From assembly GCA_036003045.1 (NCBI GenBank), contig DASYSS010000104.1:94901-158900 (forward strand): 64,000 bases of DNA, read 5' to 3'. Below, piece after piece: positions 1-64,000 of this stretch; the stretch's first letter is position 1; each line of letters starts with the position of its first letter. The position numbers were made by a program, and so were the translations under genes. The notes below the pieces were generated by a model, which saw only the letters and a program-made list of their open reading frames with translations, was not told the origin of the DNA and ran no database searches. The stretch comes from Gemmatimonadaceae bacterium. Its GTDB lineage: Bacteria; Gemmatimonadota; Gemmatimonadetes; Gemmatimonadales; Gemmatimonadaceae.

Positions 1-1335
1 GGCCAGACGATCGAGACGGGCTCACGCGTCTCGTCGGAGTTCGCGAACGTCACGAACTATGTATCCGACCTTCATTCGCATACGACACAGCTCCAGGTCG
101 GCATCTCGCCGGTGGCATTCAACTCGGCGTTCCAGTGGGGCGTGACGTACGTCTGGCAGAAAGTCCTCGACGAGCAGCGCGGGTTTGGCGGCGGCAGTAC
201 AGCGAGCGATCCGTACCTGATCCAGTGGGCGCGCGGCAACCAGGACGCTCGCCACCAGATCACCTACAACATCGGGTACACGTTCCATCAGGCCGTGAGC
301 GTCGTCGCGCTCGGCCGGGTCCAGTCGGGGAATCCTTTTACGCCGATGGTGGCGGGCGACATCAACGGCGACGGCTACAACAACGATCGAGCGTTCATCT
401 ACGATCCATCCAGGGTCACCGGCGACTCGGCTCTGGCGGCCGGAATGCGCAACCTGCTCGCGAACGCACCCAGCTCGGTGAAGTCGTGCCTCCAGAGCCA
501 GCTTGGCACGATCGCCGGTCGGAACAGCTGCCAGGCTCCATGGTACACGACGCTCAGCCTGCGCGTCTCGCTCATCTCGCAGGCCATGAGGGTCGTTCCG
601 GACCGCGCCACGATCTCGCTCGGCATCGCCAACCCGCTTACGGGTCTCGACGCGCTCGTCCACGGCTCGAACAACCTGCATGGCTGGGGTGCGCCGTCGT
701 TCGCCGACCCGACGCTCTTGCTGGCCAAGGGCTTCGACCCGGCGTCGCAGCAGTACCAGTACACGGTGAACCCGCGCTTTGGCGCGAATCGGCAGGCCAC
801 CACCACGCTCCTCGCGCCGACGCAGCTCACCCTCGACGTGCGTCTCGACGTCGGGCCGGAGCGTGAACGCCAAGACCTGTTCCTTCGCCTGCGCTCGGGC
901 CGCGGCGGCCGCGGCAACAAGCTCAGCGCCGATCAGATCAAGATTCAGTACGAGCGCACCTACCCGAACCCGTTCGAGCAGATGCTCCGCCAGCAGGACT
1001 CGCTGGGCCTGAGCAACGAGACCGCCGACAGCATCGCGATCCTGAACAAGGCGTACGGCAAGGTGATCGACTCGATCTGGACGCCCGTCGCGGCGTACCT
1101 CGCCGGGCTCGAGGAGAAGTACGATCTCGACGCCGCCTACGATCGCGTGCGCACGGCGGAGAACAGGTCGCTCGATCAGATGGCGATCTACGGACCAGCG
1201 GCCAAGAATTTGTTGACGCCCGAGCAGGTCCGAAAGCTCCCGCCGTTCATCGCGCTGTTCCTCGACAATCAGGCGATTCGCCAGGTGAGACCGGGACGGG
1301 CGGGCGGAGGACGAGGCGGATTCTTCGGAGGATGA
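1..1335 (+). CDS. Outer-membrane beta-barrel protein (TonB-dependent-receptor-like), C-terminal fragment with the 5' end outside the window. It carries a helical C-terminal extension of about 160 aa with LSADQ and LTPEQ (LTXXQ-type) motifs.
   Basis: Frame 1 is open from nt 1, upstream of the GTG at 112 listed in the ORF track. Beta-strand-like segments (WYTTLSLRVSL, ATISLGIANPL, QLTLDVRLDV) are followed by a helical tail. A strong terminator lies just downstream. Confidence 0.6.
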   Translation, partial: GQTIETGSRVSSEFANVTNYVSDLHSHTTQLQVGISPVAFNSAFQWGVTYVWQKVLDEQRGFGGGSTASDPYLIQWARGNQDARHQITYNIGYTFHQAVSVVALGRVQSGNPFTPMVAGDINGDGYNNDRAFIYDPSRVTGDSALAAGMRNLLANAPSSVKSCLQSQLGTIAGRNSCQAPWYTTLSLRVSLISQAMRVVPDRATISLGIANPLTGLDALVHGSNNLHGWGAPSFADPTLLLAKGFDPASQQYQYTVNPRFGANRQATTTLLAPTQLTLDVRLDVGPERERQDLFLRLRSGRGGRGNKLSADQIKIQYERTYPNPFEQMLRQQDSLGLSNETADSIAILNKAYGKVIDSIWTPVAAYLAGLEEKYDLDAAYDRVRTAENRSLDQMAIYGPAAKNLLTPEQVRKLPPFIALFLDNQAIRQVRPGRAGGGRGGFFGG

Positions 1336-1358
1336 TGCAGTTTCTAGAAAGCTCTTTC

Positions 1359-1395
1359 GGACGGCGCCGTCGTGATGACGGCGCCGTTCTTTTTT
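1359..1395 (+). terminator. Rho-independent terminator
   Basis: ACGGCGCCGT (1361-1370) pairs with ACGGCGCCGT (1378-1387) across a 7-nt loop, followed by TCTTTTTT. It starts 24 nt after the stop at 1335. Confidence 0.8.
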
Positions 1396-1494
1396 ACTTC
1401 GGCATCAGCCTGGGTCCTCGGCCACTCTGAGTTCGATCGCCTAGTGGCTCTTTGCCCTCACGTGACTGTGCGCGCCCGGGCTCGTCGTTCGGTC

Positions 1495-3900
1495 ATGCCC
1501 CTCGACTCTCTCCGCTCCGCCGCGCGCAGTCTCCGCCGTCAGCCTGCCTTCGTCTCGGTCGTCGTTCTGTCGCTCGCCCTCGGCATCGCGCTCAACACGA
1601 CTATGTACGGCATGCTCGACGCGCTCCTCCGTCCGCGCATCGACGTGCGCGATCCGGCGCAGCTCTACTGGATCCGCTTCTACGGCGACTACAAGTGGCA
1701 CGTGGACGCCCCGACTCGCGACACGGTGTTGTCGAGCGGGCTGCACACGTACGAGTCGGTGACTCGTGCCGAGCTCGCGATCTTCGCGCAGCAGATCCAG
1801 CACGACGGTCACTTCTCCGAAGGCGTCGTGCAGGGTGTTGCCTGGAACTATTTCGACGTGCTCGGCGCGCGCCCCCTCGCCGGTCGCACGTTCATCTCCT
1901 CCGACGAGACGCCGGATCCATCGGCGATCGTCATCGGCCAAACGGTCGCGTCGCAGCTGTTCCCAAACGGCGATTCGCCGATCGGCGCCACGATCACGAT
2001 CAACCACCAGCCACGCGTCGTCGTCGGCGTCGTGTCGGACTTCACACGGCTCCCCGGCGAGCTGGCGGTCGCTTGGCAGGTCGCCCCGCGCAAGCTGCGC
2101 GGCGGGTTGTTTCAACGACTCATCCGCCTTCGTCCCGGCGCGACTCGTGCCGACGCCGAGCGCGAGCTGTCGACGGTGTCCGCGCGCATCGCGATCGCGG
2201 CGGGCGAGAATCCGAAAGACGACGTGCTCCGCTTCCACCAGGCGGCCGACCCCGAGTTCCAGCTTCGCCCGATGCATCGGGGTCTCATCTATGCCGTCGC
2301 GGCGATCCTGCTCGTGGCGTGCGCCAACCTGGCGAACATTCAGCTGGCTCGCGGCATCGGACGCCGGCGCGAGCTCGCGCTTCGATCGGCATTGGGCGCG
2401 TCGCGCAGCCGGATCATCACGCACTTGATGGGCGAGAGCATCATTCTCGGCGTCGCCGGGCTCGCGCTGGGGCTCGTGCTCACCTATTGGGGCGCGAGGT
2501 CGCTCCACGCGTCGATCCCCCCGACCGTGGGCAAGTACATCGTCGAGCCGCAGATGAGTTGGCGCGTGTTGGTATTCGCGATCGTCGCGCTGCTCTTCTG
2601 TTTGTTCGCGGTCGGTCTCGCGCCCGCGATCAGCATCTCGCGCACGGATCCGAACGAGCTGCTCAAGTCGGGCGCCGGCACCGGAGCGACGAAGCGGAAT
2701 CGGCGGCGCTACGCGTTGCTGGTCGGCGTGGAGATCGCGCTGTCGCTCGCGCTGTGCTGCATCGCCACCGCGACGGTGCACACCTGGATGTTCTACAAAG
2801 GCCGCACCTCGGTTGGGTACGATCCCCGCATGCTGTCGACGGGTAGTCTCACCGTGCAGGTCCCGCCGGGCAGCGCCGTGCGGTACTCCGAGCTCCTGCA
2901 GACGATGGCCGCGCGCATCTCGGCGATTCCCGGCGTGACCGGCGCGGCGACCGCCGCACCGCTGGGAATGCCCGAGGGCAGCGCCGTCACCGTCGCGGAC
3001 GCCGGCGGGGTCCGCGAGTTTCCCGCGCCGCTCTTCGGCGTGACAGCCGTGTCACCGTCGTACGTGCGCACGATGGGCTGGCCGGTCGTGCGCGGTCGCG
3101 ATTTCATCGAGGGCGAACGCGATCGCGGAGGTCTGATCATCGATCAGGCGACCGCCCGAAAGCTCTGGCCCAACAACAACCCGATCGGAGCGCTGCTCAA
3201 GCTCGGCTACAAGAAGTCGAACCGGCCGTACGTTCCGGTCGTCGGCATCATCGGCGAGCAGAAGGGGTTCGAGACGCCGACCGAGGATTCGCAGACCGGC
3301 GCACGGCTCGGGCGCGTGTTCTACTTGCCCGGCCCGAACGACACGGCGACCGCCTCGCGCGTGTTGATGACGTTCAGAGCGCGCGCCGCGAATCATCCGG
3401 AGCGGTTGCCGACGGTTCTTCGTGAACAAATCGGCTCGTTCCCCGACGCCAATGTGTCGCAGGTCATGACGATGGTGGACTTCCTCGGAATCACGACCGG
3501 ACTGCAGGGCGCGCGCTTCTTGTCCGAATTGTTCGTGGCGTTCGCGCTGTTGGCGATCGCGCTCGCCGCGTTCGGCGTGTACGGCGTCGTCGCGCACGCT
3601 GTCGCGGAGCGGCGGCGCGAGCTCGGCGTCCGTGTGGCGCTCGGCGCGACGACGCGCGACATCCTGCACGCGGTGCTGCGAGAGTCCGTGGTCGTAGCGC
3701 TGGCCGGCGCCGCGGGCGGTCTCTATCTCACCAGGGGCGGCGTGCTGCTGGTGTCGGAGATCGCCATGCTCGACGTCTACAACGCGCCGATGTTCGCACT
3801 CGTGGCCATCGCGGTGCTAGGAGTCGCGACCGCGACGGCTTTTGTCCCGGCGATGAGAGCGACGAGAATCGATCCCACGGAGTCGCTCAGAGCGGAGTGA
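1495..3900 (+). CDS. FtsX/MacB-like duplicated ABC permease (ADOP-like). It has no N-terminal 'permease prefix' region and no adjacent PadR gene.
   Basis: The ATG at 1495 yields MPLDSLRSAARSLRRQPAFVSVVVLSLALGIALNT, a typical MacB N-terminal TM helix. There are two FtsX-type TM bundles and the C-terminus reads RATRIDPTESLRAE. The ORF-track start at 1372 overlaps the upstream terminator. Confidence 0.85.
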   Translation: MPLDSLRSAARSLRRQPAFVSVVVLSLALGIALNTTMYGMLDALLRPRIDVRDPAQLYWIRFYGDYKWHVDAPTRDTVLSSGLHTYESVTRAELAIFAQQIQHDGHFSEGVVQGVAWNYFDVLGARPLAGRTFISSDETPDPSAIVIGQTVASQLFPNGDSPIGATITINHQPRVVVGVVSDFTRLPGELAVAWQVAPRKLRGGLFQRLIRLRPGATRADAERELSTVSARIAIAAGENPKDDVLRFHQAADPEFQLRPMHRGLIYAVAAILLVACANLANIQLARGIGRRRELALRSALGASRSRIITHLMGESIILGVAGLALGLVLTYWGARSLHASIPPTVGKYIVEPQMSWRVLVFAIVALLFCLFAVGLAPAISISRTDPNELLKSGAGTGATKRNRRRYALLVGVEIALSLALCCIATATVHTWMFYKGRTSVGYDPRMLSTGSLTVQVPPGSAVRYSELLQTMAARISAIPGVTGAATAAPLGMPEGSAVTVADAGGVREFPAPLFGVTAVSPSYVRTMGWPVVRGRDFIEGERDRGGLIIDQATARKLWPNNNPIGALLKLGYKKSNRPYVPVVGIIGEQKGFETPTEDSQTGARLGRVFYLPGPNDTATASRVLMTFRARAANHPERLPTVLREQIGSFPDANVSQVMTMVDFLGITTGLQGARFLSELFVAFALLAIALAAFGVYGVVAHAVAERRRELGVRVALGATTRDILHAVLRESVVVALAGAAGGLYLTRGGVLLVSEIAMLDVYNAPMFALVAIAVLGVATATAFVPAMRATRIDPTESLRAE

Positions 3901-3966
3901 CAGCCAACCGCGATTGTCGGCCAGTCTGGTTTCTGGTGGCCGGTCAAAGCTCGGCGCGCGCTAGAA

Positions 3967-4112
3967 ATCGGACGTCTGATATCCGACATCGGACCTCAGA
4001 CCAGCTCGCCGGTTCGTGCCCCGCTTGGGCCGGGGCTTAAACCTTTCGATAAGAGCCGACCGGCATGGCGAGGGCTGGGCTGACATCGGACGTCCGCTAT
4101 CAGACGTCCGAT
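3967..4112. repeat. MITE-like / long-hairpin element with terminal inverted repeats
   Basis: ATCGGACGTCTGATA (3967-3981) is the exact reverse complement of TATCAGACGTCCGAT (4098-4112). The arms extend imperfectly to about 35 bp through shared CGGACGTC/ATCGGAC sub-repeats. There is an internal CCCCG...CGGGG hairpin at 4019-4035. The element sits between convergent genes. Confidence 0.5.
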
Positions 4113-4169
4113 GTCCCACAAGAATGTGGACCGCTCGGAGAGACAGCCGCGGAATGGCCGCCGCGCCGT

Positions 4170-5441
4170 TTACTTGACCAACTTCGCCCCGGTCAATAGG
4201 GCCACCGCGGCAAGCGTCGTCTGCGCCGCATTCAGCCCCAACCTGAAATCCTTGTCGTTGTACGTCGAGTACAAATCCGTCGGCTGGTGCCACTGCGGGT
4301 CCCACCCGGCGCCGATCTGTTCGCCGCGCTCGTTCTCGCGCAGAGAAATCGACGGCACGAGATCCTGGAACGGTCCCGAATCGGTGTTCGTCATGTGCTG
4401 CCCGACGCGCGCGGGATAATCCGTCGCGTATTTCTCGTTCGCCGTTTGGAAGAACCACGCGAGCTTCTGCGCGCCTTCGGCGTGCTTGGACGTGACTTGG
4501 AATTCGATGTTGACGTCGGCCTCGGGACGCTGGTCGGGACTCATCGTGCCGTCGGGGCGCGGCATGCCGTGGTCGAACATCATCATGTCGTGCTGGATCA
4601 TGCCCAGCCATTTGGGCTCGGGGTATTTCCCCGAGCCGGGCGGATTCTCCCTGCCCTGAAGCGAATCGCGCTGCGCGATGTAGGCGCGCGCTCCGTTCGT
4701 GCCCGTCTCTTCGTTGTTCCAGAGGATGAATCGGATCGAGCGATCCGTCTTCACGTCGGGGCTGCTGAAGACGCGCGCGACCTCCATGACCAGCGCGGTG
4801 CCCGAGCCGTCGTCGTTCGCCGCTTCGTTCCAGCCGTGGCCGTCCATGTGGCCGCCGACGATGTACATCTCCTCCGGATGCGTCGAGCCGACCTTCGTGC
4901 AGAACACTTCTTGGCGCTCGCCGTCCTTGGCGGGCTCGGTGTCGAGCGCGCGAATGCGCGGGTCAGGCTGCTTTAGCGAATCCGTATTGACGCCTGTTTG
5001 GATCCGGTAGCCGCGAATGCGGCCGCCGCCTTGCGCGGCGTTGCCACGGCCCCGACCGCGGCCGCCGGCGCTGTCGCCGCCGGCACCGCCGCGCGCGCGC
5101 GGAGGAGGCGTGACGTACGTGTAGGTGATGCGCTCGGTCGGTGTGCAGCCATAGCTCTTGAGCTGCGCCTCGATCCAGTCGACCGCCTTGCGGTTGCGCT
5201 CAGTTCCCTGTCGCCGATCGCCGAACTGCGTGAGGCCCTTGATGGTCGCCTTGTACTTCTCGAGATCGAGGCGGGCCACCATGAGGCGGACCGGATCGTT
5301 CAGGGTGTCAGGCGGCGCGCCTTCACTGCCGGCCGCCCCGCGCTGTGCTTGAATCGGCGCAGCGGCCAGGGCGAGAAGAGTCGAAATAGTCGCGACGGAA
5401 ACCGCCGCGCGAGGCCTTAGAATGCGAGTGAGGGTGCTCAT
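4170..5441 (-). CDS. M28-family metallo-aminopeptidase, secreted
   Basis: Signal peptide MSTLTRILRPRAAVSVATISTLLALAAAPIQAQ. Metal-binding core HMDGHGWNEAANDDGSGTALVMEVARVF and WNNEETG. Confidence 0.9.
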   Translation of the reverse strand: MSTLTRILRPRAAVSVATISTLLALAAAPIQAQRGAAGSEGAPPDTLNDPVRLMVARLDLEKYKATIKGLTQFGDRRQGTERNRKAVDWIEAQLKSYGCTPTERITYTYVTPPPRARGGAGGDSAGGRGRGRGNAAQGGGRIRGYRIQTGVNTDSLKQPDPRIRALDTEPAKDGERQEVFCTKVGSTHPEEMYIVGGHMDGHGWNEAANDDGSGTALVMEVARVFSSPDVKTDRSIRFILWNNEETGTNGARAYIAQRDSLQGRENPPGSGKYPEPKWLGMIQHDMMMFDHGMPRPDGTMSPDQRPEADVNIEFQVTSKHAEGAQKLAWFFQTANEKYATDYPARVGQHMTNTDSGPFQDLVPSISLRENERGEQIGAGWDPQWHQPTDLYSTYNDKDFRLGLNAAQTTLAAVALLTGAKLVK

Positions 5442-5482
5442 GATCTCGGGGGATTGGACGCCGGATCATGAGCACCCTCACT
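5427..5482. promoter_or_regulatory. 19-bp perfect inverted repeat overlapping the M28 peptidase start codon
   Basis: AGTGAGGGTGCTCATGATC (5427-5445) pairs with GATCATGAGCACCCTCACT (5464-5482) across an 18-nt loop. The start codon (CAT at 5439-5441) lies inside one arm. The structure begins 18 nt downstream of the upstream gene's stop at 5500. Confidence 0.6.
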
Positions 5483-5499
5483 TCACCCTGCAAGTACCG

Positions 5500-6093
5500 C
5501 TAGCGCCGACGACCACGCGGCGGGCCGCTGTCGCTGTTCCCCGTGCCCACCTGGAACGAGAGCCCGAACCGAAGCTCGTTGGTGCGGGCGGGAGCCTCGT
5601 AGGCAGTCGGTAGGACGAACTCGGTCATCCGCCACCGCGCTTCGCCGAACAGATCGATCGCGTGCGCCAGCGGCACGTTGGCGCCGAGTCCGTAGCTCCA
5701 GTCGTTGCGCGTCTTCGTGCTCGCCACGTTCTGAACGCCCTCCACACCGACGCCGGCGAACACGAACGGCGTGATCGAGCGCGAAGATCCGTCATTCCGG
5801 CCGAAGAGAAACATCGCGTCGGCGTCGGCGCCCCACGGGCGCGTCTCGGTAGAGACGGCCGTTGAATTGTTCGCGGCCTGAAGGGCCAAGTTGCCGCTGG
5901 CCCGGAAGGCCAGGCCGCCATTCCCGCCGAGCGTCAGCGCGAGCCCGGCCAGAGGGCTGCTCCCGGTGGACGGCAGAAAAGACACGAAGGGCGTGACGGC
6001 AAGATCGGATCGTTGGGCAGAGGCCGCGACGACGGGTGCGGCGATGCCGGCGAGGAGAAGCTGCGGCAGCCGGAAGGGGATGGCTCGAGGCAC
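5500..6093 (-). CDS. Small outer-membrane beta-barrel protein (OmpA-like/porin-family barrel)
   Basis: GTG start. Signal peptide ...AAPVVAASAQ. Alternating hydrophobic strands and the terminal strand ELRFGLSFQVG. Confidence 0.75.
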   Translation of the reverse strand: MPRAIPFRLPQLLLAGIAAPVVAASAQRSDLAVTPFVSFLPSTGSSPLAGLALTLGGNGGLAFRASGNLALQAANNSTAVSTETRPWGADADAMFLFGRNDGSSRSITPFVFAGVGVEGVQNVASTKTRNDWSYGLGANVPLAHAIDLFGEARWRMTEFVLPTAYEAPARTNELRFGLSFQVGTGNSDSGPPRGRRR

Positions 6094-6273
6094 GGGCGAC
6101 TCCGGAAAGGGTTCTGTCGCCCCGGCGAGAGTGCACGTCGGGTTCCAAGGTTCCCGTTCTTCGCCAACTCATTGATCCACTGATACTTGCATCGTCGTAG
6201 CTCTGCCGTCGGTCCTGGGCGGTGTCCCGTTGGTTGGACAATGTGTGTCGCCGCGGGAGGTCTTCGCCCCAGT

Positions 6274-6418
6274 TTCGGCCGATGGTACGTTCGGAGTTCG
6301 GCACTCTCGGCCTTCGGCGGAGTCGAGGTTCGGCGATTTCGGGGTCTCGGTATTCCGCAGACTCGGCGTTCCGGCAATTTTCGACGTTCGGCAAATTCGG
6401 AGTCCGGCGGTTTTCGGC
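6274..6418. repeat. Degenerate periodic (T)TCGG array, about 17 occurrences spaced about 7-10 bp apart
   Basis: Read directly: gtTTCGGcc..acgTTCGGagTTCGGcac..cTTCGGcgg..ggTTCGGcgaTTTCGGgg..cgTTCGGcaaaTTCGGag..gTTTTCGGca. It lies in the 340-bp divergent region between 6093 and 6434. Confidence 0.6.
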
Positions 6419-6433
6419 ATTCAGGAGCCTCTA

Positions 6434-6928
6434 ATGAGCATCGGAACATCAATGCTGGCCGAGTTCGATCGGGAGATGGCGACCACCAGGCGGGTGCTGG
6501 AGCGAGTCCCCACCGACCAAGGCACGTGGAAGCCGCACGAGAAGTCGTTCGCGCTCGGCCATCTCGCGCAGCTCGTGGCCGGCATGCCGGGCTGGATCAC
6601 GCTGACGATCCGCAACCCCGACCTGGATCTCAAAAGCGGGAGCGGCTACTCCTTTCAACCGACGGACAGCCTGGTCGCGCAGTTCGACAAGAACGTCGGT
6701 GAAGCGCGCGCCGAGCTCGCGAAGGTCAGCGATCAAGCCTTCGACGAGCCGTGGTCGCTCAAGATGGGCGATCGCGTGCTCACGACCGAGCCGCGCGGCG
6801 TGGTGGTGCGAACGCACATCAACCACCTCGTGCACCATCGCGGGCAGCTCACCGTCTATCTGCGGCTGCTGAACGTCCCGGTTCCGTCGATCTACGGACC
6901 GACGGCGGACGAGCGCACGTTCGGCTGA
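6434..6928 (+). CDS. DinB-family (DinB_2-like) four-helix-bundle protein
   Basis: The ATG at 6434 is preceded by AGGAG at 6424-6428. The sequence MLAEFDREMATTRRVLERVP...INHLVHHRGQLTVYLRLLN shows the typical DinB His motif. Confidence 0.85.
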   Translation: MSIGTSMLAEFDREMATTRRVLERVPTDQGTWKPHEKSFALGHLAQLVAGMPGWITLTIRNPDLDLKSGSGYSFQPTDSLVAQFDKNVGEARAELAKVSDQAFDEPWSLKMGDRVLTTEPRGVVVRTHINHLVHHRGQLTVYLRLLNVPVPSIYGPTADERTFG

Positions 6929-6931
6929 CGG

Positions 6932-8332
6932 CTATCGATTGCGGAAGGTGTACTTCGTCCAGACGACGACCATTCCGCATTCGTTCGGCCGGCCGGGCGG
7001 AATCAACTCGGCGGGAACCATCAGCGGCCGCGCGTACACCTCGACCGCGGCGACCTCGTGGGACTGGAGGTCCGACAGTGCGTTGCCCGATGTTTCGATT
7101 CCGTCCATGAGCAACGTCGGCGAACAGGCCACGCCCTTGTCGTTCGTGGTGGTGAGCGCCACCTGACCGAGGCGCCGCACCATCCGGATGCCCGGCACGT
7201 CGTTGAACACGTTGATGAAATCGGGATAGTGCGCGATCGACGTGGAGTCGAGCATGTAGCCGGCCCCGCCCTTTCGCCGCGCGTCGAACTCCTGCGCCAT
7301 CACATGCACACCGGGCGTCGCCGTCGTTCGCATCCCCTTGAGAACGATCGGCCGCCCGAACTGCAGGGCGACGCGCGTCGTGTCGTGCGGCATGACGTCG
7401 ATGGTCTGCGAGACGGGCGATACGCCGACCGAGAGCACTTCGATCTGCTGTGTGCCGATCGGAACGTCGTGGAGCACGAAGCGGCCGTCCGCGTCGCTCC
7501 TGACTTCGCGGAGTCCCGGCATCGAAACGCGCGCGGCGCCGAACGGTTCACCATTCACGTTGGTCACGATTCCACTGACGGTGCCGACGTGCGACGCCAC
7601 GGAGTCGGTCGGTCCCACCAGCAGGTCGCGGCGCTCGATCCGCCCCGCCCTCGGCGCCAGCTCGATTTCACCGCTCGATGTAGAGTCCTTGGCGCTCGTG
7701 CCCGAGGCTCGAATGGACATCGCTTCCCAAATGGGGATGTCGCAGACGCTGTAGTTGCCCGAGTCATCCGCGAATCCCTCGGCCGTCCAGCGCCGACCTA
7801 CGACGTGGCCCGACTTGGCCCTCAACTCGACCCACGTGACCTCCACCTTTGCGTGAGCGAGCGGGCGCATGGTCGTCGCGTCGCGCACCGTGCCGAACAC
7901 GAAGCCGCTGTCCTTGGGCACCCGGAGGCCGCGGCACTCGATCCGCCACAGCGTCGCGAAGGAGGGGACGCCCAAGCGGACCTCCTCATCCTCGTTCCCG
8001 ACGGTCGCCTTACGCGAAACCCCGGAAAGGCCGAGCGAATCGAGCACGGCGTGCTGAATGGCGAACGTGTAGTCGCCGGGCGGAATGCTGTCGAAGTAGA
8101 AACGCCCGTCAGAATCGGTGGTGGTGTTTCGCGCGCCGGCCCCGGTGCCGAGAATACTGACAAAGGCGTCTCGGAGAGGCTGTCGCCGGATGCTGTCATA
8201 GGCCACGCCGCGGACGGGCAGGGTCCTGGGTATGGCCGAGGCAGACGAGTGGGACACCGCTTGCGCGGTCGCGTTAGTCGATGCGACGATGGCGCTCATG
8301 GCCGCGGCGCACAGCACGACGAACGTCTTCAT
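6932..8332 (-). CDS. CarboxypepD_reg-like repeats plus a TonB-receptor Plug-like domain, with no beta-barrel
   Basis: Start at MKTFVVLCAAAMSAIVASTNATAQA (signal peptide). DSDGRFYFDSIPPGDYTF and SDADGRFVLHDVPIGTQ are CarboxypepD_reg-like. The C-terminus DVPGIRM...LLMDGIE...EVAAVEVY...GMVVVWTK is Plug-like. Confidence 0.75.
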   Translation of the reverse strand: MKTFVVLCAAAMSAIVASTNATAQAVSHSSASAIPRTLPVRGVAYDSIRRQPLRDAFVSILGTGAGARNTTTDSDGRFYFDSIPPGDYTFAIQHAVLDSLGLSGVSRKATVGNEDEEVRLGVPSFATLWRIECRGLRVPKDSGFVFGTVRDATTMRPLAHAKVEVTWVELRAKSGHVVGRRWTAEGFADDSGNYSVCDIPIWEAMSIRASGTSAKDSTSSGEIELAPRAGRIERRDLLVGPTDSVASHVGTVSGIVTNVNGEPFGAARVSMPGLREVRSDADGRFVLHDVPIGTQQIEVLSVGVSPVSQTIDVMPHDTTRVALQFGRPIVLKGMRTTATPGVHVMAQEFDARRKGGAGYMLDSTSIAHYPDFINVFNDVPGIRMVRRLGQVALTTTNDKGVACSPTLLMDGIETSGNALSDLQSHEVAAVEVYARPLMVPAELIPPGRPNECGMVVVWTKYTFRNR

Positions 8333-8527
8333 GGGGCAGAACCCCAGCACGGGTGGGTGCGGCGGTATTGTATACACAACAGCGATGCAGACCGCAAGAC
8401 CGTTCCACAACTACGTAGCGCTCAAGGACGAATCATGCCAATTCCTTGGCCGTTCGATCCTGGGGTCGACGGTAGCAGTGCGCTATAGTAAATCGTCCTA
8501 GTTACATACAGATTCGTCAGCCTCGAA

Positions 8528-9418
8528 ATGTCCTCTCCCGCCTCAATCCTCAGTCTGGTCGCTTCCCTGGAGCTTCGCCTGGGGAACGGCTTCGCTATCG
8601 AAGGCGAGGTCGCCAAGGGGGGGATGTCGCGGATCTACTCGGCTCGACGGCCGGACACCCGCGAGCGCATCGCCATCAAGGTGATGGTCGACCGCCTCAG
8701 CGGCGCGTCGGGCCCGGAACGTCTCGAGCTCGAGGAGCGGTTCCTGCTCGAGATGCAGGTCCTTCAAAAGCTCAACCATCCGCGAATTCCGGCCGTCCTG
8801 TCGGCCGGCGACGTGAGCGGATCGCTGTACTACACGATGCCGTTTGTCGACGGGGAATCCCTCCGATCGCGTCTCAAGCGCAAGGATCACATCTCCGTGC
8901 GTGACGCGTTGCTCTTCACGCGCGACGTGGCGGACGCGCTCGCGCACGTGCACGAGAACGGCATCATCCACCGCGACGTGAAGCCGGACAACCTGATGTT
9001 GTCGCCGACGGGTGTCTGGCTTCTCGACTTTGGAATCGCGCGGGCGCCGAGCTTCAATCAGGCCGATCTCGGCCACGAGAAGCCCAGGTACATCATGGGC
9101 ACGCCCGAATACACGAGCCCGGAGCGGCTCACCGCGCGAGTCGTCGAAGACGCGCGCTCCGATCTCTTCTCGCTCGGCTGCGTGCTGTACGAGATGCTGT
9201 CTGGCCGACCGCCGTTTCCGAACGGTCTCCGCGACGCGATGAAGAAGCACGCGCCGCTGCTTCCGATCGACCTCACGCCGCTGCCGCCGAAGCTTCCTGA
9301 CGAAGTGATCGGCGTGCTGCGCCGCTCGATCGCGCTGCACCCGTCGGACCGTTTCGTGAACGCGACGGCGATGCTCGCCGCCGCCGACTCCGCCGCGAAA
9401 CACGTCGGATACGACTGA
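8528..9418 (+). CDS. Ser/Thr protein kinase, kinase domain only
   Basis: IAIKVM, HRDVKPDN, DFGIA and TPEYTSPE motifs. No TM or sensor region. Confidence 0.9.
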   Translation: MSSPASILSLVASLELRLGNGFAIEGEVAKGGMSRIYSARRPDTRERIAIKVMVDRLSGASGPERLELEERFLLEMQVLQKLNHPRIPAVLSAGDVSGSLYYTMPFVDGESLRSRLKRKDHISVRDALLFTRDVADALAHVHENGIIHRDVKPDNLMLSPTGVWLLDFGIARAPSFNQADLGHEKPRYIMGTPEYTSPERLTARVVEDARSDLFSLGCVLYEMLSGRPPFPNGLRDAMKKHAPLLPIDLTPLPPKLPDEVIGVLRRSIALHPSDRFVNATAMLAAADSAAKHVGYD

Positions 9419-9451
9419 CTCGATTCAGGTCAGCGAAAGGGGGGAAAAGAC

Positions 9452-9988
9452 ATGGCATCGAACTCCACGCGCCGCGACTTCTTCAGGGCGGCGTTCGCCG
9501 CGTTTCCCGTGTTGGCCGCGCTGCGCCGCCCGCCGCTCGAAGAGGTCGAGATCGTGGACTTCAACGACGCCGGCGTTCGCCAGGGGACGCTCCGGGTGCC
9601 CAAGGTCGTGAAGTCCGACGCCGAATGGCGGAGCCAGCTGACTCCGATCTCGTACCAGATCACGCGTCAGCACGGCACCGAACGGGCATTCACCGGCCCG
9701 TACTGGGACCTCCACGATCGCGGGATGTTCAGGTGCGTGTGCTGCGGCACCGCGCTGTTCGCGTCGGCGGTCAAGTTTGATTCGGGCACCGGTTGGCCGA
9801 GTTTCTGGCAGCCGATCGCCGAGCAAAACGTGCGTCACGGCGCGCCGAGCCACGGTTACACGGAAAGTGACGTAACGTGTCGACGTTGTGACGCCCACCT
9901 CGGAGATCTCTTCGATGACGGGCCCAAGCCGACCGGGCTCCGATATTGCATTGACTCCGTCGCCCTGCGCTTCGTGAAGTTCGCCTGA
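9452..9988 (+). CDS. msrB: Peptide-methionine (R)-S-oxide reductase with a twin-arginine signal
   Basis: [22 protein letters not shown] is a Tat signal. [35 protein letters not shown] and RYCIDSVAL are the MsrB zinc and catalytic motifs. Confidence 0.93.
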
Positions 9989-10037
9989 GGGATTCCCCGG
10001 GCTGGACACGGCGCGGATTTCGCGTTCCAGTTTCCAG

Positions 10038-10643
10038 ATGAACTTTCTCCGACGGTTGCGACAAACTCTGGGGGGCATCGGCGCCCCGGCGACAGCCGGC
10101 GGCGGCGAGACGCGTCGCATTCGCGGGTTCGCCGTGTTCGTCGACAACACGCGCCAGGACATCGAGACCGGCGCTGTTCTCGAGCGGCTCGACGAAGCGC
10201 TCGCGCTGATCGAACAAACGCAGCCCTGGCGGCTCGCGCACATGCGGCGGGATCTCTCGCGCTTTCTCGTGATTCGCTATCCGTGCCGCGGCGCTTTCTT
10301 TCCGCACACCCGCGAGTGCATGACGGAGCTGACGTTTCTTGCGCGGCGAGACATTTCGCCGGCGCCGGTCGCTGCTTCGATACTCCACGAAGGGATTCAC
10401 GCGCGCGTGCACGGCATGGGCGTCCGCCCCGAATCGAAGGACCCGGCCCGCGAGGAGCGCATTTGCCGCCGAGCGGAGCTCGAGTTCGGGCTCTCGTTGG
10501 CCGCGGATCTCGGCGCGCCGGTGGTCGAACGGGCGCGGCTCAGCCTCGAGCTGACGGATGAGGACGTGGCGCCGTCGGTGGATTGGAGAATCGCGATGAA
10601 GCGCCAGGCGGCGATCGACCGCGCGGCCACGCGCCAGCGCTGA
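10038..10643 (+). CDS. Hypothetical protein with an HExxH motif (ILHEGIHARVH)
   Basis: ATG start and coding-like composition. No recognisable family. The HEGIH motif suggests a metallopeptidase-like site. Confidence 0.6.
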   Translation: MNFLRRLRQTLGGIGAPATAGGGETRRIRGFAVFVDNTRQDIETGAVLERLDEALALIEQTQPWRLAHMRRDLSRFLVIRYPCRGAFFPHTRECMTELTFLARRDISPAPVAASILHEGIHARVHGMGVRPESKDPAREERICRRAELEFGLSLAADLGAPVVERARLSLELTDEDVAPSVDWRIAMKRQAAIDRAATRQR

Positions 10644-10727
10644 AAAATCGCCCGGCTTGGCGGCCGGGTTCGCTGGACAACAGGATGAGGTCGACGCAAG
10701 CTTCTGGGTCAACCCTGGCCCTCGCTC

Positions 10728-13403
<2,676 letters not shown>

Positions 13404-13515
13404 TTCGTATTAGCGGACGCGGCGGACGGCGTCCGCCCACCGCACTCGCAGTCCGCCGCGGGCCGCCGTCGCTGCGTCGACGACGGAGCGTAGAACTTCC
13501 ACGCAAGGAGCCAGA

Positions 13516-14280
13516 GTGACGCTGCAACTCGGCAGGACCGTCGCGCAATCGTTGGCAGCCGGATGTGTCGTCGCACTCGCCGTCGCGTGCGGCAAAGGAA
13601 GCGAGAAAGCCAAGGGCGAATCGACCGCGGCGGCACCACCCGGTGCTACAGCGGCCGCCGCTGCGCCGGCTCCGCCGCCGGGCACGCTCACGAAGCCGAT
13701 CGACCAGTACACGGGCGACGAGTTCTATGCGCTCACGCGTCAACTCCAGTATGGAGGCGGCGGAACGCACGGCCGGCGTTGTCGCGGTCGAGCGGGCTGC
13801 CGCGGTCCGAACCCGCGGGATTCCACTCGCATCCAAGTCGATGGAATCGTCGGCGACGATTCGTTGAGCGCGGCCACCCTGCCGCCCAACGGCGTGCTCG
13901 CGATGCGGGCCATCAACGTCGGCCAATTCGCGGATTCGATGTACAACACGCGGCCCGGGACGCAATATGAGAGTTATCTCATCATCCTGCCAGTGCCGAA
14001 CAGCGCGAGTGCGACGTGGCGCTTCGAGGAGCTCACGACGACGGCGGGCTCGCGCACGCATCACATGATCTCGTCTGGAACGCTGCGTGAGTGCCCGAAG
14101 CACGCCTTCCAACGCGGCCCGCACGCCGACTTCAAGACCTGCGAGCAAGCAGACAACCTTCGCCCGGCGTCGTTTTCGCGGCGAGCCGCCGCCATGATGC
14201 AGGGCGATCTCGGCCCCCCAGCCTGGTTCGGTTGCGCTTTCGGGTGCTGCACGGCCGATCCTCCGGGCGGTCACGGTTGA
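13516..14280 (+). CDS. Hypothetical Cys-rich lipoprotein
   Basis: GTG start preceded by AAGGAG. Lipobox VALAVAC. No family recognised. Confidence 0.6.
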   Translation: MTLQLGRTVAQSLAAGCVVALAVACGKGSEKAKGESTAAAPPGATAAAAAPAPPPGTLTKPIDQYTGDEFYALTRQLQYGGGGTHGRRCRGRAGCRGPNPRDSTRIQVDGIVGDDSLSAATLPPNGVLAMRAINVGQFADSMYNTRPGTQYESYLIILPVPNSASATWRFEELTTTAGSRTHHMISSGTLRECPKHAFQRGPHADFKTCEQADNLRPASFSRRAAAMMQGDLGPPAWFGCAFGCCTADPPGGHG

Positions 14281-14284
14281 CCTC

Positions 14285-14803
14285 ATGATCGATCTGCGAT
14301 CGCGCGAGTGCGTGGTGCGTACGTATCGGCCCGAGGATGCTCCGAGCCTGGCGCGCCACGGGAACAACCGGCGTATTTGGGAGAACTTGCGCGATCGCTT
14401 TCCGCATCCGTACAAGGAAGCGCATGCGGCGGAATACATCGCTCGATTGCTGAGCGGCAGCGACGAGCCGAGCTTCGCCATCGAAGTCGATGGCGAAGCG
14501 GTGGGCGGCATCAGCCTGCATCCCGGCGCCGACGTTGAGCGCATCGGTGCGGAAATCGGCTACTGGATCGGCGAATCGGTCTGGGGGCGCGGCGTGGCGA
14601 CGTCCGCGATCCGGCTCGTGACCGACTACGCATTCACGCGGCGGCGCCTCGAGCGCGTGTTCGCGGTGCCGTTCACGACGAACGTCGCGTCTTGCCGAGC
14701 GCTCGAAAAAGCGGGATATCAACGTGAAGGCACGATGCGGCGCAGCGCGGTCAAGGACGGACGCATCATGGATCAGCATCTCTACGCGAAGACGAGAAGC
14801 TGA
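14285..14803 (+). CDS. GNAT-family N-acetyltransferase (RimJ/RimL-like)
   Basis: The sequence IGYWIGESVWGRGVATSAIRLVTDYAF...NVASCRALEKAGYQREG is the acetyl-CoA binding core. Confidence 0.88.
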   Translation: MIDLRSRECVVRTYRPEDAPSLARHGNNRRIWENLRDRFPHPYKEAHAAEYIARLLSGSDEPSFAIEVDGEAVGGISLHPGADVERIGAEIGYWIGESVWGRGVATSAIRLVTDYAFTRRRLERVFAVPFTTNVASCRALEKAGYQREGTMRRSAVKDGRIMDQHLYAKTRS

Positions 14804-14856
14804 CCAAGGCAGGCGGAAACGTGAGCGGAGGGCGGCGTGCGGGGAGAACCGTTGCG

Positions 14857-15417
14857 ATGAGATACGCTGTGTTGCTGGTCGTCGCGGTCGCGGCCTGCTC
14901 GGCCGGCGAGGCGAGCAAGAGTGATTCGGGCGCGAGTGCCGCAGGCACGGTCGTGACCCCGGCCGAGTTCAGCTCGGCGAAGAACTACGTCGGGATTCGC
15001 TACGACTCGCTGCCGGCGAAGTTCACGTTCGTCTCGGGGTCGTTGATTCCTGTCACGCCGGGATCGAATACGGTCGGCTTCGATCTCGATCTCGTGCGGA
15101 CGCCGCGCGGCCAGATGGTCTGGCTCGACTCCATCGTCGCGGTGTCGCAGCGCGGACGTCCGACGCGCATCGTGAGGGCCGAGCTCAGAGTTCCGCCCCT
15201 GGCGCGGGACGAGCGCCTCGTGATGTCGTCGTGCAGCGCGGACGGCAAGCTGGACCCGCGCGTCGTCGCGATCGTGGTCACCAGCCAGAGCGCTACTGTC
15301 GACTCGACCAGGCAGTTGACGGCGATCCGGCAGGCCTGGCGCGCGAACGGTGCGTCGGGTCAGTTCGACGTGATCCCTGTCACAGGAATCGTCTGCGACG
15401 AGCCGGGCTCCGCATAG
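14857..15417 (+). CDS. Hypothetical lipoprotein
   Basis: The internal ATG gives MRYAVLLVVAVAACSAGE (lipobox). No family recognised. Confidence 0.6.
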   Translation: MRYAVLLVVAVAACSAGEASKSDSGASAAGTVVTPAEFSSAKNYVGIRYDSLPAKFTFVSGSLIPVTPGSNTVGFDLDLVRTPRGQMVWLDSIVAVSQRGRPTRIVRAELRVPPLARDERLVMSSCSADGKLDPRVVAIVVTSQSATVDSTRQLTAIRQAWRANGASGQFDVIPVTGIVCDEPGSA

Positions 15418-15432
15418 CGTGCCGGCGAACGC

Positions 15433-15462
15433 TTGACAGCTCCGGCATTCGCATATTAGAAT
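15433..15462 (+). promoter_or_regulatory. Sigma-70-like promoter with no annotated gene immediately downstream
   Basis: TTGACA (15433-15438), an 18-nt spacer, then TAGAAT (15457-15462). Confidence 0.45.
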
Positions 15463-15468
15463 GGCTTG

Positions 15469-15578
15469 AGGGAGTCGCGTCCCGATGGTGGTTCGTCGTT
15501 CACATGCTCCGGCATGGCGAGCGGCCTGATCGATGCAAAAGCATCGCTCTGAACATCGGCGGCGCGACTTTTTGTTTT
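15469..15578 (+). ncRNA. Candidate small structured RNA or leader (unclassified)
   Basis: It starts just after the promoter. A closing stem pairs GTCGCG/CCGATG (15474-15487) with CATCGG/CGCGAC (15554-15568). There is an inner hairpin CGATGC-AAAA-GCATCG (15531-15546). TTTTTGTTTT follows at 15569-15578. Confidence 0.3.
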
Positions 15579-15605
15579 CCCAACCTCAATCACCCACGGT
15601 CTTCG

Positions 15606-15791
15606 ATGAATCAACCCGCGATTCGTGACGTCGCCGTCACGCGCCCATCCGGCTTTGCCGCGCTCGCCAGCGATTGGCGCTCGCCGGCGAACACCGGTCG
15701 GTTGCCGCGAGTCGAAGACGTGGCTTACACCGTCGACTCGCAGCGAATCACATCTCATGCAGGCGGTTGGACCGGAGTCCTTGCGCGATAG
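15606..15791 (+). CDS. Possible 61-aa small protein (MNQPAIRDVAVTRPSGF...)
   Basis: ATG-initiated and followed 30 nt later by a strong terminator. There is no clear SD, and third-position GC is only about 70%, lower than neighbouring genes. Confidence 0.25.
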   Translation: MNQPAIRDVAVTRPSGFAALASDWRSPANTGRLPRVEDVAYTVDSQRITSHAGGWTGVLAR

Positions 15792-15821
15792 AGCACTCCG
15801 ATCCGACTCGGGCAAGCACCT

Positions 15822-15864
15822 CCGCCCCGCCTGCGCAGCGCGCACGGCGGGGCGGTTTCGTTTT
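15822..15864 (+). terminator. Rho-independent terminator
   Basis: CCGCCCCGCC (15822-15831) pairs with GGCGGGGCGG (15846-15855), followed by TTTCGTTTT. Confidence 0.8.
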
Positions 15865-16272
15865 GAGGGATTGGGTTCGGCTCAACAGGAGGAACGTCTT
15901 GATGGGAACAATGCAACGAACGGCCGACCAGGCATGACGCTCGGGTAGCTGGACACGCGACTCCCCTACCCGGCACGCGTCCGCTGCCTGGCCGAGCCTT
16001 CGTTTAACAATTCAGAAGTCCGATGACCGGCGCGTATGGGCGTTAGCCGCGCGCCGTCCGGGTCGAGCTCGAGGGTACAGGAGCACGGCGCCGCCGCACG
16101 ATCATCCCATGGGCCGAAAGCCGGGACCGTGAGGGCCAACGGCGCCGAGTGTGGGTGTGATTCCCGCCGGCCCGGTCTGACTGTGAGTGGGCCCGCCGCA
16201 ACCCGCGGCGGGCGCGCTGCGTAGTGGTTCCGAGCGGACCATCGGCGCGCCACCACGGACTCGGACGATTCC

Positions 16273-16569
16273 ATGTTCAACGACAACGATCTTATCAACT
16301 TTCTGCTCGTTGCCACCGGCGTCTTGTCGACGTCGACGCTGGTGCTCGGCGTGCTCTGGCTGCGATCGCGGGAGCGCGTGCTCCGCATGCGGCTCGCACA
16401 GGAGAACCCCGACGCCGTGCGTGAGGACGTCACGCACCTCGTTCAAGCGGTGGACGCCATCGCGATCGAGGTGGAGCGGATCTCGGAAGCCCAGCGTTTC
16501 ACCGCGCTCACGCTGGCGGAGCGCTCCGGGAGCCGGCGTGTCCCCGAGCGTGTGATCACGCCGCACTGA
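16273..16569 (+). CDS. Hypothetical small membrane-anchored protein
   Basis: ATG start. N-terminal TM helix LINFLLVATGVLSTSTLVLGVLWL followed by a helical tail. Confidence 0.5.
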   Translation: MFNDNDLINFLLVATGVLSTSTLVLGVLWLRSRERVLRMRLAQENPDAVREDVTHLVQAVDAIAIEVERISEAQRFTALTLAERSGSRRVPERVITPH

Positions 16570-16730
16570 CGAGGGTCGCGGTTCGGGCGGCGGAGGCGCG
16601 GCTTTCGCAGGGAAATCGGGCGAAAAACGATCCGGGCGGCGCTGGAGTTCGTTCGTGGACAGCGCTCGCGCGGGGTCGTACGTTGATGCCGTGGTGGCGT
16701 TTCGATGACTCCCTTCTCCCTGATTGAGCC

Positions 16731-17219
16731 ATGAATCACAGCCTTTTCCTTCGATCGGCGTCGTTCGTCGTCGCTGTGACAGCGATTGCCGCCTGTTCGT
16801 CCGGCGGCGGCGGTGCGACGTCTTCCGCTCCGGCCCCCGCCGCGGCGTCTCCGGCCTCGCGTCCCACGACGATGGCCGCGGCCCCCGCGGCCTCCGCGTC
16901 AGCCGCGGTCACCCCGGCGTTGATCACCCTCGGTGACTCGATTTACCACGCGGCGACCTGCCAGCGCTGCCACGGCGCCGACGCAAAGGGCCGCCAGAAC
17001 GGACCGAGTCTCCTGGGGCCCACGTTCCTGCACATCAAGGGCTCGGGCACGTACCAGGACTTCGTGAACGTCATCATGAGCGGCGTACCGGCCGACTCGA
17101 TCAAGGACAAGACGCACACGCTTCAGATGCGGCCCAGGGGCGGCGGACAAACGCCGCTCACCGACGATCAAGTCAAAGCCGTCGCCGCGTACGTCTACTC
17201 GCTGAGTCACAAGTCGTAA
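16731..17219 (+). CDS. c-type cytochrome lipoprotein
   Basis: Lipobox AIAACSSGG, a low-complexity Ala/Pro/Ser linker, and the haem motif CQRCH. Confidence 0.85.
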   Translation: MNHSLFLRSASFVVAVTAIAACSSGGGGATSSAPAPAAASPASRPTTMAAAPAASASAAVTPALITLGDSIYHAATCQRCHGADAKGRQNGPSLLGPTFLHIKGSGTYQDFVNVIMSGVPADSIKDKTHTLQMRPRGGGQTPLTDDQVKAVAAYVYSLSHKS

Positions 17220-17223
17220 AACG

Positions 17224-17988
17224 ATGACGCGGGCCGCTGTCGCGCTGTTGCTGATTGCATCCATGTCCGCCGGCGCGCAGGTGTCGCAGCAGTGGCCGCA
17301 ACACTCGATGGACCGCCCGAGGCCCCCGGTCGTCAAGCCGGGGGCCTTCGAGTCGGCCCCGCCTCCGTCGGACGCGATCGTTCTCTTCGACGGAAAGTCG
17401 CTCGCCAAGTGGCGGTCGTCGGACAGCACGCACGGCCCGGCCAAATGGAAAATCGTCGACGGCGCGATGGAGGTCGCCGCTGGCACGGGCGGAATCGAAA
17501 CGCGCGATGCATTCGGCGACTGCCAACTCCACATCGAGTGGCGCGCCCCGACGCCCGCAAAAGGCGAAGGCCAGGAGCGCGGCAACAGCGGCGTCTTTTT
17601 GATGGGCACGTACGAGGTCCAGGTGCTCGACTCGTACAACAACATCACCTACGCCGACGGACAGGCAGGGGCCGTGTACGGTCAGTATCCGCCGCTCGTG
17701 AACGCGAGCCGTCCGCCCGGAGACTGGCAGTCGTACGACATCATCTGGCATCGCCCGCACTTCGACGCCCAAGGCCGTCTCGTGAGCGCGGCGCGCGTGA
17801 CCGTGTTCTTCAACGGTCTCCTCGCGCAGGACAACGTGAGCCTCACCGGCCCCACGGCCCATCAACACCGCCCGCCCTACCACGCGCATCCCGACGCGCT
17901 GCCCCTAGGCCTTCAGGATCACGGGAATCCCGTCCGGTTCCGGAACATCTGGATTAGAAATCTCGAACCAGGGTCCGGAAAGCCTTAG
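17224..17988 (+). CDS. DUF1080 (3-keto-disaccharide hydrolase-like) domain protein
   Basis: Signal peptide. W-K..DGAMEV, GNSGVFLMGTYEVQVLDSYNN and YADGQAGAVYGQYPP are typical of DUF1080. It starts 4 nt after the cytochrome c stop. Confidence 0.88.
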   Translation: MTRAAVALLLIASMSAGAQVSQQWPQHSMDRPRPPVVKPGAFESAPPPSDAIVLFDGKSLAKWRSSDSTHGPAKWKIVDGAMEVAAGTGGIETRDAFGDCQLHIEWRAPTPAKGEGQERGNSGVFLMGTYEVQVLDSYNNITYADGQAGAVYGQYPPLVNASRPPGDWQSYDIIWHRPHFDAQGRLVSAARVTVFFNGLLAQDNVSLTGPTAHQHRPPYHAHPDALPLGLQDHGNPVRFRNIWIRNLEPGSGKP

Positions 17989-18031
17989 CGACGGCGGCCC
18001 CTCTATCGGGGTGCTCTGCTGAACTACCTAC

Positions 18032-18244
18032 CGCAGAGACGCGGAGGACGCAGAGTTTCGCAGAGGACAGGCCAAGTTCGAGCCGGCGCCCAACGCGCCG
18101 GATTTTTGGGGACTGCCGCTCGAGGAGCTATGCGTGCCGTGGAGACGTAGTCTTCACGACGGGTACCCCGAGCGGCTTTCACCAAGCCCCGGCTCGTCGC
18201 GCGATCATGCCGCTTTTCCTCTGCGTCCCTCTGCGTTCTCTGCG
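18032..18244. repeat. Inverted clusters of CGCAGAG-type short units (REP-like hairpin element), copy 1
   Basis: Left arm CGCAGAGA-CGCGGAGGA-CGCAGAGTTT-CGCAGAGGAC (18032-18068). Right arm CCTCTGCGTCCCTCTGCGTTCTCTGCG (18218-18244), followed by GCGGTGAGCAGTT. It ends about 30 nt from the stop codon at 18277. Confidence 0.6.
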
Positions 18245-18276
18245 ACTCAGCGGTGAGCAGTTGCCCTGCTGTTGAT

Positions 18277-18714
18277 CTACGCGGCGCAATATCGATTGAA
18301 CGCGTTCACGAGATCGTGCGCGATCTCTTCTGCGGGGCGGCCTTCGATCTGCCAGCGCTCGAGCATGAACACGAGATCGCCGTCCTTGAACAGCGCGATC
18401 TGCGGGGACGAGGGTGGGTAGCCGGTGAAGTATTCGCGGGCGCGGTGCGTGGCGTCGGCGTCTTGGCCGGCGAACACGGTGGTGAGCTTTTCCGGTTTGA
18501 TCGGATTCTCGAGCGCGATCGCGACGGCGGGACGCGCCATACGCGCGGAGCAGCCGCACACGGAGTTCACGACCACCAATGTCGTGCCGCTGGCGTCCTG
18601 AAGCTCGCGGTCTACTTCGTCGACCGTGCGCAGTTCCTTCACGCCCAGCCGGGTGAGCTCTTGCCGCATCGGCGTCACGAGCCGCTCGTCGTACATCTGT
18701 TGAGGAAGCCGCAT
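18277..18714 (-). CDS. Bacilliredoxin (BrxA/BrxB, DUF1094 family)
   Basis: The sequence MRLPQQMYDERLVTPMRQELTRLGVKELRTVDEVD...VVNSVCGCSARMARP shows the CGC active site and the family N-terminus. Confidence 0.88.
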   Translation of the reverse strand: MRLPQQMYDERLVTPMRQELTRLGVKELRTVDEVDRELQDASGTTLVVVNSVCGCSARMARPAVAIALENPIKPEKLTTVFAGQDADATHRAREYFTGYPPSSPQIALFKDGDLVFMLERWQIEGRPAEEIAHDLVNAFNRYCAA

Positions 18715-18765
18715 AGAAGTCACTGAGTTGAATTCACGGGATGGACAGCCGAGCGACCGGCGTGG

Positions 18766-19128
18766 TCACTCGTCGCGGACGAGCGCGAGGATCGCCGCTT
18801 GGGGGACAACCAGATATCGCTCGCCCTCGAAGGTGATCTCGACCGCCGCTTTGCGGAAAAAGAGCGCGTAGTCGCCGGTGCGGGCCTGCATCGGCACGAA
18901 CCGCGTCGCACGCTCGCCGGGCGCCTGCCACGGCTCGTCGGAGAACGAATCGGGGCTCGGCATCGGTAGACCGGGGCCAGTCGCTACGATCTTCCCACCC
19001 TGCACCGCCTGATTGTCGATCGCGGTCGGTGGCAGGTACAAGCCGACGGTCGTCCGCTCCTCGCCTTCCTCGACGCGCACGAGGACACGGTCGCCGACGA
19101 CGATGAGCTCTTTGTCTCGCTTGATCAT
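18766..19128 (-). CDS. GroES/Cpn10-like protein, atypically long (120 aa), with no adjacent groEL
   Basis: The sequence MIKRDKELIVVGDRVLVRVEEGEERTTVGLYLP...GKIVATGPG...GDYALF matches the Cpn10 pattern but has an insertion of about 25 aa. Confidence 0.7.
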   Translation of the reverse strand: MIKRDKELIVVGDRVLVRVEEGEERTTVGLYLPPTAIDNQAVQGGKIVATGPGLPMPSPDSFSDEPWQAPGERATRFVPMQARTGDYALFFRKAAVEITFEGERYLVVPQAAILALVRDE

Positions 19129-19170
19129 GGGTCGCTCCTGACTCAGGTGCTTCGACGTATCCACGGAAAG

Positions 19171-20514
19171 CTACTCGGCGGTAACAAGGGTGGCGGCGCG
19201 GGGGCGGGTGAGTCGGAAAACGGGATAGCTCACCACGAGAATCCCCAGCGCAAACAGGCTGTTGCGGCGGTCGGCGACGACGGCGCTGATCAGGAATGCC
19301 AGCGAACCGAGCAGCACGAGAACCGTCGTCCACGGGTAACCGAACGTACGGTACGGTCTCGCGCGGTTCGGTTCGCGAAGCCGCAGGCGAATGAGGCCGA
19401 GAAACGACGTCGCGTAGTTGGCGACGAAGAAGAACGCCGCGATGGCGATCATGGTCTCGAACGTCCCGGTCGCGAGAAACGCGAGCGTCACCAGCCCCGT
19501 CGCGCCCAACGAAACGATTGGCGTGCCTCGGGGACTAACTCTCGCGGCGACGGGAATGCCGACGCCGTCACGGCTCATCGAGAACAGGGTGCGCGACGCC
19601 ATCAGTGTGCAGGCGTTGACCGCGCTCGGCAGCGAGAGCACGACGAGCACCTGTACGATCCGTTCACCCGCCGCGCCGAAGATCGCGTTCGCCACCGTTC
19701 CGGCCGCGAGCTTCGAACCCGCCAGCGCCGAGAGCGGAACGGCATGGAGGAACGCGAGGTTGATGAGCAGATAGATCGTCGCGACGCCGGCCAGCCCGTA
19801 AAACATGCCTCGCGGAATTTGTCGCGCCGGATCGTGGAGCTCTTCCGAGAAATAGATCGGACCGTTCCATCCGTCGTACGCGTAGATCACCGACTGCGCG
19901 GCGAGAAGAAAACCGGCGAAGCCGATCGCGCCCCCCGCTCCCGTCGTCGCTGCGGCGGTGCTCGGCGGAACAGTGCGTCCGCCGAACGCGAAACACGCGA
20001 TCACGAGCCCGATGAGGACGCCCGACTTCAATAGGCTCGTGAGTTGCTGCACGCGATCGCCGCGTTTCGTTCCGCCGAACAGCAGGAACGTGAACGCCGC
20101 GACCACCAGCATGGCGACAGCCGCGACGCCGGAGGACGCGCCGGCGAGACGCACCGCCGACTCGCCGATCACCGTGGCGATCGCCGCGGTCGACGCGCAT
20201 GTCGAGATCCAGTCCATCCAGCCGACGACGAAACCGACATAGTCACCGAAGATGTCGTGCGCGAAGACGTACTGCCCTCCGCTGCGCGGCATCATCGTTC
20301 CGAGCTCGGCGAGCGCGTTCGCGCCGAGCAGCGCGTACAGTCCGCCGATCACCCAAATGCCGACGAACGCGAATGAATTGGGCAGATAGCCCGCGATCTC
20401 GCCCGGCGTGCGCAGGATTCCTGCGCCGATCGTGTTTCCGACGGTCACGGCCAGACCGAAGGTCAGGCCGAGCATCCGGATGAGAGACTGCGTGGGCCGG
20501 TTGGGCTCGCTCAC
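19171..20514 (-). CDS. APC-superfamily amino-acid permease
   Basis: GTG start. About 12 TM segments. GNTIGAGILRTPGEIA is the APC signature region. Confidence 0.9.
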   Translation of the reverse strand: MSEPNRPTQSLIRMLGLTFGLAVTVGNTIGAGILRTPGEIAGYLPNSFAFVGIWVIGGLYALLGANALAELGTMMPRSGGQYVFAHDIFGDYVGFVVGWMDWISTCASTAAIATVIGESAVRLAGASSGVAAVAMLVVAAFTFLLFGGTKRGDRVQQLTSLLKSGVLIGLVIACFAFGGRTVPPSTAAATTGAGGAIGFAGFLLAAQSVIYAYDGWNGPIYFSEELHDPARQIPRGMFYGLAGVATIYLLINLAFLHAVPLSALAGSKLAAGTVANAIFGAAGERIVQVLVVLSLPSAVNACTLMASRTLFSMSRDGVGIPVAARVSPRGTPIVSLGATGLVTLAFLATGTFETMIAIAAFFFVANYATSFLGLIRLRLREPNRARPYRTFGYPWTTVLVLLGSLAFLISAVVADRRNSLFALGILVVSYPVFRLTRPRAATLVTAE

Positions 20515-20606
20515 GGCGCAAACAATCGCTCGCGCGCCCGATTGCTGCCAGGTGTGATTTCGCTCGGCGTTTTTTTTCGCGGTCTACCGGTCCAACGGCC
20601 CACCCC

Positions 20607-20658
20607 AAAAAGATCAGCGGGATGGAAGCCGTCGAATACCCGGCGCCACCCCGCTGAT
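20607..20658 (-). terminator. Terminator-like or attenuator-like hairpin in the permease leader
   Basis: On the minus strand, ATCAGCGGG...CCCGCTGAT (20613-20621 with 20650-20658) is followed by TTTTT (plus-strand A-run at 20607-20611). The 28-nt loop contains an inner GCCG/CGGC stem. Confidence 0.45.
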
Positions 20659-20788
20659 TGTGCTTTCGGAGATCAGGCCGACCCCCACCCGAGTCAACGC
20701 AACCTCAACGAAAGCGTACTGCAGATTGTCCAGCGATGATCAGTACACCTGCTATGACACCTGCGTTGGTGTCTCCCCGCGTAAAGAA

Positions 20789-21709
20789 TTACTGACAACT
20801 CAAACGGCCGAACGGCAGCGGCAGCGTGCAATTCTGCGTGTTGCCGTCTTCCGTGATCACGACCTTCGCCGTCGCGGAGCCATCGTACGTGATGACTTCA
20901 CGCCGTGTCGACGTCGCCGGCGATTGGCCGGTGACCGTCACGGTGACTTTCATCGAGCGAATGATCGTTCCCGCACCTGGATACGGCGGATGACCCAAAG
21001 CCGCTGAACCAACGGGAATCACGAGGCCGGTGATCGTGTCACCCGCGGTGCGCTGCGCGGTGAACGCACCCATAGACGACGTACCGGACGTGTTCTCGGA
21101 GCCGGCCGACACGCCGTCGACCTTCCGTTGAGTGCTTCCTTTCGCGAGACCTGTGACGGTCTGGCTGCTCGACTCGTTGATGTCGCTCGTCACGCTGTCG
21201 CGGCGCGTCACTTTGCCCGTGACCGACACCGTGCTGACGATCGTGTTCGTCGTCGTGTCGATCTTCGATTGCGGGTTCCCGCCGGCGTCCGTGTACTTGA
21301 ACGTATGAGTAATGGTCAGCCCGTTGCGCGTCTGATTTCCGCAGGTCACGACGCCCGTGCTGCTGGAGAACGCGCACGAACCGTCACGGAAGAAGTCCGC
21401 TAAGCCGAGGCCGAGGAACGGACCACCGAGGCCGCCCATGAAGCCGATGCCGAACCCCGGTCCGTGCCCGAACATCCAGCGGCCGCCTGGGCCACCGGGC
21501 CCTCTTCCGTCGAAGGAAGGCTGGAACGGTCCGTCGCCTTCCGACGCCGCGAAGCTGCTGCTCAAGTCGGAGAAACCGGAAGGTACCGTCGTGAACGCCG
21601 ACGACGCGTCCAGCAGCGCTGTGCTTCCGTTTGGCGCGCTCGATTCGTTACACGCCGCGACGAGAGCCGCGCACGCGGCGGCGCAGGTGAGTGTGACAAT
21701 TTTTTTCAT
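20789..21709 (-). CDS. Hypothetical Gly/Ser/Thr-rich lipoprotein
   Basis: MKKIVTLTCAAACAALVAACNESS (lipobox). No family recognised. It lies downstream of the ECF sigma gene on the same strand. Confidence 0.6.
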   Translation of the reverse strand: MKKIVTLTCAAACAALVAACNESSAPNGSTALLDASSAFTTVPSGFSDLSSSFAASEGDGPFQPSFDGRGPGGPGGRWMFGHGPGFGIGFMGGLGGPFLGLGLADFFRDGSCAFSSSTGVVTCGNQTRNGLTITHTFKYTDAGGNPQSKIDTTTNTIVSTVSVTGKVTRRDSVTSDINESSSQTVTGLAKGSTQRKVDGVSAGSENTSGTSSMGAFTAQRTAGDTITGLVIPVGSAALGHPPYPGAGTIIRSMKVTVTVTGQSPATSTRREVITYDGSATAKVVITEDGNTQNCTLPLPFGRLSCQ

Positions 21710-21835
21710 GTCTCAGGTCCTGTTCGAGTCCAAAGGCAGACACGGAGGTCGTCCGCCACCCTGAGTTTGTCGTCGGGACCGGCGCGGCGTTAACTAAAAA
21801 AACGAAATTCGGACCCGAACCGCCGAAAGCCGACG

Positions 21836-22387
21836 TTAGATCGCGGTCGTCTCGGGCAACCACGCCGCCAGGCGCGTGCGCAGATGTTTCAGCGCTTTTC
21901 CCATCTGCGATTCGACGGTCTTGATGGAAATGCCGAGCGTCTTCGCGATCTCGGCATAGCGGAGTCCTTGTTCTCGACTCAGGCGAAACACTTCGCGACA
22001 CGCCGGCGGCAGCTCGGCGACGGCGGCGGTGATCGCGTCGCGCAATTCGCCGGCGACGAGCCCAGACGCACCGGCGGCGGCGATGCTTTCTTCGCCAATG
22101 AGGTGTGGTTCGGCGCGCTTTTGGACGTTCGCGTGCCTGATCTGATTCAGCGCGCGATTGCGGGTCGAACGAACGAGATACGCGCGCAGCGACTCCTGGA
22201 TGGTCACCGTCGTTCGACGGCGCCACAGCTCCAGCATCACTTCCTGGACGACGTCCTCGCTGGCGCTTCGGTCGTGCAGAAGGCTCTGCGCCAGGATCAC
22301 GAGGGCCGCGTAGTGCGTTCGAAAGATCGCGTCGAAGGCCGCTTGGTCGCCGTCCTTCAGGCGGTCTAGTAATTCGCGATCATCCAT
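21836..22387 (-). CDS. ECF-type RNA polymerase sigma-70 factor
   Basis: Region 2 (FDAIFRTHYAALVILAQSLL...DVVQEVMLELWRRR) and region 4 (REVFRLSREQGLRYAEIAKTLGISIKTVESQMGKAL). Confidence 0.92.
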   Translation of the reverse strand: MDDRELLDRLKDGDQAAFDAIFRTHYAALVILAQSLLHDRSASEDVVQEVMLELWRRRTTVTIQESLRAYLVRSTRNRALNQIRHANVQKRAEPHLIGEESIAAAGASGLVAGELRDAITAAVAELPPACREVFRLSREQGLRYAEIAKTLGISIKTVESQMGKALKHLRTRLAAWLPETTAI

Positions 22388-22435
22388 GCCGATACGGGGT
22401 CCGAGCTCTCCAGGGCGATTCCAGCGATGCGACGG

Positions 22436-22465
22436 TTGTCCCCGGGCGCGCGGGTTCCGTATAAT
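22436..22465 (+). promoter_or_regulatory. Possible sigma-70-like promoter for the fecR-like operon
   Basis: TTGTCC (22436-22441), an 18-nt spacer, then TATAAT (22460-22465). Confidence 0.3.
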
Positions 22466-22539
22466 CCCCGATCAGGCGGAGGGCCATCAGGGGTCATGAT
22501 TCGCATAAGGGTATACGTTCTCCGACGTGTCGAAAGGGC

Positions 22540-23625
22540 ATGACCGACGACGCCTCCCTCCCCCGGCCGTCCGGCCCGCCTGCGCCCGACTCGGTCCCGG
22601 ATTGGGACACGCTCGGCCGCTTCGTTGCGGGTGAAGGCTCGGCGGACGAAATGTCGCAGGTCAGCAAATGGCTGGACGCGAACCCCGCCGAGCGTGCGTT
22701 GCTGGAGCGACTCACGGAAGTCACATCGGCAACCCCCAGCGACGCGGCTGGGATCGACGTCGAGGCCGCGCTGGCCAGGGTCCACTCGCGAATGGGAGAG
22801 CCCGCGCGAGCCCCTCTCTCGCTGAGCGCGCCCCGGGCCAAGCGTCGCTGGCAACCTCTGGGATCGGCGGCGCTGCTCGCGGCCGCGGCGGTCGTCGCGT
22901 TCCTCGTCATCTCGCGGCGGGGCACCTCGCCGAGCGGATCGGTGACGACGGTCGCCTCCCAGTCCTTTACGACGACGGTCGGCAAGCGGGATTCGATCAC
23001 CCTGTCCGACGGCTCACGGGTCGTGCTCGGGCCGGACAGCCGCCTGACGGTACCACCGGATTTCGGCAACGGATCGCGTTCCGTCGAGCTGCACGGCGAC
23101 GCGTTCTTCGACGTCCAGCACAACGCGGCCAGCCCGTTCGCGGTCCGCGTCGGAACGGCCGTCATCCAGGACGTCGGCACGACGTTCATGGTCGAGAGCG
23201 ACGACGCCAACGCGACCGTCGTGACGGTTGTAAGCGGAAGCGTGCGGCTTCGCGCTGTGGATTCTTCATCCGGCACGGGCGTCCTTCTTGCTGCCGGGGA
23301 ACGTGGATCAATCGACGACGCCGGGCGTACCAGCACGGAGCGCGCGCCCTCACCCGACGACGACGTAGCCTGGACGACGGGCAAGCTCGTCTTCCGCGAC
23401 GCTCAGTTGTCTCGGGTAGCGGCAGAAATCCATCGATGGTACGGCATACGCCTGCACGTCAGCGACCCCTCGTTGTTGTCGCAACACGTCACGGCGCAGT
23501 TCTTCACGAATCAACCCGTCGATCAGGTGCTTCACGTGGTCGAGCTTTCGCTGGGAGTAAAAATCGAACGGCAGGGCGACTCGGCGGTCGTCGTGACCGG
23601 CCGGAGTGCGCCACCGACCCGGTGA
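22540..23625 (+). CDS. FecR-family anti-sigma factor / transmembrane sensor
   Basis: N-terminal anti-sigma region, a single TM helix (AALLAAAAVVAFLVI), and FecR domain features (FFDVQHNAASPFAVRVGTAVIQDVGTTF, KLVFRDAQLSRVAAEIHRWYG). Confidence 0.9.
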   Translation: MTDDASLPRPSGPPAPDSVPDWDTLGRFVAGEGSADEMSQVSKWLDANPAERALLERLTEVTSATPSDAAGIDVEAALARVHSRMGEPARAPLSLSAPRAKRRWQPLGSAALLAAAAVVAFLVISRRGTSPSGSVTTVASQSFTTTVGKRDSITLSDGSRVVLGPDSRLTVPPDFGNGSRSVELHGDAFFDVQHNAASPFAVRVGTAVIQDVGTTFMVESDDANATVVTVVSGSVRLRAVDSSSGTGVLLAAGERGSIDDAGRTSTERAPSPDDDVAWTTGKLVFRDAQLSRVAAEIHRWYGIRLHVSDPSLLSQHVTAQFFTNQPVDQVLHVVELSLGVKIERQGDSAVVVTGRSAPPTR

Positions 23626-26150
23626 GATCGACCCTCCGGCGGTTCTGCAGCGTTGGCGCGAGCGCCGCAATGGCGCTCGCGCTTTCGCGTGCATTGGCGG
23701 CCCAGCCGCACGTGTGTTCCGCGCAGACCGCCGATTCCGCGAGCTCAGGCAACGCGGAGTGGTCGCCGCCGCTGGACCGCGCGATCACCGTGCGCGGCGC
23801 AAATCTCTCTTTGCGCGACGCGCTCGATCGCGTGGCGACGGCGGCGAGAATTCGCCTTTCCTACAGCGCCGAGCAGGTTCCGCTCGACCGAGCGGTGTGC
23901 GTCTCCGCCGACGCCTCGCCGGCCGGTCGGGTTCTCGCTGATCTCCTCAGCGGAACCAACGTCGCCGCGGTGGTGGTCGGCGCCGACCAAGTGGTGCTTT
24001 CACCGCGCATGCGTCCAGCGCGTGCCGACGGACCCGGAATGGCGCCAACGCTCGGCGTCCTCGATCGCGTCGTCGTGACGGGGACCGCCGGAGGAGGCAC
24101 GCCGGCGAAAGAGCTGGCGGTCGGTCTCGACGTTCTCAACGGGCGCACGCTCGCGCGCGACAACACCAACACGATTTCCGACGCGCTCGACTCCTACGTG
24201 CCCGGCGTTTGGTCGTGGGCGCAATCGCCGTCGAACATGCTGAGCTCGTACGCGAGCATCCGCGGCGCGAGCTCGTTCGGACTGAGTTATCCGAAGATCT
24301 ACATCGACGGCATCGAGGTGGCGAACCCGCTGTTGTTGAGTCGGTTCGCGCCCGGCGCGATCGATCACATCGAAGTGATTCGCGGCCCGCAGGGCGCCGC
24401 CCTCTACGGCGCCGACGCAATCAGCGGCGTGGTGAACATCGTGACGCGCCACGACGGCGGAGACGGCGACGGCGCGCACGCGGCGATACGCTCGACCGTC
24501 GGCACGTCTCAGAGCTCGTACGCGCGCGGCGTCATGGCGCAGGATCACGCGCTGTCCTTGGTCACGGGCACGAGCACGCGATCGATGGACTTGAATGTGA
24601 GCGGTTCGACGATGGGCTCGTTCGTGCCGAACGGTTACAGCCGCGATCTCATGGCGTCGGGCGGGGGACGGATCGTCGGCAACACCGGCAGCATCACGAC
24701 GACCGCGCGGCTCTTCTTCGAGCAAGCCGGCGTTCCTTCGAGCCCGCTCGTCCAGACGCCGATGTCCTCGTCGCCGGGCGGCCCGCCGGCGACCACGACG
24801 CGCAACGGCTCTCCGCAGACGGTCACGGAATACACGATCGGCGCGACGGCGCTCCACATGCCGGGCCAAGCATGGGTCGACTCGTTTGTCGTCGGCGTAG
24901 ATGGATATCGTCTCTCGAACGTGCAGACGAACTACACGCCCGTGCCGAGCATCGTCGATTCCGCGTTGCGCGCGGCGCAGGGCGGCGCCGACCGCGCCAC
25001 GCTTCGCGCGAGCCGCGTTTTCCGCTTCCGCGCCGACGACCCGACGCGCGGCTCGCTCACGCTGTCGGCCGAGCATGCGACGCTCCGCGCGTCCACGCTG
25101 ACGTCGTCGGCGTTCGTGTACGGCAATCGCGGACCAGGCAGCTCAGGTGGCCCGGGTGGACAGGACAGTCGCCAAGACGTGCTTACGCCGCTCGTCACTT
25201 GGCAGAACAGCACCGGCGTTACGGCGCAGGCAAACGCGGCCATCAACAACACGCTCTTCTTCACGAGCGGTGTACGACTCGAGGAAGACAGCCGTCTCGC
25301 TCCCGGCGACCGTTTCGTCACGCTGCCGATGTTCGGGATCGCGGACGTGAACGATGTCGGTCCGTTCACCATGAAGCTGCGCGCCGCGTACGGGCGCGGC
25401 ATCCGTCCGCCGAGCACGATGCAGCGCTGGCAGATGTGGCAACCGCAGACCGCGGAGCAGGCGGCCCTCGGTCCGGAAGTACAGTCGGGCACCGAAGTCG
25501 GTGTCGATCTCATGTTGCATCAGGCGCTCACCGTGCAGCTGACGCGGTTCGACCAGCGCGCGTCGGGACTCATCCAGCAGGTGCCGTTCGCGTCGGATAG
25601 CGCGCTGACCGGCCGGCGAATGCAGTACATCGCGCAGAACGTCGGAGAGATCTCGAACTCCGGCTGGGAGCTCGGCGCGACGAGCACACTGTCTCGCGTC
25701 ACGATGAACGCATCGTTCGCCGCGGTCGACAGCCGAGTCCGCAAGCTGGCGCCAGGCTATACAGGCGACTTGGAGACGGGTGACCGGATGCTGCAAGTCC
25801 CGGCAATTACCGCAGGCTTCGGCGCGACGTGGACCGGCGACGCGTGGACGGCCTCGCTCGGCGGAACGCGGGCGTTCAACTGGATCAACTACGACGAAGT
25901 CGCGCTCGCGCAAACGTGGCTCTCGGGAACGGAGTCGGTCCACCAGATGGTGGGGCCGGAGCTCCGCAACTTCTGGCGGCGATATACCGGCGGACTCCAT
26001 TTGCGCGCCAGCATCTCCCACGACTTCCGGCGCGACTTCTCCGTCGAAGTGACCGGGGACAATCTGCTGAACTACCAGAGCGGCGAGCCCGACAACATCA
26101 CGATCATCCCGGGCCGGACGATCATGAGCGGAGTTCGCATTAAGTTCTAG
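23622..26150 (+). CDS. TonB-dependent receptor with an N-terminal STN signalling domain (FecA-like transducer)
   Basis: The GTG at 23622 overlaps the fecR-like stop (GTGA). Signal peptide. STN region (LSLRDALDRVATAARIRLSY...). Plug region (IRGASS..IYIDGIEV..IDHIEVIRGPQGAALYGADAISGVVNIVTR). Terminal residues ...GVRIKF. Confidence 0.88.
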   Translation: MRSTLRRFCSVGASAAMALALSRALAAQPHVCSAQTADSASSGNAEWSPPLDRAITVRGANLSLRDALDRVATAARIRLSYSAEQVPLDRAVCVSADASPAGRVLADLLSGTNVAAVVVGADQVVLSPRMRPARADGPGMAPTLGVLDRVVVTGTAGGGTPAKELAVGLDVLNGRTLARDNTNTISDALDSYVPGVWSWAQSPSNMLSSYASIRGASSFGLSYPKIYIDGIEVANPLLLSRFAPGAIDHIEVIRGPQGAALYGADAISGVVNIVTRHDGGDGDGAHAAIRSTVGTSQSSYARGVMAQDHALSLVTGTSTRSMDLNVSGSTMGSFVPNGYSRDLMASGGGRIVGNTGSITTTARLFFEQAGVPSSPLVQTPMSSSPGGPPATTTRNGSPQTVTEYTIGATALHMPGQAWVDSFVVGVDGYRLSNVQTNYTPVPSIVDSALRAAQGGADRATLRASRVFRFRADDPTRGSLTLSAEHATLRASTLTSSAFVYGNRGPGSSGGPGGQDSRQDVLTPLVTWQNSTGVTAQANAAINNTLFFTSGVRLEEDSRLAPGDRFVTLPMFGIADVNDVGPFTMKLRAAYGRGIRPPSTMQRWQMWQPQTAEQAALGPEVQSGTEVGVDLMLHQALTVQLTRFDQRASGLIQQVPFASDSALTGRRMQYIAQNVGEISNSGWELGATSTLSRVTMNASFAAVDSRVRKLAPGYTGDLETGDRMLQVPAITAGFGATWTGDAWTASLGGTRAFNWINYDEVALAQTWLSGTESVHQMVGPELRNFWRRYTGGLHLRASISHDFRRDFSVEVTGDNLLNYQSGEPDNITIIPGRTIMSGVRIKF

Positions 26151-26177
26151 CCTCGTGACACCCACGAGGGCAGCAGA

Positions 26178-27716
26178 ATGACCGCCACCGCGATGAAGCA
26201 CGACGCGACAGGGAGCGCCTCTCAAGAAGCCACGCTTCCCATCATCGACCACTGGATCGACGGCGCCGCTACTCCCGGCAGCTCGGACCGTTTTGGTCTG
26301 GTCTACAACCCCGCGCTTGGCACTCCCGCCGCGCGCGTCCGATTTGCGAGCGCTGCCGACGTCGATCGCGCCGTGGAAGCCGCCGCGCGCGCGGCCGTCG
26401 CCTGGGGCCGGGCCGGCCTCGGCAAGCGCGCCACGGTGCTCTTCAAGTTTCGCGAGTTGGTCGAGCGGCATGCCGATGAGCTTACGCGCTGCATCGTCCG
26501 CGAGCACGGCAAGGTGTTGGCCGATGCGCGCGGCGAAGTGCAGCGCGGGCTCGAGGTCGTGGAGTTCGCGTGCGGCATTCCGCATCTCAGCAAAGGCGAA
26601 TTCTCCGAGAACGTGTCGACGAATGTCGACAGCTACTCGATTCGCCAACCGCTCGGCGTCGTGGCCGGTATCACGCCGTTCAACTTCCCGGTGATGGTGC
26701 CGATGTGGATGTACCCGGTCGCGATCGCGGCGGGGAATTCGTTCATCCTCAAGCCGTCGGAGAAGGATCCGTCGGCGTCGATGATGATGGCCGAGCTGTG
26801 GCGCGAAGCGGGTCTTCCGGCCGGTGTGTTCAGCGTCGTGAACGGCGACCAGGCCGCCGTCGAGCGGATCCTCGAGCATCCCGGCATCGCCGCGGTGAGC
26901 TTCGTGGGGTCGACGCCGATCGCCCGCCGCATCTATGAGACGGCCACCGGGCATGGGAAGCGGGTGCAAGCGCTCGGCGGCGCGAAGAATCACATGATCG
27001 TGCTGCCAGACGCGGACATGGAGCTCGCCGCGGATTCGGCCGTGAACGCGGCGTTCGGATCAGCGGGCGAGCGATGCATGGCGATTTCCGTGACAGTCGC
27101 CGTGGGCGATGCAGCCGAACGGCTCGTACCACTCGTCGCGCAACGCATGCGTGCGATCAGAGTCGGCGACGGTCTCGACCCCAAGAACGACATGGGACCG
27201 CTGGTGACGAAACAGCATCTCGAGCGCGTGCGCGCCTACGTCGACGAGGGTGTGGCCGCGGGCGCGTCGTTGGTGGCCGACGGCCGCGCGACCGTGAACG
27301 ACGAACGCGGCTTCTATCTCGGCCCGTGTCTGTTCGACCACGTGAAGCCGGACATGACGATCTACCGCGATGAGATCTTCGGTCCAGTCCTTTCGGTGGT
27401 TCGCGCCTCGTCGTACGAGGAGGCCATCGGTCTGGTGAACTCGAATCCGTACGCGAACGGCGTCGCGATCTTCACGAACGACGGCGGCGCGGCGCGCCGG
27501 TTTCAGAACGAGGTTCAGGTCGGGATGGTCGGGATCAACGTGCCGATTCCGGTGCCGATGGCGTACTACTCGTTCGGCGGCTGGAAGGCGTCTCTCTTCG
27601 GCGACGCGCACGTGCACGGCATGGAAGGCGTGAAGTTCTACACGCGCGGAAAGGTCGTAACGGCACGATGGCCGGATCCAAGTTTGAGAGGGAAGAATTT
27701 GGGATTTCCGACCTGA
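26178..27716 (+). CDS. mmsA: CoA-acylating methylmalonate-semialdehyde dehydrogenase
   Basis: ALDH fold with FNFPVMVPMWMYPVAIAAGNSFILKPSEKDP, ERCMA and the characteristic MmsA C-terminus (GWKASLFGD...GVKFYT). Confidence 0.9.
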   Translation: MTATAMKHDATGSASQEATLPIIDHWIDGAATPGSSDRFGLVYNPALGTPAARVRFASAADVDRAVEAAARAAVAWGRAGLGKRATVLFKFRELVERHADELTRCIVREHGKVLADARGEVQRGLEVVEFACGIPHLSKGEFSENVSTNVDSYSIRQPLGVVAGITPFNFPVMVPMWMYPVAIAAGNSFILKPSEKDPSASMMMAELWREAGLPAGVFSVVNGDQAAVERILEHPGIAAVSFVGSTPIARRIYETATGHGKRVQALGGAKNHMIVLPDADMELAADSAVNAAFGSAGERCMAISVTVAVGDAAERLVPLVAQRMRAIRVGDGLDPKNDMGPLVTKQHLERVRAYVDEGVAAGASLVADGRATVNDERGFYLGPCLFDHVKPDMTIYRDEIFGPVLSVVRASSYEEAIGLVNSNPYANGVAIFTNDGGAARRFQNEVQVGMVGINVPIPVPMAYYSFGGWKASLFGDAHVHGMEGVKFYTRGKVVTARWPDPSLRGKNLGFPT

Positions 27717-27745
27717 CGGCCAACCGCACGCGACCGGGGGTCTCG

Positions 27746-28516
27746 GTGATTCGATCCAGCTTCGCCATTTGCCTGTCCGCCTTCGCCGCCGTCGGCGCTC
27801 AATCCGTCCCCAAGTCCGGCGCCGAAGTTTTTCAGCGCATGCACGACGCGTACGCCGGAAAGTGGTATCACACGCTCACCTTCGTGCAGACGACGACCCA
27901 GCGACGTCCCAACGGGACCGACACGGTCACCACTTGGTACGAGAGTCTGCGACAGCCCGCGAATGGACGCACTGAGCTGCGTATCGACTTCGGCGACCCA
28001 TCGGCCGGCAACGGCGTTCTCTACACCGCCGACTCGAGCTGGCGCATGCGAGGCGGGAAGCTGGGCGCGGCGACCGCCGACGGAAACGAGTTTCTGCCGC
28101 TCATCGAGGGCGTCTACTTCAATCCCGTCGAGCAGACCATTCGCGAACTCTCGTCGACGAAGACCGACATGTCTCGCGTGATCGAAGGGCGCTACGACGG
28201 CCGCCGCGTTTGGATCATCGGCGTGTCGTCGACAGCGGACACCACGTCGCCGCAGATCTGGATCGACGCCGAGCGCAACGTCGCCGTACGCGCGATCATC
28301 CCGGCGTCGCCGAACCTGCCGATGTTCGACATTCACCTCGACGGCTACGTGCCGATCGAGAGCACGTGGCTCGCGTCCAAGATCACCATGCTGCAGAGCG
28401 GAGTGCCTCGACAGAAGGAGGAATACCGCGACTGGAAGGTGAACGTGGATCTTCCCGCGAGCCTCTTCGACATCGCCACCTGGACGTCGGCGCCGCATTG
28501 GGCGAAGCGTCCGTAA
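27746..28516 (+). CDS. Hypothetical secreted protein (possibly a LolA-like fold)
   Basis: The GTG at 27746 gives (M)IRSSFAICLSAFAAVGAQS, a signal peptide. The ORF-track start at 27668 would overlap mmsA. The function is a guess. Confidence 0.55.
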   Translation: MIRSSFAICLSAFAAVGAQSVPKSGAEVFQRMHDAYAGKWYHTLTFVQTTTQRRPNGTDTVTTWYESLRQPANGRTELRIDFGDPSAGNGVLYTADSSWRMRGGKLGAATADGNEFLPLIEGVYFNPVEQTIRELSSTKTDMSRVIEGRYDGRRVWIIGVSSTADTTSPQIWIDAERNVAVRAIIPASPNLPMFDIHLDGYVPIESTWLASKITMLQSGVPRQKEEYRDWKVNVDLPASLFDIATWTSAPHWAKRP

Positions 28517-28559
28517 CGCCGGCGAGCGCGAGACGCGGCTGAAATAATCGCCGCGCGGA

Positions 28560-29093
28560 CTACGGCGCGGCGGCGCCCTTGGTGTCTTCGTCTTCGTGCA
28601 GGACCGTGCGCCGCACGAGCTGTACCGAGCCGGCCAGAATCGCCGCCCAGATGAGGATCGCGATTCCCCGGATGAGCAGCGCGTTCAAGCTCATACCGAT
28701 CCAGTCGTCCCAATGCGCGCGCTGGGTGCCGTTGGCTTCATGCCCCAGCGAGATGAGGAGCGCGCTGGTGACCATTTCGGCGGCGACCTCGATGCCGGCG
28801 AAGGCCGGCGCGCGCCACACGTACTGGTGGAGCGGGAAATTCGCCAGGTGCGCCGTGACCATGCCGAGGAAGAAGATCGCCCCGATGGCGAAGGTCGCGC
28901 CGAAGTAGAGCCAGTTGTCGGGGCCGTGCGTCAGGACTACGACGCGATACGTCCGCACGATGATGCCGGTGACGATCGCCATCTGGACGAGCGAATACGA
29001 GAGCCGGCGAAAAGCCCGGGGCTCTCGGATGCGAATCTCGGTGGTCTTGCGCGGAAAGAATTGCGACATGGTGGGGGGCTGCCCTTTAGACAA
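28560..29093 (-). CDS. Hypothetical integral membrane protein (4 TM)
   Basis: Four hydrophobic helices. The start is uncertain: TTG at 29093 or ATG at 29069. Confidence 0.55.
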   Translation of the reverse strand: MSKGQPPTMSQFFPRKTTEIRIREPRAFRRLSYSLVQMAIVTGIIVRTYRVVVLTHGPDNWLYFGATFAIGAIFFLGMVTAHLANFPLHQYVWRAPAFAGIEVAAEMVTSALLISLGHEANGTQRAHWDDWIGMSLNALLIRGIAILIWAAILAGSVQLVRRTVLHEDEDTKGAAAP

Positions 29094-29219
29094 ACGAACC
29101 GCTCACAGGGTGGCAACCTCTTGATACCGGGAGCGCCCCTTCACCGGGTTCCGGGGCGTCTCCCATTGACGCTCTATGGGACCGCCGCTATCGTCCCCAA
29201 AGACGCTCTAGGGGAAGCC

Positions 29220-29576
29220 ATGCCTGACCAGTCGATCGAGCTGTTTCAAGGAACCCTCGACCTTCTCATTCTCAAGACGCTGAGCTGGGGCTCGACGCAC
29301 GGATACTCGATCGCCCGGTGGATTCAGCAGGTGACGGGCGACGTGCTGCGCGTGGAAGAGGGATCCCTTTACCCCGCCCTCCACCGACTCGAGCGCCGCG
29401 GTTGGATCAGCGCCGAGTGGGGGCTTTCCGAGAACAACCGTCGCGCCAAGTACTACGAGCTGACGCCGCGCGGACGCCAACAGCTCCGCGCCGCGACCTC
29501 GACGTGGTCCACCTTCGCCGGCGCTGTGACCAGCGTGCTCACATCAGCCGACCAACCCAGCTGGGCGAAGCCATGA
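29220..29576 (+). CDS. PadR-family transcriptional regulator (module A)
   Basis: LFQGTLDLLILKTLSWGSTHGYSIARWI...EGSLYPALHRLERRGWISAEWG..ENNRRAKYYELT. Confidence 0.92.
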   Translation: MPDQSIELFQGTLDLLILKTLSWGSTHGYSIARWIQQVTGDVLRVEEGSLYPALHRLERRGWISAEWGLSENNRRAKYYELTPRGRQQLRAATSTWSTFAGAVTSVLTSADQPSWAKP

Positions 29577-32293
29577 AGCGCCGAAAAGCGCCGGCGTGGC
29601 GGCGGTATCTCCGTTTCTGGGGCGCCGACCCGGTTCGCGACGTGGACGACGAGCTCTCGTTTCACCTCCAGGCCCGCGTCGACGAATACATCGGTGCCGG
29701 CATGGATCCCGGCCGGGCCCGCGCCGAGGCGGAGGCACGTTTCGGGAGTGTGGCGCAAGTGCGCGAGCACACTGTCGCCATCGACGCACAATGGGCGCGA
29801 GAGCGCGGCTTCGCCGACCGCATGCACGCGGTCGGGAGCGACGTTCGCCACGCCGCGCGCCGGCTGCGCCGATCGCCGTCGGTCACCATCGCGGCGGTGC
29901 TCTGCTTCGCTCTCGGAATCGGTGCGAACACATCGATCTTCAGCGTCGTCGACGCGGTTCTCTTTCGCCCGCTGCCGTTCGCCGATGCGTCGCGCCTGGT
30001 CATACTCGGCGAGCAGTTGCCGGCGTTCGCGGCGAAGAACTACGGAACCATCTCGGCTCCCGAGTATCTCGACTACAAGACGCTGAACGGCCGCGTCTTC
30101 GCGAATTCCGCGATCGTCGACGACGGTTCCTTCGTGCTCACCGGCGACGCCGGGCCTGAGCGGGTGCTCGGCGCCCAGGTTTCGGCATCGATATTCGACG
30201 TGCTCGGAGTTCGCGCGGCCCGAGGACGAACCTTCTTACCCGACGAAGACGCGATCTCCGCGCCGAACGTGGTCGTGCTGAGCCACGCGTTGTGGCAGCG
30301 GCGATTTGGCGCCGACTCTTCGGTGGTAGACCGCTCGATGGCGATCGGCGGCGAGTCGTATCGCGTCATCGGCATCATGCCGCCGGGATTCGCCTTCCCG
30401 CTCCCGGGAATAAGCAGCGGCGTCGCTGATCTGTTCGTCCCCTACCGCATCACGCCGGCGGTCGAGAAGACGCGGGCGAACGTCTACAACACGGTGCTCG
30501 TCGCGCGACTCGCTCCGGGCGTGGCGCTCGAGGGAGCCAAGGCGGCCGCGGCCGAAATCGCGCGCCGGCTGCCGACGCTTCATCCCGGGGCGTACGGCGC
30601 GAAGCAAGTGACGCTGACCGATCTGTTTCCGCTGCGCGACCGGGCGATCAGCGGCGTGCGACGCTCGCTCGTCGTGCTGTTGGCCGCCGTCGGTTTCGTG
30701 CTGCTCATCGCCTGCATCAACGTCTCGAGTCTTCTCATCGCCCGGGCCGCCGCGCGACAGCACGAGTTGGCGCTGCGGCGCGCGCTCGGCGCGTCCCGAG
30801 GACGCGTGCTGCGCGAATTCGCCGCCGAGAGCTTTCTGATCGTCGCGATCGGGTCGGCGCTCGGCGTCGTGCTCGCCATCTGGGGCGTGCGCGTTCTGGC
30901 GAATGCGGCGCCGGAGGAGATGCTACAGGGATACGCCGTGGCGGTCGACGGACGCGTCCTCTTGTTCACCGGGTCGATCGCCGCGCTCACGGCATTCGCC
31001 GTCTCGCTCTTTCCTTCGCTCCACGCCGGCGACGAACTGCTCGACGCCATGTTGCGTGAGGACGGTCGCGGCGGCGGCGGCGGGACGATCGGCGGGGCAC
31101 GCCAGCGCGGTCGGCGGTTGCTCGTCGCGACACAGATCGCGCTGGCCGTGGTTGTCGCCGCCGGCGCCGTGCTGATGGTCGAGAGTTTCGTGAATACCCG
31201 GAACGTCGATCCCGGGTTCGAGCCGGCGCATTTGTTGTCGTTCAGGCTCGGCGTTCCCGACTACCGATACCGCACCTCCACCGACGTCGAAGCGTTCGAG
31301 CGTGATATGGCGGCCCGGCTGCGGCGCCTACCCGGCGTGCACGCCGCGTCGGCCGCGACGAGCGCCCCGATGGCCGAAACCTGGCGCGCCACCGCGACGC
31401 CCGAAGGTGTGCCAATCGAGAAGACGCCCGTCGTGCTCATGACGCTGGTGTATCCCGGCTACATCGACGCGCTGGGCTTGCGAATGCGCGCCGGCGCGGC
31501 GTTCACGGGAAGAGAGACCCGCGAATCGCCGCGCGTCGCGATCATCAACGAAGCATTCGCCCGGCAATTCTTTGCCGGCGTCAATCCCGTTGGGCGCCGC
31601 CTGAAATGGGGATCGCCACAATCGACCGATCCGTGGGCGACTGTCGTCGGCGTCGCCGAGAACGTGAACGAGGTTGCTCTCGATGCCGCGGCCGAGCCGG
31701 CCGTCTATTACCCCGCGCTGCAGCAGGACACGGCGTTCGTCGCCTCCTCGCTGCGCGAGCTCACGTACGTTGTTCGCGCGGAACGCGATCCGTCGGCGTT
31801 GTTCGACCCGGTCCGCCGCGCGGTGCACGACGCCGACCCCGAGATTCCCGTCGTCAAGCTTAGGACGATGAACGACGTCGTGGCGCTCTCGGTCGTCGGC
31901 CGCCGCTTCAACACCATGCTCCTCGTGGGATTTGCCGCGTTGGCGCTCGCGCTCGCGGCGGTCGGGATCTACGGCCTGATGGCGTACGCCGTCCTGCAGC
32001 GCACGCGGGAAATTGGAATTCGCTTGGCAGTCGGCGCGACACCGTCGAACGTGCTCGGCCTCGTCGTTGGGCAGGCCGCGCGGCTGGCGCTGGTCGGGGT
32101 AGGCACCGGCTTGCTCGGCGCGATCGCGCTCACTCGCGTGATGCAATCGCTGCTCTTCGACGTCAGCCCGCTCGACCCGCTCGCACTCGGCGGCGCGGCG
32201 CTCTTGCTGCTCGCGGTCGCGGGACTCTCGAGCTACGTCCCCGCCCTCCGCGCCTCACGCGTCGATCCGAAGACAGCGATCGCAGCGCAATAG
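29573..32293 (+). CDS. ADOP-like duplicated FtsX/MacB permease with an N-terminal 'permease prefix' helix region (module A)
   Basis: The ATG overlaps the padR stop (ATGA). WRRYLRFWGADPVRDVDDELSFHL prefix. Two MacB periplasmic-core and FtsX halves. The C-terminus reads RASRVDPKTAIAAQ. Confidence 0.9.
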   Translation: MKRRKAPAWRRYLRFWGADPVRDVDDELSFHLQARVDEYIGAGMDPGRARAEAEARFGSVAQVREHTVAIDAQWARERGFADRMHAVGSDVRHAARRLRRSPSVTIAAVLCFALGIGANTSIFSVVDAVLFRPLPFADASRLVILGEQLPAFAAKNYGTISAPEYLDYKTLNGRVFANSAIVDDGSFVLTGDAGPERVLGAQVSASIFDVLGVRAARGRTFLPDEDAISAPNVVVLSHALWQRRFGADSSVVDRSMAIGGESYRVIGIMPPGFAFPLPGISSGVADLFVPYRITPAVEKTRANVYNTVLVARLAPGVALEGAKAAAAEIARRLPTLHPGAYGAKQVTLTDLFPLRDRAISGVRRSLVVLLAAVGFVLLIACINVSSLLIARAAARQHELALRRALGASRGRVLREFAAESFLIVAIGSALGVVLAIWGVRVLANAAPEEMLQGYAVAVDGRVLLFTGSIAALTAFAVSLFPSLHAGDELLDAMLREDGRGGGGGTIGGARQRGRRLLVATQIALAVVVAAGAVLMVESFVNTRNVDPGFEPAHLLSFRLGVPDYRYRTSTDVEAFERDMAARLRRLPGVHAASAATSAPMAETWRATATPEGVPIEKTPVVLMTLVYPGYIDALGLRMRAGAAFTGRETRESPRVAIINEAFARQFFAGVNPVGRRLKWGSPQSTDPWATVVGVAENVNEVALDAAAEPAVYYPALQQDTAFVASSLRELTYVVRAERDPSALFDPVRRAVHDADPEIPVVKLRTMNDVVALSVVGRRFNTMLLVGFAALALALAAVGIYGLMAYAVLQRTREIGIRLAVGATPSNVLGLVVGQAARLALVGVGTGLLGAIALTRVMQSLLFDVSPLDPLALGGAALLLLAVAGLSSYVPALRASRVDPKTAIAAQ

Positions 32294-32308
32294 AGTGGAG
32301 GTCATGTT

Positions 32309-34252
32309 TTACGGAAGCGCGAAGGCCTGGAGCTTCGCCCCGCTGGCCGCGCCGGTGGCGATCACGACGAACTGTTTGCCGGCCTTTGTGCGATAGGTCA
32401 TCGGCACCGCGTATCCATTCTGTCCGAGATCCGCCGACCATAGGGTCGACCCGTCGCGCGAATCGATCGCGTAGAGCGTTGATCCACCGCCTGTCGCGAA
32501 GATCAGCCCCGATGCCGTCACCATCGGCCCCGGTGACCCGGACACGCCGAGCGGAGGCAATTTGAGATCTTTGAGCAATGGATGATTGCGAATGGCGGGT
32601 GTGTCACCGAGCGGTACCGTCCATTTCGTGTCGCCGGTGTTCAGGTCGATCGCCGTCAACGTGCCGTACGGCGGGCGATTGATCGGCAGCGGCGGCAAAC
32701 GCTGTCCGCTGTCGCGGGGTGGCATCGTGACACGCAGGTTCGACGCTGACAGGTCGGCGGAATAGTCGGCGTCTACCGTGTCTGAGTGCGCGGGCTGGAC
32801 GATCTTGTACATCGCCGGTGAATTGCTCGCTTTGACGTAGATCGTGCCCGACACGGGGTCCAGCGCGCCGCCGCCCCATCCGGCGCCGCCGATCGCGCCG
32901 GGCATGACGATCGTGCCGGCCATCGACGGCGGCGTGAAGATCGGACCGAAGCGAAGATCTTTCGTCTCCTCGAGGGCGCGCGCCTTGATCTCCGGCGTGA
33001 AGTCGATCAGGTCGCCGTAGCCGAATCCCTGTTTCGCGAACGCCTTCGGCTTCGTCGGAAACGGCTGCGACTGAGATGCCCTGTCACCGGGCACGTCGCT
33101 CGGGGGCACCGACCGTTCTTCTATCGGCCAGATCGGCTCGCCCGAGACGCGGTCGAACACGAACAGAAAACCGGTCTTCGCCGGCACGGCGACGACGTCG
33201 CGCGCCCTTCCGTTCACGTTGACCGACGCGAGCACCGGGGCCGCGGGAAGATCGTAGTCCCAAAGTCCGTGGTGCACGGTTTGGAACGCCCACTTGAGCT
33301 TTCCGGATTTCGCCTCGAGACAAACGACGGATTCCGCGTAGAGATTGTTGCCCAGGCGTGCTCCGCCGTACCAGTCGTTGCTCGGCGTGCTCACAGGGAG
33401 ATAGATGAGCCCACGCCCGTCGTCGACGGTGAACGGAGCCCACACGTTCGCGTGGCCGGTCGTTTTCCATGACTCGTTCGCCCAGGTCCTGGCGGCGGTG
33501 TCGCGCGTGTCGCGTGGAACCGGGCTCCAGCTCCATGCGCGCTTCCCGGAGCGAACGTCGAATGCCTGTACGTCGCCCGGAGGATCGTTCGGGTAGATCA
33601 AGCGGTCCGCGACTCCGTTGCCGACGATGACGAGATCCCGCCACACGACCGGAGGCGACGTCTCCGTGTAGTGGAGCTTGTTGACCTTCTTGCCGTTTCG
33701 CTCGAGCCGCGCCGTGAGATCGACGACGCCGGTGTCTCCGAACGTGCGAATCGGCTGCCCTGTGGCCGCGTCGATCGCGATCAGGTTCCAGCGGCTGTTG
33801 ATGAAGATCCGGCGCTGCTTGCCGTCGGTCCACGTCGCCACGCCGCGATGCACGAACCCGGTGCCGTTCGACGGCTGGCCGGCGGCGTACGACTTGGGAT
33901 CGTATTCCCAGAATTCCTTTCCCGTCGACGCATCGAGCGCGACGACGCGGTTGTACGACGTGCTCAGAAAGAGCGTGTCGCCCAGCATCAGCGGTGTGGC
34001 CTGAAAATTTCCCGGGCGCGTGTGGAGCTCGGGCTTCGGCGTTTCACCCGTCGCCCACTCCCACACTTTCGTCAGACGCGCAACGTTGCCGCGGTCGATG
34101 TCGGTGAGCTTCGAGAACTTGGTCGAAGCAAGATCGCCGCCGAACACAGGCCATTCGACCATCTGCGCGCACGCAGCGGACAACGGCGCGGAGATCGCGG
34201 CGAGAACTGAGGCCAGTGACAGCGGTGCGGCAAGTCGCGCGGCAAATCGCAT
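32309..34252 (-). CDS. Soluble periplasmic PQQ-dependent dehydrogenase (quinoprotein glucose/sugar dehydrogenase-like beta-propeller)
   Basis: The start at MRFAARLAAPLSLASVLAAISAPLSAACAQ is a signal peptide rather than a 5-TM anchor. The sequence WPVFGGDLASTKFSKL..., multiple W-containing propeller repeats and HHGLWDYDLPA are typical. Confidence 0.85.
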   Translation of the reverse strand: MRFAARLAAPLSLASVLAAISAPLSAACAQMVEWPVFGGDLASTKFSKLTDIDRGNVARLTKVWEWATGETPKPELHTRPGNFQATPLMLGDTLFLSTSYNRVVALDASTGKEFWEYDPKSYAAGQPSNGTGFVHRGVATWTDGKQRRIFINSRWNLIAIDAATGQPIRTFGDTGVVDLTARLERNGKKVNKLHYTETSPPVVWRDLVIVGNGVADRLIYPNDPPGDVQAFDVRSGKRAWSWSPVPRDTRDTAARTWANESWKTTGHANVWAPFTVDDGRGLIYLPVSTPSNDWYGGARLGNNLYAESVVCLEAKSGKLKWAFQTVHHGLWDYDLPAAPVLASVNVNGRARDVVAVPAKTGFLFVFDRVSGEPIWPIEERSVPPSDVPGDRASQSQPFPTKPKAFAKQGFGYGDLIDFTPEIKARALEETKDLRFGPIFTPPSMAGTIVMPGAIGGAGWGGGALDPVSGTIYVKASNSPAMYKIVQPAHSDTVDADYSADLSASNLRVTMPPRDSGQRLPPLPINRPPYGTLTAIDLNTGDTKWTVPLGDTPAIRNHPLLKDLKLPPLGVSGSPGPMVTASGLIFATGGGSTLYAIDSRDGSTLWSADLGQNGYAVPMTYRTKAGKQFVVIATGAASGAKLQAFALP

Positions 34253-34296
34253 GACGACGACGGGTTGGGAAGAACCCTCTAATTCTGCAACAAGAT

Positions 34297-35895
34297 TCAG
34301 CGCTTCGGCAGATCGCGTTCGAGCTCGCGCGCCGAGCGCAGCGCGAGGGCGCAAAATGTAAGCGTCGCGTTGGCGCAACCGCCGCTGACCGCCGTCGGCG
34401 CGCCGACTACGAACAGGTTCTCGTGATCGTGCGTTCGTCCCCACGAGTCGACGACGCTCGCCGACCCATCCGTGCCCATGCGACAGCCGCCCGCGGGGTG
34501 ATCCTGGAAGTTGTCGACGCTGGTGCGAAGCACTGTGCCCTTCCCGGCTCGCGCCATCTCGTTGAACAGCGTACGGATCGATTCCTCCGTCGCGCCGCGC
34601 TCGGCCACGGACTCCGGCGCGTCCTGGAACGAGAGCTTGGGCAACGGATCGCCCCACTGATTCTTCTTGCCCGTGTCGAGAGTGAGCTCGCTCGACCGGT
34701 CGGGGATCACCTCGTAGTAGGCCCGGACGCGCGCCGTACCGGTCTGGGTCCGCTTTCGCCAGTCGTCGAGAATCGCGTCGCCGAGCATCAGTGCGCCGGA
34801 GTCGTCGACGAGCCTCGCCGTCTTGCCGACGGAGGATTCCCAGATTCGGAGGTCGTGGCGAATGAATCGCGCTCCGGGGCGGGGCCGCATGAACTGTTTC
34901 GTCACGAGGCTGTGCTGCTCGTTCATGCCGGGATAGAGCCGCAGCGGCAGGTCGACGTACCCGCCGACGTTGCGGTGTCCCGACAGATATTTGCCGACGA
35001 GTCCTGATTTGTTGGCGAGACCGTCCGACGCGCCACTCTGCGCCGAGAGCAGCAGCAGATGCGACGACCACACGTAGCCCGCGGCGACGACGAAAATCTT
35101 CGCGCGAAATTCGACCGGCGTGTCGGGTCGGTCGAAGCTCGACGCCACGGCGTGCGAGATCGTTTTTCCCCCATCCGCGAGCACGAGCTTGCGCACCAAC
35201 GTCCGCGGCATGAGCTCGACTCGCTTCGAGGCGAGGAGCGCGTTCCACGTGAAATCAGGCGAGTACTTCGCGCCAATCGGACAGATCGGCGAGCAGGTGT
35301 CGTTGCGACAGCACTGCGGCCGGCCGCGATACGCCACCGAGTTCTTGGCCGACGGCTGACTCCAGGTCGGGATCGCGGACTTGGCCGCCCAGTCCTTCAA
35401 GAGCTCGAGGTTGTACGTCAGCGGAATCGGAGGCAACGGAAACGGCTTCTTGCGCGGGTCCAGTTCCGGCGGTCCCTGTTCGCCCGCGACCCCCATGACC
35501 TCTTCGGCCTCCTGGTAAAACGGATCGAGCTCGTCGTAGTCGATCGGCCAATCGGTGCCCACGTCGTAGAGGGTTTTCTGCTTGAAATCCTCGGGGGAGA
35601 AACGCGGCGTCACCGCTCCCCAGTGCATCGCCAGCCCGCCGACCTGCATCGAGCGAGACTGGAGCGGCCCCTCGATCTCGTACCCCTCGAGGTGATCGCG
35701 GCCCCACGGATTCTCGCCGTAGCGAATGAATCGGTCGCGTGCCGCGGCCCGCTGCCCGAGCGGAACGGTGTTGTCCCCCGCCTCGACGACCACGACGCGA
35801 GCGGTCGTCGTCCGCGCCAGCCGATCCGCGATCATCGCGGCGCTGATTCCCGAGCCGATGATGCACACGTCGCTCTCGACGACGCGGCGTCTCAT
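34297..35895 (-). CDS. GMC-family FAD oxidoreductase (gluconate 2-dehydrogenase flavoprotein-subunit-like)
   Basis: DVCIIGSGISAAMIADRLA (Rossmann GxGxxG). GMC C-terminal region HPAGGCRMG. The ATGA start overlaps the upstream gene. Confidence 0.9.
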   Translation of the reverse strand: MRRRVVESDVCIIGSGISAAMIADRLARTTTARVVVVEAGDNTVPLGQRAAARDRFIRYGENPWGRDHLEGYEIEGPLQSRSMQVGGLAMHWGAVTPRFSPEDFKQKTLYDVGTDWPIDYDELDPFYQEAEEVMGVAGEQGPPELDPRKKPFPLPPIPLTYNLELLKDWAAKSAIPTWSQPSAKNSVAYRGRPQCCRNDTCSPICPIGAKYSPDFTWNALLASKRVELMPRTLVRKLVLADGGKTISHAVASSFDRPDTPVEFRAKIFVVAAGYVWSSHLLLLSAQSGASDGLANKSGLVGKYLSGHRNVGGYVDLPLRLYPGMNEQHSLVTKQFMRPRPGARFIRHDLRIWESSVGKTARLVDDSGALMLGDAILDDWRKRTQTGTARVRAYYEVIPDRSSELTLDTGKKNQWGDPLPKLSFQDAPESVAERGATEESIRTLFNEMARAGKGTVLRTSVDNFQDHPAGGCRMGTDGSASVVDSWGRTHDHENLFVVGAPTAVSGGCANATLTFCALALRSARELERDLPKR

Positions 35896-36485
35896 CGCTT
35901 GGCACTCCCGGCCAAGGGCAGCGGCTTGCGGGACTCGAGCGCCAGCGGACGGCAGGTCTCGCGTCCGATGCGCGCCTCGTAGCACAGATCCGCCGCGTCC
36001 GAGCTCCCGTAGAAATGCGCGAGCAGCGCGACCGCGACGTGCTTCGCCTCGGCGACGTTCGGGATGCGATCGAGGCGTTCGTCCTTGACCGCGTCGCGTA
36101 CGAGGTCCACGCGTTGTGCGACCGTCACCGCCTTGAAGGGTCGTCCGTGCTTCGATTGCGACGTGGCGTCGAGGGCGTCGAGCTGCGACGTCCAGCGGGT
36201 CACGGGTGTGGGGCCGGTCGTGCGGAGACGCGAAGTGCCATAGCCGTGCAGCAGCTCCGCGTTCTCTCGATAGTACGTGCCCCAGTCGCGGAACACGGCG
36301 ACGGCGCGTGTGATTCCGGCGCGGCCGAGCTGCGACGGAAGAATCGCTTCGCCCAGCGCGCCGAGCGTGGCCGGGTCGGACTCGAGGTGTCGAACGGCCG
36401 CGGCGTGCGCGCGCCGCACCACGACGTTCAGCGGAATCGCCGCCGCGAGCGAGGCGAGGAATCGCCGGCGCGAGATGCCCGTCAT
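35892..36485 (-). CDS. Gluconate 2-dehydrogenase subunit 3-like small protein with a Tat signal
   Basis: MTGISRRRFLASLAAAIPL twin-arginine signal. Its size and its position upstream of a GMC flavoprotein fit this family. Confidence 0.8.
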   Translation of the reverse strand: MTGISRRRFLASLAAAIPLNVVVRRAHAAAVRHLESDPATLGALGEAILPSQLGRAGITRAVAVFRDWGTYYRENAELLHGYGTSRLRTTGPTPVTRWTSQLDALDATSQSKHGRPFKAVTVAQRVDLVRDAVKDERLDRIPNVAEAKHVAVALLAHFYGSSDAADLCYEARIGRETCRPLALESRKPLPLAGSAKR

Positions 36486-36524
36486 GGGGCTAATCTGCGC
36501 CGCGAACCGCCGCCTCGGACAGGG

Positions 36525-37409
36525 TCATTTCACCCAGTGCCCTATGCGAGACCAGCGGATGTCGGTGATGAACGGCATCGGGCGATCGCTGATCTGCCCC
36601 GCGCAGTTGGGGTCGGGATCGCCCGGGCCCGGCACGTACGAGTAGTACACGAACAGCGGCCGCCCGCGAATGTTCGCTCTCGGCACCACGCCCCAGAACC
36701 GGCTGTCCTTCGAGCAATACCGGTTGTCGCCCATCATGAAATAGTGATCGGCGGGAATGACGAGCGGGCCCCAGTTGCCGAGCGTGGGCTTCTCGGGCGG
36801 CGGCCCGAAGCGCGAGCCTTTTGCTTCGATGCTATGCTGCCAGTCGAAACCTCCCCGTCCGTCCGGCAACGGCCCAGCCACCTGGCTGTTGTCGCCGACG
36901 TAATTCGAGGAGCCGAACGATTGCCGCTGTGGAACGCCGTTCAGGCTCAACACACCGTCGCGCATGAGGAGCGTGTCGCCCGGCATGCCGATGAGCCGTT
37001 TCACGAGCGTGGGCGTGAAATCGGGGGCGTTGTCCGACTGGTACGGCGAGACGAAGACGACGACGTCGCCGTGGTTCGGGCTCGTGTAGCCCGGCAGATG
37101 CGAGTTCGTGAACGGGATGGTCGGACCGTAGGCGAGCTTGTTCACGAAGAGCCAATCGCCCACGAGCAGCGTCGGAATCATGCTCCCCGACGGGATGCGG
37201 AACGCCTCGACGAACAGCGTTCTGATGACCAGGTAGATCACGACCGCGCCGAGAATCGACTTGAGATTCTCCCACAGCACCTGGCCTACGGGACGCGACG
37301 GTTTGCCGCTCGCGCCGCGCGCCTGGGCGACGACGTTCTTGGATTTCCCGGGTTGAGCGGGCTTTCGGGACGAGGAATTCGAAGCGGGAGAAGATGACTT
37401 TTTTGCCAT
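36525..37409 (-). CDS. lepB: Signal peptidase I
   Basis: The catalytic Ser box IPSGSMIPTLLVGDWLFVNK, the Lys box (VKRLIGMPGDTL) and GDNRYCSKDSRFWG. Confidence 0.92.
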   Translation of the reverse strand: MAKKSSSPASNSSSRKPAQPGKSKNVVAQARGASGKPSRPVGQVLWENLKSILGAVVIYLVIRTLFVEAFRIPSGSMIPTLLVGDWLFVNKLAYGPTIPFTNSHLPGYTSPNHGDVVVFVSPYQSDNAPDFTPTLVKRLIGMPGDTLLMRDGVLSLNGVPQRQSFGSSNYVGDNSQVAGPLPDGRGGFDWQHSIEAKGSRFGPPPEKPTLGNWGPLVIPADHYFMMGDNRYCSKDSRFWGVVPRANIRGRPLFVYYSYVPGPGDPDPNCAGQISDRPMPFITDIRWSRIGHWVK

Positions 37410-37484
37410 GAGGCGACGAGCGATGGTGGCGGCTTCACGAATCTAGTGCTCCGTACGCCGCGCGCGTCGTTGTCGTTTCCCGTG

Positions 37485-37531
37485 ACGGAAAAGCAGCAGG
37501 GGGACGAGCTCGCGGAGCGAGTTCGTCCCCC
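37485..37531 (-). terminator. Rho-independent terminator downstream of the SWIB gene
   Basis: GGGGGACGAgCTCGC-gga-GCGAGtTCGTCCCCC (37499-37531). On the minus strand it is followed by TGCTGCTTTTCC. Confidence 0.65.
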
Positions 37532-37551
37532 TGGCTGAAACGTGCGAAAGG

Positions 37552-37893
37552 CTACTTCAGGTGTTTGCTGACGAGCTTGGTCATCTCGAACATCGAGACT
37601 TGGCCCTTACCGCCAAACACCGCCTTGAGGTTCGCGTCGGCGTTGATCATTCGACGGTTCTTCGAGTCCTGGAGGCCGTTCTTGCGGATGTAGCCCCAGA
37701 GCTTCTTGGTCACTTCGGTGCGGGGCATCGCGGTGCCGCCAACGACCGCCGTGAGCGTCGCATCCGGCTGCACGGGCTTCATGAACGCGGCGTTCGGTTT
37801 GCGCTTCTTCGCGGCCGGCTTCTTCGCGGCGCGCTTGGCCGGTCTCTTCGCGGCTTTCTTGGCGGCCTTCTTCGCCTTCTTCTTTGCAGCCAT
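37552..37893 (-). CDS. SWIB/MDM2-domain protein with a Lys/Ala-rich histone-H1-like N-terminal tail
   Basis: The ATG at 37893 follows GGGAG. The tail is MAAKKKAKKAAKKAAKRPAKRAAKKPAAKKRK. SWIB core: MPRTEVTKKLWGYIRKNGLQDSKNRRMINAD..LKAVFG. Confidence 0.88.
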   Translation of the reverse strand: MAAKKKAKKAAKKAAKRPAKRAAKKPAAKKRKPNAAFMKPVQPDATLTAVVGGTAMPRTEVTKKLWGYIRKNGLQDSKNRRMINADANLKAVFGGKGQVSMFEMTKLVSKHLK

Positions 37894-38062
37894 TCTCACT
37901 CCCGGTAGATGGAATGGGCGAGGATCTTCCTCGTGAGAACGGGCGATTCTCCTATGAAAATCGCCCGCCTTCGAGGGCGAAAAGTATAATCCTCGGCGCA
38001 GGACGCAATAGGGAATTGCGTCGTTTTCCCTCTGAGAATCCGAATTTTTCAGAGGGAAACAG

Positions 38063-39661
38063 TCACTTGAGACGATCGTTCAACCAGTCGGCGATCGCTC
38101 CGAGCACCTCTGGCCGCACGTGCAGCGAAGGCAGTTTGGTGTAGCGCAGAGCGCCGCTCGCGTCGGCGAACGCACCGCTGGAGTCGGCGAGAAACAGGTG
38201 ATTCGTCGCCGGGAACATGCGCACGGTGACGTCACGGTTCCCTCCCGCGCGAAACGCGTCGGCGAGCAACCGCGCCTGCGCGGGCGGCACTTGCCGGTCG
38301 GTTTCGCCCTGGAGAATCAGCACCGGCGTCTTGACCTGACGCGCCGCCGTCGTGGGATCGTAGGCGAGGAAAAAGCCCAACCATCCGCCCTGCGCGCCCA
38401 GCGAATCGACCGAGCGCCCCGCCTTGGCGAGCGCCGAATCCCGAGTGGGGCCGCGCAGGTGCGCCACGCTGTCGATGACGTAGCGGTTCTGATCCATGAC
38501 GATCTCGCGCCCCTTGGATGCCGACCCCGCCATCAGCACGAGCCCTCGAAGCTTCGGGTCACCGACGGCGATCATGGGAGCGATGATCCCGCCTTCGCTG
38601 TGTCCCACGATGCCGATGCGGCTGCCGTCGATTTCAGGGCGGCTGCGGAGGTACGCGATCCCCGTGCGAATGTCGTTGGCGAAATCGGCGCTCGTCACGG
38701 AGGCCGGTCCCGCGTCCGACGCACCGACGCCTCGATCGTCGAGACGAAGCACGGCGATGCCCCGGCGGCCGAGCGTGTCGGCAAGCTCCCGGAATGGGCG
38801 ATATCCGGGAATCGCCCCGGACTGCTCGTCACGGTCCTCGGGCCCCGAGCCCGTGATCGTGATGACCGCCGGCACCTTCCCGCTCGGACGAACCTTCGGA
38901 ATCGTGAGCGTCCCCGCGAGATGCAGCTCGGTCGACGTCGTGACGACGACGTCCTCCGCGACGTACGGCGCATTGGGAGGCGCCGAGTAGTTCGTCGCCG
39001 GCGCCGCGCTGATCGCGCCGAGGGCCGCTCCTCGCGCGATGCGAATGCCCTGGGCGGGAATCACGCCGCCGAGCACGCGGCCGGTCGGCGACACGGCGAG
39101 ATCCATCGTGACGCCGGCGTACGCCACACGCACGGAATCCGCGCCCACGCGGGTCACGGTGCCGGCCAGCGGCTGGGGCGCGCCGATGACGAAGATCATC
39201 ACCGAGGCCGGATCGCCGCCGATCGCGCGGGCGCGCATCACGATTTGCTCGATGAAGCCGACCGCGGGGTTCACGATGGCGAGGGCGCCGGAAATGCTCG
39301 GGATCTTTGCCGGCGCCGCGTTTCCGATCTTGGCGACCACGCTGTCGCCGTCGATCGTGAAAGTCGCCGGATCGCCGGTCCCCTGCGACGAGCGAAAGGT
39401 TCGCAAATCCAGATGCGTGACGAGCGCGGAGCTGTTGAGCGTCGCGTCGTAGCTGACGCGAACGTTGCGCAGCCGGTCGCGAAATTCGCCGGACAGCTCC
39501 GTCGGCGTTCGGCTGTCGCGCTCCTCGAAGATCGTGTCGCCGCGGAGAAGGAGATAGAACGACGCGCGCTCCGGGCCAGGCTGCTGCGCCGGGAGGAGAT
39601 GCGCCGCGGCGGCAAGCGCCAACGGCAGCATGGTCGCCGGATGACAGGATCGAAGTCTCAT
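38063..39661 (-). CDS. Secreted alpha/beta-hydrolase (S9/dienelactone-hydrolase-like) with an N-terminal beta-rich domain
   Basis: The start MRLRSCHPATMLPLALAAAAHLLPAQ overlaps the upstream stop (ATGA). Nucleophile elbow IVGHSEGG. The ORF-track extension to 40285 overlaps the SdpI-like gene in another frame. Confidence 0.8.
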   Translation of the reverse strand: MRLRSCHPATMLPLALAAAAHLLPAQQPGPERASFYLLLRGDTIFEERDSRTPTELSGEFRDRLRNVRVSYDATLNSSALVTHLDLRTFRSSQGTGDPATFTIDGDSVVAKIGNAAPAKIPSISGALAIVNPAVGFIEQIVMRARAIGGDPASVMIFVIGAPQPLAGTVTRVGADSVRVAYAGVTMDLAVSPTGRVLGGVIPAQGIRIARGAALGAISAAPATNYSAPPNAPYVAEDVVVTTSTELHLAGTLTIPKVRPSGKVPAVITITGSGPEDRDEQSGAIPGYRPFRELADTLGRRGIAVLRLDDRGVGASDAGPASVTSADFANDIRTGIAYLRSRPEIDGSRIGIVGHSEGGIIAPMIAVGDPKLRGLVLMAGSASKGREIVMDQNRYVIDSVAHLRGPTRDSALAKAGRSVDSLGAQGGWLGFFLAYDPTTAARQVKTPVLILQGETDRQVPPAQARLLADAFRAGGNRDVTVRMFPATNHLFLADSSGAFADASGALRYTKLPSLHVRPEVLGAIADWLNDRLK

Positions 39662-40293
39662 TTGGCGGTCTCGTGTTTCCACACGAAGTAAGAGTAGGCA
39701 ATCAAGCCGAGCGACATCGCTCCGGCGACGACGATGAACGTGACGAACGCGACTTCGGCGGCGAAGAACGACGAGACGATCGCCAACACGCCGATCAACG
39801 TCATCACATAGCCGCCCACACGGTGCGTGCGCTCCCAAACGCGATCGTTGCTCAGCGTCCACGGCGTTCGAATGCCGAACCACCAATTCGGCTTGGCCCT
39901 TGGCAAGAGATTGCCGATGGCGACGAAGAACACGCCAACGACCGCCGGCATGAGCCGAATGAATGGAACGCGGCTGCCCATCGTCCCCGCGAGGAGGAGA
40001 AGATGGAGCGTGGTGACCATCGTGAGGATCAGATTCACGACGAGATCGTAGGTGTCCTGCATCTTCGCGTAATTGGCGCGGCGCGGATCGATTTTCGGCA
40101 GTCCGCGCAGGAGGCCCCAGAGCGCGAGGATCATCACCGGAACGATCACGGTTGGGACCCAGCGCGGTCCGTAGGCGTTTGGATTGCCCCGAATGTCGAA
40201 GTGGGTTGGCACGCGGTCGGGCAATCTTGGATAGACGACGATCGACGCGATTGTTGCGATCGCGACGAGAAGGACCGGGTACCACTTACGCAT
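39658..40293 (-). CDS. SdpI-family / DUF1648 membrane protein
   Basis: The sequence MRKWYPVLLVAIATIASIVVYPRLPDRVPTHFDIRGNPNAYGPRW is DUF1648. Further TM helices follow, with RTPWTLSNDRVWERTHR (SdpI-type). Confidence 0.85.
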   Translation of the reverse strand: MRKWYPVLLVAIATIASIVVYPRLPDRVPTHFDIRGNPNAYGPRWVPTVIVPVMILALWGLLRGLPKIDPRRANYAKMQDTYDLVVNLILTMVTTLHLLLLAGTMGSRVPFIRLMPAVVGVFFVAIGNLLPRAKPNWWFGIRTPWTLSNDRVWERTHRVGGYVMTLIGVLAIVSSFFAAEVAFVTFIVVAGAMSLGLIAYSYFVWKHETAK

Positions 40294-40576
40294 TGCGCCT
40301 GCCTCCGGGCTTGCCGCGCGGCGGCTTCACCCAATCGAGAATGTGCTCGACCAGGTCGTCGAACACCGTGGTATTGAGCTCGTAGACGATCTGCTGGCCC
40401 TGACGCTCTGAGCGCACCAGCTTGGCCTGTCGCAGCTGCGCGAGATGCCGGGACACGGTCGGCCACGCCGTCGTGAAGTGCTCGGCGATCTCCCCCGACG
40501 TGCGCGGTCCGTCGCGCAGGAGTCTCAAGATCTCCCGTCGCGTCGGGTCGGCCAGCGCTCTGAACGCGTCATTCAT
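40286..40576 (-). CDS. ArsR/SmtB-family (SdpR-like) transcriptional regulator
   Basis: FRALADPTRREILRLLRDGPRTSGEIAEHF...VSRHLAQLRQAKLV. It overlaps the SdpI-like gene by 8 bp. Confidence 0.9.
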   Translation of the reverse strand: MNDAFRALADPTRREILRLLRDGPRTSGEIAEHFTTAWPTVSRHLAQLRQAKLVRSERQGQQIVYELNTTVFDDLVEHILDWVKPPRGKPGGRRNA

Positions 40577-40594
40577 CCGCAGGCATCCGTTGCA

Positions 40595-40608
40595 TACTTA
40601 GCTAAGTA
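40595..40608. promoter_or_regulatory. 14-bp perfect palindrome, a candidate ArsR/SdpR operator
   Basis: TACTTAGCTAAGTA lies 19 bp upstream of the regulator start codon, in an unusually AT-rich patch. Confidence 0.45.
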
Positions 40609-40731
40609 CGTAAGCATTTGCGGCGAGGTTTCATCGTTCAACGATGGGCTCCCTCTCGCGCACGGAGTTCGTCTCGCGAATCCGGCCTAGACGCCCGCTC
40701 GGAGCCCAAAAGCTCACGCGCCAGGGCGGCC

Positions 40732-41622
40732 CTAACCGACCAACGACTCGAGCAGAGCCAGCATGCGGACGTCGTACGGATCCGGCGAAGGGTCTTCGCC
40801 GTCGATCTCCTCGTTCTCCTGCGGCGTCTCCAGCACGAGCGGGATTCCCAGCGAACGCCTGTCCTTGAGCAGCGCGCGAAAGGGTTCGACGCCGACGTGG
40901 CCTTCGCCGATCAGCGCGTGGCGATCCTTGTTCGATCCGAGCGGGTTGGCGCTGTCGTTCATGTGGACGAATCCCGGCGGCTCGCCGGTGGCCTGCTCGA
41001 ATTCGTCGAGCGCGCGCGTCATGCCGTCGTTCGCCGTGATCTCGTAGCCAGACGCGAGCAGGTGGCACGTGTCGAGACCGTAGCCCGTGCGAGCGCGCAG
41101 CTCCTTGGGAACGTGGCGAAGGATCGCCGCCACCTCGGCGGCCGTCTTGGCGAACGTGCGACCGGCGCCGGCGGTGTTCTCGACGAGCACTCGCGTCCTG
41201 CTCGTCGGTACGGTTTGCAGCGCGTGCACGATCGCTCCGGCCACGCGCTCGGCCGCGACCTCACGATCGTCGTCGAGCGCGGCGCCGGGATGGAAGCACA
41301 CTACGCCAAGGCCGAGCGCGGTAGAGCGCTCGAGCTCTTTGGCGAGACCGGCCTTGGCGCGCGCGTACTTCTCCTCCTCGTGCGTCGCCGTGTTCAGGAC
41401 GTACGCGGCATGCGCGATCACGTTCGCGGGGTCGATCTTCGTCTCGGTGAACGCCGCCTTCGCGCGCTCGACGCGGTCGGGCTTGATCGACGCTTTGTCG
41501 CCGTAGTACATCGGCAGCGTCGTGAAGAGTTGCATCGCCCGCATGCGACCGGCCCCCGCGCGCCGAATCGCCATGTGGAGGCCGCCGTTGTTGCTCGTGT
41601 GCGCGCCGAAGAGGTGCGTCAT
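40732..41622 (-). CDS. nfo: Endonuclease IV (AP endonuclease family 2)
   Basis: Motif-by-motif match to Nfo: GAHTSNNGGL, CFHPG, ENTAGAG, DTCH, HMND, DRHALIGEGHVG, IPLVLET. The ATGA start overlaps the upstream gene. Confidence 0.88.
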   Translation of the reverse strand: MTHLFGAHTSNNGGLHMAIRRAGAGRMRAMQLFTTLPMYYGDKASIKPDRVERAKAAFTETKIDPANVIAHAAYVLNTATHEEEKYARAKAGLAKELERSTALGLGVVCFHPGAALDDDREVAAERVAGAIVHALQTVPTSRTRVLVENTAGAGRTFAKTAAEVAAILRHVPKELRARTGYGLDTCHLLASGYEITANDGMTRALDEFEQATGEPPGFVHMNDSANPLGSNKDRHALIGEGHVGVEPFRALLKDRRSLGIPLVLETPQENEEIDGEDPSPDPYDVRMLALLESLVG

Positions 41623-42419
41623 TTGAGTCGTCCCACGCGCACCACGCGGGAATTCGCGGAATCGGCGCCGCCCGCCGCCATCCATGAGACGGCCACGTGA
41701 TCGCCCGCAAGAGCGACGTCCGGATCGCGGCCGATGTCCACGTCGCGCGATGCGGGAACGTGCCAGCCGAACGTGTGCCCCTGATCCTCCGAGATCGCGA
41801 CGTTGATCCGGCGCCGCGTCCCGTTCGCTTCTTCGTACGCGACGACGACGCGTTGATCCTGCGCCGCGATCGCCGTCGTCACGACACGCTCGCCGTAGAC
41901 GACCGGTACCGGCTCGTGCACCATGCCTCCCATCGTGTGCGCGAAGAACACGCCCCGGCCCTCCGGGGCGTGCAGCGAGTAGGCGACGAACACGTCGTCG
42001 CCGACGGTCGTCACCGAGGGAGCCGGACGGTCGCAGCCGGCTTTGCTCATGTCGGTGGTGTCCACGGCAAGACGCTTTGCCTCCGCCCAATTCCCGGTCG
42101 GTGTTGCGCTCGACACGAACAGCGTCGCGGCGCTGTCGGCTCGCATGCCCCACCATGCCGCGAAAACGTGCACTGTCCCCCTCACGCTTCGTACCGAACC
42201 CGGGCACACCACGACGTTGCTCGCGGAGATGGCCGCCGGCGGACTCGCCGCGGCGACGACGCTCGCGTGGCCGTTCGAATCGACCGTGAGACGCCCGAGT
42301 GTATCGGTCCGCGCCAGCTCGGCGGGGTCTTTCCACTCGATCGGCGCCTGGTCGCACGCCACGACCGCGCCGGCGAGCGCGGCAGCGGAGAAGAATCGGA
42401 CAACGTGATGGACGCGCAT
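41619..42419 (-). CDS. Hypothetical lipoprotein with an Asp-box (BNR/sialidase-fold-like)
   Basis: Lipobox AGAVVAC. SEDQGHTF matches SxDxGxT(W/F). The rest is beta-rich. Confidence 0.55.
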   Translation of the reverse strand: MRVHHVVRFFSAAALAGAVVACDQAPIEWKDPAELARTDTLGRLTVDSNGHASVVAAASPPAAISASNVVVCPGSVRSVRGTVHVFAAWWGMRADSAATLFVSSATPTGNWAEAKRLAVDTTDMSKAGCDRPAPSVTTVGDDVFVAYSLHAPEGRGVFFAHTMGGMVHEPVPVVYGERVVTTAIAAQDQRVVVAYEEANGTRRRINVAISEDQGHTFGWHVPASRDVDIGRDPDVALAGDHVAVSWMAAGGADSANSRVVRVGRLK

Positions 42420-42492
42420 GTGACGGGACGTTAGCGCCGACGCGGAAGGCGCAGAAGGGCGCTAACTTTTTGGCATTCCTTCCCTGGCCACA

Positions 42493-44217
<1,725 letters not shown>

Positions 44218-44221
44218 GCGG

Positions 44222-44263
44222 CCGGTGGACCGGTAGACCGGTGGATCGGTAGACGCGGAGGAT
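44222..44263. repeat. Tandem octamer array, CCGGTRGA-type, about 5 units
   Basis: CCGGTGGA CCGGTAGA CCGGTGGAT CGGTAGA CGCGGAGGAT fills almost the whole 49-bp gap between the convergent stops at 44217 and 44267. Confidence 0.6.
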
Positions 44264-44266
44264 CGC

Positions 44267-46912
44267 CTACTCCTCGCGCAACGAGACCATCGGGTCGGCG
44301 AGGCTCGCGCGGCGCGCGGGGATGTACGATGCGGCCAGGCCGATCACGCACATCGCGACGACGACTCCGCCGAGCGTGAGCGGGTCGCCGGGCGAAACAC
44401 CGTAGAGGATGGAGCGCATGACGCGTGTCGCGGCGACGGCGCCCACGACGCCGAGCAGTGCTCCAAGGCCTGCTAGGCGAAGGCCCTGCACCAACACGAG
44501 CGACACCAGCGCGCTCGATTCGGCGCCGAGCGCGCGCCGAATCCCGAACTCGCGGACGCGTTGGGCGACACCGTAGCTGATCACACCGTACAAGCCGATC
44601 GCGGCGATTAGCACCGCGGCGCCGGCGAATCCGAGCATCAATCCGGAGATCAGCCGGTCGGGCGCAACGTCCTCCGCGATCACTGCCTCCATCGTCGCGA
44701 CGCGCGTGACGGCGAGGTCGCGATCGAAATCGCGAATGACACGCTGGGCCGCTGGAGCGACGTCGAGCGGATTTCCGCGGGTCCGGATGACGAACTGCGC
44801 TTGTCGCCAGGGCCACTGCGCGATTGGCCGGTAGACCTCGCCGGGATACATCGCGACCGTGCGATTCCGCGCGCCGTACCGAGTGTCGCCCGCGATTCCG
44901 ACGATTTGCCAGTAGAGCGAATCGATTTTGATGTACTGTCCGATCGGGTCCGCGTGCTCAAAAAAGCGGCGGGCGACCGTCTCGTCGATGACAGCGACTC
45001 GCTGGGCGTCCGGTCGATCAGCCTCGGTGAAGGCGCGTCCGCGCTTGATCGGAATCTCGAGCGTCGAGAAATAGTCGGCGCCGGCGGGAATCATGCGCAC
45101 GCTGTAGCCGTGTCCCGGCCGTTCCGACTCGGTGCCGCGAATGCCAAAGCCGTTCGTGCTGGCCGCGTGCGTGTACGGCGCACCGTACACCGGCGCTGCT
45201 CGTACGACCCGCGGTAACGCGGCGAGAAGGCGCGCCAAGCGCTCGAACTTGAGCGAATCCGGCGGAGATGCGTCGCCGGGCGCATGAGGCGGTCCGGTCA
45301 CTCGAAACGTGAGCACGTGATCGCGGCGAAAGCCCGGCTCGACCGAGTGCAAGTTGCGAAGCGTTCGCGCGAGGAGACCCGCGGCCGCGAGGAGCACGAT
45401 CGCGAACGCGACTTCCGCGACGACCAGCGCTCGTCGCATGCGCGAAGCGCCGCCGGCCGACGTCGCGTTTCGGGCGCCGTCCTTGAGTACGTCCACCAAA
45501 GCGGGGCGTCCAAACCGCCAAGCCGGCCAAAGACCAATGACGAGCCCCGTGATCGCGCCCGTCCCGAGTGCGATGAGCAACGATGGGACGTCCATCCGCA
45601 TCGACGGCCAGTTGGGAAGGAGCTCAACGATGAAGGAAGGCATGGAGTCGCGCACGGCGCGCACCGCCGCCGCGGCCACCGCCGCACCTACGGCCCCGCT
45701 GGTCAAGGTGACGAGGACTGTCTCGGTGAGCAGCTGACGGGCGATGCGGCCACCGCTCGCTCCCATGGCGGCGCGCACGGCGATCTCCCTTTGGCGAACG
45801 GTGAGCCGCGCGATCAGTAGGCCCGCCAGATTGATGCACGCGATGAGCAGCACCATTCCGACGGCGACGAAGAGAAGGAGGTCCTCTCTGAGCTCGCCGC
45901 GCGACGGCGACAACCAATCGCGGAACGACATCGCATCGAGCGTCCAGTTTTTCATCGACGCCGGATATTCGACCGCCAGCCGCGCTCCGATCGCCGCCAG
46001 CTCGGCTCGCGCCTGCGCGAGCGTCACGCCAGGCCGGAGACGCGCGATGGCGTTGTCGTTCGTCCACGACCGATCACCGGCGTCGGCGGGTCCGAGAATC
46101 CGCGGCGCCCACACGACGGTTCCGCGCGGAAACGCAAAACGGTCGGCGACGACGCCGACGACCGTCCTTGGAACCGCGTCGAGCACGATCGTGGAACCGA
46201 TGATCGAAGAGTCTCCGCCGAAACGATTTCGCCACAGGTTTTCGGCAAGCACGACGACTCTGCGACCGTCGGCCGACGAATCCGCCGGGGTGATCGTTCG
46301 GCCGAGCATCGCGGGCAGACCGAGCACGTGGAACATCGCCGGCGTGACGAGCGCCCCGTTGATGATTTCCGTGTGCTCCGGACCGCGGAGGATGGCGCTC
46401 CAATCGGCGACGAGTGTGACTCCCGTGAGCGTCTTGGACTCGTCACGCACGGTCATGTAGTTGCCTTTCGCCAGACGCCAGCACGCATTGCAGTCGCCAC
46501 CGGTGCCCTGCGCGACGTGCACCAACTCTTCGGGGCTGGCCACCGACACGTCTGTCTGCGTCACCGTGCGCTCGATGGCGAATATCGTCGTCGTCGCGCC
46601 CACGCCGAGGCCGAGGGTCACGATCGTCGCCGCGGTGAAGCCGGCGCTCGCCCGCAGCTGGCGAACGGCATAGCGGAGGTCTTGGCCGAGGTCGTCGAAG
46701 ATGCGGAGTCCGACCGCGTCGCGGGCGTCGTCCTTGTGGCGCTCGATGCCGCCGAACGTCGCGGCGGCGACGCGTCGCGCTTCGTCGGCGCGTACGCCGC
46801 GGCGACTCAACTCGGCGGCTTCCATCTCGATGTGGAAGCGCATCTCGTCATCCATGTCACGCTCGCGCGCGGAGCGCTGGACGAACGACCGGAGCTTTCG
46901 CCAGAGAATCAT
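44267..46912 (-). CDS. ADOP-like duplicated FtsX/MacB permease (module B)
   Basis: The start MILWRKLRSFVQRSARERDMDDEMRFHIEME overlaps the padR stop (ATGA). Two FtsX halves. The C-terminus reads RRASLADPMVSLREE. Confidence 0.9.
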   Translation of the reverse strand: MILWRKLRSFVQRSARERDMDDEMRFHIEMEAAELSRRGVRADEARRVAAATFGGIERHKDDARDAVGLRIFDDLGQDLRYAVRQLRASAGFTAATIVTLGLGVGATTTIFAIERTVTQTDVSVASPEELVHVAQGTGGDCNACWRLAKGNYMTVRDESKTLTGVTLVADWSAILRGPEHTEIINGALVTPAMFHVLGLPAMLGRTITPADSSADGRRVVVLAENLWRNRFGGDSSIIGSTIVLDAVPRTVVGVVADRFAFPRGTVVWAPRILGPADAGDRSWTNDNAIARLRPGVTLAQARAELAAIGARLAVEYPASMKNWTLDAMSFRDWLSPSRGELREDLLLFVAVGMVLLIACINLAGLLIARLTVRQREIAVRAAMGASGGRIARQLLTETVLVTLTSGAVGAAVAAAAVRAVRDSMPSFIVELLPNWPSMRMDVPSLLIALGTGAITGLVIGLWPAWRFGRPALVDVLKDGARNATSAGGASRMRRALVVAEVAFAIVLLAAAGLLARTLRNLHSVEPGFRRDHVLTFRVTGPPHAPGDASPPDSLKFERLARLLAALPRVVRAAPVYGAPYTHAASTNGFGIRGTESERPGHGYSVRMIPAGADYFSTLEIPIKRGRAFTEADRPDAQRVAVIDETVARRFFEHADPIGQYIKIDSLYWQIVGIAGDTRYGARNRTVAMYPGEVYRPIAQWPWRQAQFVIRTRGNPLDVAPAAQRVIRDFDRDLAVTRVATMEAVIAEDVAPDRLISGLMLGFAGAAVLIAAIGLYGVISYGVAQRVREFGIRRALGAESSALVSLVLVQGLRLAGLGALLGVVGAVAATRVMRSILYGVSPGDPLTLGGVVVAMCVIGLAASYIPARRASLADPMVSLREE

Positions 46913-47238
46913 GACGCCTCGAGGACCTGTTCGATGGCCAGCGCAAAGCGGCGCCAATCGGCGCGCTCACCCGCGAATTCTTTGCGGCCCGCGGCCGTGA
47001 GCGTGTAGAACTTCGCGCGACGCCCCTCGTCAGACGTGCCCCACTCGGCGCGGATGAGTCCGCGCTCCTCGAGGCGGTAGAGCGCCGGATAGAGCGAGCC
47101 TTGGTTGATCTGGAGGACGTCTTTCGACCAGTCGCGGATCCGCTTGGATACTCCCCAGCCGTGCAGCGGCCCGGACAGCAGGCTCTTGAGGATGAGCAGG
47201 TCGAGTGTGCCCTGCAGGAGGTCGGCGCGTTCGGTCAT
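46909..47238 (-). CDS. PadR-family transcriptional regulator (module B)
   Basis: LLQGTLDLLILKSLLSGPLHGWGVSKRI...QGSLYPALYRLEERGLIRAEWG..EGRRAKFYTLT. Confidence 0.92.
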   Translation of the reverse strand: MTERADLLQGTLDLLILKSLLSGPLHGWGVSKRIRDWSKDVLQINQGSLYPALYRLEERGLIRAEWGTSDEGRRAKFYTLTAAGRKEFAGERADWRRFALAIEQVLEAS

Positions 47239-47262
47239 AAGCGGTTGGTTGGAGTTGCCTCA

Positions 47263-47300
47263 ACCTTCGACAACAGAATGCATCGCGTGTTGTCGAAGGT
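47263..47300. promoter_or_regulatory. 12-bp inverted repeat between the divergent padR genes, a candidate operator
   Basis: ACCTTCGACAAC (47263-47274) and GTTGTCGAAGGT (47289-47300) are separated by 14 bp containing ATGCAT. Confidence 0.4.
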
Positions 47301-47388
47301 CAAGGCATCGAGGGCGGCACCCTCCCCACACCCATTGCGCGTCTATGCCTCGACGTGTATCGTCTGAGGCCGGTCTCGCCTGGAGCGA

Positions 47389-47736
47389 ATGATGGCGCGT
47401 GACAAGGGTGATCTGCTGCAAGGCACGCTGACGCTGCTGATCCTGAAGGCACTCGTTGGCCAGGATCTGCACGGCTATAGCATTGCCCGCTGGATCGAGG
47501 ACGTCACGAAGCAAGCCCTCGCCATCGAGGAAGGCTCGCTGTATCCCGCGCTGCGTCGGCTCGAGGACCGCGGGCTCGTCACGTCGAAATGGACGCTGTC
47601 CGACACCGGCCGCCGAGTGCGCGTTTATGCGCTGTCGCGGACCGGGCGAGCGGAGCTCTCGACCGAGGCGACGGCGTGGATGCAGCTCTCGCGCGCCGTG
47701 ACCCTCGTGCTGCGCGCGGAGCCGTCCCTTGTCTGA
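47389..47736 (+). CDS. PadR-family transcriptional regulator (module C)
   Basis: LLQGTLTLLILKALVGQDLHGYSIARWI...EGSLYPALRRLEDRGLVTSKW. Confidence 0.92.
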   Translation: MMARDKGDLLQGTLTLLILKALVGQDLHGYSIARWIEDVTKQALAIEEGSLYPALRRLEDRGLVTSKWTLSDTGRRVRVYALSRTGRAELSTEATAWMQLSRAVTLVLRAEPSLV

Positions 47737-50377
47737 GCGCTGGCGACGTTATCTCCGATTCTGGGGACCGGACGTCGACGGCGACATCGACGACGAACTG
47801 TCGTATCACGTCGAGCGACTGACCGAATTCTTCGTGTCGCGAGGATTGTCGCCCGAGGACGCGCGGCAAGCGGCGGCCAAGGCGTTCGGCGACGTGAAAG
47901 ACGTGCGCACCCGGCTGCACGCGCACGACCGCCGCAAGCTGAGCCGATCGAGGAGACAACACATGCTGCAGGATCTCGCACAGGATCTTCGCTACGCGTT
48001 GCGCCGCCTGCGCGCCGAGCCGCGCTTCTCGGCGTTCGTGATCCTGGTGTTGGCGCTCGGCATCGGCGCGAACACGGCGATCTTCAGCGCGATCGACACC
48101 GCGTTCCTCAAGCCGCTTCCGTTTGCGTCGGCGGACCGTCTGGTCTCGATCGCCGGCCTGGAGCTGCCGCTCGACTTGGCGACGCGACCAAAGTCCTTCG
48201 CGACGATGGACGATTTCACGGCGGATTCGACGGTGTTCGCCGAGGTCGCCGCGTACGCGAGCGGCGGCCTCAATCTCACCGCCGGCGGCGCTGAGCCGGA
48301 GCGCGTGAAAATCGCGTACGTGACGTCGCGATTCTTCGCGACGCTCGGCAAACAGGCGGCCGTGGGACGCACCCCGGCGCCCGACGAATACGCCAAGGGC
48401 GGACCGCCGACCGTGGTGATCTCGCACGGCGTGTGGCAGCGAGAGTTCGGCGGGCGGAACGTCGTGAACCGCACGCTGGAGCTGAACGGTAAGGGCTATC
48501 GCATCGTCGGCGTCATGCCCGCGGACTTCGGCTTTCCGGGGCGCACCGAGGTCTGGATTCCGCTCGCGCTGCCGTTCGGCCTCGACATCATGTCGGCCTT
48601 TCGGAACTTCGTGCCGTCCGTTTTCATCAGCCGTCTCGCGCCCGCCGCCACCGTCGCGCAGGCGGCGCAGCACGCCGACGTCATCAGAAAGCGATATCGC
48701 ACCATCAAGCCGGGGGACGATCCAGTCTCGCGGTTGGTGCGTCCGCTGCAAGCGACGCTCGTCGGTGACCGGCAGACCAGCTTGATCGTGCTCGGCGCGA
48801 GCGCGGCGCTGCTCCTTCTCATCGCCTGCGCGAACGTCATGAATCTGCTTCTGTCGCGCGCGGCGGCCCGCAGGCGGGAGTTGGCGATCCGTGTCGTACT
48901 CGGCGCGACGCGCCTCCGCATCACTCGACAGCTCGTAGTCGAAAGCCTGCTCCTCGCCGCCACGGGCGCGGCGATCGCCGTCGTTGCCGCGCGGTTCGCC
49001 GTGCGCATTCTATCGGCGACGCTGCCGCCGAATCTCGCCGACGTGTCGCCGCCCGGCGTCGACGGGCGCGTGTTGGCGTTCACGATGCTCGTCGCGCTGG
49101 CGACCAGTTTGGTCTTCGGCGTCGCGCCCGCGCTCGGCGCGTCGCGAACCGATCTCGGTGAGGCGATGAAGTCGGCTGGCGCCGGCGGCGGCGGCACGCG
49201 CCGTCGGGCGGCCGGCGCGCGTGGGGGAGGGGCGCTCGTTGTGGCTGAAGTGTCGCTTGCCGTGATGTTGCTCGTCGGCGCTGGATTGATGCTGGAGAGT
49301 CTCGACGCGCTGCTTCGCACGGATTCCGGCTTTCGGCCGGAGCGGGTCGTGACGGGGCGTCTCGTTTTTTCGGAAACGCGCTATCCCAATCCGGCCGCCA
49401 AGGCGGTGTTCTTCACCCGCGTGCTGGAGCGGCTTCGAGCCACGCCGGGAATCTCCTCGGCGGCCGCGGTAAGCGCGTTGCCGATGGAGGGCGTGGGAAA
49501 CATCGGTCTTCGCGTCGCGCCGGCGGACGCCCCGGAAGACACGACGAGGATGGGGCTCGGACTGTACCTCATGGCGACGCCGGGCTACTTCGCAACGATG
49601 GGCGTGCCGTTGCGCGGGCAAGATCTTCCGGCGTTGTCGGACACCGCGCATCGCGCCGCCGTCATCAATCAGTCGTTGGCGCACGCGTTGTGGCCGGATC
49701 GTGAAGCCGTCGGACGCCAACTGTTGTTGGGCGAGGAGCGACGCACAGTCATCGGAGTCGTCGGCGACATACGCACCCGCCGACTCGACGAGACGCCGGA
49801 CGGTCAGCTGTATCTGCCGATGTCGGAGCAACCCCAGGCGTACGCATCGATCGTGGCGAAGGGCTCCGGCCAGCCGCCGGCGATGCTGGCGGCGCTGCGC
49901 GAGGCGGTTCACGCCACCGATCCGATGGAGCCGCTATACTCGATGGCCACGATGAATGACGTCATCGAGACGACCGTGGCGCCGCGGCGCACGAACACGA
50001 TGCTGCTGGCGCTCTTCGGTTCGCTCGCCGTCGTCCTCGCCGCCGTCGGAGTTTTCGCGGTGCTCTCGTATGGCGTCGAGCAACGCCGCCGAGAGATTGG
50101 CGTGCGCGTCGCGCTCGGCGCGCAGCGGGGTGACGTGATCCGATTGGTGGTGAGGCAGGGAGTCGCGCTGGCGGGCGTGGGAGCGTTGATCGGTCTCATC
50201 GCGGCGTTCGTGTTGTCGAGATTCGTCGCTTCGATGCTGTACGCGGTGAGCCCGAGAGATCCGCTGGTCTTCGCGGGTGCAGCCGCGTTGCTGGCCGTGG
50301 TGGCGCTGCTTGCGACATTTGGTCCGGCGATGCGGGCGACAGGCGTCGATCCGCTGACCACGTTGCGCGAGGAATAG
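47729..50377 (+). CDS. ADOP-like duplicated FtsX/MacB permease with a 'permease prefix' region (module C)
   Basis: The TTG start overlaps padR by 8 bp. WRRYLRFWGPDVDGDIDDELSYHV prefix. Two FtsX halves. The C-terminus reads RATGVDPLTTLREE. Confidence 0.9.
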   Translation: MSERWRRYLRFWGPDVDGDIDDELSYHVERLTEFFVSRGLSPEDARQAAAKAFGDVKDVRTRLHAHDRRKLSRSRRQHMLQDLAQDLRYALRRLRAEPRFSAFVILVLALGIGANTAIFSAIDTAFLKPLPFASADRLVSIAGLELPLDLATRPKSFATMDDFTADSTVFAEVAAYASGGLNLTAGGAEPERVKIAYVTSRFFATLGKQAAVGRTPAPDEYAKGGPPTVVISHGVWQREFGGRNVVNRTLELNGKGYRIVGVMPADFGFPGRTEVWIPLALPFGLDIMSAFRNFVPSVFISRLAPAATVAQAAQHADVIRKRYRTIKPGDDPVSRLVRPLQATLVGDRQTSLIVLGASAALLLLIACANVMNLLLSRAAARRRELAIRVVLGATRLRITRQLVVESLLLAATGAAIAVVAARFAVRILSATLPPNLADVSPPGVDGRVLAFTMLVALATSLVFGVAPALGASRTDLGEAMKSAGAGGGGTRRRAAGARGGGALVVAEVSLAVMLLVGAGLMLESLDALLRTDSGFRPERVVTGRLVFSETRYPNPAAKAVFFTRVLERLRATPGISSAAAVSALPMEGVGNIGLRVAPADAPEDTTRMGLGLYLMATPGYFATMGVPLRGQDLPALSDTAHRAAVINQSLAHALWPDREAVGRQLLLGEERRTVIGVVGDIRTRRLDETPDGQLYLPMSEQPQAYASIVAKGSGQPPAMLAALREAVHATDPMEPLYSMATMNDVIETTVAPRRTNTMLLALFGSLAVVLAAVGVFAVLSYGVEQRRREIGVRVALGAQRGDVIRLVVRQGVALAGVGALIGLIAAFVLSRFVASMLYAVSPRDPLVFAGAAALLAVVALLATFGPAMRATGVDPLTTLREE

Positions 50378-50390
50378 CCACCCGAGAAGA

Positions 50391-50420
50391 AAAGAGCGCC
50401 GGCAAACGCCGGCGCTCTTT
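50391..50420. terminator. Bidirectional rho-independent terminator
   Basis: AAAGAGCGCCGGC-aaac-GCCGGCGCTCTTT is a perfect 13-bp stem with A/T runs on both sides. It sits between the convergent stops at 50377 and 50442. Confidence 0.8.
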
Positions 50421-50441
50421 GCGCGAAGTCGCGCGGGGATC

Positions 50442-50720
50442 TTAGAGATCGTCCTCGCGCGAGCGATCCGGATCGCTGTCGGCGAAACGATTGCTCGATT
50501 CGTCGACCTTGTCACGCGACTCGTCGACCTTGCGCTCGGCACGGCCGAGCGCGTCCTTCACCTTGCCCTTCATTTCGTCGATCTTGCCCTTGATCTGGAG
50601 ATCTTTGTCGCCGCTCAGGCCGCCGGCCGCGTCCTTGACGTGACCCTTGAGCTTGTCGGCTTTGCCCTCGATCGAATCCTTGAAGCCTTCTTTTTTGAGG
50701 TCGTCTCGTTTCTCGTTCAT
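50442..50720 (-). CDS. CsbD-family general-stress protein with an acidic C-terminal tail
   Basis: The internal ATG is preceded by GGAGGAAGT. KGKADKLKGHVKDAAG..DKDLQIKGKIDEMKGKVKDALG are CsbD repeats. The upstream part of the ORF track has no support. Confidence 0.85.
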   Translation of the reverse strand: MNEKRDDLKKEGFKDSIEGKADKLKGHVKDAAGGLSGDKDLQIKGKIDEMKGKVKDALGRAERKVDESRDKVDESSNRFADSDPDRSREDDL

Positions 50721-50820
50721 ACTTCCTCCGGTTGTCGAGGCCGTTTGACGTGCCGCCTCGGCCATATCAATGGGCAAGGCAAGTGCCCTCGCTGCCGCTG
50801 AGGCCGTATTCTTCTGACCC

Positions 50821-51822
50821 ATGTTGATCCTCGACCAGCAGGCTGTCACTGATCTGCTCCCCATTCGAGAATGCATCGACTTGATGGTGTCGACGCTTTC
50901 CGCATTGGCGCGCGGTGAGACGATTCTTCCGCTCCGCACCGTCGTTTTGATTCCCGACACGAACGACGCGTTCGCGGTCATGCCGGCCTACATCGGCTCG
51001 CCGAAGACGATGGGCGCGAAGATCATCACGGTGTATCCGGGCAATCACGGCACGCAGTACGACTCGCACCAAGGTGCGGTGCTGCTGTTCGATCCGGACA
51101 ACGGCAGCCTCGCCGCGCTGCTCGATGCGACGGCCGTGACGACGATCCGCACGGCGGCGGTTTCCGCGGTGGCGACTTGGCTCCTCGCGCGGCCGAACGC
51201 GTCGACGCTCGCGATCGTCGGGGCCGGCGTCCAGGCGCACGCGCATCTCGAGTCGATGTGCGCCGTCCGCCCAATCAAGACGCTGCGTATCTGGAGCCGC
51301 ACGCCTTCCAACGCCGAGCGCCTCGCCGACGTCGCGCGCACCAAGTTCAGCCTCGAGACGACCATCTCGGCGTCGTGCGCCGACGCGGTGCGCGACGCCG
51401 ACGTGATTTGCACGACGACGTCGGCTCGCGCCCCAGTGCTCTTCGGTGAGTGGCTCACGCCGGGTACGCACATCAACGCCATTGGCGCGTCGCAGCGCAC
51501 GGCGCGTGAGCTCGATACCCAGTGCGTCGTACGTTCACGCCTCTACGTCGACCGGCGCGAGTCGGCGCTCAAGGAGCCCGGCGACACGCTCGTTCCGCTC
51601 GAAGAGGGCGCGATCACGCCCGACCACATCGTCGCCGAGATCGGCGAGCTGGCGATCGGGCGAGGTGAAGGACGGCGCGACGAGCGCGAGATCACGCTCT
51701 TCAAATCGCTCGGGCTGGCCATTGAAGATCTCGCGGCCGCGTCGTACGTGTACAACGCGGCGCGACGTGTGGGGGTGGGGGTGGAAGTGGAGCTCGGCGG
51801 GGCACGGCTTGAGGCACATTGA
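50821..51822 (+). CDS. Ornithine cyclodeaminase / mu-crystallin family NAD(P)-dependent enzyme
   Basis: The sequence AKIITVYPGN..., TTIRTAAVSAVATWLLARP, and the Rossmann motif LAIVGAGVQA are typical of the family. Confidence 0.9.
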   Translation: MLILDQQAVTDLLPIRECIDLMVSTLSALARGETILPLRTVVLIPDTNDAFAVMPAYIGSPKTMGAKIITVYPGNHGTQYDSHQGAVLLFDPDNGSLAALLDATAVTTIRTAAVSAVATWLLARPNASTLAIVGAGVQAHAHLESMCAVRPIKTLRIWSRTPSNAERLADVARTKFSLETTISASCADAVRDADVICTTTSARAPVLFGEWLTPGTHINAIGASQRTARELDTQCVVRSRLYVDRRESALKEPGDTLVPLEEGAITPDHIVAEIGELAIGRGEGRRDEREITLFKSLGLAIEDLAAASYVYNAARRVGVGVEVELGGARLEAH

Positions 51823-52759
51823 GCCGATCACGCTCGACGATGTCCGTGCGGCACAGAAGCGGATAGCGTCGACCGTACATCGCACGCCGCTCATTCGCCT
51901 CGAAGTGGACGGCCCGGCGACGATCTACCTGAAGCTCGAGAACCTCCAACCGATCGGCTCGTTCAAGCTCCGGGGTGCGACGAACGCCATTCGCTCGACG
52001 CGGCCCGGCTCTCTCGGCGACGGCGTGTACACGGCGAGCGCGGGAAACATGGCGCAAGGCGTCGCGTGGGGCGCACGCGACCTCGGCGTTCCGTGCACAG
52101 TCGTGATGCCCGACAGCGCACCGTCGACAAAGGTGAATGCCGTGAAGCGGCTTGGCGCTACGATCGTTCCACTGCCCTACGACGACTGGTGGCAGACGCT
52201 GCGCGACCACGGGCGCGCGGGAATGGCGGGGCGATTCATTCATCCTGTCGCCGACCGCGACGTGATGGCGGGCAACGGTACGATTGGTCTCGAGATCGTC
52301 GAGGATTTACCCGACGTCGATACGGTGCTCGTGCCATTCGGCGGCGGCGGACTCGTCTCGGGAATCGCGACCGCGGTGCGGGCGCTGCAGCCGAACGCCC
52401 GCGTGTACGGATGTGAAATCGAGACCTCAACACCGCTGACGGCCGCACTCACCGCCGGCCATCCCGTCGTCGTCGAGCGAACGCCGAGCTTCGTGGACGG
52501 CATCGGCGGGCGCGGCGTGCTCGAGGAGATGTGGCCGATCGTCTCGGACTTGGTGAGCGGGGCACTCGTTGCAACGCTGGCCGAGACAAAAGCGGCGATT
52601 CGTTTGATGGCCGAACGCGCGCGCGTCATCGCCGAAGGCGCGGGCGCGGTGCCGGTTGCCGCGGCTCTCGCAGGACGCGCAGGTTCTCGAACAATCGTGT
52701 GTGTCGTATCCGGCGGGAACATCGATACGCAAACGCTCGTCGAGATACTAACCGGATGA
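51809..52759 (+). CDS. PLP-dependent threonine/serine dehydratase-like enzyme
   Basis: The sequence TPLIRL...LKLENLQPIGSFKLRGATNAI contains the Lys of the SFKxRGA box. A GGGGL loop is present. The TTG start at 51809 is assumed (alternative GTG at 51767). It overlaps the upstream gene by 14 nt. Confidence 0.8.
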   Translation: MRHIEPITLDDVRAAQKRIASTVHRTPLIRLEVDGPATIYLKLENLQPIGSFKLRGATNAIRSTRPGSLGDGVYTASAGNMAQGVAWGARDLGVPCTVVMPDSAPSTKVNAVKRLGATIVPLPYDDWWQTLRDHGRAGMAGRFIHPVADRDVMAGNGTIGLEIVEDLPDVDTVLVPFGGGGLVSGIATAVRALQPNARVYGCEIETSTPLTAALTAGHPVVVERTPSFVDGIGGRGVLEEMWPIVSDLVSGALVATLAETKAAIRLMAERARVIAEGAGAVPVAAALAGRAGSRTIVCVVSGGNIDTQTLVEILTG

Positions 52760-52815
52760 CGGTGGACCGGTGGACCGGTAGACCGGTAGACCGGGAGACC
52801 GGGAGACCCGTAGAC
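52760..52815. repeat. Tandem octamer array, 7 units of CGGTRGAC type
   Basis: CGGTGGAC x2, CGGTAGAC x2, CGGGAGAC x2 and CCGTAGAC start on the base right after the stop codon at 52757-52759. Confidence 0.7.
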
Positions 52816-52879
52816 CGAACGCAACGCACCAACGGCCACGCCGCCATCGTAATCACACGGAAAAACTCAACGTAGATGA

Positions 52880-52953
52880 CGCAGACTTTGAAAATCCCGC
52901 AGACTGAGAACGGTGTTGGTTGTCCGTCTGCGTGGTCGCTGTTCAAGTCTGCG
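52880..52953. repeat. Inverted CGCAGAC/GTCTGCG unit clusters, a variant of the REP-like element
   Basis: CGCAGAC at 52880 and 52898. GTCTGCG at 52926 and 52947. It lies about 45 nt downstream of the minus-strand stop at 52996. Confidence 0.5.
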
Positions 52954-52995
52954 GAACCGTTGTTCCCTTTTTCGGTCCCGGACCTAGTGGCTCGA

Positions 52996-54051
52996 CTAGG
53001 GCTTTGGTAGCACGCTCGCCAGCTCGGGCACGCTGCTCGCGGCCGCCCAGTTTGGCATTCCGGTTTTCCAGACCAGGGTCGCTGCCGTGATCGCGCCCGA
53101 CGCCTTGAGCCCGGCCTCGTCGACCGGACCGCGGCGCTCGTTGCCGACGGCGTAGTACCAAACAACGGAGGGAAGCGGCGGCGGCTCCGATACGGACCGT
53201 GTGTTGGCGGCGGCGACCTGTTGGCCGACGACTGCGCCAACGCCGATCGCCATGCCCGCGCCGGCGGCGCCGTTGGGATTGCGGGCCGCGTCGCGGATCG
53301 CGTCGGCGCTCTGGAGACGCGTGTATCGGTCGAGATCGCCGAGCATGTTCATGCGCGTCTTTTGATCGAGCGTCGCTTCGACTTCGGGCGGCAGCGACAC
53401 GTTCTCGATGACGAGCTGCGTTATCGCCAGGCCGTACTGTTGGAACTGTGGCGCCACTTGCTCCTGCACGCGCGCGCCGATCTCGCCGTACTTGGACGAG
53501 AGCTCGTAGACTGACACGCTGCCGCCCGCGAGCACGACGCTCACCTTCGCGACGACGAGATCGCGGAGCTGTTCCGTGGTCTGATCGACGTGGAAGGTGG
53601 CGTTCGTCCCGACGAGCTCTTGGACGAACCGCTCCGCCTCGGTGACGCGGACGGCGTACGTGCCGAACGCGCGGAGGCGCACCGGTCCGAGCTCGGCATC
53701 GCGCACGATCACGGGATTCGACGTGCCCCACTTCTGCCCGATGAACTGGCGCGTGTTGAGGTAGATGACGTCGGCCTTGAACGGGCTGTGAAATCCGTAC
53801 TTCCAGCCCTGCAGACGCGACAACACGGGCACGTTTTCCGTGGAGAGCTCGTGGCGCCCGGGCATGAACATGTCGGCGATGTGGCCTTGGTCGACGAGGA
53901 TCGCGACCTGCGACTGCCGCACGATGAGCTGCGCGCCGTTCTTGATCTCGTTGTTCGGGCGCGAGAAACGCCACGCCATCGTGTCGTCGGTGTCGTCGAT
54001 CCACTCGATGACGTCGATCAGTTCGCCGGAGATGAATTCGCGCAGCGTCAT
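52996..54051 (-). CDS. SPFH/Band-7-like protein (YdjI-like) with a C-terminal GYF_2-type domain
   Basis: The start is MTLREFISGELIDVIEWIDD. The SPFH-like body resembles the 'virion core protein'-type family. The C-terminus VWYYAVGNERRGPVDEAGLKASGAITAATLVWKTGMPNWAAASSVPEL has the GYF_2 pattern. Confidence 0.85.
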   Translation of the reverse strand: MTLREFISGELIDVIEWIDDTDDTMAWRFSRPNNEIKNGAQLIVRQSQVAILVDQGHIADMFMPGRHELSTENVPVLSRLQGWKYGFHSPFKADVIYLNTRQFIGQKWGTSNPVIVRDAELGPVRLRAFGTYAVRVTEAERFVQELVGTNATFHVDQTTEQLRDLVVAKVSVVLAGGSVSVYELSSKYGEIGARVQEQVAPQFQQYGLAITQLVIENVSLPPEVEATLDQKTRMNMLGDLDRYTRLQSADAIRDAARNPNGAAGAGMAIGVGAVVGQQVAAANTRSVSEPPPLPSVVWYYAVGNERRGPVDEAGLKASGAITAATLVWKTGMPNWAAASSVPELASVLPKP

Positions 54052-54065
54052 AGGGGGAGATCTCG

Positions 54066-54818
54066 TTACGAGAAGAGAGTCTTGAGAATGAAATCCAGTG
54101 TCGCCGACCCCAGATCGATGGAGTGCGCGCTCGAGCCGCCGGTGGTGGGAAACGAGACGGTCGATGTGAACGTTCTCGTGACAACGATGTTCGGATCGAG
54201 GCCGATCGCCGAAGCCTGCGACGCCTTTCGCTCGGCCTCGGTGGCGCGCATGCGATCGAGCCCGCCGTTGGCCACGAACTGCAAGACGCCGCGCAGCTCG
54301 TCGCGCTCGAACCACACCCCGTGGTTCTTGCAGACGTCGACGATGATTCCCGACATCTTTCCGAAATTCACTCGGTTCATGACCTTGTCGCAGACCGCGC
54401 AGTGGACATAGCGCACCCGGCCTTGGTTCGGCGCCTGTGCGGCCATACCGCCGGCGCCGAGCGAGGTCATGACGGTGCCGCGCTCCTCGCGATTGCTGCA
54501 GAGCGCCGCGAAGTCATTCGGCGCGAGCCACGCGCTGCCGCACTGGTCGCATTGGTGGAGCGGCGTGGCGCCGAGCCGCACGGGATGCATCTCGCCGCTA
54601 CAGCCGGGGCATTTGAGCGTCTTGCCGTCGACCGACTCCGGCGCCTCGATCTTCGTGCCGCAGTGCGGACAGAACTGCGCGCCGACGAACATCGAGCCGA
54701 AGCACGACGGACACGCGACCACGGCGAGCCGCGAGCCGCAGTAGTCGCAGCGGGTCGCGTCAGTCGCGGCGGCGGCGCCGCAGTTGGGGCAGTTGAGCAG
54801 CGAAGAAGCGGAGGCCAT
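54066..54818 (-). CDS. Multi-zinc-ribbon protein with two simple ribbons and two TFIIB-type ribbons (YdjG-like)
   Basis: There are eight Cys pairs, six spaced CxxC and two CxnC: CPNCG..CDYCG, CPSCF..CPHCG, CPGCS..CDQCG (..AWL) and CAVCD..CKNHGVWFERDEL. Confidence 0.8.
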   Translation of the reverse strand: MASASSLLNCPNCGAAAATDATRCDYCGSRLAVVACPSCFGSMFVGAQFCPHCGTKIEAPESVDGKTLKCPGCSGEMHPVRLGATPLHQCDQCGSAWLAPNDFAALCSNREERGTVMTSLGAGGMAAQAPNQGRVRYVHCAVCDKVMNRVNFGKMSGIIVDVCKNHGVWFERDELRGVLQFVANGGLDRMRATEAERKASQASAIGLDPNIVVTRTFTSTVSFPTTGGSSAHSIDLGSATLDFILKTLFS

Positions 54819-54904
54819 CGTGGGAGCGTGGATCGGTCGTCGGAGGAGGCGCTGCGAGGCGCCACCTCCGGACGAAGACGACCACGCCGGATGACCGGCA
54901 ACCG

Positions 54905-57900
54905 CTACGGCTTCTTGCCCTTACCGATCGAGCGGTAGTACTCCTCGACGTTCTGTTTGTACGCCGGCGGGACGTCGCCAGACCGCTCCAGCAGAACGCG
55001 TGTCGAGTCGGATTCACCGAGCTTCCGACGAAGGCCGAATTCGAAATCTTTGAAGCCTTCGATGGTCTTCGCGCGCAGGTCCGACGAGATGCGCGGATCC
55101 TCGAGCGCCCGCGTGTTGGTGAGCTGCTTCAGATTGTCGATCGCCTGATCGAGCTGCTTCGTGGCCAGCCCTTGCCGCTGCAGCTCGGTGCGGAGCGCCT
55201 GCGCGTCGGCGAGACGCTGCTGCGCTTCGCGGCTGAACTGCTGCGCGTCGTCGGGCGAAAGCCGTCCGTTCGGAATTCCGCCGCCCGGCACGCCGTTCGG
55301 ATTCAACGGGCCGCCCATGCCGTTCTGCTGCTGCGAGCCGGGACGACCACCGGGAATCCCACCGCCGTTGGCCTGCTGCTGCCGACCGTTCTGACCTTGG
55401 CCGTTTCCACCCTGCCCTTGCTGTCCCTGTTGGCCCTGGCCCTGGCCTTGGCCCTGCTGGCCTTGGCCCTGCTGGCCTTGTTGCCCCTTGCCTTGCTGGC
55501 CCTGCTGTCCCTGCGAACCCTGCGCTTGGCCTTGGCCCTGTTGGCCCGGTGAACCTTGCGCCTGTCCTTGGCCTTGTTGCCCTTGTTGCCCTTGGCTCTG
55601 ACCACGCTGGCCTTGCTGGCCCTGGGCCTGGCCCTGCCCCTGCTGTCCTTGCTGACCCTGGCCGCGCTGGTCCTGTTGCGATTGCCCCTGGCCTTGCTGA
55701 CCCGACTGACCACCTTGTTGTAGACGACGGCCTTGATCGGCGCCCTGGCCGGTCGCGCCATTCTGTTCCGCGCGTTGGCGCATGCGCTCGTCCATCGACT
55801 CGAGCCCGCGCACCAGATCACGCGTCTTGTCCGCGGCCTGCGCTTGCTGACGCTGGCCATTGCCGTTCTGCGCGGCGGTCTGCGCCTGCTGCATTCGCTG
55901 ACCGAGATCGGCGATGTCCGACGCGATCTGCGGCTCCGTCGAATTGAGCCACTCGGCCGGTGCCGTCCGCGCCGCGCCGCTCGAATAGCGGAGCTTCTCT
56001 TCGGTTTTGCGTCCACGCAGCGTGTCCGCGGCGCCGCCAAGCACGCGGGACAGATCTTTCTGGTCGCGGCGGCTGTCGTTGGACATACGGTCGAGCTGAG
56101 ATTTGAGGTCCTTCACGCCCTCCGCCATCGACGCCTTCTGATCGGCGATCGACTGCTGCAGGTCTTTCGTCTGCTGCGAGCCGGAGCCACCAGCCCCTGA
56201 CTGTGCCTGTGTGAGCTTCTGCTCGTCGGACTGCACTTTCTTTTCTTGATCGGCGAGCTGTTGCGCCCGTTTGACCGCGTCGTTCAGGTCGCGCGTCCCT
56301 CGACCGTTGCGTTCCTGGTCGAGTAGGCGGCGAGCGTCGCTCAGGGCCTTGTCTGCCTGGGCCGCGTCACCGGATCCCTTGCTGCCGTTCGCGGCGGCGC
56401 GACGCATCGCGTCAGCGGCGTCCTGCAGACGGCGCGCGGCGTCGGCGAGCGATTGATTCTGCTGTTCGCGCGCGAGGCGCTCGAGCGTGCGGGCCTGATC
56501 TTCGGTCTGCTGCGCGAGATCGCGCTGGCTCTGACCGCCGGACGCACCCGACTGCCCCATGCGCGACAGGCTGTCGGCCTTGGCGCGCGCGCGCTCGTTC
56601 TCCTGCTGTTGGCGTGCGGCGAGTTGGCGCAGCTTCTCCGCCGTCTCGTCGACCTGGTTGTCGGTCTGCTGTTGTTGCTGCTGCTGGCCGCGCTGCACAG
56701 TCTCGTACTGGTTGCGCAGCTTGTCCTTCTGCAACTCGAAGATGTCGGCGAGGTCCTGCGCGTCGGTACGATTTCCGCCCCCACCCCCACCTCCGCCGCC
56801 GCCTCCCATAGAGACCTGGATCTCACGGAACACCGCCTCGGCGCGCTGGAGCTGCGCGAGCGCCTTCTGTTCCGGTGGCAACGCGGACGTCGGCGATCCC
56901 TTGGTCAGATTCTTTTCGGCCGTGTCCATCTCGGCCGCCGCCTTGGGCAAGATCTGCGCGATCTTGTTCCACGCGCTGTCGCCCTGCGCGATGCCGCGCT
57001 CGACGAGCCGGCTCGCCAGCTGGCTGGTCTGCTCGCGCAGTCGCTGCTGCGACAGCCGGATCGTGGCGAGGTTTTCGTCGAACGCTTTCTTGTCCGTCTG
57101 CGCGCTGTCGCGCGAGCTCTTGAACGTCGCCGCGATGATCTCGCGCTGCGTCTGCGAGAGTTGGTTCGCGTCGTTCTGTTGCCCGCCACCGCCGCCGCCA
57201 CCACCGCCGCCCTGCTGCTGGCGGTAGTCGTTCTCATAGGGGCGAACCTGCAAGAAGTAGATGTCGGTCGACGCGCCCTGCGCGCCGGTCACCGCGTTGT
57301 TGTCCGTGGCGTGCGCGTAATACGAGACCACGTCGCCCGGCTCGAGCTTGAGCCCCTCGAGCATGAACGTGTAGCCGGCGGATATGTCCTTGATCGCCTT
57401 CGTGCCGTCGTGCAGCGACATCGTCTGGTCGGGTCCGCCGTTCACCGAGAAGTGCAGATCGACCTTCGCGACGCCGTAGTCGTCTTCAGCGCGAACTTCG
57501 GTGTAGACCTCGTCGACCGAGAGCACCTTCGAGTCGCGGCCGGGCTTCGTGAACTGCACCGTCGGCGGACGGTCGGGCAGCACGTCGATCGTGTAGTTGA
57601 GCGAGCCGGTGACCATGCGCCCGTCGGGTCCCTGGAGCTCGACCTTGTAGAAGCCGGGCTGGTTGACGCGCAGCATCGCCATCAGCTTGCCCCCCCCGTC
57701 TTCGGTCGGCACGAGCTTGAGCGTGTCGCCGCCCTCGACGATGAGCCGGCCTCCGCTCGTCGGCACGGTTGGCGCGACGCGCACACGGACCAGCGTCCCC
57801 TTGAGCGCCGCGATGTCGCCGGTGCTGTCGACGTCGTTCGGCGGCAACTGCGTGTACGCCGGGTATCTGTACTGAAGGTCGATCTGCCGGACGAACGGCA

Positions 57901-58768
57901 GGTTCGACACATCGAGCGTGTATGTGTTCGAGCGAATGCCATTCGCCTCGACCGAGTACTGCGTCTTGGAGCCGATGTCGAAGAGGCGGAACGCGAACAC
58001 GCCGCTCGAGTCGGCCGTCATCGGGAGTCGCGTCCACGTCGTCGAGTCGGCCGCGCGTACCAGGAGCTCGACGTGATCGGACTGGAAGCCGCGCAGGTTG
58101 GCCGAGATCATCTGGTCGCCACCCTTGGCCACCGTCGCGTTCCCCGGCTCGACTGAAATGCTGAACAGCGCCGAGGCGACGTCCGTGCGCCAGGGAACAG
58201 CGACCAGCTTGAGGCCGTTCCTCAGGGCGGGAGGACCGAACATCGTGAGCAGCATCGCCGCGCCGAGCACCGCCGCGAGGATGCCGCCGTTCATCTTCAG
58301 TTCGCCGGCATCGATCGCCTTCCCGTCCCCGGCGAGACGCACGCGCTCCAGCGCCGTGCGCGTCAAACGGTCGATCAGCGCGGGCGACCGCGACGGTACA
58401 GCCGCGGCGCGCGCGCCGTTCCGCATCTCGACGGCGGTGATCACACTCGCGTTGAGCGATCGCTCGTTCTCCTCGAGGTAGAGCGCGACCTGCTCGTCGT
58501 GCAGCTTAGGGAGGAGCGGCCGAATGACGAACCACGCGGCCAATCCGAGGATCGACGCGATGGCGACGATTCGCACGGCCATCACGACCGCGTCGGCATA
58601 GTGGAACGCGTTCATCACCACGCCGCCGAGCGCAATCAGCGCCCAGCCGGCGGCAATCGTGATCGCCGCGCCGCGCAGGGCGAGCTTGAGGCGGTAGCGC
58701 GTGCGTACGTCGCGTACGACGCCGAGAAGCTGCGACTGCTCGCGACTCGAACCGTGAACGCTTTCCAT
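54905..58768 (-). CDS. 1287-aa membrane-anchored coiled-coil protein with Gln/Gly low-complexity tracts (DUF4175-like architecture)
   Basis: The ATG at 58768 follows GGGGGAGGGG. Two N-terminal TM helices are followed by LYLEENERSLNASVITAVEM. There are long Q/A/R-rich helices, two Gly10 runs and a Q/G tract of about 118 aa. Confidence 0.8.
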   Translation of the reverse strand: MESVHGSSREQSQLLGVVRDVRTRYRLKLALRGAAITIAAGWALIALGGVVMNAFHYADAVVMAVRIVAIASILGLAAWFVIRPLLPKLHDEQVALYLEENERSLNASVITAVEMRNGARAAAVPSRSPALIDRLTRTALERVRLAGDGKAIDAGELKMNGGILAAVLGAAMLLTMFGPPALRNGLKLVAVPWRTDVASALFSISVEPGNATVAKGGDQMISANLRGFQSDHVELLVRAADSTTWTRLPMTADSSGVFAFRLFDIGSKTQYSVEANGIRSNTYTLDVSNLPFVRQIDLQYRYPAYTQLPPNDVDSTGDIAALKGTLVRVRVAPTVPTSGGRLIVEGGDTLKLVPTEDGGGKLMAMLRVNQPGFYKVELQGPDGRMVTGSLNYTIDVLPDRPPTVQFTKPGRDSKVLSVDEVYTEVRAEDDYGVAKVDLHFSVNGGPDQTMSLHDGTKAIKDISAGYTFMLEGLKLEPGDVVSYYAHATDNNAVTGAQGASTDIYFLQVRPYENDYRQQQGGGGGGGGGGQQNDANQLSQTQREIIAATFKSSRDSAQTDKKAFDENLATIRLSQQRLREQTSQLASRLVERGIAQGDSAWNKIAQILPKAAAEMDTAEKNLTKGSPTSALPPEQKALAQLQRAEAVFREIQVSMGGGGGGGGGGGNRTDAQDLADIFELQKDKLRNQYETVQRGQQQQQQQTDNQVDETAEKLRQLAARQQQENERARAKADSLSRMGQSGASGGQSQRDLAQQTEDQARTLERLAREQQNQSLADAARRLQDAADAMRRAAANGSKGSGDAAQADKALSDARRLLDQERNGRGTRDLNDAVKRAQQLADQEKKVQSDEQKLTQAQSGAGGSGSQQTKDLQQSIADQKASMAEGVKDLKSQLDRMSNDSRRDQKDLSRVLGGAADTLRGRKTEEKLRYSSGAARTAPAEWLNSTEPQIASDIADLGQRMQQAQTAAQNGNGQRQQAQAADKTRDLVRGLESMDERMRQRAEQNGATGQGADQGRRLQQGGQSGQQGQGQSQQDQRGQGQQGQQGQGQAQGQQGQRGQSQGQQGQQGQGQAQGSPGQQGQGQAQGSQGQQGQQGKGQQGQQGQGQQGQGQGQGQQGQQGQGGNGQGQNGRQQQANGGGIPGGRPGSQQQNGMGGPLNPNGVPGGGIPNGRLSPDDAQQFSREAQQRLADAQALRTELQRQGLATKQLDQAIDNLKQLTNTRALEDPRISSDLRAKTIEGFKDFEFGLRRKLGESDSTRVLLERSGDVPPAYKQNVEEYYRSIGKGKKP
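55367..55720. repeat. Imperfect trinucleotide-based repeats (CTG/GCC on the plus strand) encoding the (Q/G)n tract
   Basis: The encoded tract reads QGQGQSQQDQRGQGQQGQQGQGQAQGQQGQRGQSQGQQGQQGQGQAQG.... On the plus strand this appears as ctgccc/ttgctg/ggcctt iterations. Confidence 0.6.
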
Positions 58769-58797
58769 GGTCCCCTCCCCCTTTCCCACTTCCTTCG

Positions 58798-60885
58798 TCA
58801 GCTCGTCGCGCGCGAGAGGCGATTCGAGACCGCCGTCTCGCCGGCCAGCACCAGCACCGCGACGAGCAAGAGATACCACCACAGCCGCTGACGACGCTCC
58901 TGGTCCTGCGGCGTCGCGGCGTTGAAGTCACTCCCGGCCTGCTGCTGCGCGCTCGCCGACGTCACCGCGGCGACGAGGTCCAACGGATCAAGATGCGACA
59001 AGTCCGACTCCGACGCATCGATGTTGACCGCGATCGGCCGGCCACTGCCGACCGGTGTGTCCCGGCCGCGCAACTCGTAAAACCCACGCTCGTGAAGTGT
59101 GACGAGGTGGTTCGGACCGGTCGCGGTCACTCGTTGTTTAACTCCGGACGGCGACTCGAGCGTCAATTCGGTGAGGCTATCGGCCGTGCGCCCGCCGAGG
59201 AATGGCGCCGTCAGCTCGCCGTGCCTCGAGAGGTCGAGCACTTCCCCGGTGACGAACGACGGCCGCGGGTCGATGTACCGGCCGACGTGCTTTCCGAACT
59301 GGTGCACGAACGGGAGGAAGACCGGCTGGAGCGGAAGATTCGTCCAGTACGAGTCGATGGTCGACGACCAGATCACGACGCGTCCGCTTCCGACCGCGCG
59401 CTCGACGAGCGCCGGGGATCCATCGTCGAAGCGCGCCGAGATCAGCGCCCCGGGGGACGGCGTCAACGCTCGATACCTATAAAAGCGGGCGGTGGTGAAG
59501 TCGCCGCTGCGCGGTGCGTTGAACAGCTCGAACACGGGGCTCGCGTAGTCGATCGACGACAGCGTGCCGCCGGCGTCCGATGTCCGATCGACGACGGGGC
59601 CGATCGTCGCGGGCAGCATCGCGCGCCAGGCCTGCGCCCACGTTTCGCTCCGCTCCGGGCCGGGCACGAAGACGATTCCGCCGCCCTCGTCGAGAATCGC
59701 TTTCAACTGTTGGCCGACCGCCCCGGTTGGTAACGGCGGCGCGACTTCGTCGAGCACGACGAGCGAGCGGCCGTCCAGATCTCGCGGCGTGAGCGAACCA
59801 ACCGACTTCACGTCCACCCGGAAGCTCGGCCGGTCGCCGATCGACAGCGCTCGGCTCAGGTAGAGGCTTTGGTTCGGGCGCGGGGAATTTGGCTCGACGA
59901 TCAGCACGGGCACGGACGCGTCGGGCGCGATCGTGAAGTTGCTCACGTCGTCGAGCGTCAGCGAATCCGGCGTGATGGCGATCGAGGCTTTGGTGGGCGC
60001 GTTCGGCACTGGGATCGACGTGAACGCCACCTGGAGGGCGCCGCTGGCCGGAACGTTGACGTGCTGCGTCTGCACCGTGCGTCCGCCGACGGAGAGCGTC
60101 GCCGAGACCGGCCGTGCGTTCTTGCCCGTGTTGATGAGACGCGTCGCGACGCTCACGTGATCGCGTACGCCGTTGCTGTCGCGGTCGGTCACCGGCTGCG
60201 TGACCGCGACATCCGCCGCCGTCGCGCCGCCGACATCTATGGGTGTGATGGTCGTACCGCGGGGAAAGACGATTTCGTTGTGGTTCGCCCACGCGTTCTT
60301 CTGGAAGTCCGAGACGACGACCACCTCGCGCTGCGGGAGTGTGGACGCGGAGATGATCTGCGACGCCAGCTTGAGCGCGGGGGCGTATTTCGTGGCTTCG
60401 TCGCCGAGCTTCGCGGCGCCGATCGCGGCCGCGACACGGTCCGCGGGCGCCATCGGCTCGCTGGCGACGATGGCGTCGTCGTCGAACAAGACGAGCGTCG
60501 CGCGGTCGGTGCCGGTCAGCGCGCGCACGGTCTTGCGCGCCGCGGCCTGCGCGCGCGACCACCGGTCGCCGTACGCCATGCTCGCCGACCGGTCGAGGAG
60601 AACGACGACCTCTTTCGCGCCGCTCGTCGAGATCGCTGCCGCGTGGCGCGAGAAGAACGGCCGGGCGAACGCGGCGACGAGGAGCGCGAGCGCCGCGCAT
60701 CGGAGCATGAGCAGCAACAGATGCCGGAGCTTCTGCCGCCGCACCGAGCGATACGGAATGCGCTGCAGGAACATCAGCGACGGAAACTCGACGACGACTC
60801 GTCGCTCGCGGTGGATCAGATGGATGATCACCGGAACGGCGATGGCGGCGAGACCGGCGAGGAACGCGGGAGCGAGGAAATTCAC
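58798..60885 (-). CDS. BatA_N double-TM plus von Willebrand factor A domain protein
   Basis: GTG start. MNFLAPAFLAGLAAIAVPVIIHLIHRERR is the aerotolerance-regulator N-terminal domain. VVVLLDRSASM is a VWA MIDAS start. A C-terminal TM helix is present. Confidence 0.88.
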   Translation of the reverse strand: MNFLAPAFLAGLAAIAVPVIIHLIHRERRVVVEFPSLMFLQRIPYRSVRRQKLRHLLLLMLRCAALALLVAAFARPFFSRHAAAISTSGAKEVVVLLDRSASMAYGDRWSRAQAAARKTVRALTGTDRATLVLFDDDAIVASEPMAPADRVAAAIGAAKLGDEATKYAPALKLASQIISASTLPQREVVVVSDFQKNAWANHNEIVFPRGTTITPIDVGGATAADVAVTQPVTDRDSNGVRDHVSVATRLINTGKNARPVSATLSVGGRTVQTQHVNVPASGALQVAFTSIPVPNAPTKASIAITPDSLTLDDVSNFTIAPDASVPVLIVEPNSPRPNQSLYLSRALSIGDRPSFRVDVKSVGSLTPRDLDGRSLVVLDEVAPPLPTGAVGQQLKAILDEGGGIVFVPGPERSETWAQAWRAMLPATIGPVVDRTSDAGGTLSSIDYASPVFELFNAPRSGDFTTARFYRYRALTPSPGALISARFDDGSPALVERAVGSGRVVIWSSTIDSYWTNLPLQPVFLPFVHQFGKHVGRYIDPRPSFVTGEVLDLSRHGELTAPFLGGRTADSLTELTLESPSGVKQRVTATGPNHLVTLHERGFYELRGRDTPVGSGRPIAVNIDASESDLSHLDPLDLVAAVTSASAQQQAGSDFNAATPQDQERRQRLWWYLLLVAVLVLAGETAVSNRLSRATS

Positions 60886-60897
60886 CTGGGGGGGTCC

Positions 60898-61854
60898 CTA
60901 TCGCACCCGGTTGAAGTTCTGCCGCGAGGCCAGGTACGAGAACAGCGCGCGGTCGAGCGGCTTGGAGGTGTCGAACAGCGCGTAGTCGGCGCGCGATTCC
61001 CCGATGCGCTTGGAGAGCGCGTCGGTGTGCTGCTGCACGAGCTCGCGATACTGCTTGCGCAAGTATTCGGGGATGATCGGCATCTTCGTCCCCGTTTCCA
61101 TGTCGATGAAGTTGCTCGCGTCGGAGAACGAGAAATCGATCTCGCGGGGGTCGAGCAGGTGGAACACGATCACGTCGTTGCCGCGTCCGCGTAGATGGGT
61201 GAGCGCGCGCAGAACGTCGTCCGGATCTTCGTACAGATCCGAGATGAGGACGACGACGCTTCGGCGGCGCAGCGACTCGGAGAGCTTCTTGAGCGGCGGC
61301 TGGAGGAGCGTCGCGCCCGGCGCGGGCTTCGCGCCGCGCGACCCGCCCTCGATTCGCTCGAGCGAGTGCAGCACGAGCTGGAGATGTTTGGCCGACGGCG
61401 GCACGTAGTCCACGACGTCGCGGTCGATCGCGACGAAGCCCACGCGATCGCGCTGCAGGCTCGAGAAGTATGTGAGGCACGCGGCGAGATAGCATCCGTA
61501 CGTCAGCTTCGAGACTCGCCCTGACTCGCCCTGTCCCGTGTCGCCGCCGTATCGCATCGACGGCGAGACGTCGAGCACCACCACGAAATTCGTGTTCGTG
61601 TCGGCCTCGTATTCTTTCACGTAGTGCCGGTCCGTGCGCGCGTAGAGGCGCCAATCGATGCGGCGGATGTCATCGCCCGGCATGTAGGCGCGATGCTCGG
61701 CGAAGTCTGTCGACGACCCCAGATGCGGCGAACGATGGAGGCCGTTGATGAACCCTTCGACGACGACTTTCGCGAGCAGCTCGAGATTCCCGATCCGCGC
61801 CAGAACGGCGGGATCGAGAAAGCTGGTGGGCTGGGTCGCGACCGCGGTTGCCAT
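60898..61854 (-). CDS. DUF58 domain protein (MoxR-associated, VWA-like)
   Basis: GLHRSPHLGSSTDFAEHRAYMPGDDIRRIDWRLYARTDRHYVKEYE is the hallmark DUF58 motif. Confidence 0.92.
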   Translation of the reverse strand: MATAVATQPTSFLDPAVLARIGNLELLAKVVVEGFINGLHRSPHLGSSTDFAEHRAYMPGDDIRRIDWRLYARTDRHYVKEYEADTNTNFVVVLDVSPSMRYGGDTGQGESGRVSKLTYGCYLAACLTYFSSLQRDRVGFVAIDRDVVDYVPPSAKHLQLVLHSLERIEGGSRGAKPAPGATLLQPPLKKLSESLRRRSVVVLISDLYEDPDDVLRALTHLRGRGNDVIVFHLLDPREIDFSFSDASNFIDMETGTKMPIIPEYLRKQYRELVQQHTDALSKRIGESRADYALFDTSKPLDRALFSYLASRQNFNRVR

Positions 61855-61860
61855 GGTCGA

Positions 61861-62904
61861 CTACATCCCCGACTTCGGGAGCGGCACGGCGCGCAGCAGC
61901 TTGTCGATGATCTGATCTGCCGTCACGTGCTCCGATTGCGCGTGGAAGTTCGTCAGTACGCGGTGACGCATCACCGGTTTGGCCAGCGCGCGGATGTCGT
62001 CGAAGCTCACGTTGTAGCGGCCATCCATGAGCGCGCGTGCCTTGCCGCCAAGAATCAAGTGCTGCGGCGCGCGCGTGCTGGCGCCGTACGACACCCACTG
62101 CTTGATGAAGTCGGGCGCGTTCGGTCCCGGGCGGCTCGTGCGCGCGAGGGCCACCGCGTACCGCGCAACCGGCTCGGCGATCGGCACGCGACGGATGAGC
62201 TGCTGGAAGGCGACGATGTCGGCGCCGGTGACAGCGTGTTGAAAGCGGTAGTTCTGCACGGCGGTCGTCTGCGTCGCCACACGGACCTCGTCGTCTTCCG
62301 GCAGATAGTCCATGATGATGTGGAACATGAACCGGTCGAGCTGCGCTTCAGGCAATGGATACGTGCCCTCGAGCTCGATCGGGTTCTGCGTGGCGAAGAC
62401 GTGGAACGGCTCCTTGAGCGTGTACGTCTTGCCTTGCACCGTGACGCGATGCTCTTGCATCGCCTCGAGCAGCGCCGCCTGGGTTTTGGGCGGCGTACGG
62501 TTGATTTCGTCGGCGAGGACGATGTTGGCGAAGATCGGTCCCGGCGTGAACACGAGCCGCCGACCGCCCGTCTCCGGATCGTCCTGAATGATGTCCGTAC
62601 CGGTGATATCGCTCGGCATCAGGTCGGGCGTGAACTGGATGCGCGAAAACTTGAGGTCGAGCACCTGCGAGACGGTGTTGATCAACAGCGTCTTGGCCAG
62701 GCCGGGCACGCCGACGATCAGACTGTTGCCGCCGGTGAAGAGCGACAGCAGCACGAGCTCGATCACGTCCTCTTGGCCGACGATCAACTTGTGCAGCTCG
62801 GAGATGATCTGGTCATGTCCGGCTTTGAGCCGGTCCGCGAGCGCGATGTCGTCGTGGGATTCGAGCGCCGGTGCCTTCGTTTGAGGCGTAATCGTCGAGG
62901 CCAA
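61861..62904 (-). CDS. MoxR-family AAA+ ATPase
   Basis: The sequence IVGQEDVIELVLLSLFTGGNSLIVGVPGLAKT contains Walker A. ADEINR is Walker B. The sequence ALLEAMQEHRVTV is typical of AAA_3. The only in-frame start available is an apparent TTG. Confidence 0.92.
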   Translation of the reverse strand: MASTITPQTKAPALESHDDIALADRLKAGHDQIISELHKLIVGQEDVIELVLLSLFTGGNSLIVGVPGLAKTLLINTVSQVLDLKFSRIQFTPDLMPSDITGTDIIQDDPETGGRRLVFTPGPIFANIVLADEINRTPPKTQAALLEAMQEHRVTVQGKTYTLKEPFHVFATQNPIELEGTYPLPEAQLDRFMFHIIMDYLPEDDEVRVATQTTAVQNYRFQHAVTGADIVAFQQLIRRVPIAEPVARYAVALARTSRPGPNAPDFIKQWVSYGASTRAPQHLILGGKARALMDGRYNVSFDDIRALAKPVMRHRVLTNFHAQSEHVTADQIIDKLLRAVPLPKSGM

Positions 62905-62958
62905 GAGAAAATCTCGGTTGAGGTGATTCCCGGTACGAACAAATCAACAGCCTTGAAC

Positions 62959-63062
62959 CGCAGAGGACGCAGGGAACGCGGAGGTCCGCAGAGGACTGCA
63001 TCGATCTTGTGTTGGTCAGTCCACGTTGTTTCTCTGCGTCTCTGCGTCTCTGCGTCTCTGCG
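62959..63062. repeat. Inverted clusters of CGCAGAG-type short units (REP-like hairpin element), copy 2
   Basis: Left arm CGCAGAGGA-CGCAGGGAA-CGCGGAGGTC-CGCAGAGGAC (62959-62996). Right arm (CTCTGCGT)x4 (63032-63062), followed by GGTGAGGCAGTT, the same tail as copy 1. It ends 20 nt from the stop at 63083. Confidence 0.65.
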
Positions 63063-63082
63063 GTGAGGCAGTTTCGTTTTGC

Positions 63083-63934
63083 CTAGTGAGTCAAAGCGTA
63101 GATCACGTAGTTGATGCCTAGCTTGTAGATCTCGTTCGCTTGGGCAATGGGTACAAAGCCCGACGAGGACCACTGCCACGACTCGCCGATGTCGTTGTCG
63201 ACGTTGGCGAGCACGATCATACGCTTCTTCGGGTCGTTGTCCTGGTACACCGTCCAGTACGTCGGCGGCTGATTGCCGTACGCCGACCGCGACGGCCAGA
63301 CGACCGCCGACTTCATGTCGATGTCGAAGAACGAGTGAAAGATCTGCTCGTTGCCGGTGAGCTGCACCCATTTCGCGCTGGGGATCGCGGCCGCCATGAT
63401 CTGGCGCAGATTGGTCCAGTCGTAGTTGCCGCCCCACCCTTCACGGAAATCGTCGAAGATCATGAAGCCGCCCTTCAACAGATACGAACGGAACGCGGCG
63501 ACCTCCTTCTCCGACGGATGCCAACCGCCCGGCTCCGACATGTAGCTCACGGGATACTTGAAGAGCAGCGGGTCGTCCACCGCGACGAGAACGCTCCCCA
63601 CCATCGGGCCCTGCACCACGAACGGATGCACGTTCGTGATGTCGCGCAGGATCTTCGCGAAGTTCTCTTCGGCGTCCGGATAGTCGTGCGACCACCCGGG
63701 CCCTTCCCGCCCGGCCCAATGGTCGAAGCCTTTGTATCGAATGCGCGCGAACGTGAAGCGGCCGTCGTACGGAACGTTCCCGGCGAATTCCGGCGGCTGG
63801 TACATCTCATCGGGACCGCCGAAGTACTGACCGAATCCCCCACCGCCTCGTGTCGGCCGACGCTGCGCCGACCCCGCGCTGACGGCGACGGCGCTCACCG
63901 CGCAGACGAGTGCCGCGATTCGGATGGAGTTCAT
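63083..63934 (-). CDS. DUF4159 domain protein, secreted
   Basis: Signal peptide. YDGRFTFARIRY...GWSHDYPDAEENF...YMSEPG.W..S..E...R.YLLKGGFMIFDDF is typical of DUF4159. Confidence 0.9.
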   Translation of the reverse strand: MNSIRIAALVCAVSAVAVSAGSAQRRPTRGGGGFGQYFGGPDEMYQPPEFAGNVPYDGRFTFARIRYKGFDHWAGREGPGWSHDYPDAEENFAKILRDITNVHPFVVQGPMVGSVLVAVDDPLLFKYPVSYMSEPGGWHPSEKEVAAFRSYLLKGGFMIFDDFREGWGGNYDWTNLRQIMAAAIPSAKWVQLTGNEQIFHSFFDIDMKSAVVWPSRSAYGNQPPTYWTVYQDNDPKKRMIVLANVDNDIGESWQWSSSGFVPIAQANEIYKLGINYVIYALTH

Positions 63935-64000
63935 GGTCGCTTTTCTCCGGCTTGCTTCGTCCGGGCATCGTACAGCGTGAGCAGCAACGTCTGCGCCTTT
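63931..64000 (-). CDS. 3' end of an unidentified upstream gene (partial)
   Basis: The minus-strand frame reads ...KAQTLLLTLYDARTKQAGEKRP*, and its TGA overlaps the DUF4159 ATG (ATGA). It is too short to assign. Confidence 0.35.
   Translation of the reverse strand, partial: KAQTLLLTLYDARTKQAGEKRP

Follow-up and report, generated by a model that had tools for sequence, protein, structure and literature searches.

Gene content of the locus

We analysed a 64,000-nucleotide stretch of DNA from a Gemmatimonadaceae bacterium (hereafter the window), in which seven co-directional ORFs occupy the minus strand within 52996-63934 (Table 1). All seven products have the expected Pfam domains, each called above the Pfam gathering score, and the gaps along the cluster, computed from the ORF coordinates, are 178, 6, 12, 29, 86 and 14 bp, with 6 bp separating MoxR from DUF58. 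The co-directional order, the domain assignments and the gap lengths given in a preliminary description of this DNA were thus all reproduced. That description also implied that the cluster starts at 63934; at this end, however, the start codon of the DUF4159 gene is overlapped by an upstream ORF. The final 22 residues of this ORF agree completely with the C-terminal end of an 884-aa protein in a related stretch (L043:2181-4835) with TPR_19 (3e-27) and Peptidase_MA_2 (5e-13) domains in Pfam, and only the last 22 codons of the TPR/Peptidase_MA_2 gene fall inside the window. The SPFH gene has its ATG at 54051, with the mechanical ORF list extending the same frame to 54315, and the PALP gene probably starts later than its ORF.

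Table 1 Features of the cluster and its flanks (window coordinates)
Feature	Position	Strand	Basis or remark
TPR/Peptidase_MA_2 homolog, 3' end	63931..64000	-	Runs off window end; stop overlaps DUF4159 ATG (ATGA)
DUF4159 protein, 283 aa	63083..63934	-	Pfam DUF4159 8.5e-39
Spacer, 178 bp, REP/MITE-like element	62905..63082	.	Repeat analysis and spacer comparison
MoxR AAA+ ATPase, 347 aa	61861..62904	-	AAA_3 1.7e-60, plus AAA_lid_2
DUF58 protein (VWA-like), 318 aa	60898..61854	-	DUF58 5.8e-43
BatA_N + VWA protein, 695 aa	58798..60885	-	BatA 1.4e-20, VWA_2 3e-13, TIGR02226 7.9e-22
Giant DUF4175 protein, 1287 aa from ATG	54905..58768	-	DUF4175 1.4e-13
86-bp gap, two stem-loops	54819..54904	-	Folding; main stem-loop ~54836-54882
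Four-zinc-ribbon (Zn) protein, 250 aa	54066..54818	-	Zn_ribbon_TFIIB 1.8e-12 (2x), DZR 8e-10
SPFH + GYF_2 protein, 351 aa	52996..54051	-	Band_7_1 2.7e-84, GYF_2 1e-16
Convergent SPFH/PALP intergenic region	52760..52995	.	Octamer array and strong hairpins
PALP (pyridoxal-phosphate enzyme) gene	51446..52759	+	Convergent to SPFH gene; ORF start given
OCD_Mu_crystall gene	50821..51822	+	Upstream of PALP

Domain architecture and predicted topology

The MoxR ATPase is cytoplasmic, and the product of the adjacent DUF58 gene, DUF58 being the usual partner of MoxR, has no transmembrane segment. The BatA_N/VWA protein, in which BatA_N is the TIGR02226 double-transmembrane domain, has transmembrane helices at 3-21 and 56-74 and a third at the C-terminus; the predicted orientation of its VWA domain is periplasmic, on the positive-inside rule and by likeness to BB0173, for which this orientation of a BatA-type VWA domain has been shown (PMC5700661). 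The DUF4159 protein, which begins with a hydrophobic segment resembling a signal peptide, is predicted to be exported. PDB sequence searches returned one uncharacterised DUF4159-like structure, 4i66, beyond the GYF region of GltJ and generic zinc ribbons.

The giant protein has three transmembrane helices (near 29-53, 60-78 and 163-181), with a conserved helical loop of ~85 aa between membrane helices that is cytoplasmic by predicted topology. Three tandem beta-sandwich domains (aa 203-510) are followed by Gly runs, a long Q-rich helical stretch, a low-complexity Q/G segment of ~200 aa (Q+G = 78% across aa 1001-1100) and a conserved C-terminal domain of ~120 aa. The Pfam DUF4175 match (50.2 bits; cut-off 27.3) covers 137 of the 825 profile positions (192-328), and there was no match to NCBIfam TIGR02302. 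Foldseek with the N-terminal 570 aa returned generic tandem Ig/macroglobulin-like matches with low TM-scores and no specific functional lead. Acinetobacter AdvA was considered as a lead and set aside; it is annotated DUF4175 but is a small, different division protein. Literature searches on DUF4175, DUF4159, TIGR02226 and TIGR02302 yielded no functional study of an operon of this type.

The Zn protein contains four zinc ribbons in total (DZR and two Zn_ribbon_TFIIB), with no hydrophobic segment that reaches the transmembrane threshold and no signal peptide. The SPFH protein, built of Band_7_1, a Gly/Ala-rich linker and a C-terminal GYF_2, is soluble and likewise lacks a transmembrane segment and a signal peptide, whereas the BatA, DUF4175 and DUF4159 proteins each have one or the other. 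The predicted compartments differ, with the bulk of the BatA, DUF4175 and DUF4159 proteins in the periplasm and the Zn and SPFH proteins in the cytoplasm. In PADLOC, the Zn protein weakly matched HEC-08 (E 2e-4) through its zinc ribbons, and neither the SPFH protein nor the MoxR-module proteins had a significant match.

The conserved operon ends at the giant gene

Among about a hundred related DNA stretches that served as the comparison set, the order DUF4159-MoxR-DUF58-BatA_N/VWA-DUF4175 is kept in L040, L043, L044 and L045, with the DUF4159 gene directly upstream of MoxR in each. L042 keeps the order without DUF4159, and in L041 tblastn located the genes of the MoxR operon in a frameshifted assembly. 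Identity to the giant protein of the window is 74% in L040, 57% in L042, 46% in L044 and 41% in L045. GATase1_like and TPR/Peptidase_MA_2 genes stand upstream of the DUF4159/MoxR genes in relatives. The earlier proposal that the DUF4175-like giant belongs with the MoxR cluster holds, as the order recurs in Gemmatimonadota and Acidobacteriota-type contigs, and by gene order the conserved MoxR operon closes with the giant gene.

On the right-hand side, the conserved backbone consists of PALP/OCD, which border the giant gene where relatives lack the Zn/SPFH pair. The window and L043 have the giant, Zn and SPFH genes, followed by convergent PALP-OCD-CsbD; in L040, the nearest outgroup, the giant gene is followed by PALP-OCD with stops 10 bp apart and no pair. 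We retrieved a metagenome sample of 44 loci with the C-terminus of the giant protein. In 36 of them (C-terminus 68-83% identical), the giant gene is followed by a small 88-aa ORF and then PALP/OCD, with Zn and SPFH missing, and this ORF is what the slot between giant and PALP holds in most relatives. Only L051 (100%), L091 (94%) and L052 (87%) carry Zn, and in L052 the Zn gene adjoins the giant gene with SPFH missing. The same backbone position thus occurs in four states (88-aa ORF, Zn, Zn plus SPFH, and empty), an insertion or deletion observed directly at fixed flanks.

The adjacency of giant and Zn is limited to relatives with a giant C-terminus at least 87% identical, within which it is retained in at least five species-level MAGs; it is missing in 36 and 5 operon relatives and in 6 and 21 pair relatives and so does not extend beyond close relatives. 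The synteny check proposed in the preliminary description therefore went against it, with the pair found next to MoxR/DUF58/BatA only in a shallow clade. A chimeric join at the Q/G low-complexity region could in principle have created the junction during assembly, given that this region breaks many assemblies and that many database homologs are partial or frameshifted. Such an artefact is effectively refuted: the junction, with a spacer of the 86-bp type, is present in five independent long-read MAGs and in independent short-read contigs, L051 is 100% identical over the giant C-terminus, Zn and SPFH and 99% over PALP, and the junction lies 350 bp past the low-complexity region, within unique sequence.

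The pair also occurs elsewhere. Adjacent Zn and SPFH-GYF genes were found without MoxR, DUF58, BatA or DUF4175 in six Gemmatimonadota-type neighbourhoods (L005, L007, L046, L048, L050 and L096), which have no other gene in common with the 38-64 kb part of the window, and none of the 21 SPFH-GYF loci sampled in Streptomyces, Nitrospirae and Kangiella contained a MoxR-cluster gene in its full 10 kb of upstream sequence. Judged from these neighbourhoods, the zinc-ribbon and SPFH-GYF genes make up a mobile module of two genes that stands on its own. In other phyla, a crude CxxC scan found no zinc-ribbon ORF upstream of SPFH-GYF. Separately, downstream of SPFH-GYF in Streptomyces lies a gene whose protein weakly matches an IBR-type zinc finger, and a Nitrospirae SPFH-GYF homolog adjoins a protein with DUF4178, which we take to be the YdjH-type domain.

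A hairpin separates the giant gene from the pair

The 86-bp gap between the giant and Zn genes folds strongly (-49.5 kcal/mol, z -3.7, 0 of 200 shuffles), and its stem-loop is conserved in all close relatives, with no U-tract in the window. This hairpin was detected by folding, not by a canonical terminator scan, which returned 9 sites against 7.8 expected and none in the relevant minus-strand gaps. Outside the clade, a perfect stem of 11-20 bp lies within ~50 nt of the giant's stop in 20 of 37 distinct sequences, often with A and T flanks, and the hairpin of the window occupies the position of these terminator-like hairpins of its relatives. A sigma-70 scan yielded a single site in 12 kb, no more than expected by chance, and no promoter for the pair, Gemmatimonadota promoters being poorly known. 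A candidate common promoter upstream of Zn was rejected; the 200 nt in L005, L007, L046, L048 and L050 share no motif with the gap of the window. Rfam gave no meaningful match on 52000-64000.

SPFH proteins commonly scaffold membrane complexes, and in this clade the MoxR operon might have captured the pair at its 3' end, with the pair co-transcribed by read-through and serving as a membrane scaffold for the MoxR/VWA proteins. Co-transcription would fit with genes that point the same way across 86 bp, a hairpin that lacks a U-tract and a pair for which no promoter could be recognised, and the giant/Zn junction is kept in three metagenome contigs as well as in five species-level MAGs. Moreover, YdjI, an SPFH protein of Bacillus subtilis, needs membrane partners (PMC8581546), and the pair encodes none; the persistence of Zn beside the giant gene in L052 could also hint at a link between those two proteins. 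We nevertheless consider capture with a shared function unlikely, because the arrangement is not conserved past the shallow clade in either direction, the predicted compartments of the two sets of proteins differ, the hairpin stands at the ancestral terminator position and L052 has lost SPFH yet kept the operon. It is similarly doubtful that the pair, behind a degenerate terminator without a U-tract, is co-expressed with the MoxR-DUF4175 operon as a young, lineage-specific link between SPFH and MoxR/VWA proteins; were this so, the Zn gene that persists in L052 would be its trace.

Repeat elements flank the region. The 178-bp spacer between DUF4159 and MoxR contains a tandem octamer array, (GCAGAGAC)x4, at 63031-63062 together with inverted copies, and a second copy of the element lies at 18030-18252, which makes its earlier designation as REP-like reasonable. 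The element is clade-specific, the spacer measuring 32-53 bp in more distant relatives. The SPFH-PALP intergenic region carries another octamer array, (CGGTAGAC)x7, at 52760-52817, with strong hairpins (z -3.7). A candidate target-site duplication, CCGGATGAC... (9-nt exact, 18-nt at 78%), at 52752-52769 and 54887-54904 was discarded, its copies not being kept in L043 or L052.

These repeats on the flanks, the four states at one backbone position and the weak HEC-08 match of Zn would suit a slot between giant and PALP that acts as a variable cargo hotspot for interchangeable accessory genes (for example, for stress or defence) unrelated to their flanks. This is very unlikely: integrase, transposase and tRNA are all missing at the slot, the candidate flanking repeat is not conserved in L043, PADLOC gave nothing significant for the SPFH and MoxR-module proteins, and elsewhere the pair is a stable chromosomal module.

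Two probable units side by side

We propose, with a probability of about 80%, that the locus consists of two separate units of known type juxtaposed by a lineage-specific insertion, so that their adjacency is a historical accident and not a combined machine. Unit 1 would be a Bat-like envelope operon comprising GATase1_like, TPR/Peptidase_MA_2, DUF4159, MoxR, DUF58, BatA_N-VWA and DUF4175 and ending at the giant gene. From what is known of these families, cytoplasmic MoxR and the VWA-like DUF58 protein would act on the BatA-type VWA protein and on the giant protein with its beta-sandwich, coiled-coil and Q/G regions, both anchored in the inner membrane and mostly periplasmic, with which the exported DUF4159 protein would also work. 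Unit 2 would be a two-gene cytoplasmic module, by family knowledge akin in general kind to the membrane-stress proteins YdjG/YdjI (SamG/SamI). Its arrival in the slot that follows unit 1 and faces the convergent PALP/OCD genes would date to the ancestor of a single shallow clade of Gemmatimonadaceae.

The preliminary description had centred on the coupling of a MoxR/VWA machine with an SPFH scaffold, which, if true, would newly combine two membrane-associated systems that are both poorly understood. The pair, however, is absent from the same backbone in L040 and 36 contigs and stands alone in six neighbourhoods. With the giant gene as the end of the operon, and with the pair at this spot in only one narrow Gemmatimonadaceae lineage, a combined machine is unsupported. 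The case is a reminder that genes may sit close together in one direction where an operon ends without this being evidence of function. What the analysis leaves of use is a delimited, widespread and uncharacterised Bat-like operon in Gemmatimonadota and Acidobacteriota and a domain map of its giant protein.

Comparison with known systems

Unit 1 resembles the Bat-type operons of Bacteroides, Leptospira and Borrelia, which likewise bring together MoxR, DUF58 and a BatA_N double-transmembrane plus VWA protein in one tight operon, and both contain a TPR protein, which in unit 1 is encoded upstream. BatB, BatC, BatD and BatE had been described as absent. This stands for the second VWA membrane protein (BatB), BatD (PF13584) and BatE (TPR+SH3), none of which is among the seven products or the called genes of L040, L043, L044 and L045. 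The apparent lack of a TPR partner, however, is a window-edge artefact, because the operon runs past the edge into the TPR/Peptidase_MA_2 gene, which provides a BatC-like TPR protein in the operon. Unit 1 differs from Bat in its own DUF4159, GATase1_like and TPR/Peptidase_MA_2 fusion proteins and in the giant DUF4175 protein encoded last.

Going by family annotations, long Gln/Gly-rich membrane proteins of the DUF4175/TIGR02302 type presumably adjoin MoxR-DUF58-TIGR02226 genes. The giant protein shares with them N-terminal transmembrane helices (2-3 in the type), a long, predicted-external Q/G region and a position directly after the BatA_N protein, but it is larger (1287 aa), contains three beta-sandwich domains as well as a conserved domain at the C-terminus, and does not match TIGR02302.

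The pair had been likened to YdjG/YdjI. As in B. subtilis pspA-ydjGHI (samGHI), an unanchored soluble SPFH protein with a low-complexity linker is encoded beside a zinc-ribbon gene (PMC8581546, PMC9239133, bioRxiv 10.64898/2026.02.06.704340). The likeness holds for the SPFH and zinc-ribbon domains but falls short of a demonstrated YdjG equivalent: YdjG is a transmembrane zinc-ribbon protein (PMC9239133, PMC8581546), whereas the Zn protein carries four ribbons and lacks a transmembrane helix. Furthermore, SamI/YdjI ends in a zinc finger and the SPFH protein of the window in GYF_2. No DUF4178 gene (YdjH type) lies between or beside Zn and SPFH in the window, the genes called near the pair in L043, L046, L048, L050 and L096 included none with a PspA domain, and a tblastn search with an approximate E. 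coli PspA query, a weak test, had no match in the window.

A further match links the GYF_2 domain of the SPFH protein to the GYF region of Myxococcus GltJ (NF033761 E 6e-8; PDB 7z3c E 0.008), with a score far below the cut-off of the GltJ family (32 against 450 bits), and, unlike the GltJ context, the pair has no gliding-motility genes nearby. In GltJ, zinc ribbon and GYF are combined as cytoplasmic domains of one protein, whereas in the window they are divided between two, fused to or paired with SPFH.

Two known-type modules side by side

All seven co-directional minus-strand ORFs of the preliminary description were found at 52996-63934, with intergenic gaps (178, 6, 12, 29, 86 and 14 bp) that match the ORF coordinates, and a Pfam profile search placed every product well over the gathering score of the family assigned to it by eye. 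An NCBIfam search also identified the TIGR02226 double-transmembrane domain in the BatA-like protein. None of the seven genes had a further copy elsewhere in the 64-kb window, and searches of the region for defence systems and Rfam families returned no signal and no match, respectively. Nothing pointed to an assembly artefact at the junction of the DUF4175 and zinc-ribbon genes, as independent long-read and short-read assemblies contain the same junction.

TPR proteins had been described as absent. However, an ORF crossing the window end (64000) overlaps the DUF4159 start by ATGA, and its final 22 residues are identical to the C terminus of an 884-aa TPR and Peptidase_MA_2 protein in L043, the closest long contig. 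A TPR component is therefore present but runs off the window, and its apparent absence is an artefact of the window edge. A 305-aa ORF lies farther upstream, as does a GATase1_like gene.

Features of the window and of related loci
Feature	Location	Strand	Remarks
SPFH+GYF_2	52996-54051	-	ORF with sensible start
Zinc-ribbon protein	54066-54818	-	ORF with sensible start
DUF4175 giant protein, 1287 aa	54905-58768	-	ORF with sensible start
BatA_N+VWA	58798-60885	-	ORF with sensible start
DUF58	60898-61854	-	ORF with sensible start
MoxR	61861-62904	-	ORF with sensible start
DUF4159	63083-63934	-	ORF with sensible start
Dispersed REP/MITE-like element	62945-63066 and 18030-18252		Octamer arrays; one end has (GCAGAGAC)n, the other inverted CCTCTGCG copies
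Second tandem octamer array, (CGGTAGAC)x7	52760-52817		Directly after PALP stop codon
88-aa ORF (example)	L092:6432-6695	- (of locus)	In the giant-PALP slot

The zinc-ribbon/SPFH pair occupies a slot between conserved blocks

The link between the giant DUF4175 protein and MoxR/DUF58/BatA proved real and conserved. Homologs of its N-terminal 570 aa carry a DUF4175 annotation in Gemmatimonadota and Vicinamibacteria/Acidobacteriota. In L040 (giant protein 74% identical), the order is GATase1_like, TPR/Peptidase_MA_2, DUF4159, MoxR, DUF58, BatA/VWA and DUF4175, followed directly by PALP and OCD, the convergent genes next to the pair in the window, with 10 bp between the giant and PALP stop codons. 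In the more distant relatives L042, L044 and L045 (57-41%), the MoxR-DUF58-BatA-DUF4175 core is still present, accompanied by DUF4159 in L044 and L045, with different downstream genes. Neither a Band_7 nor a zinc-ribbon gene occurs in any of these four contigs.

A metagenome scan with the conserved C-terminal 131 aa of the giant protein returned 44 loci. At 36 of these loci (68-83% identical), a conserved opposite-strand ORF of 88 aa (MRTITD..EWTVFEV..GWLCFES..KRRLTPVP; L053-L092) comes after the giant gene, with PALP/OCD beyond it wherever the contig is long enough. This ORF has no Pfam match and no copy in the window or L040. The zinc-ribbon gene was present only in L051, L091 and L052 (100%, 94% and 87% identity at the giant C terminus, respectively). 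In L052 (1182-2102) it follows the giant gene with SPFH missing and 27 bp separating its stop from that of PALP, an arrangement that marks an intermediate or else a deletion.

Separately, the Q/G low-complexity DNA of the giant gene (window 55260-55750) consists of 6-36-bp periodic repeats and breaks short-read assemblies; database homologs are mostly 'partial', many metagenome contigs begin just past this region and the gene is frameshift-split in long-read MAGs.

The converse search, which started from the SPFH protein and covered one genome per GTDB species, identified 39 loci, which were then compared with the seven products by tblastn. Collinearity of all seven genes was limited to five uncultured Gemmatimonadaceae MAGs (L001-L004 and L008; SPFH identity 83-92%). 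In the next Gemmatimonadaceae (L005 and L007; about 65% by tblastn), the zinc-ribbon and SPFH genes are still adjacent and are the only genes in common with window 38-64 kb. Judged by Pfam-labelled genes, the pair lies in four further unrelated neighbourhoods (L046/47, L048/49, L050 and L096; 60-67%), typically bordered by opposite-strand genes. At 21 SPFH-GYF loci of Streptomyces, Nitrospirae and Kangiella, the full 10 kb upstream contained no MoxR, DUF58, BatA or DUF4175 gene. Unrelated to this finding, eCIS_core and AAA genes resembling a contractile injection system adjoin the stand-alone pair in L050 (11833-21098).

Because both flanks persist without it in L040 and the 36 metagenome loci, the pair is an indel restricted to a shallow clade, sited in the slot that separates two conserved blocks. 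The proposed coupling of a MoxR/VWA machine to an SPFH membrane scaffold thus does not pass the synteny test put forward with it: the region is two known-type modules side by side. Lineage-specific co-expression of the pair with the MoxR operon retains a small chance, and we consider it improbable.

Hairpins and repeat elements

In relatives in which the giant gene is terminal, long perfect hairpins lie 3′ of its stop codon. Stems of 11-20 bp occur in 20 of 37 distinct non-clade sequences, many with A-rich and T-rich flanks characteristic of bidirectional intrinsic terminators. The 86-bp gap between the giant and zinc-ribbon genes likewise holds a stem-loop that folds strongly (96 nt at −49.5 kcal/mol; z −3.7; 0/200 shuffles) and is conserved in L001-L004, L008 and L052 with substitutions that preserve the stem; in the window it has no U-tract. 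These features would fit a terminator or attenuator carried over from the end of the operon.

The DUF4159-MoxR spacer contains a (GCAGAGAC)x4 array and inverted copies, and the label 'REP-like' is fair because the element recurs with matching ends elsewhere in the window. This copy enlarges the spacer to 178 bp, compared with 32-53 bp in L040, L044 and L045. The (CGGTAGAC) array also occurs in L043, a close relative (about 15790-15835).

Predicted layout of the MoxR/VWA operon

From hydropathy and the positive-inside rule, MoxR and DUF58 are predicted to be cytoplasmic and DUF4159 exported. Two helices at the N terminus and a third at the C terminus are predicted to anchor the BatA-like protein and leave its VWA domain outside, in agreement with the layout shown for Borrelia BB0173 (PMC5700661); its predicted cytoplasmic loop spans aa 22-55. 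For the giant protein, the prediction is a cytoplasmic N terminus, three transmembrane helices enclosing a conserved helical cytoplasmic loop of ~85 aa at positions 79-162, and some 1100 residues outside. In an AlphaFold model (50 homologs; mean pLDDT 80), aa 203-510 form three beta-sandwich domains in tandem; the Foldseek matches were generic Ig/macroglobulin-like arrays. We infer a Bat-like trans-envelope MoxR/VWA system, in which the MoxR ATPase and DUF58 would act on the membrane-anchored periplasmic proteins by remodelling or assembling them.

Comparison of the pair with known systems

The suggested resemblance to B. subtilis YdjG/YdjI holds for domain type but not beyond it. Missing beside the window pair are the PspA and DUF4178 genes of pspA-ydjGHI (samGHI); DUF4178 is what we take to be the YdjH-type domain. 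In a Nitrospirae MAG, a 639-aa DUF4178 protein follows the SPFH-GYF homolog (L030:11097-13016), which suggests that YdjGHI-like partners of the Band_7_1 family persist in other phyla. Moreover, YdjG (SamG) is membrane-integral and YdjI (SamI) ends in a zinc finger (PMC8581546, PMC9239133, bioRxiv 10.64898/2026.02.06.704340), whereas hydropathy revealed no transmembrane segment or signal peptide in either window protein and the SPFH protein carries GYF instead. Its GYF_2 domain (window 52996-53150), preceded by a PPPLP motif, is closest to the GYF domain of GltJ, a gliding protein of Myxococcus (NF033761, E 6e-8; PDB 7z3c, E 0.008). As GltJ has a zinc ribbon as well as GYF, this match points to a recurring zinc-ribbon/GYF partnership.
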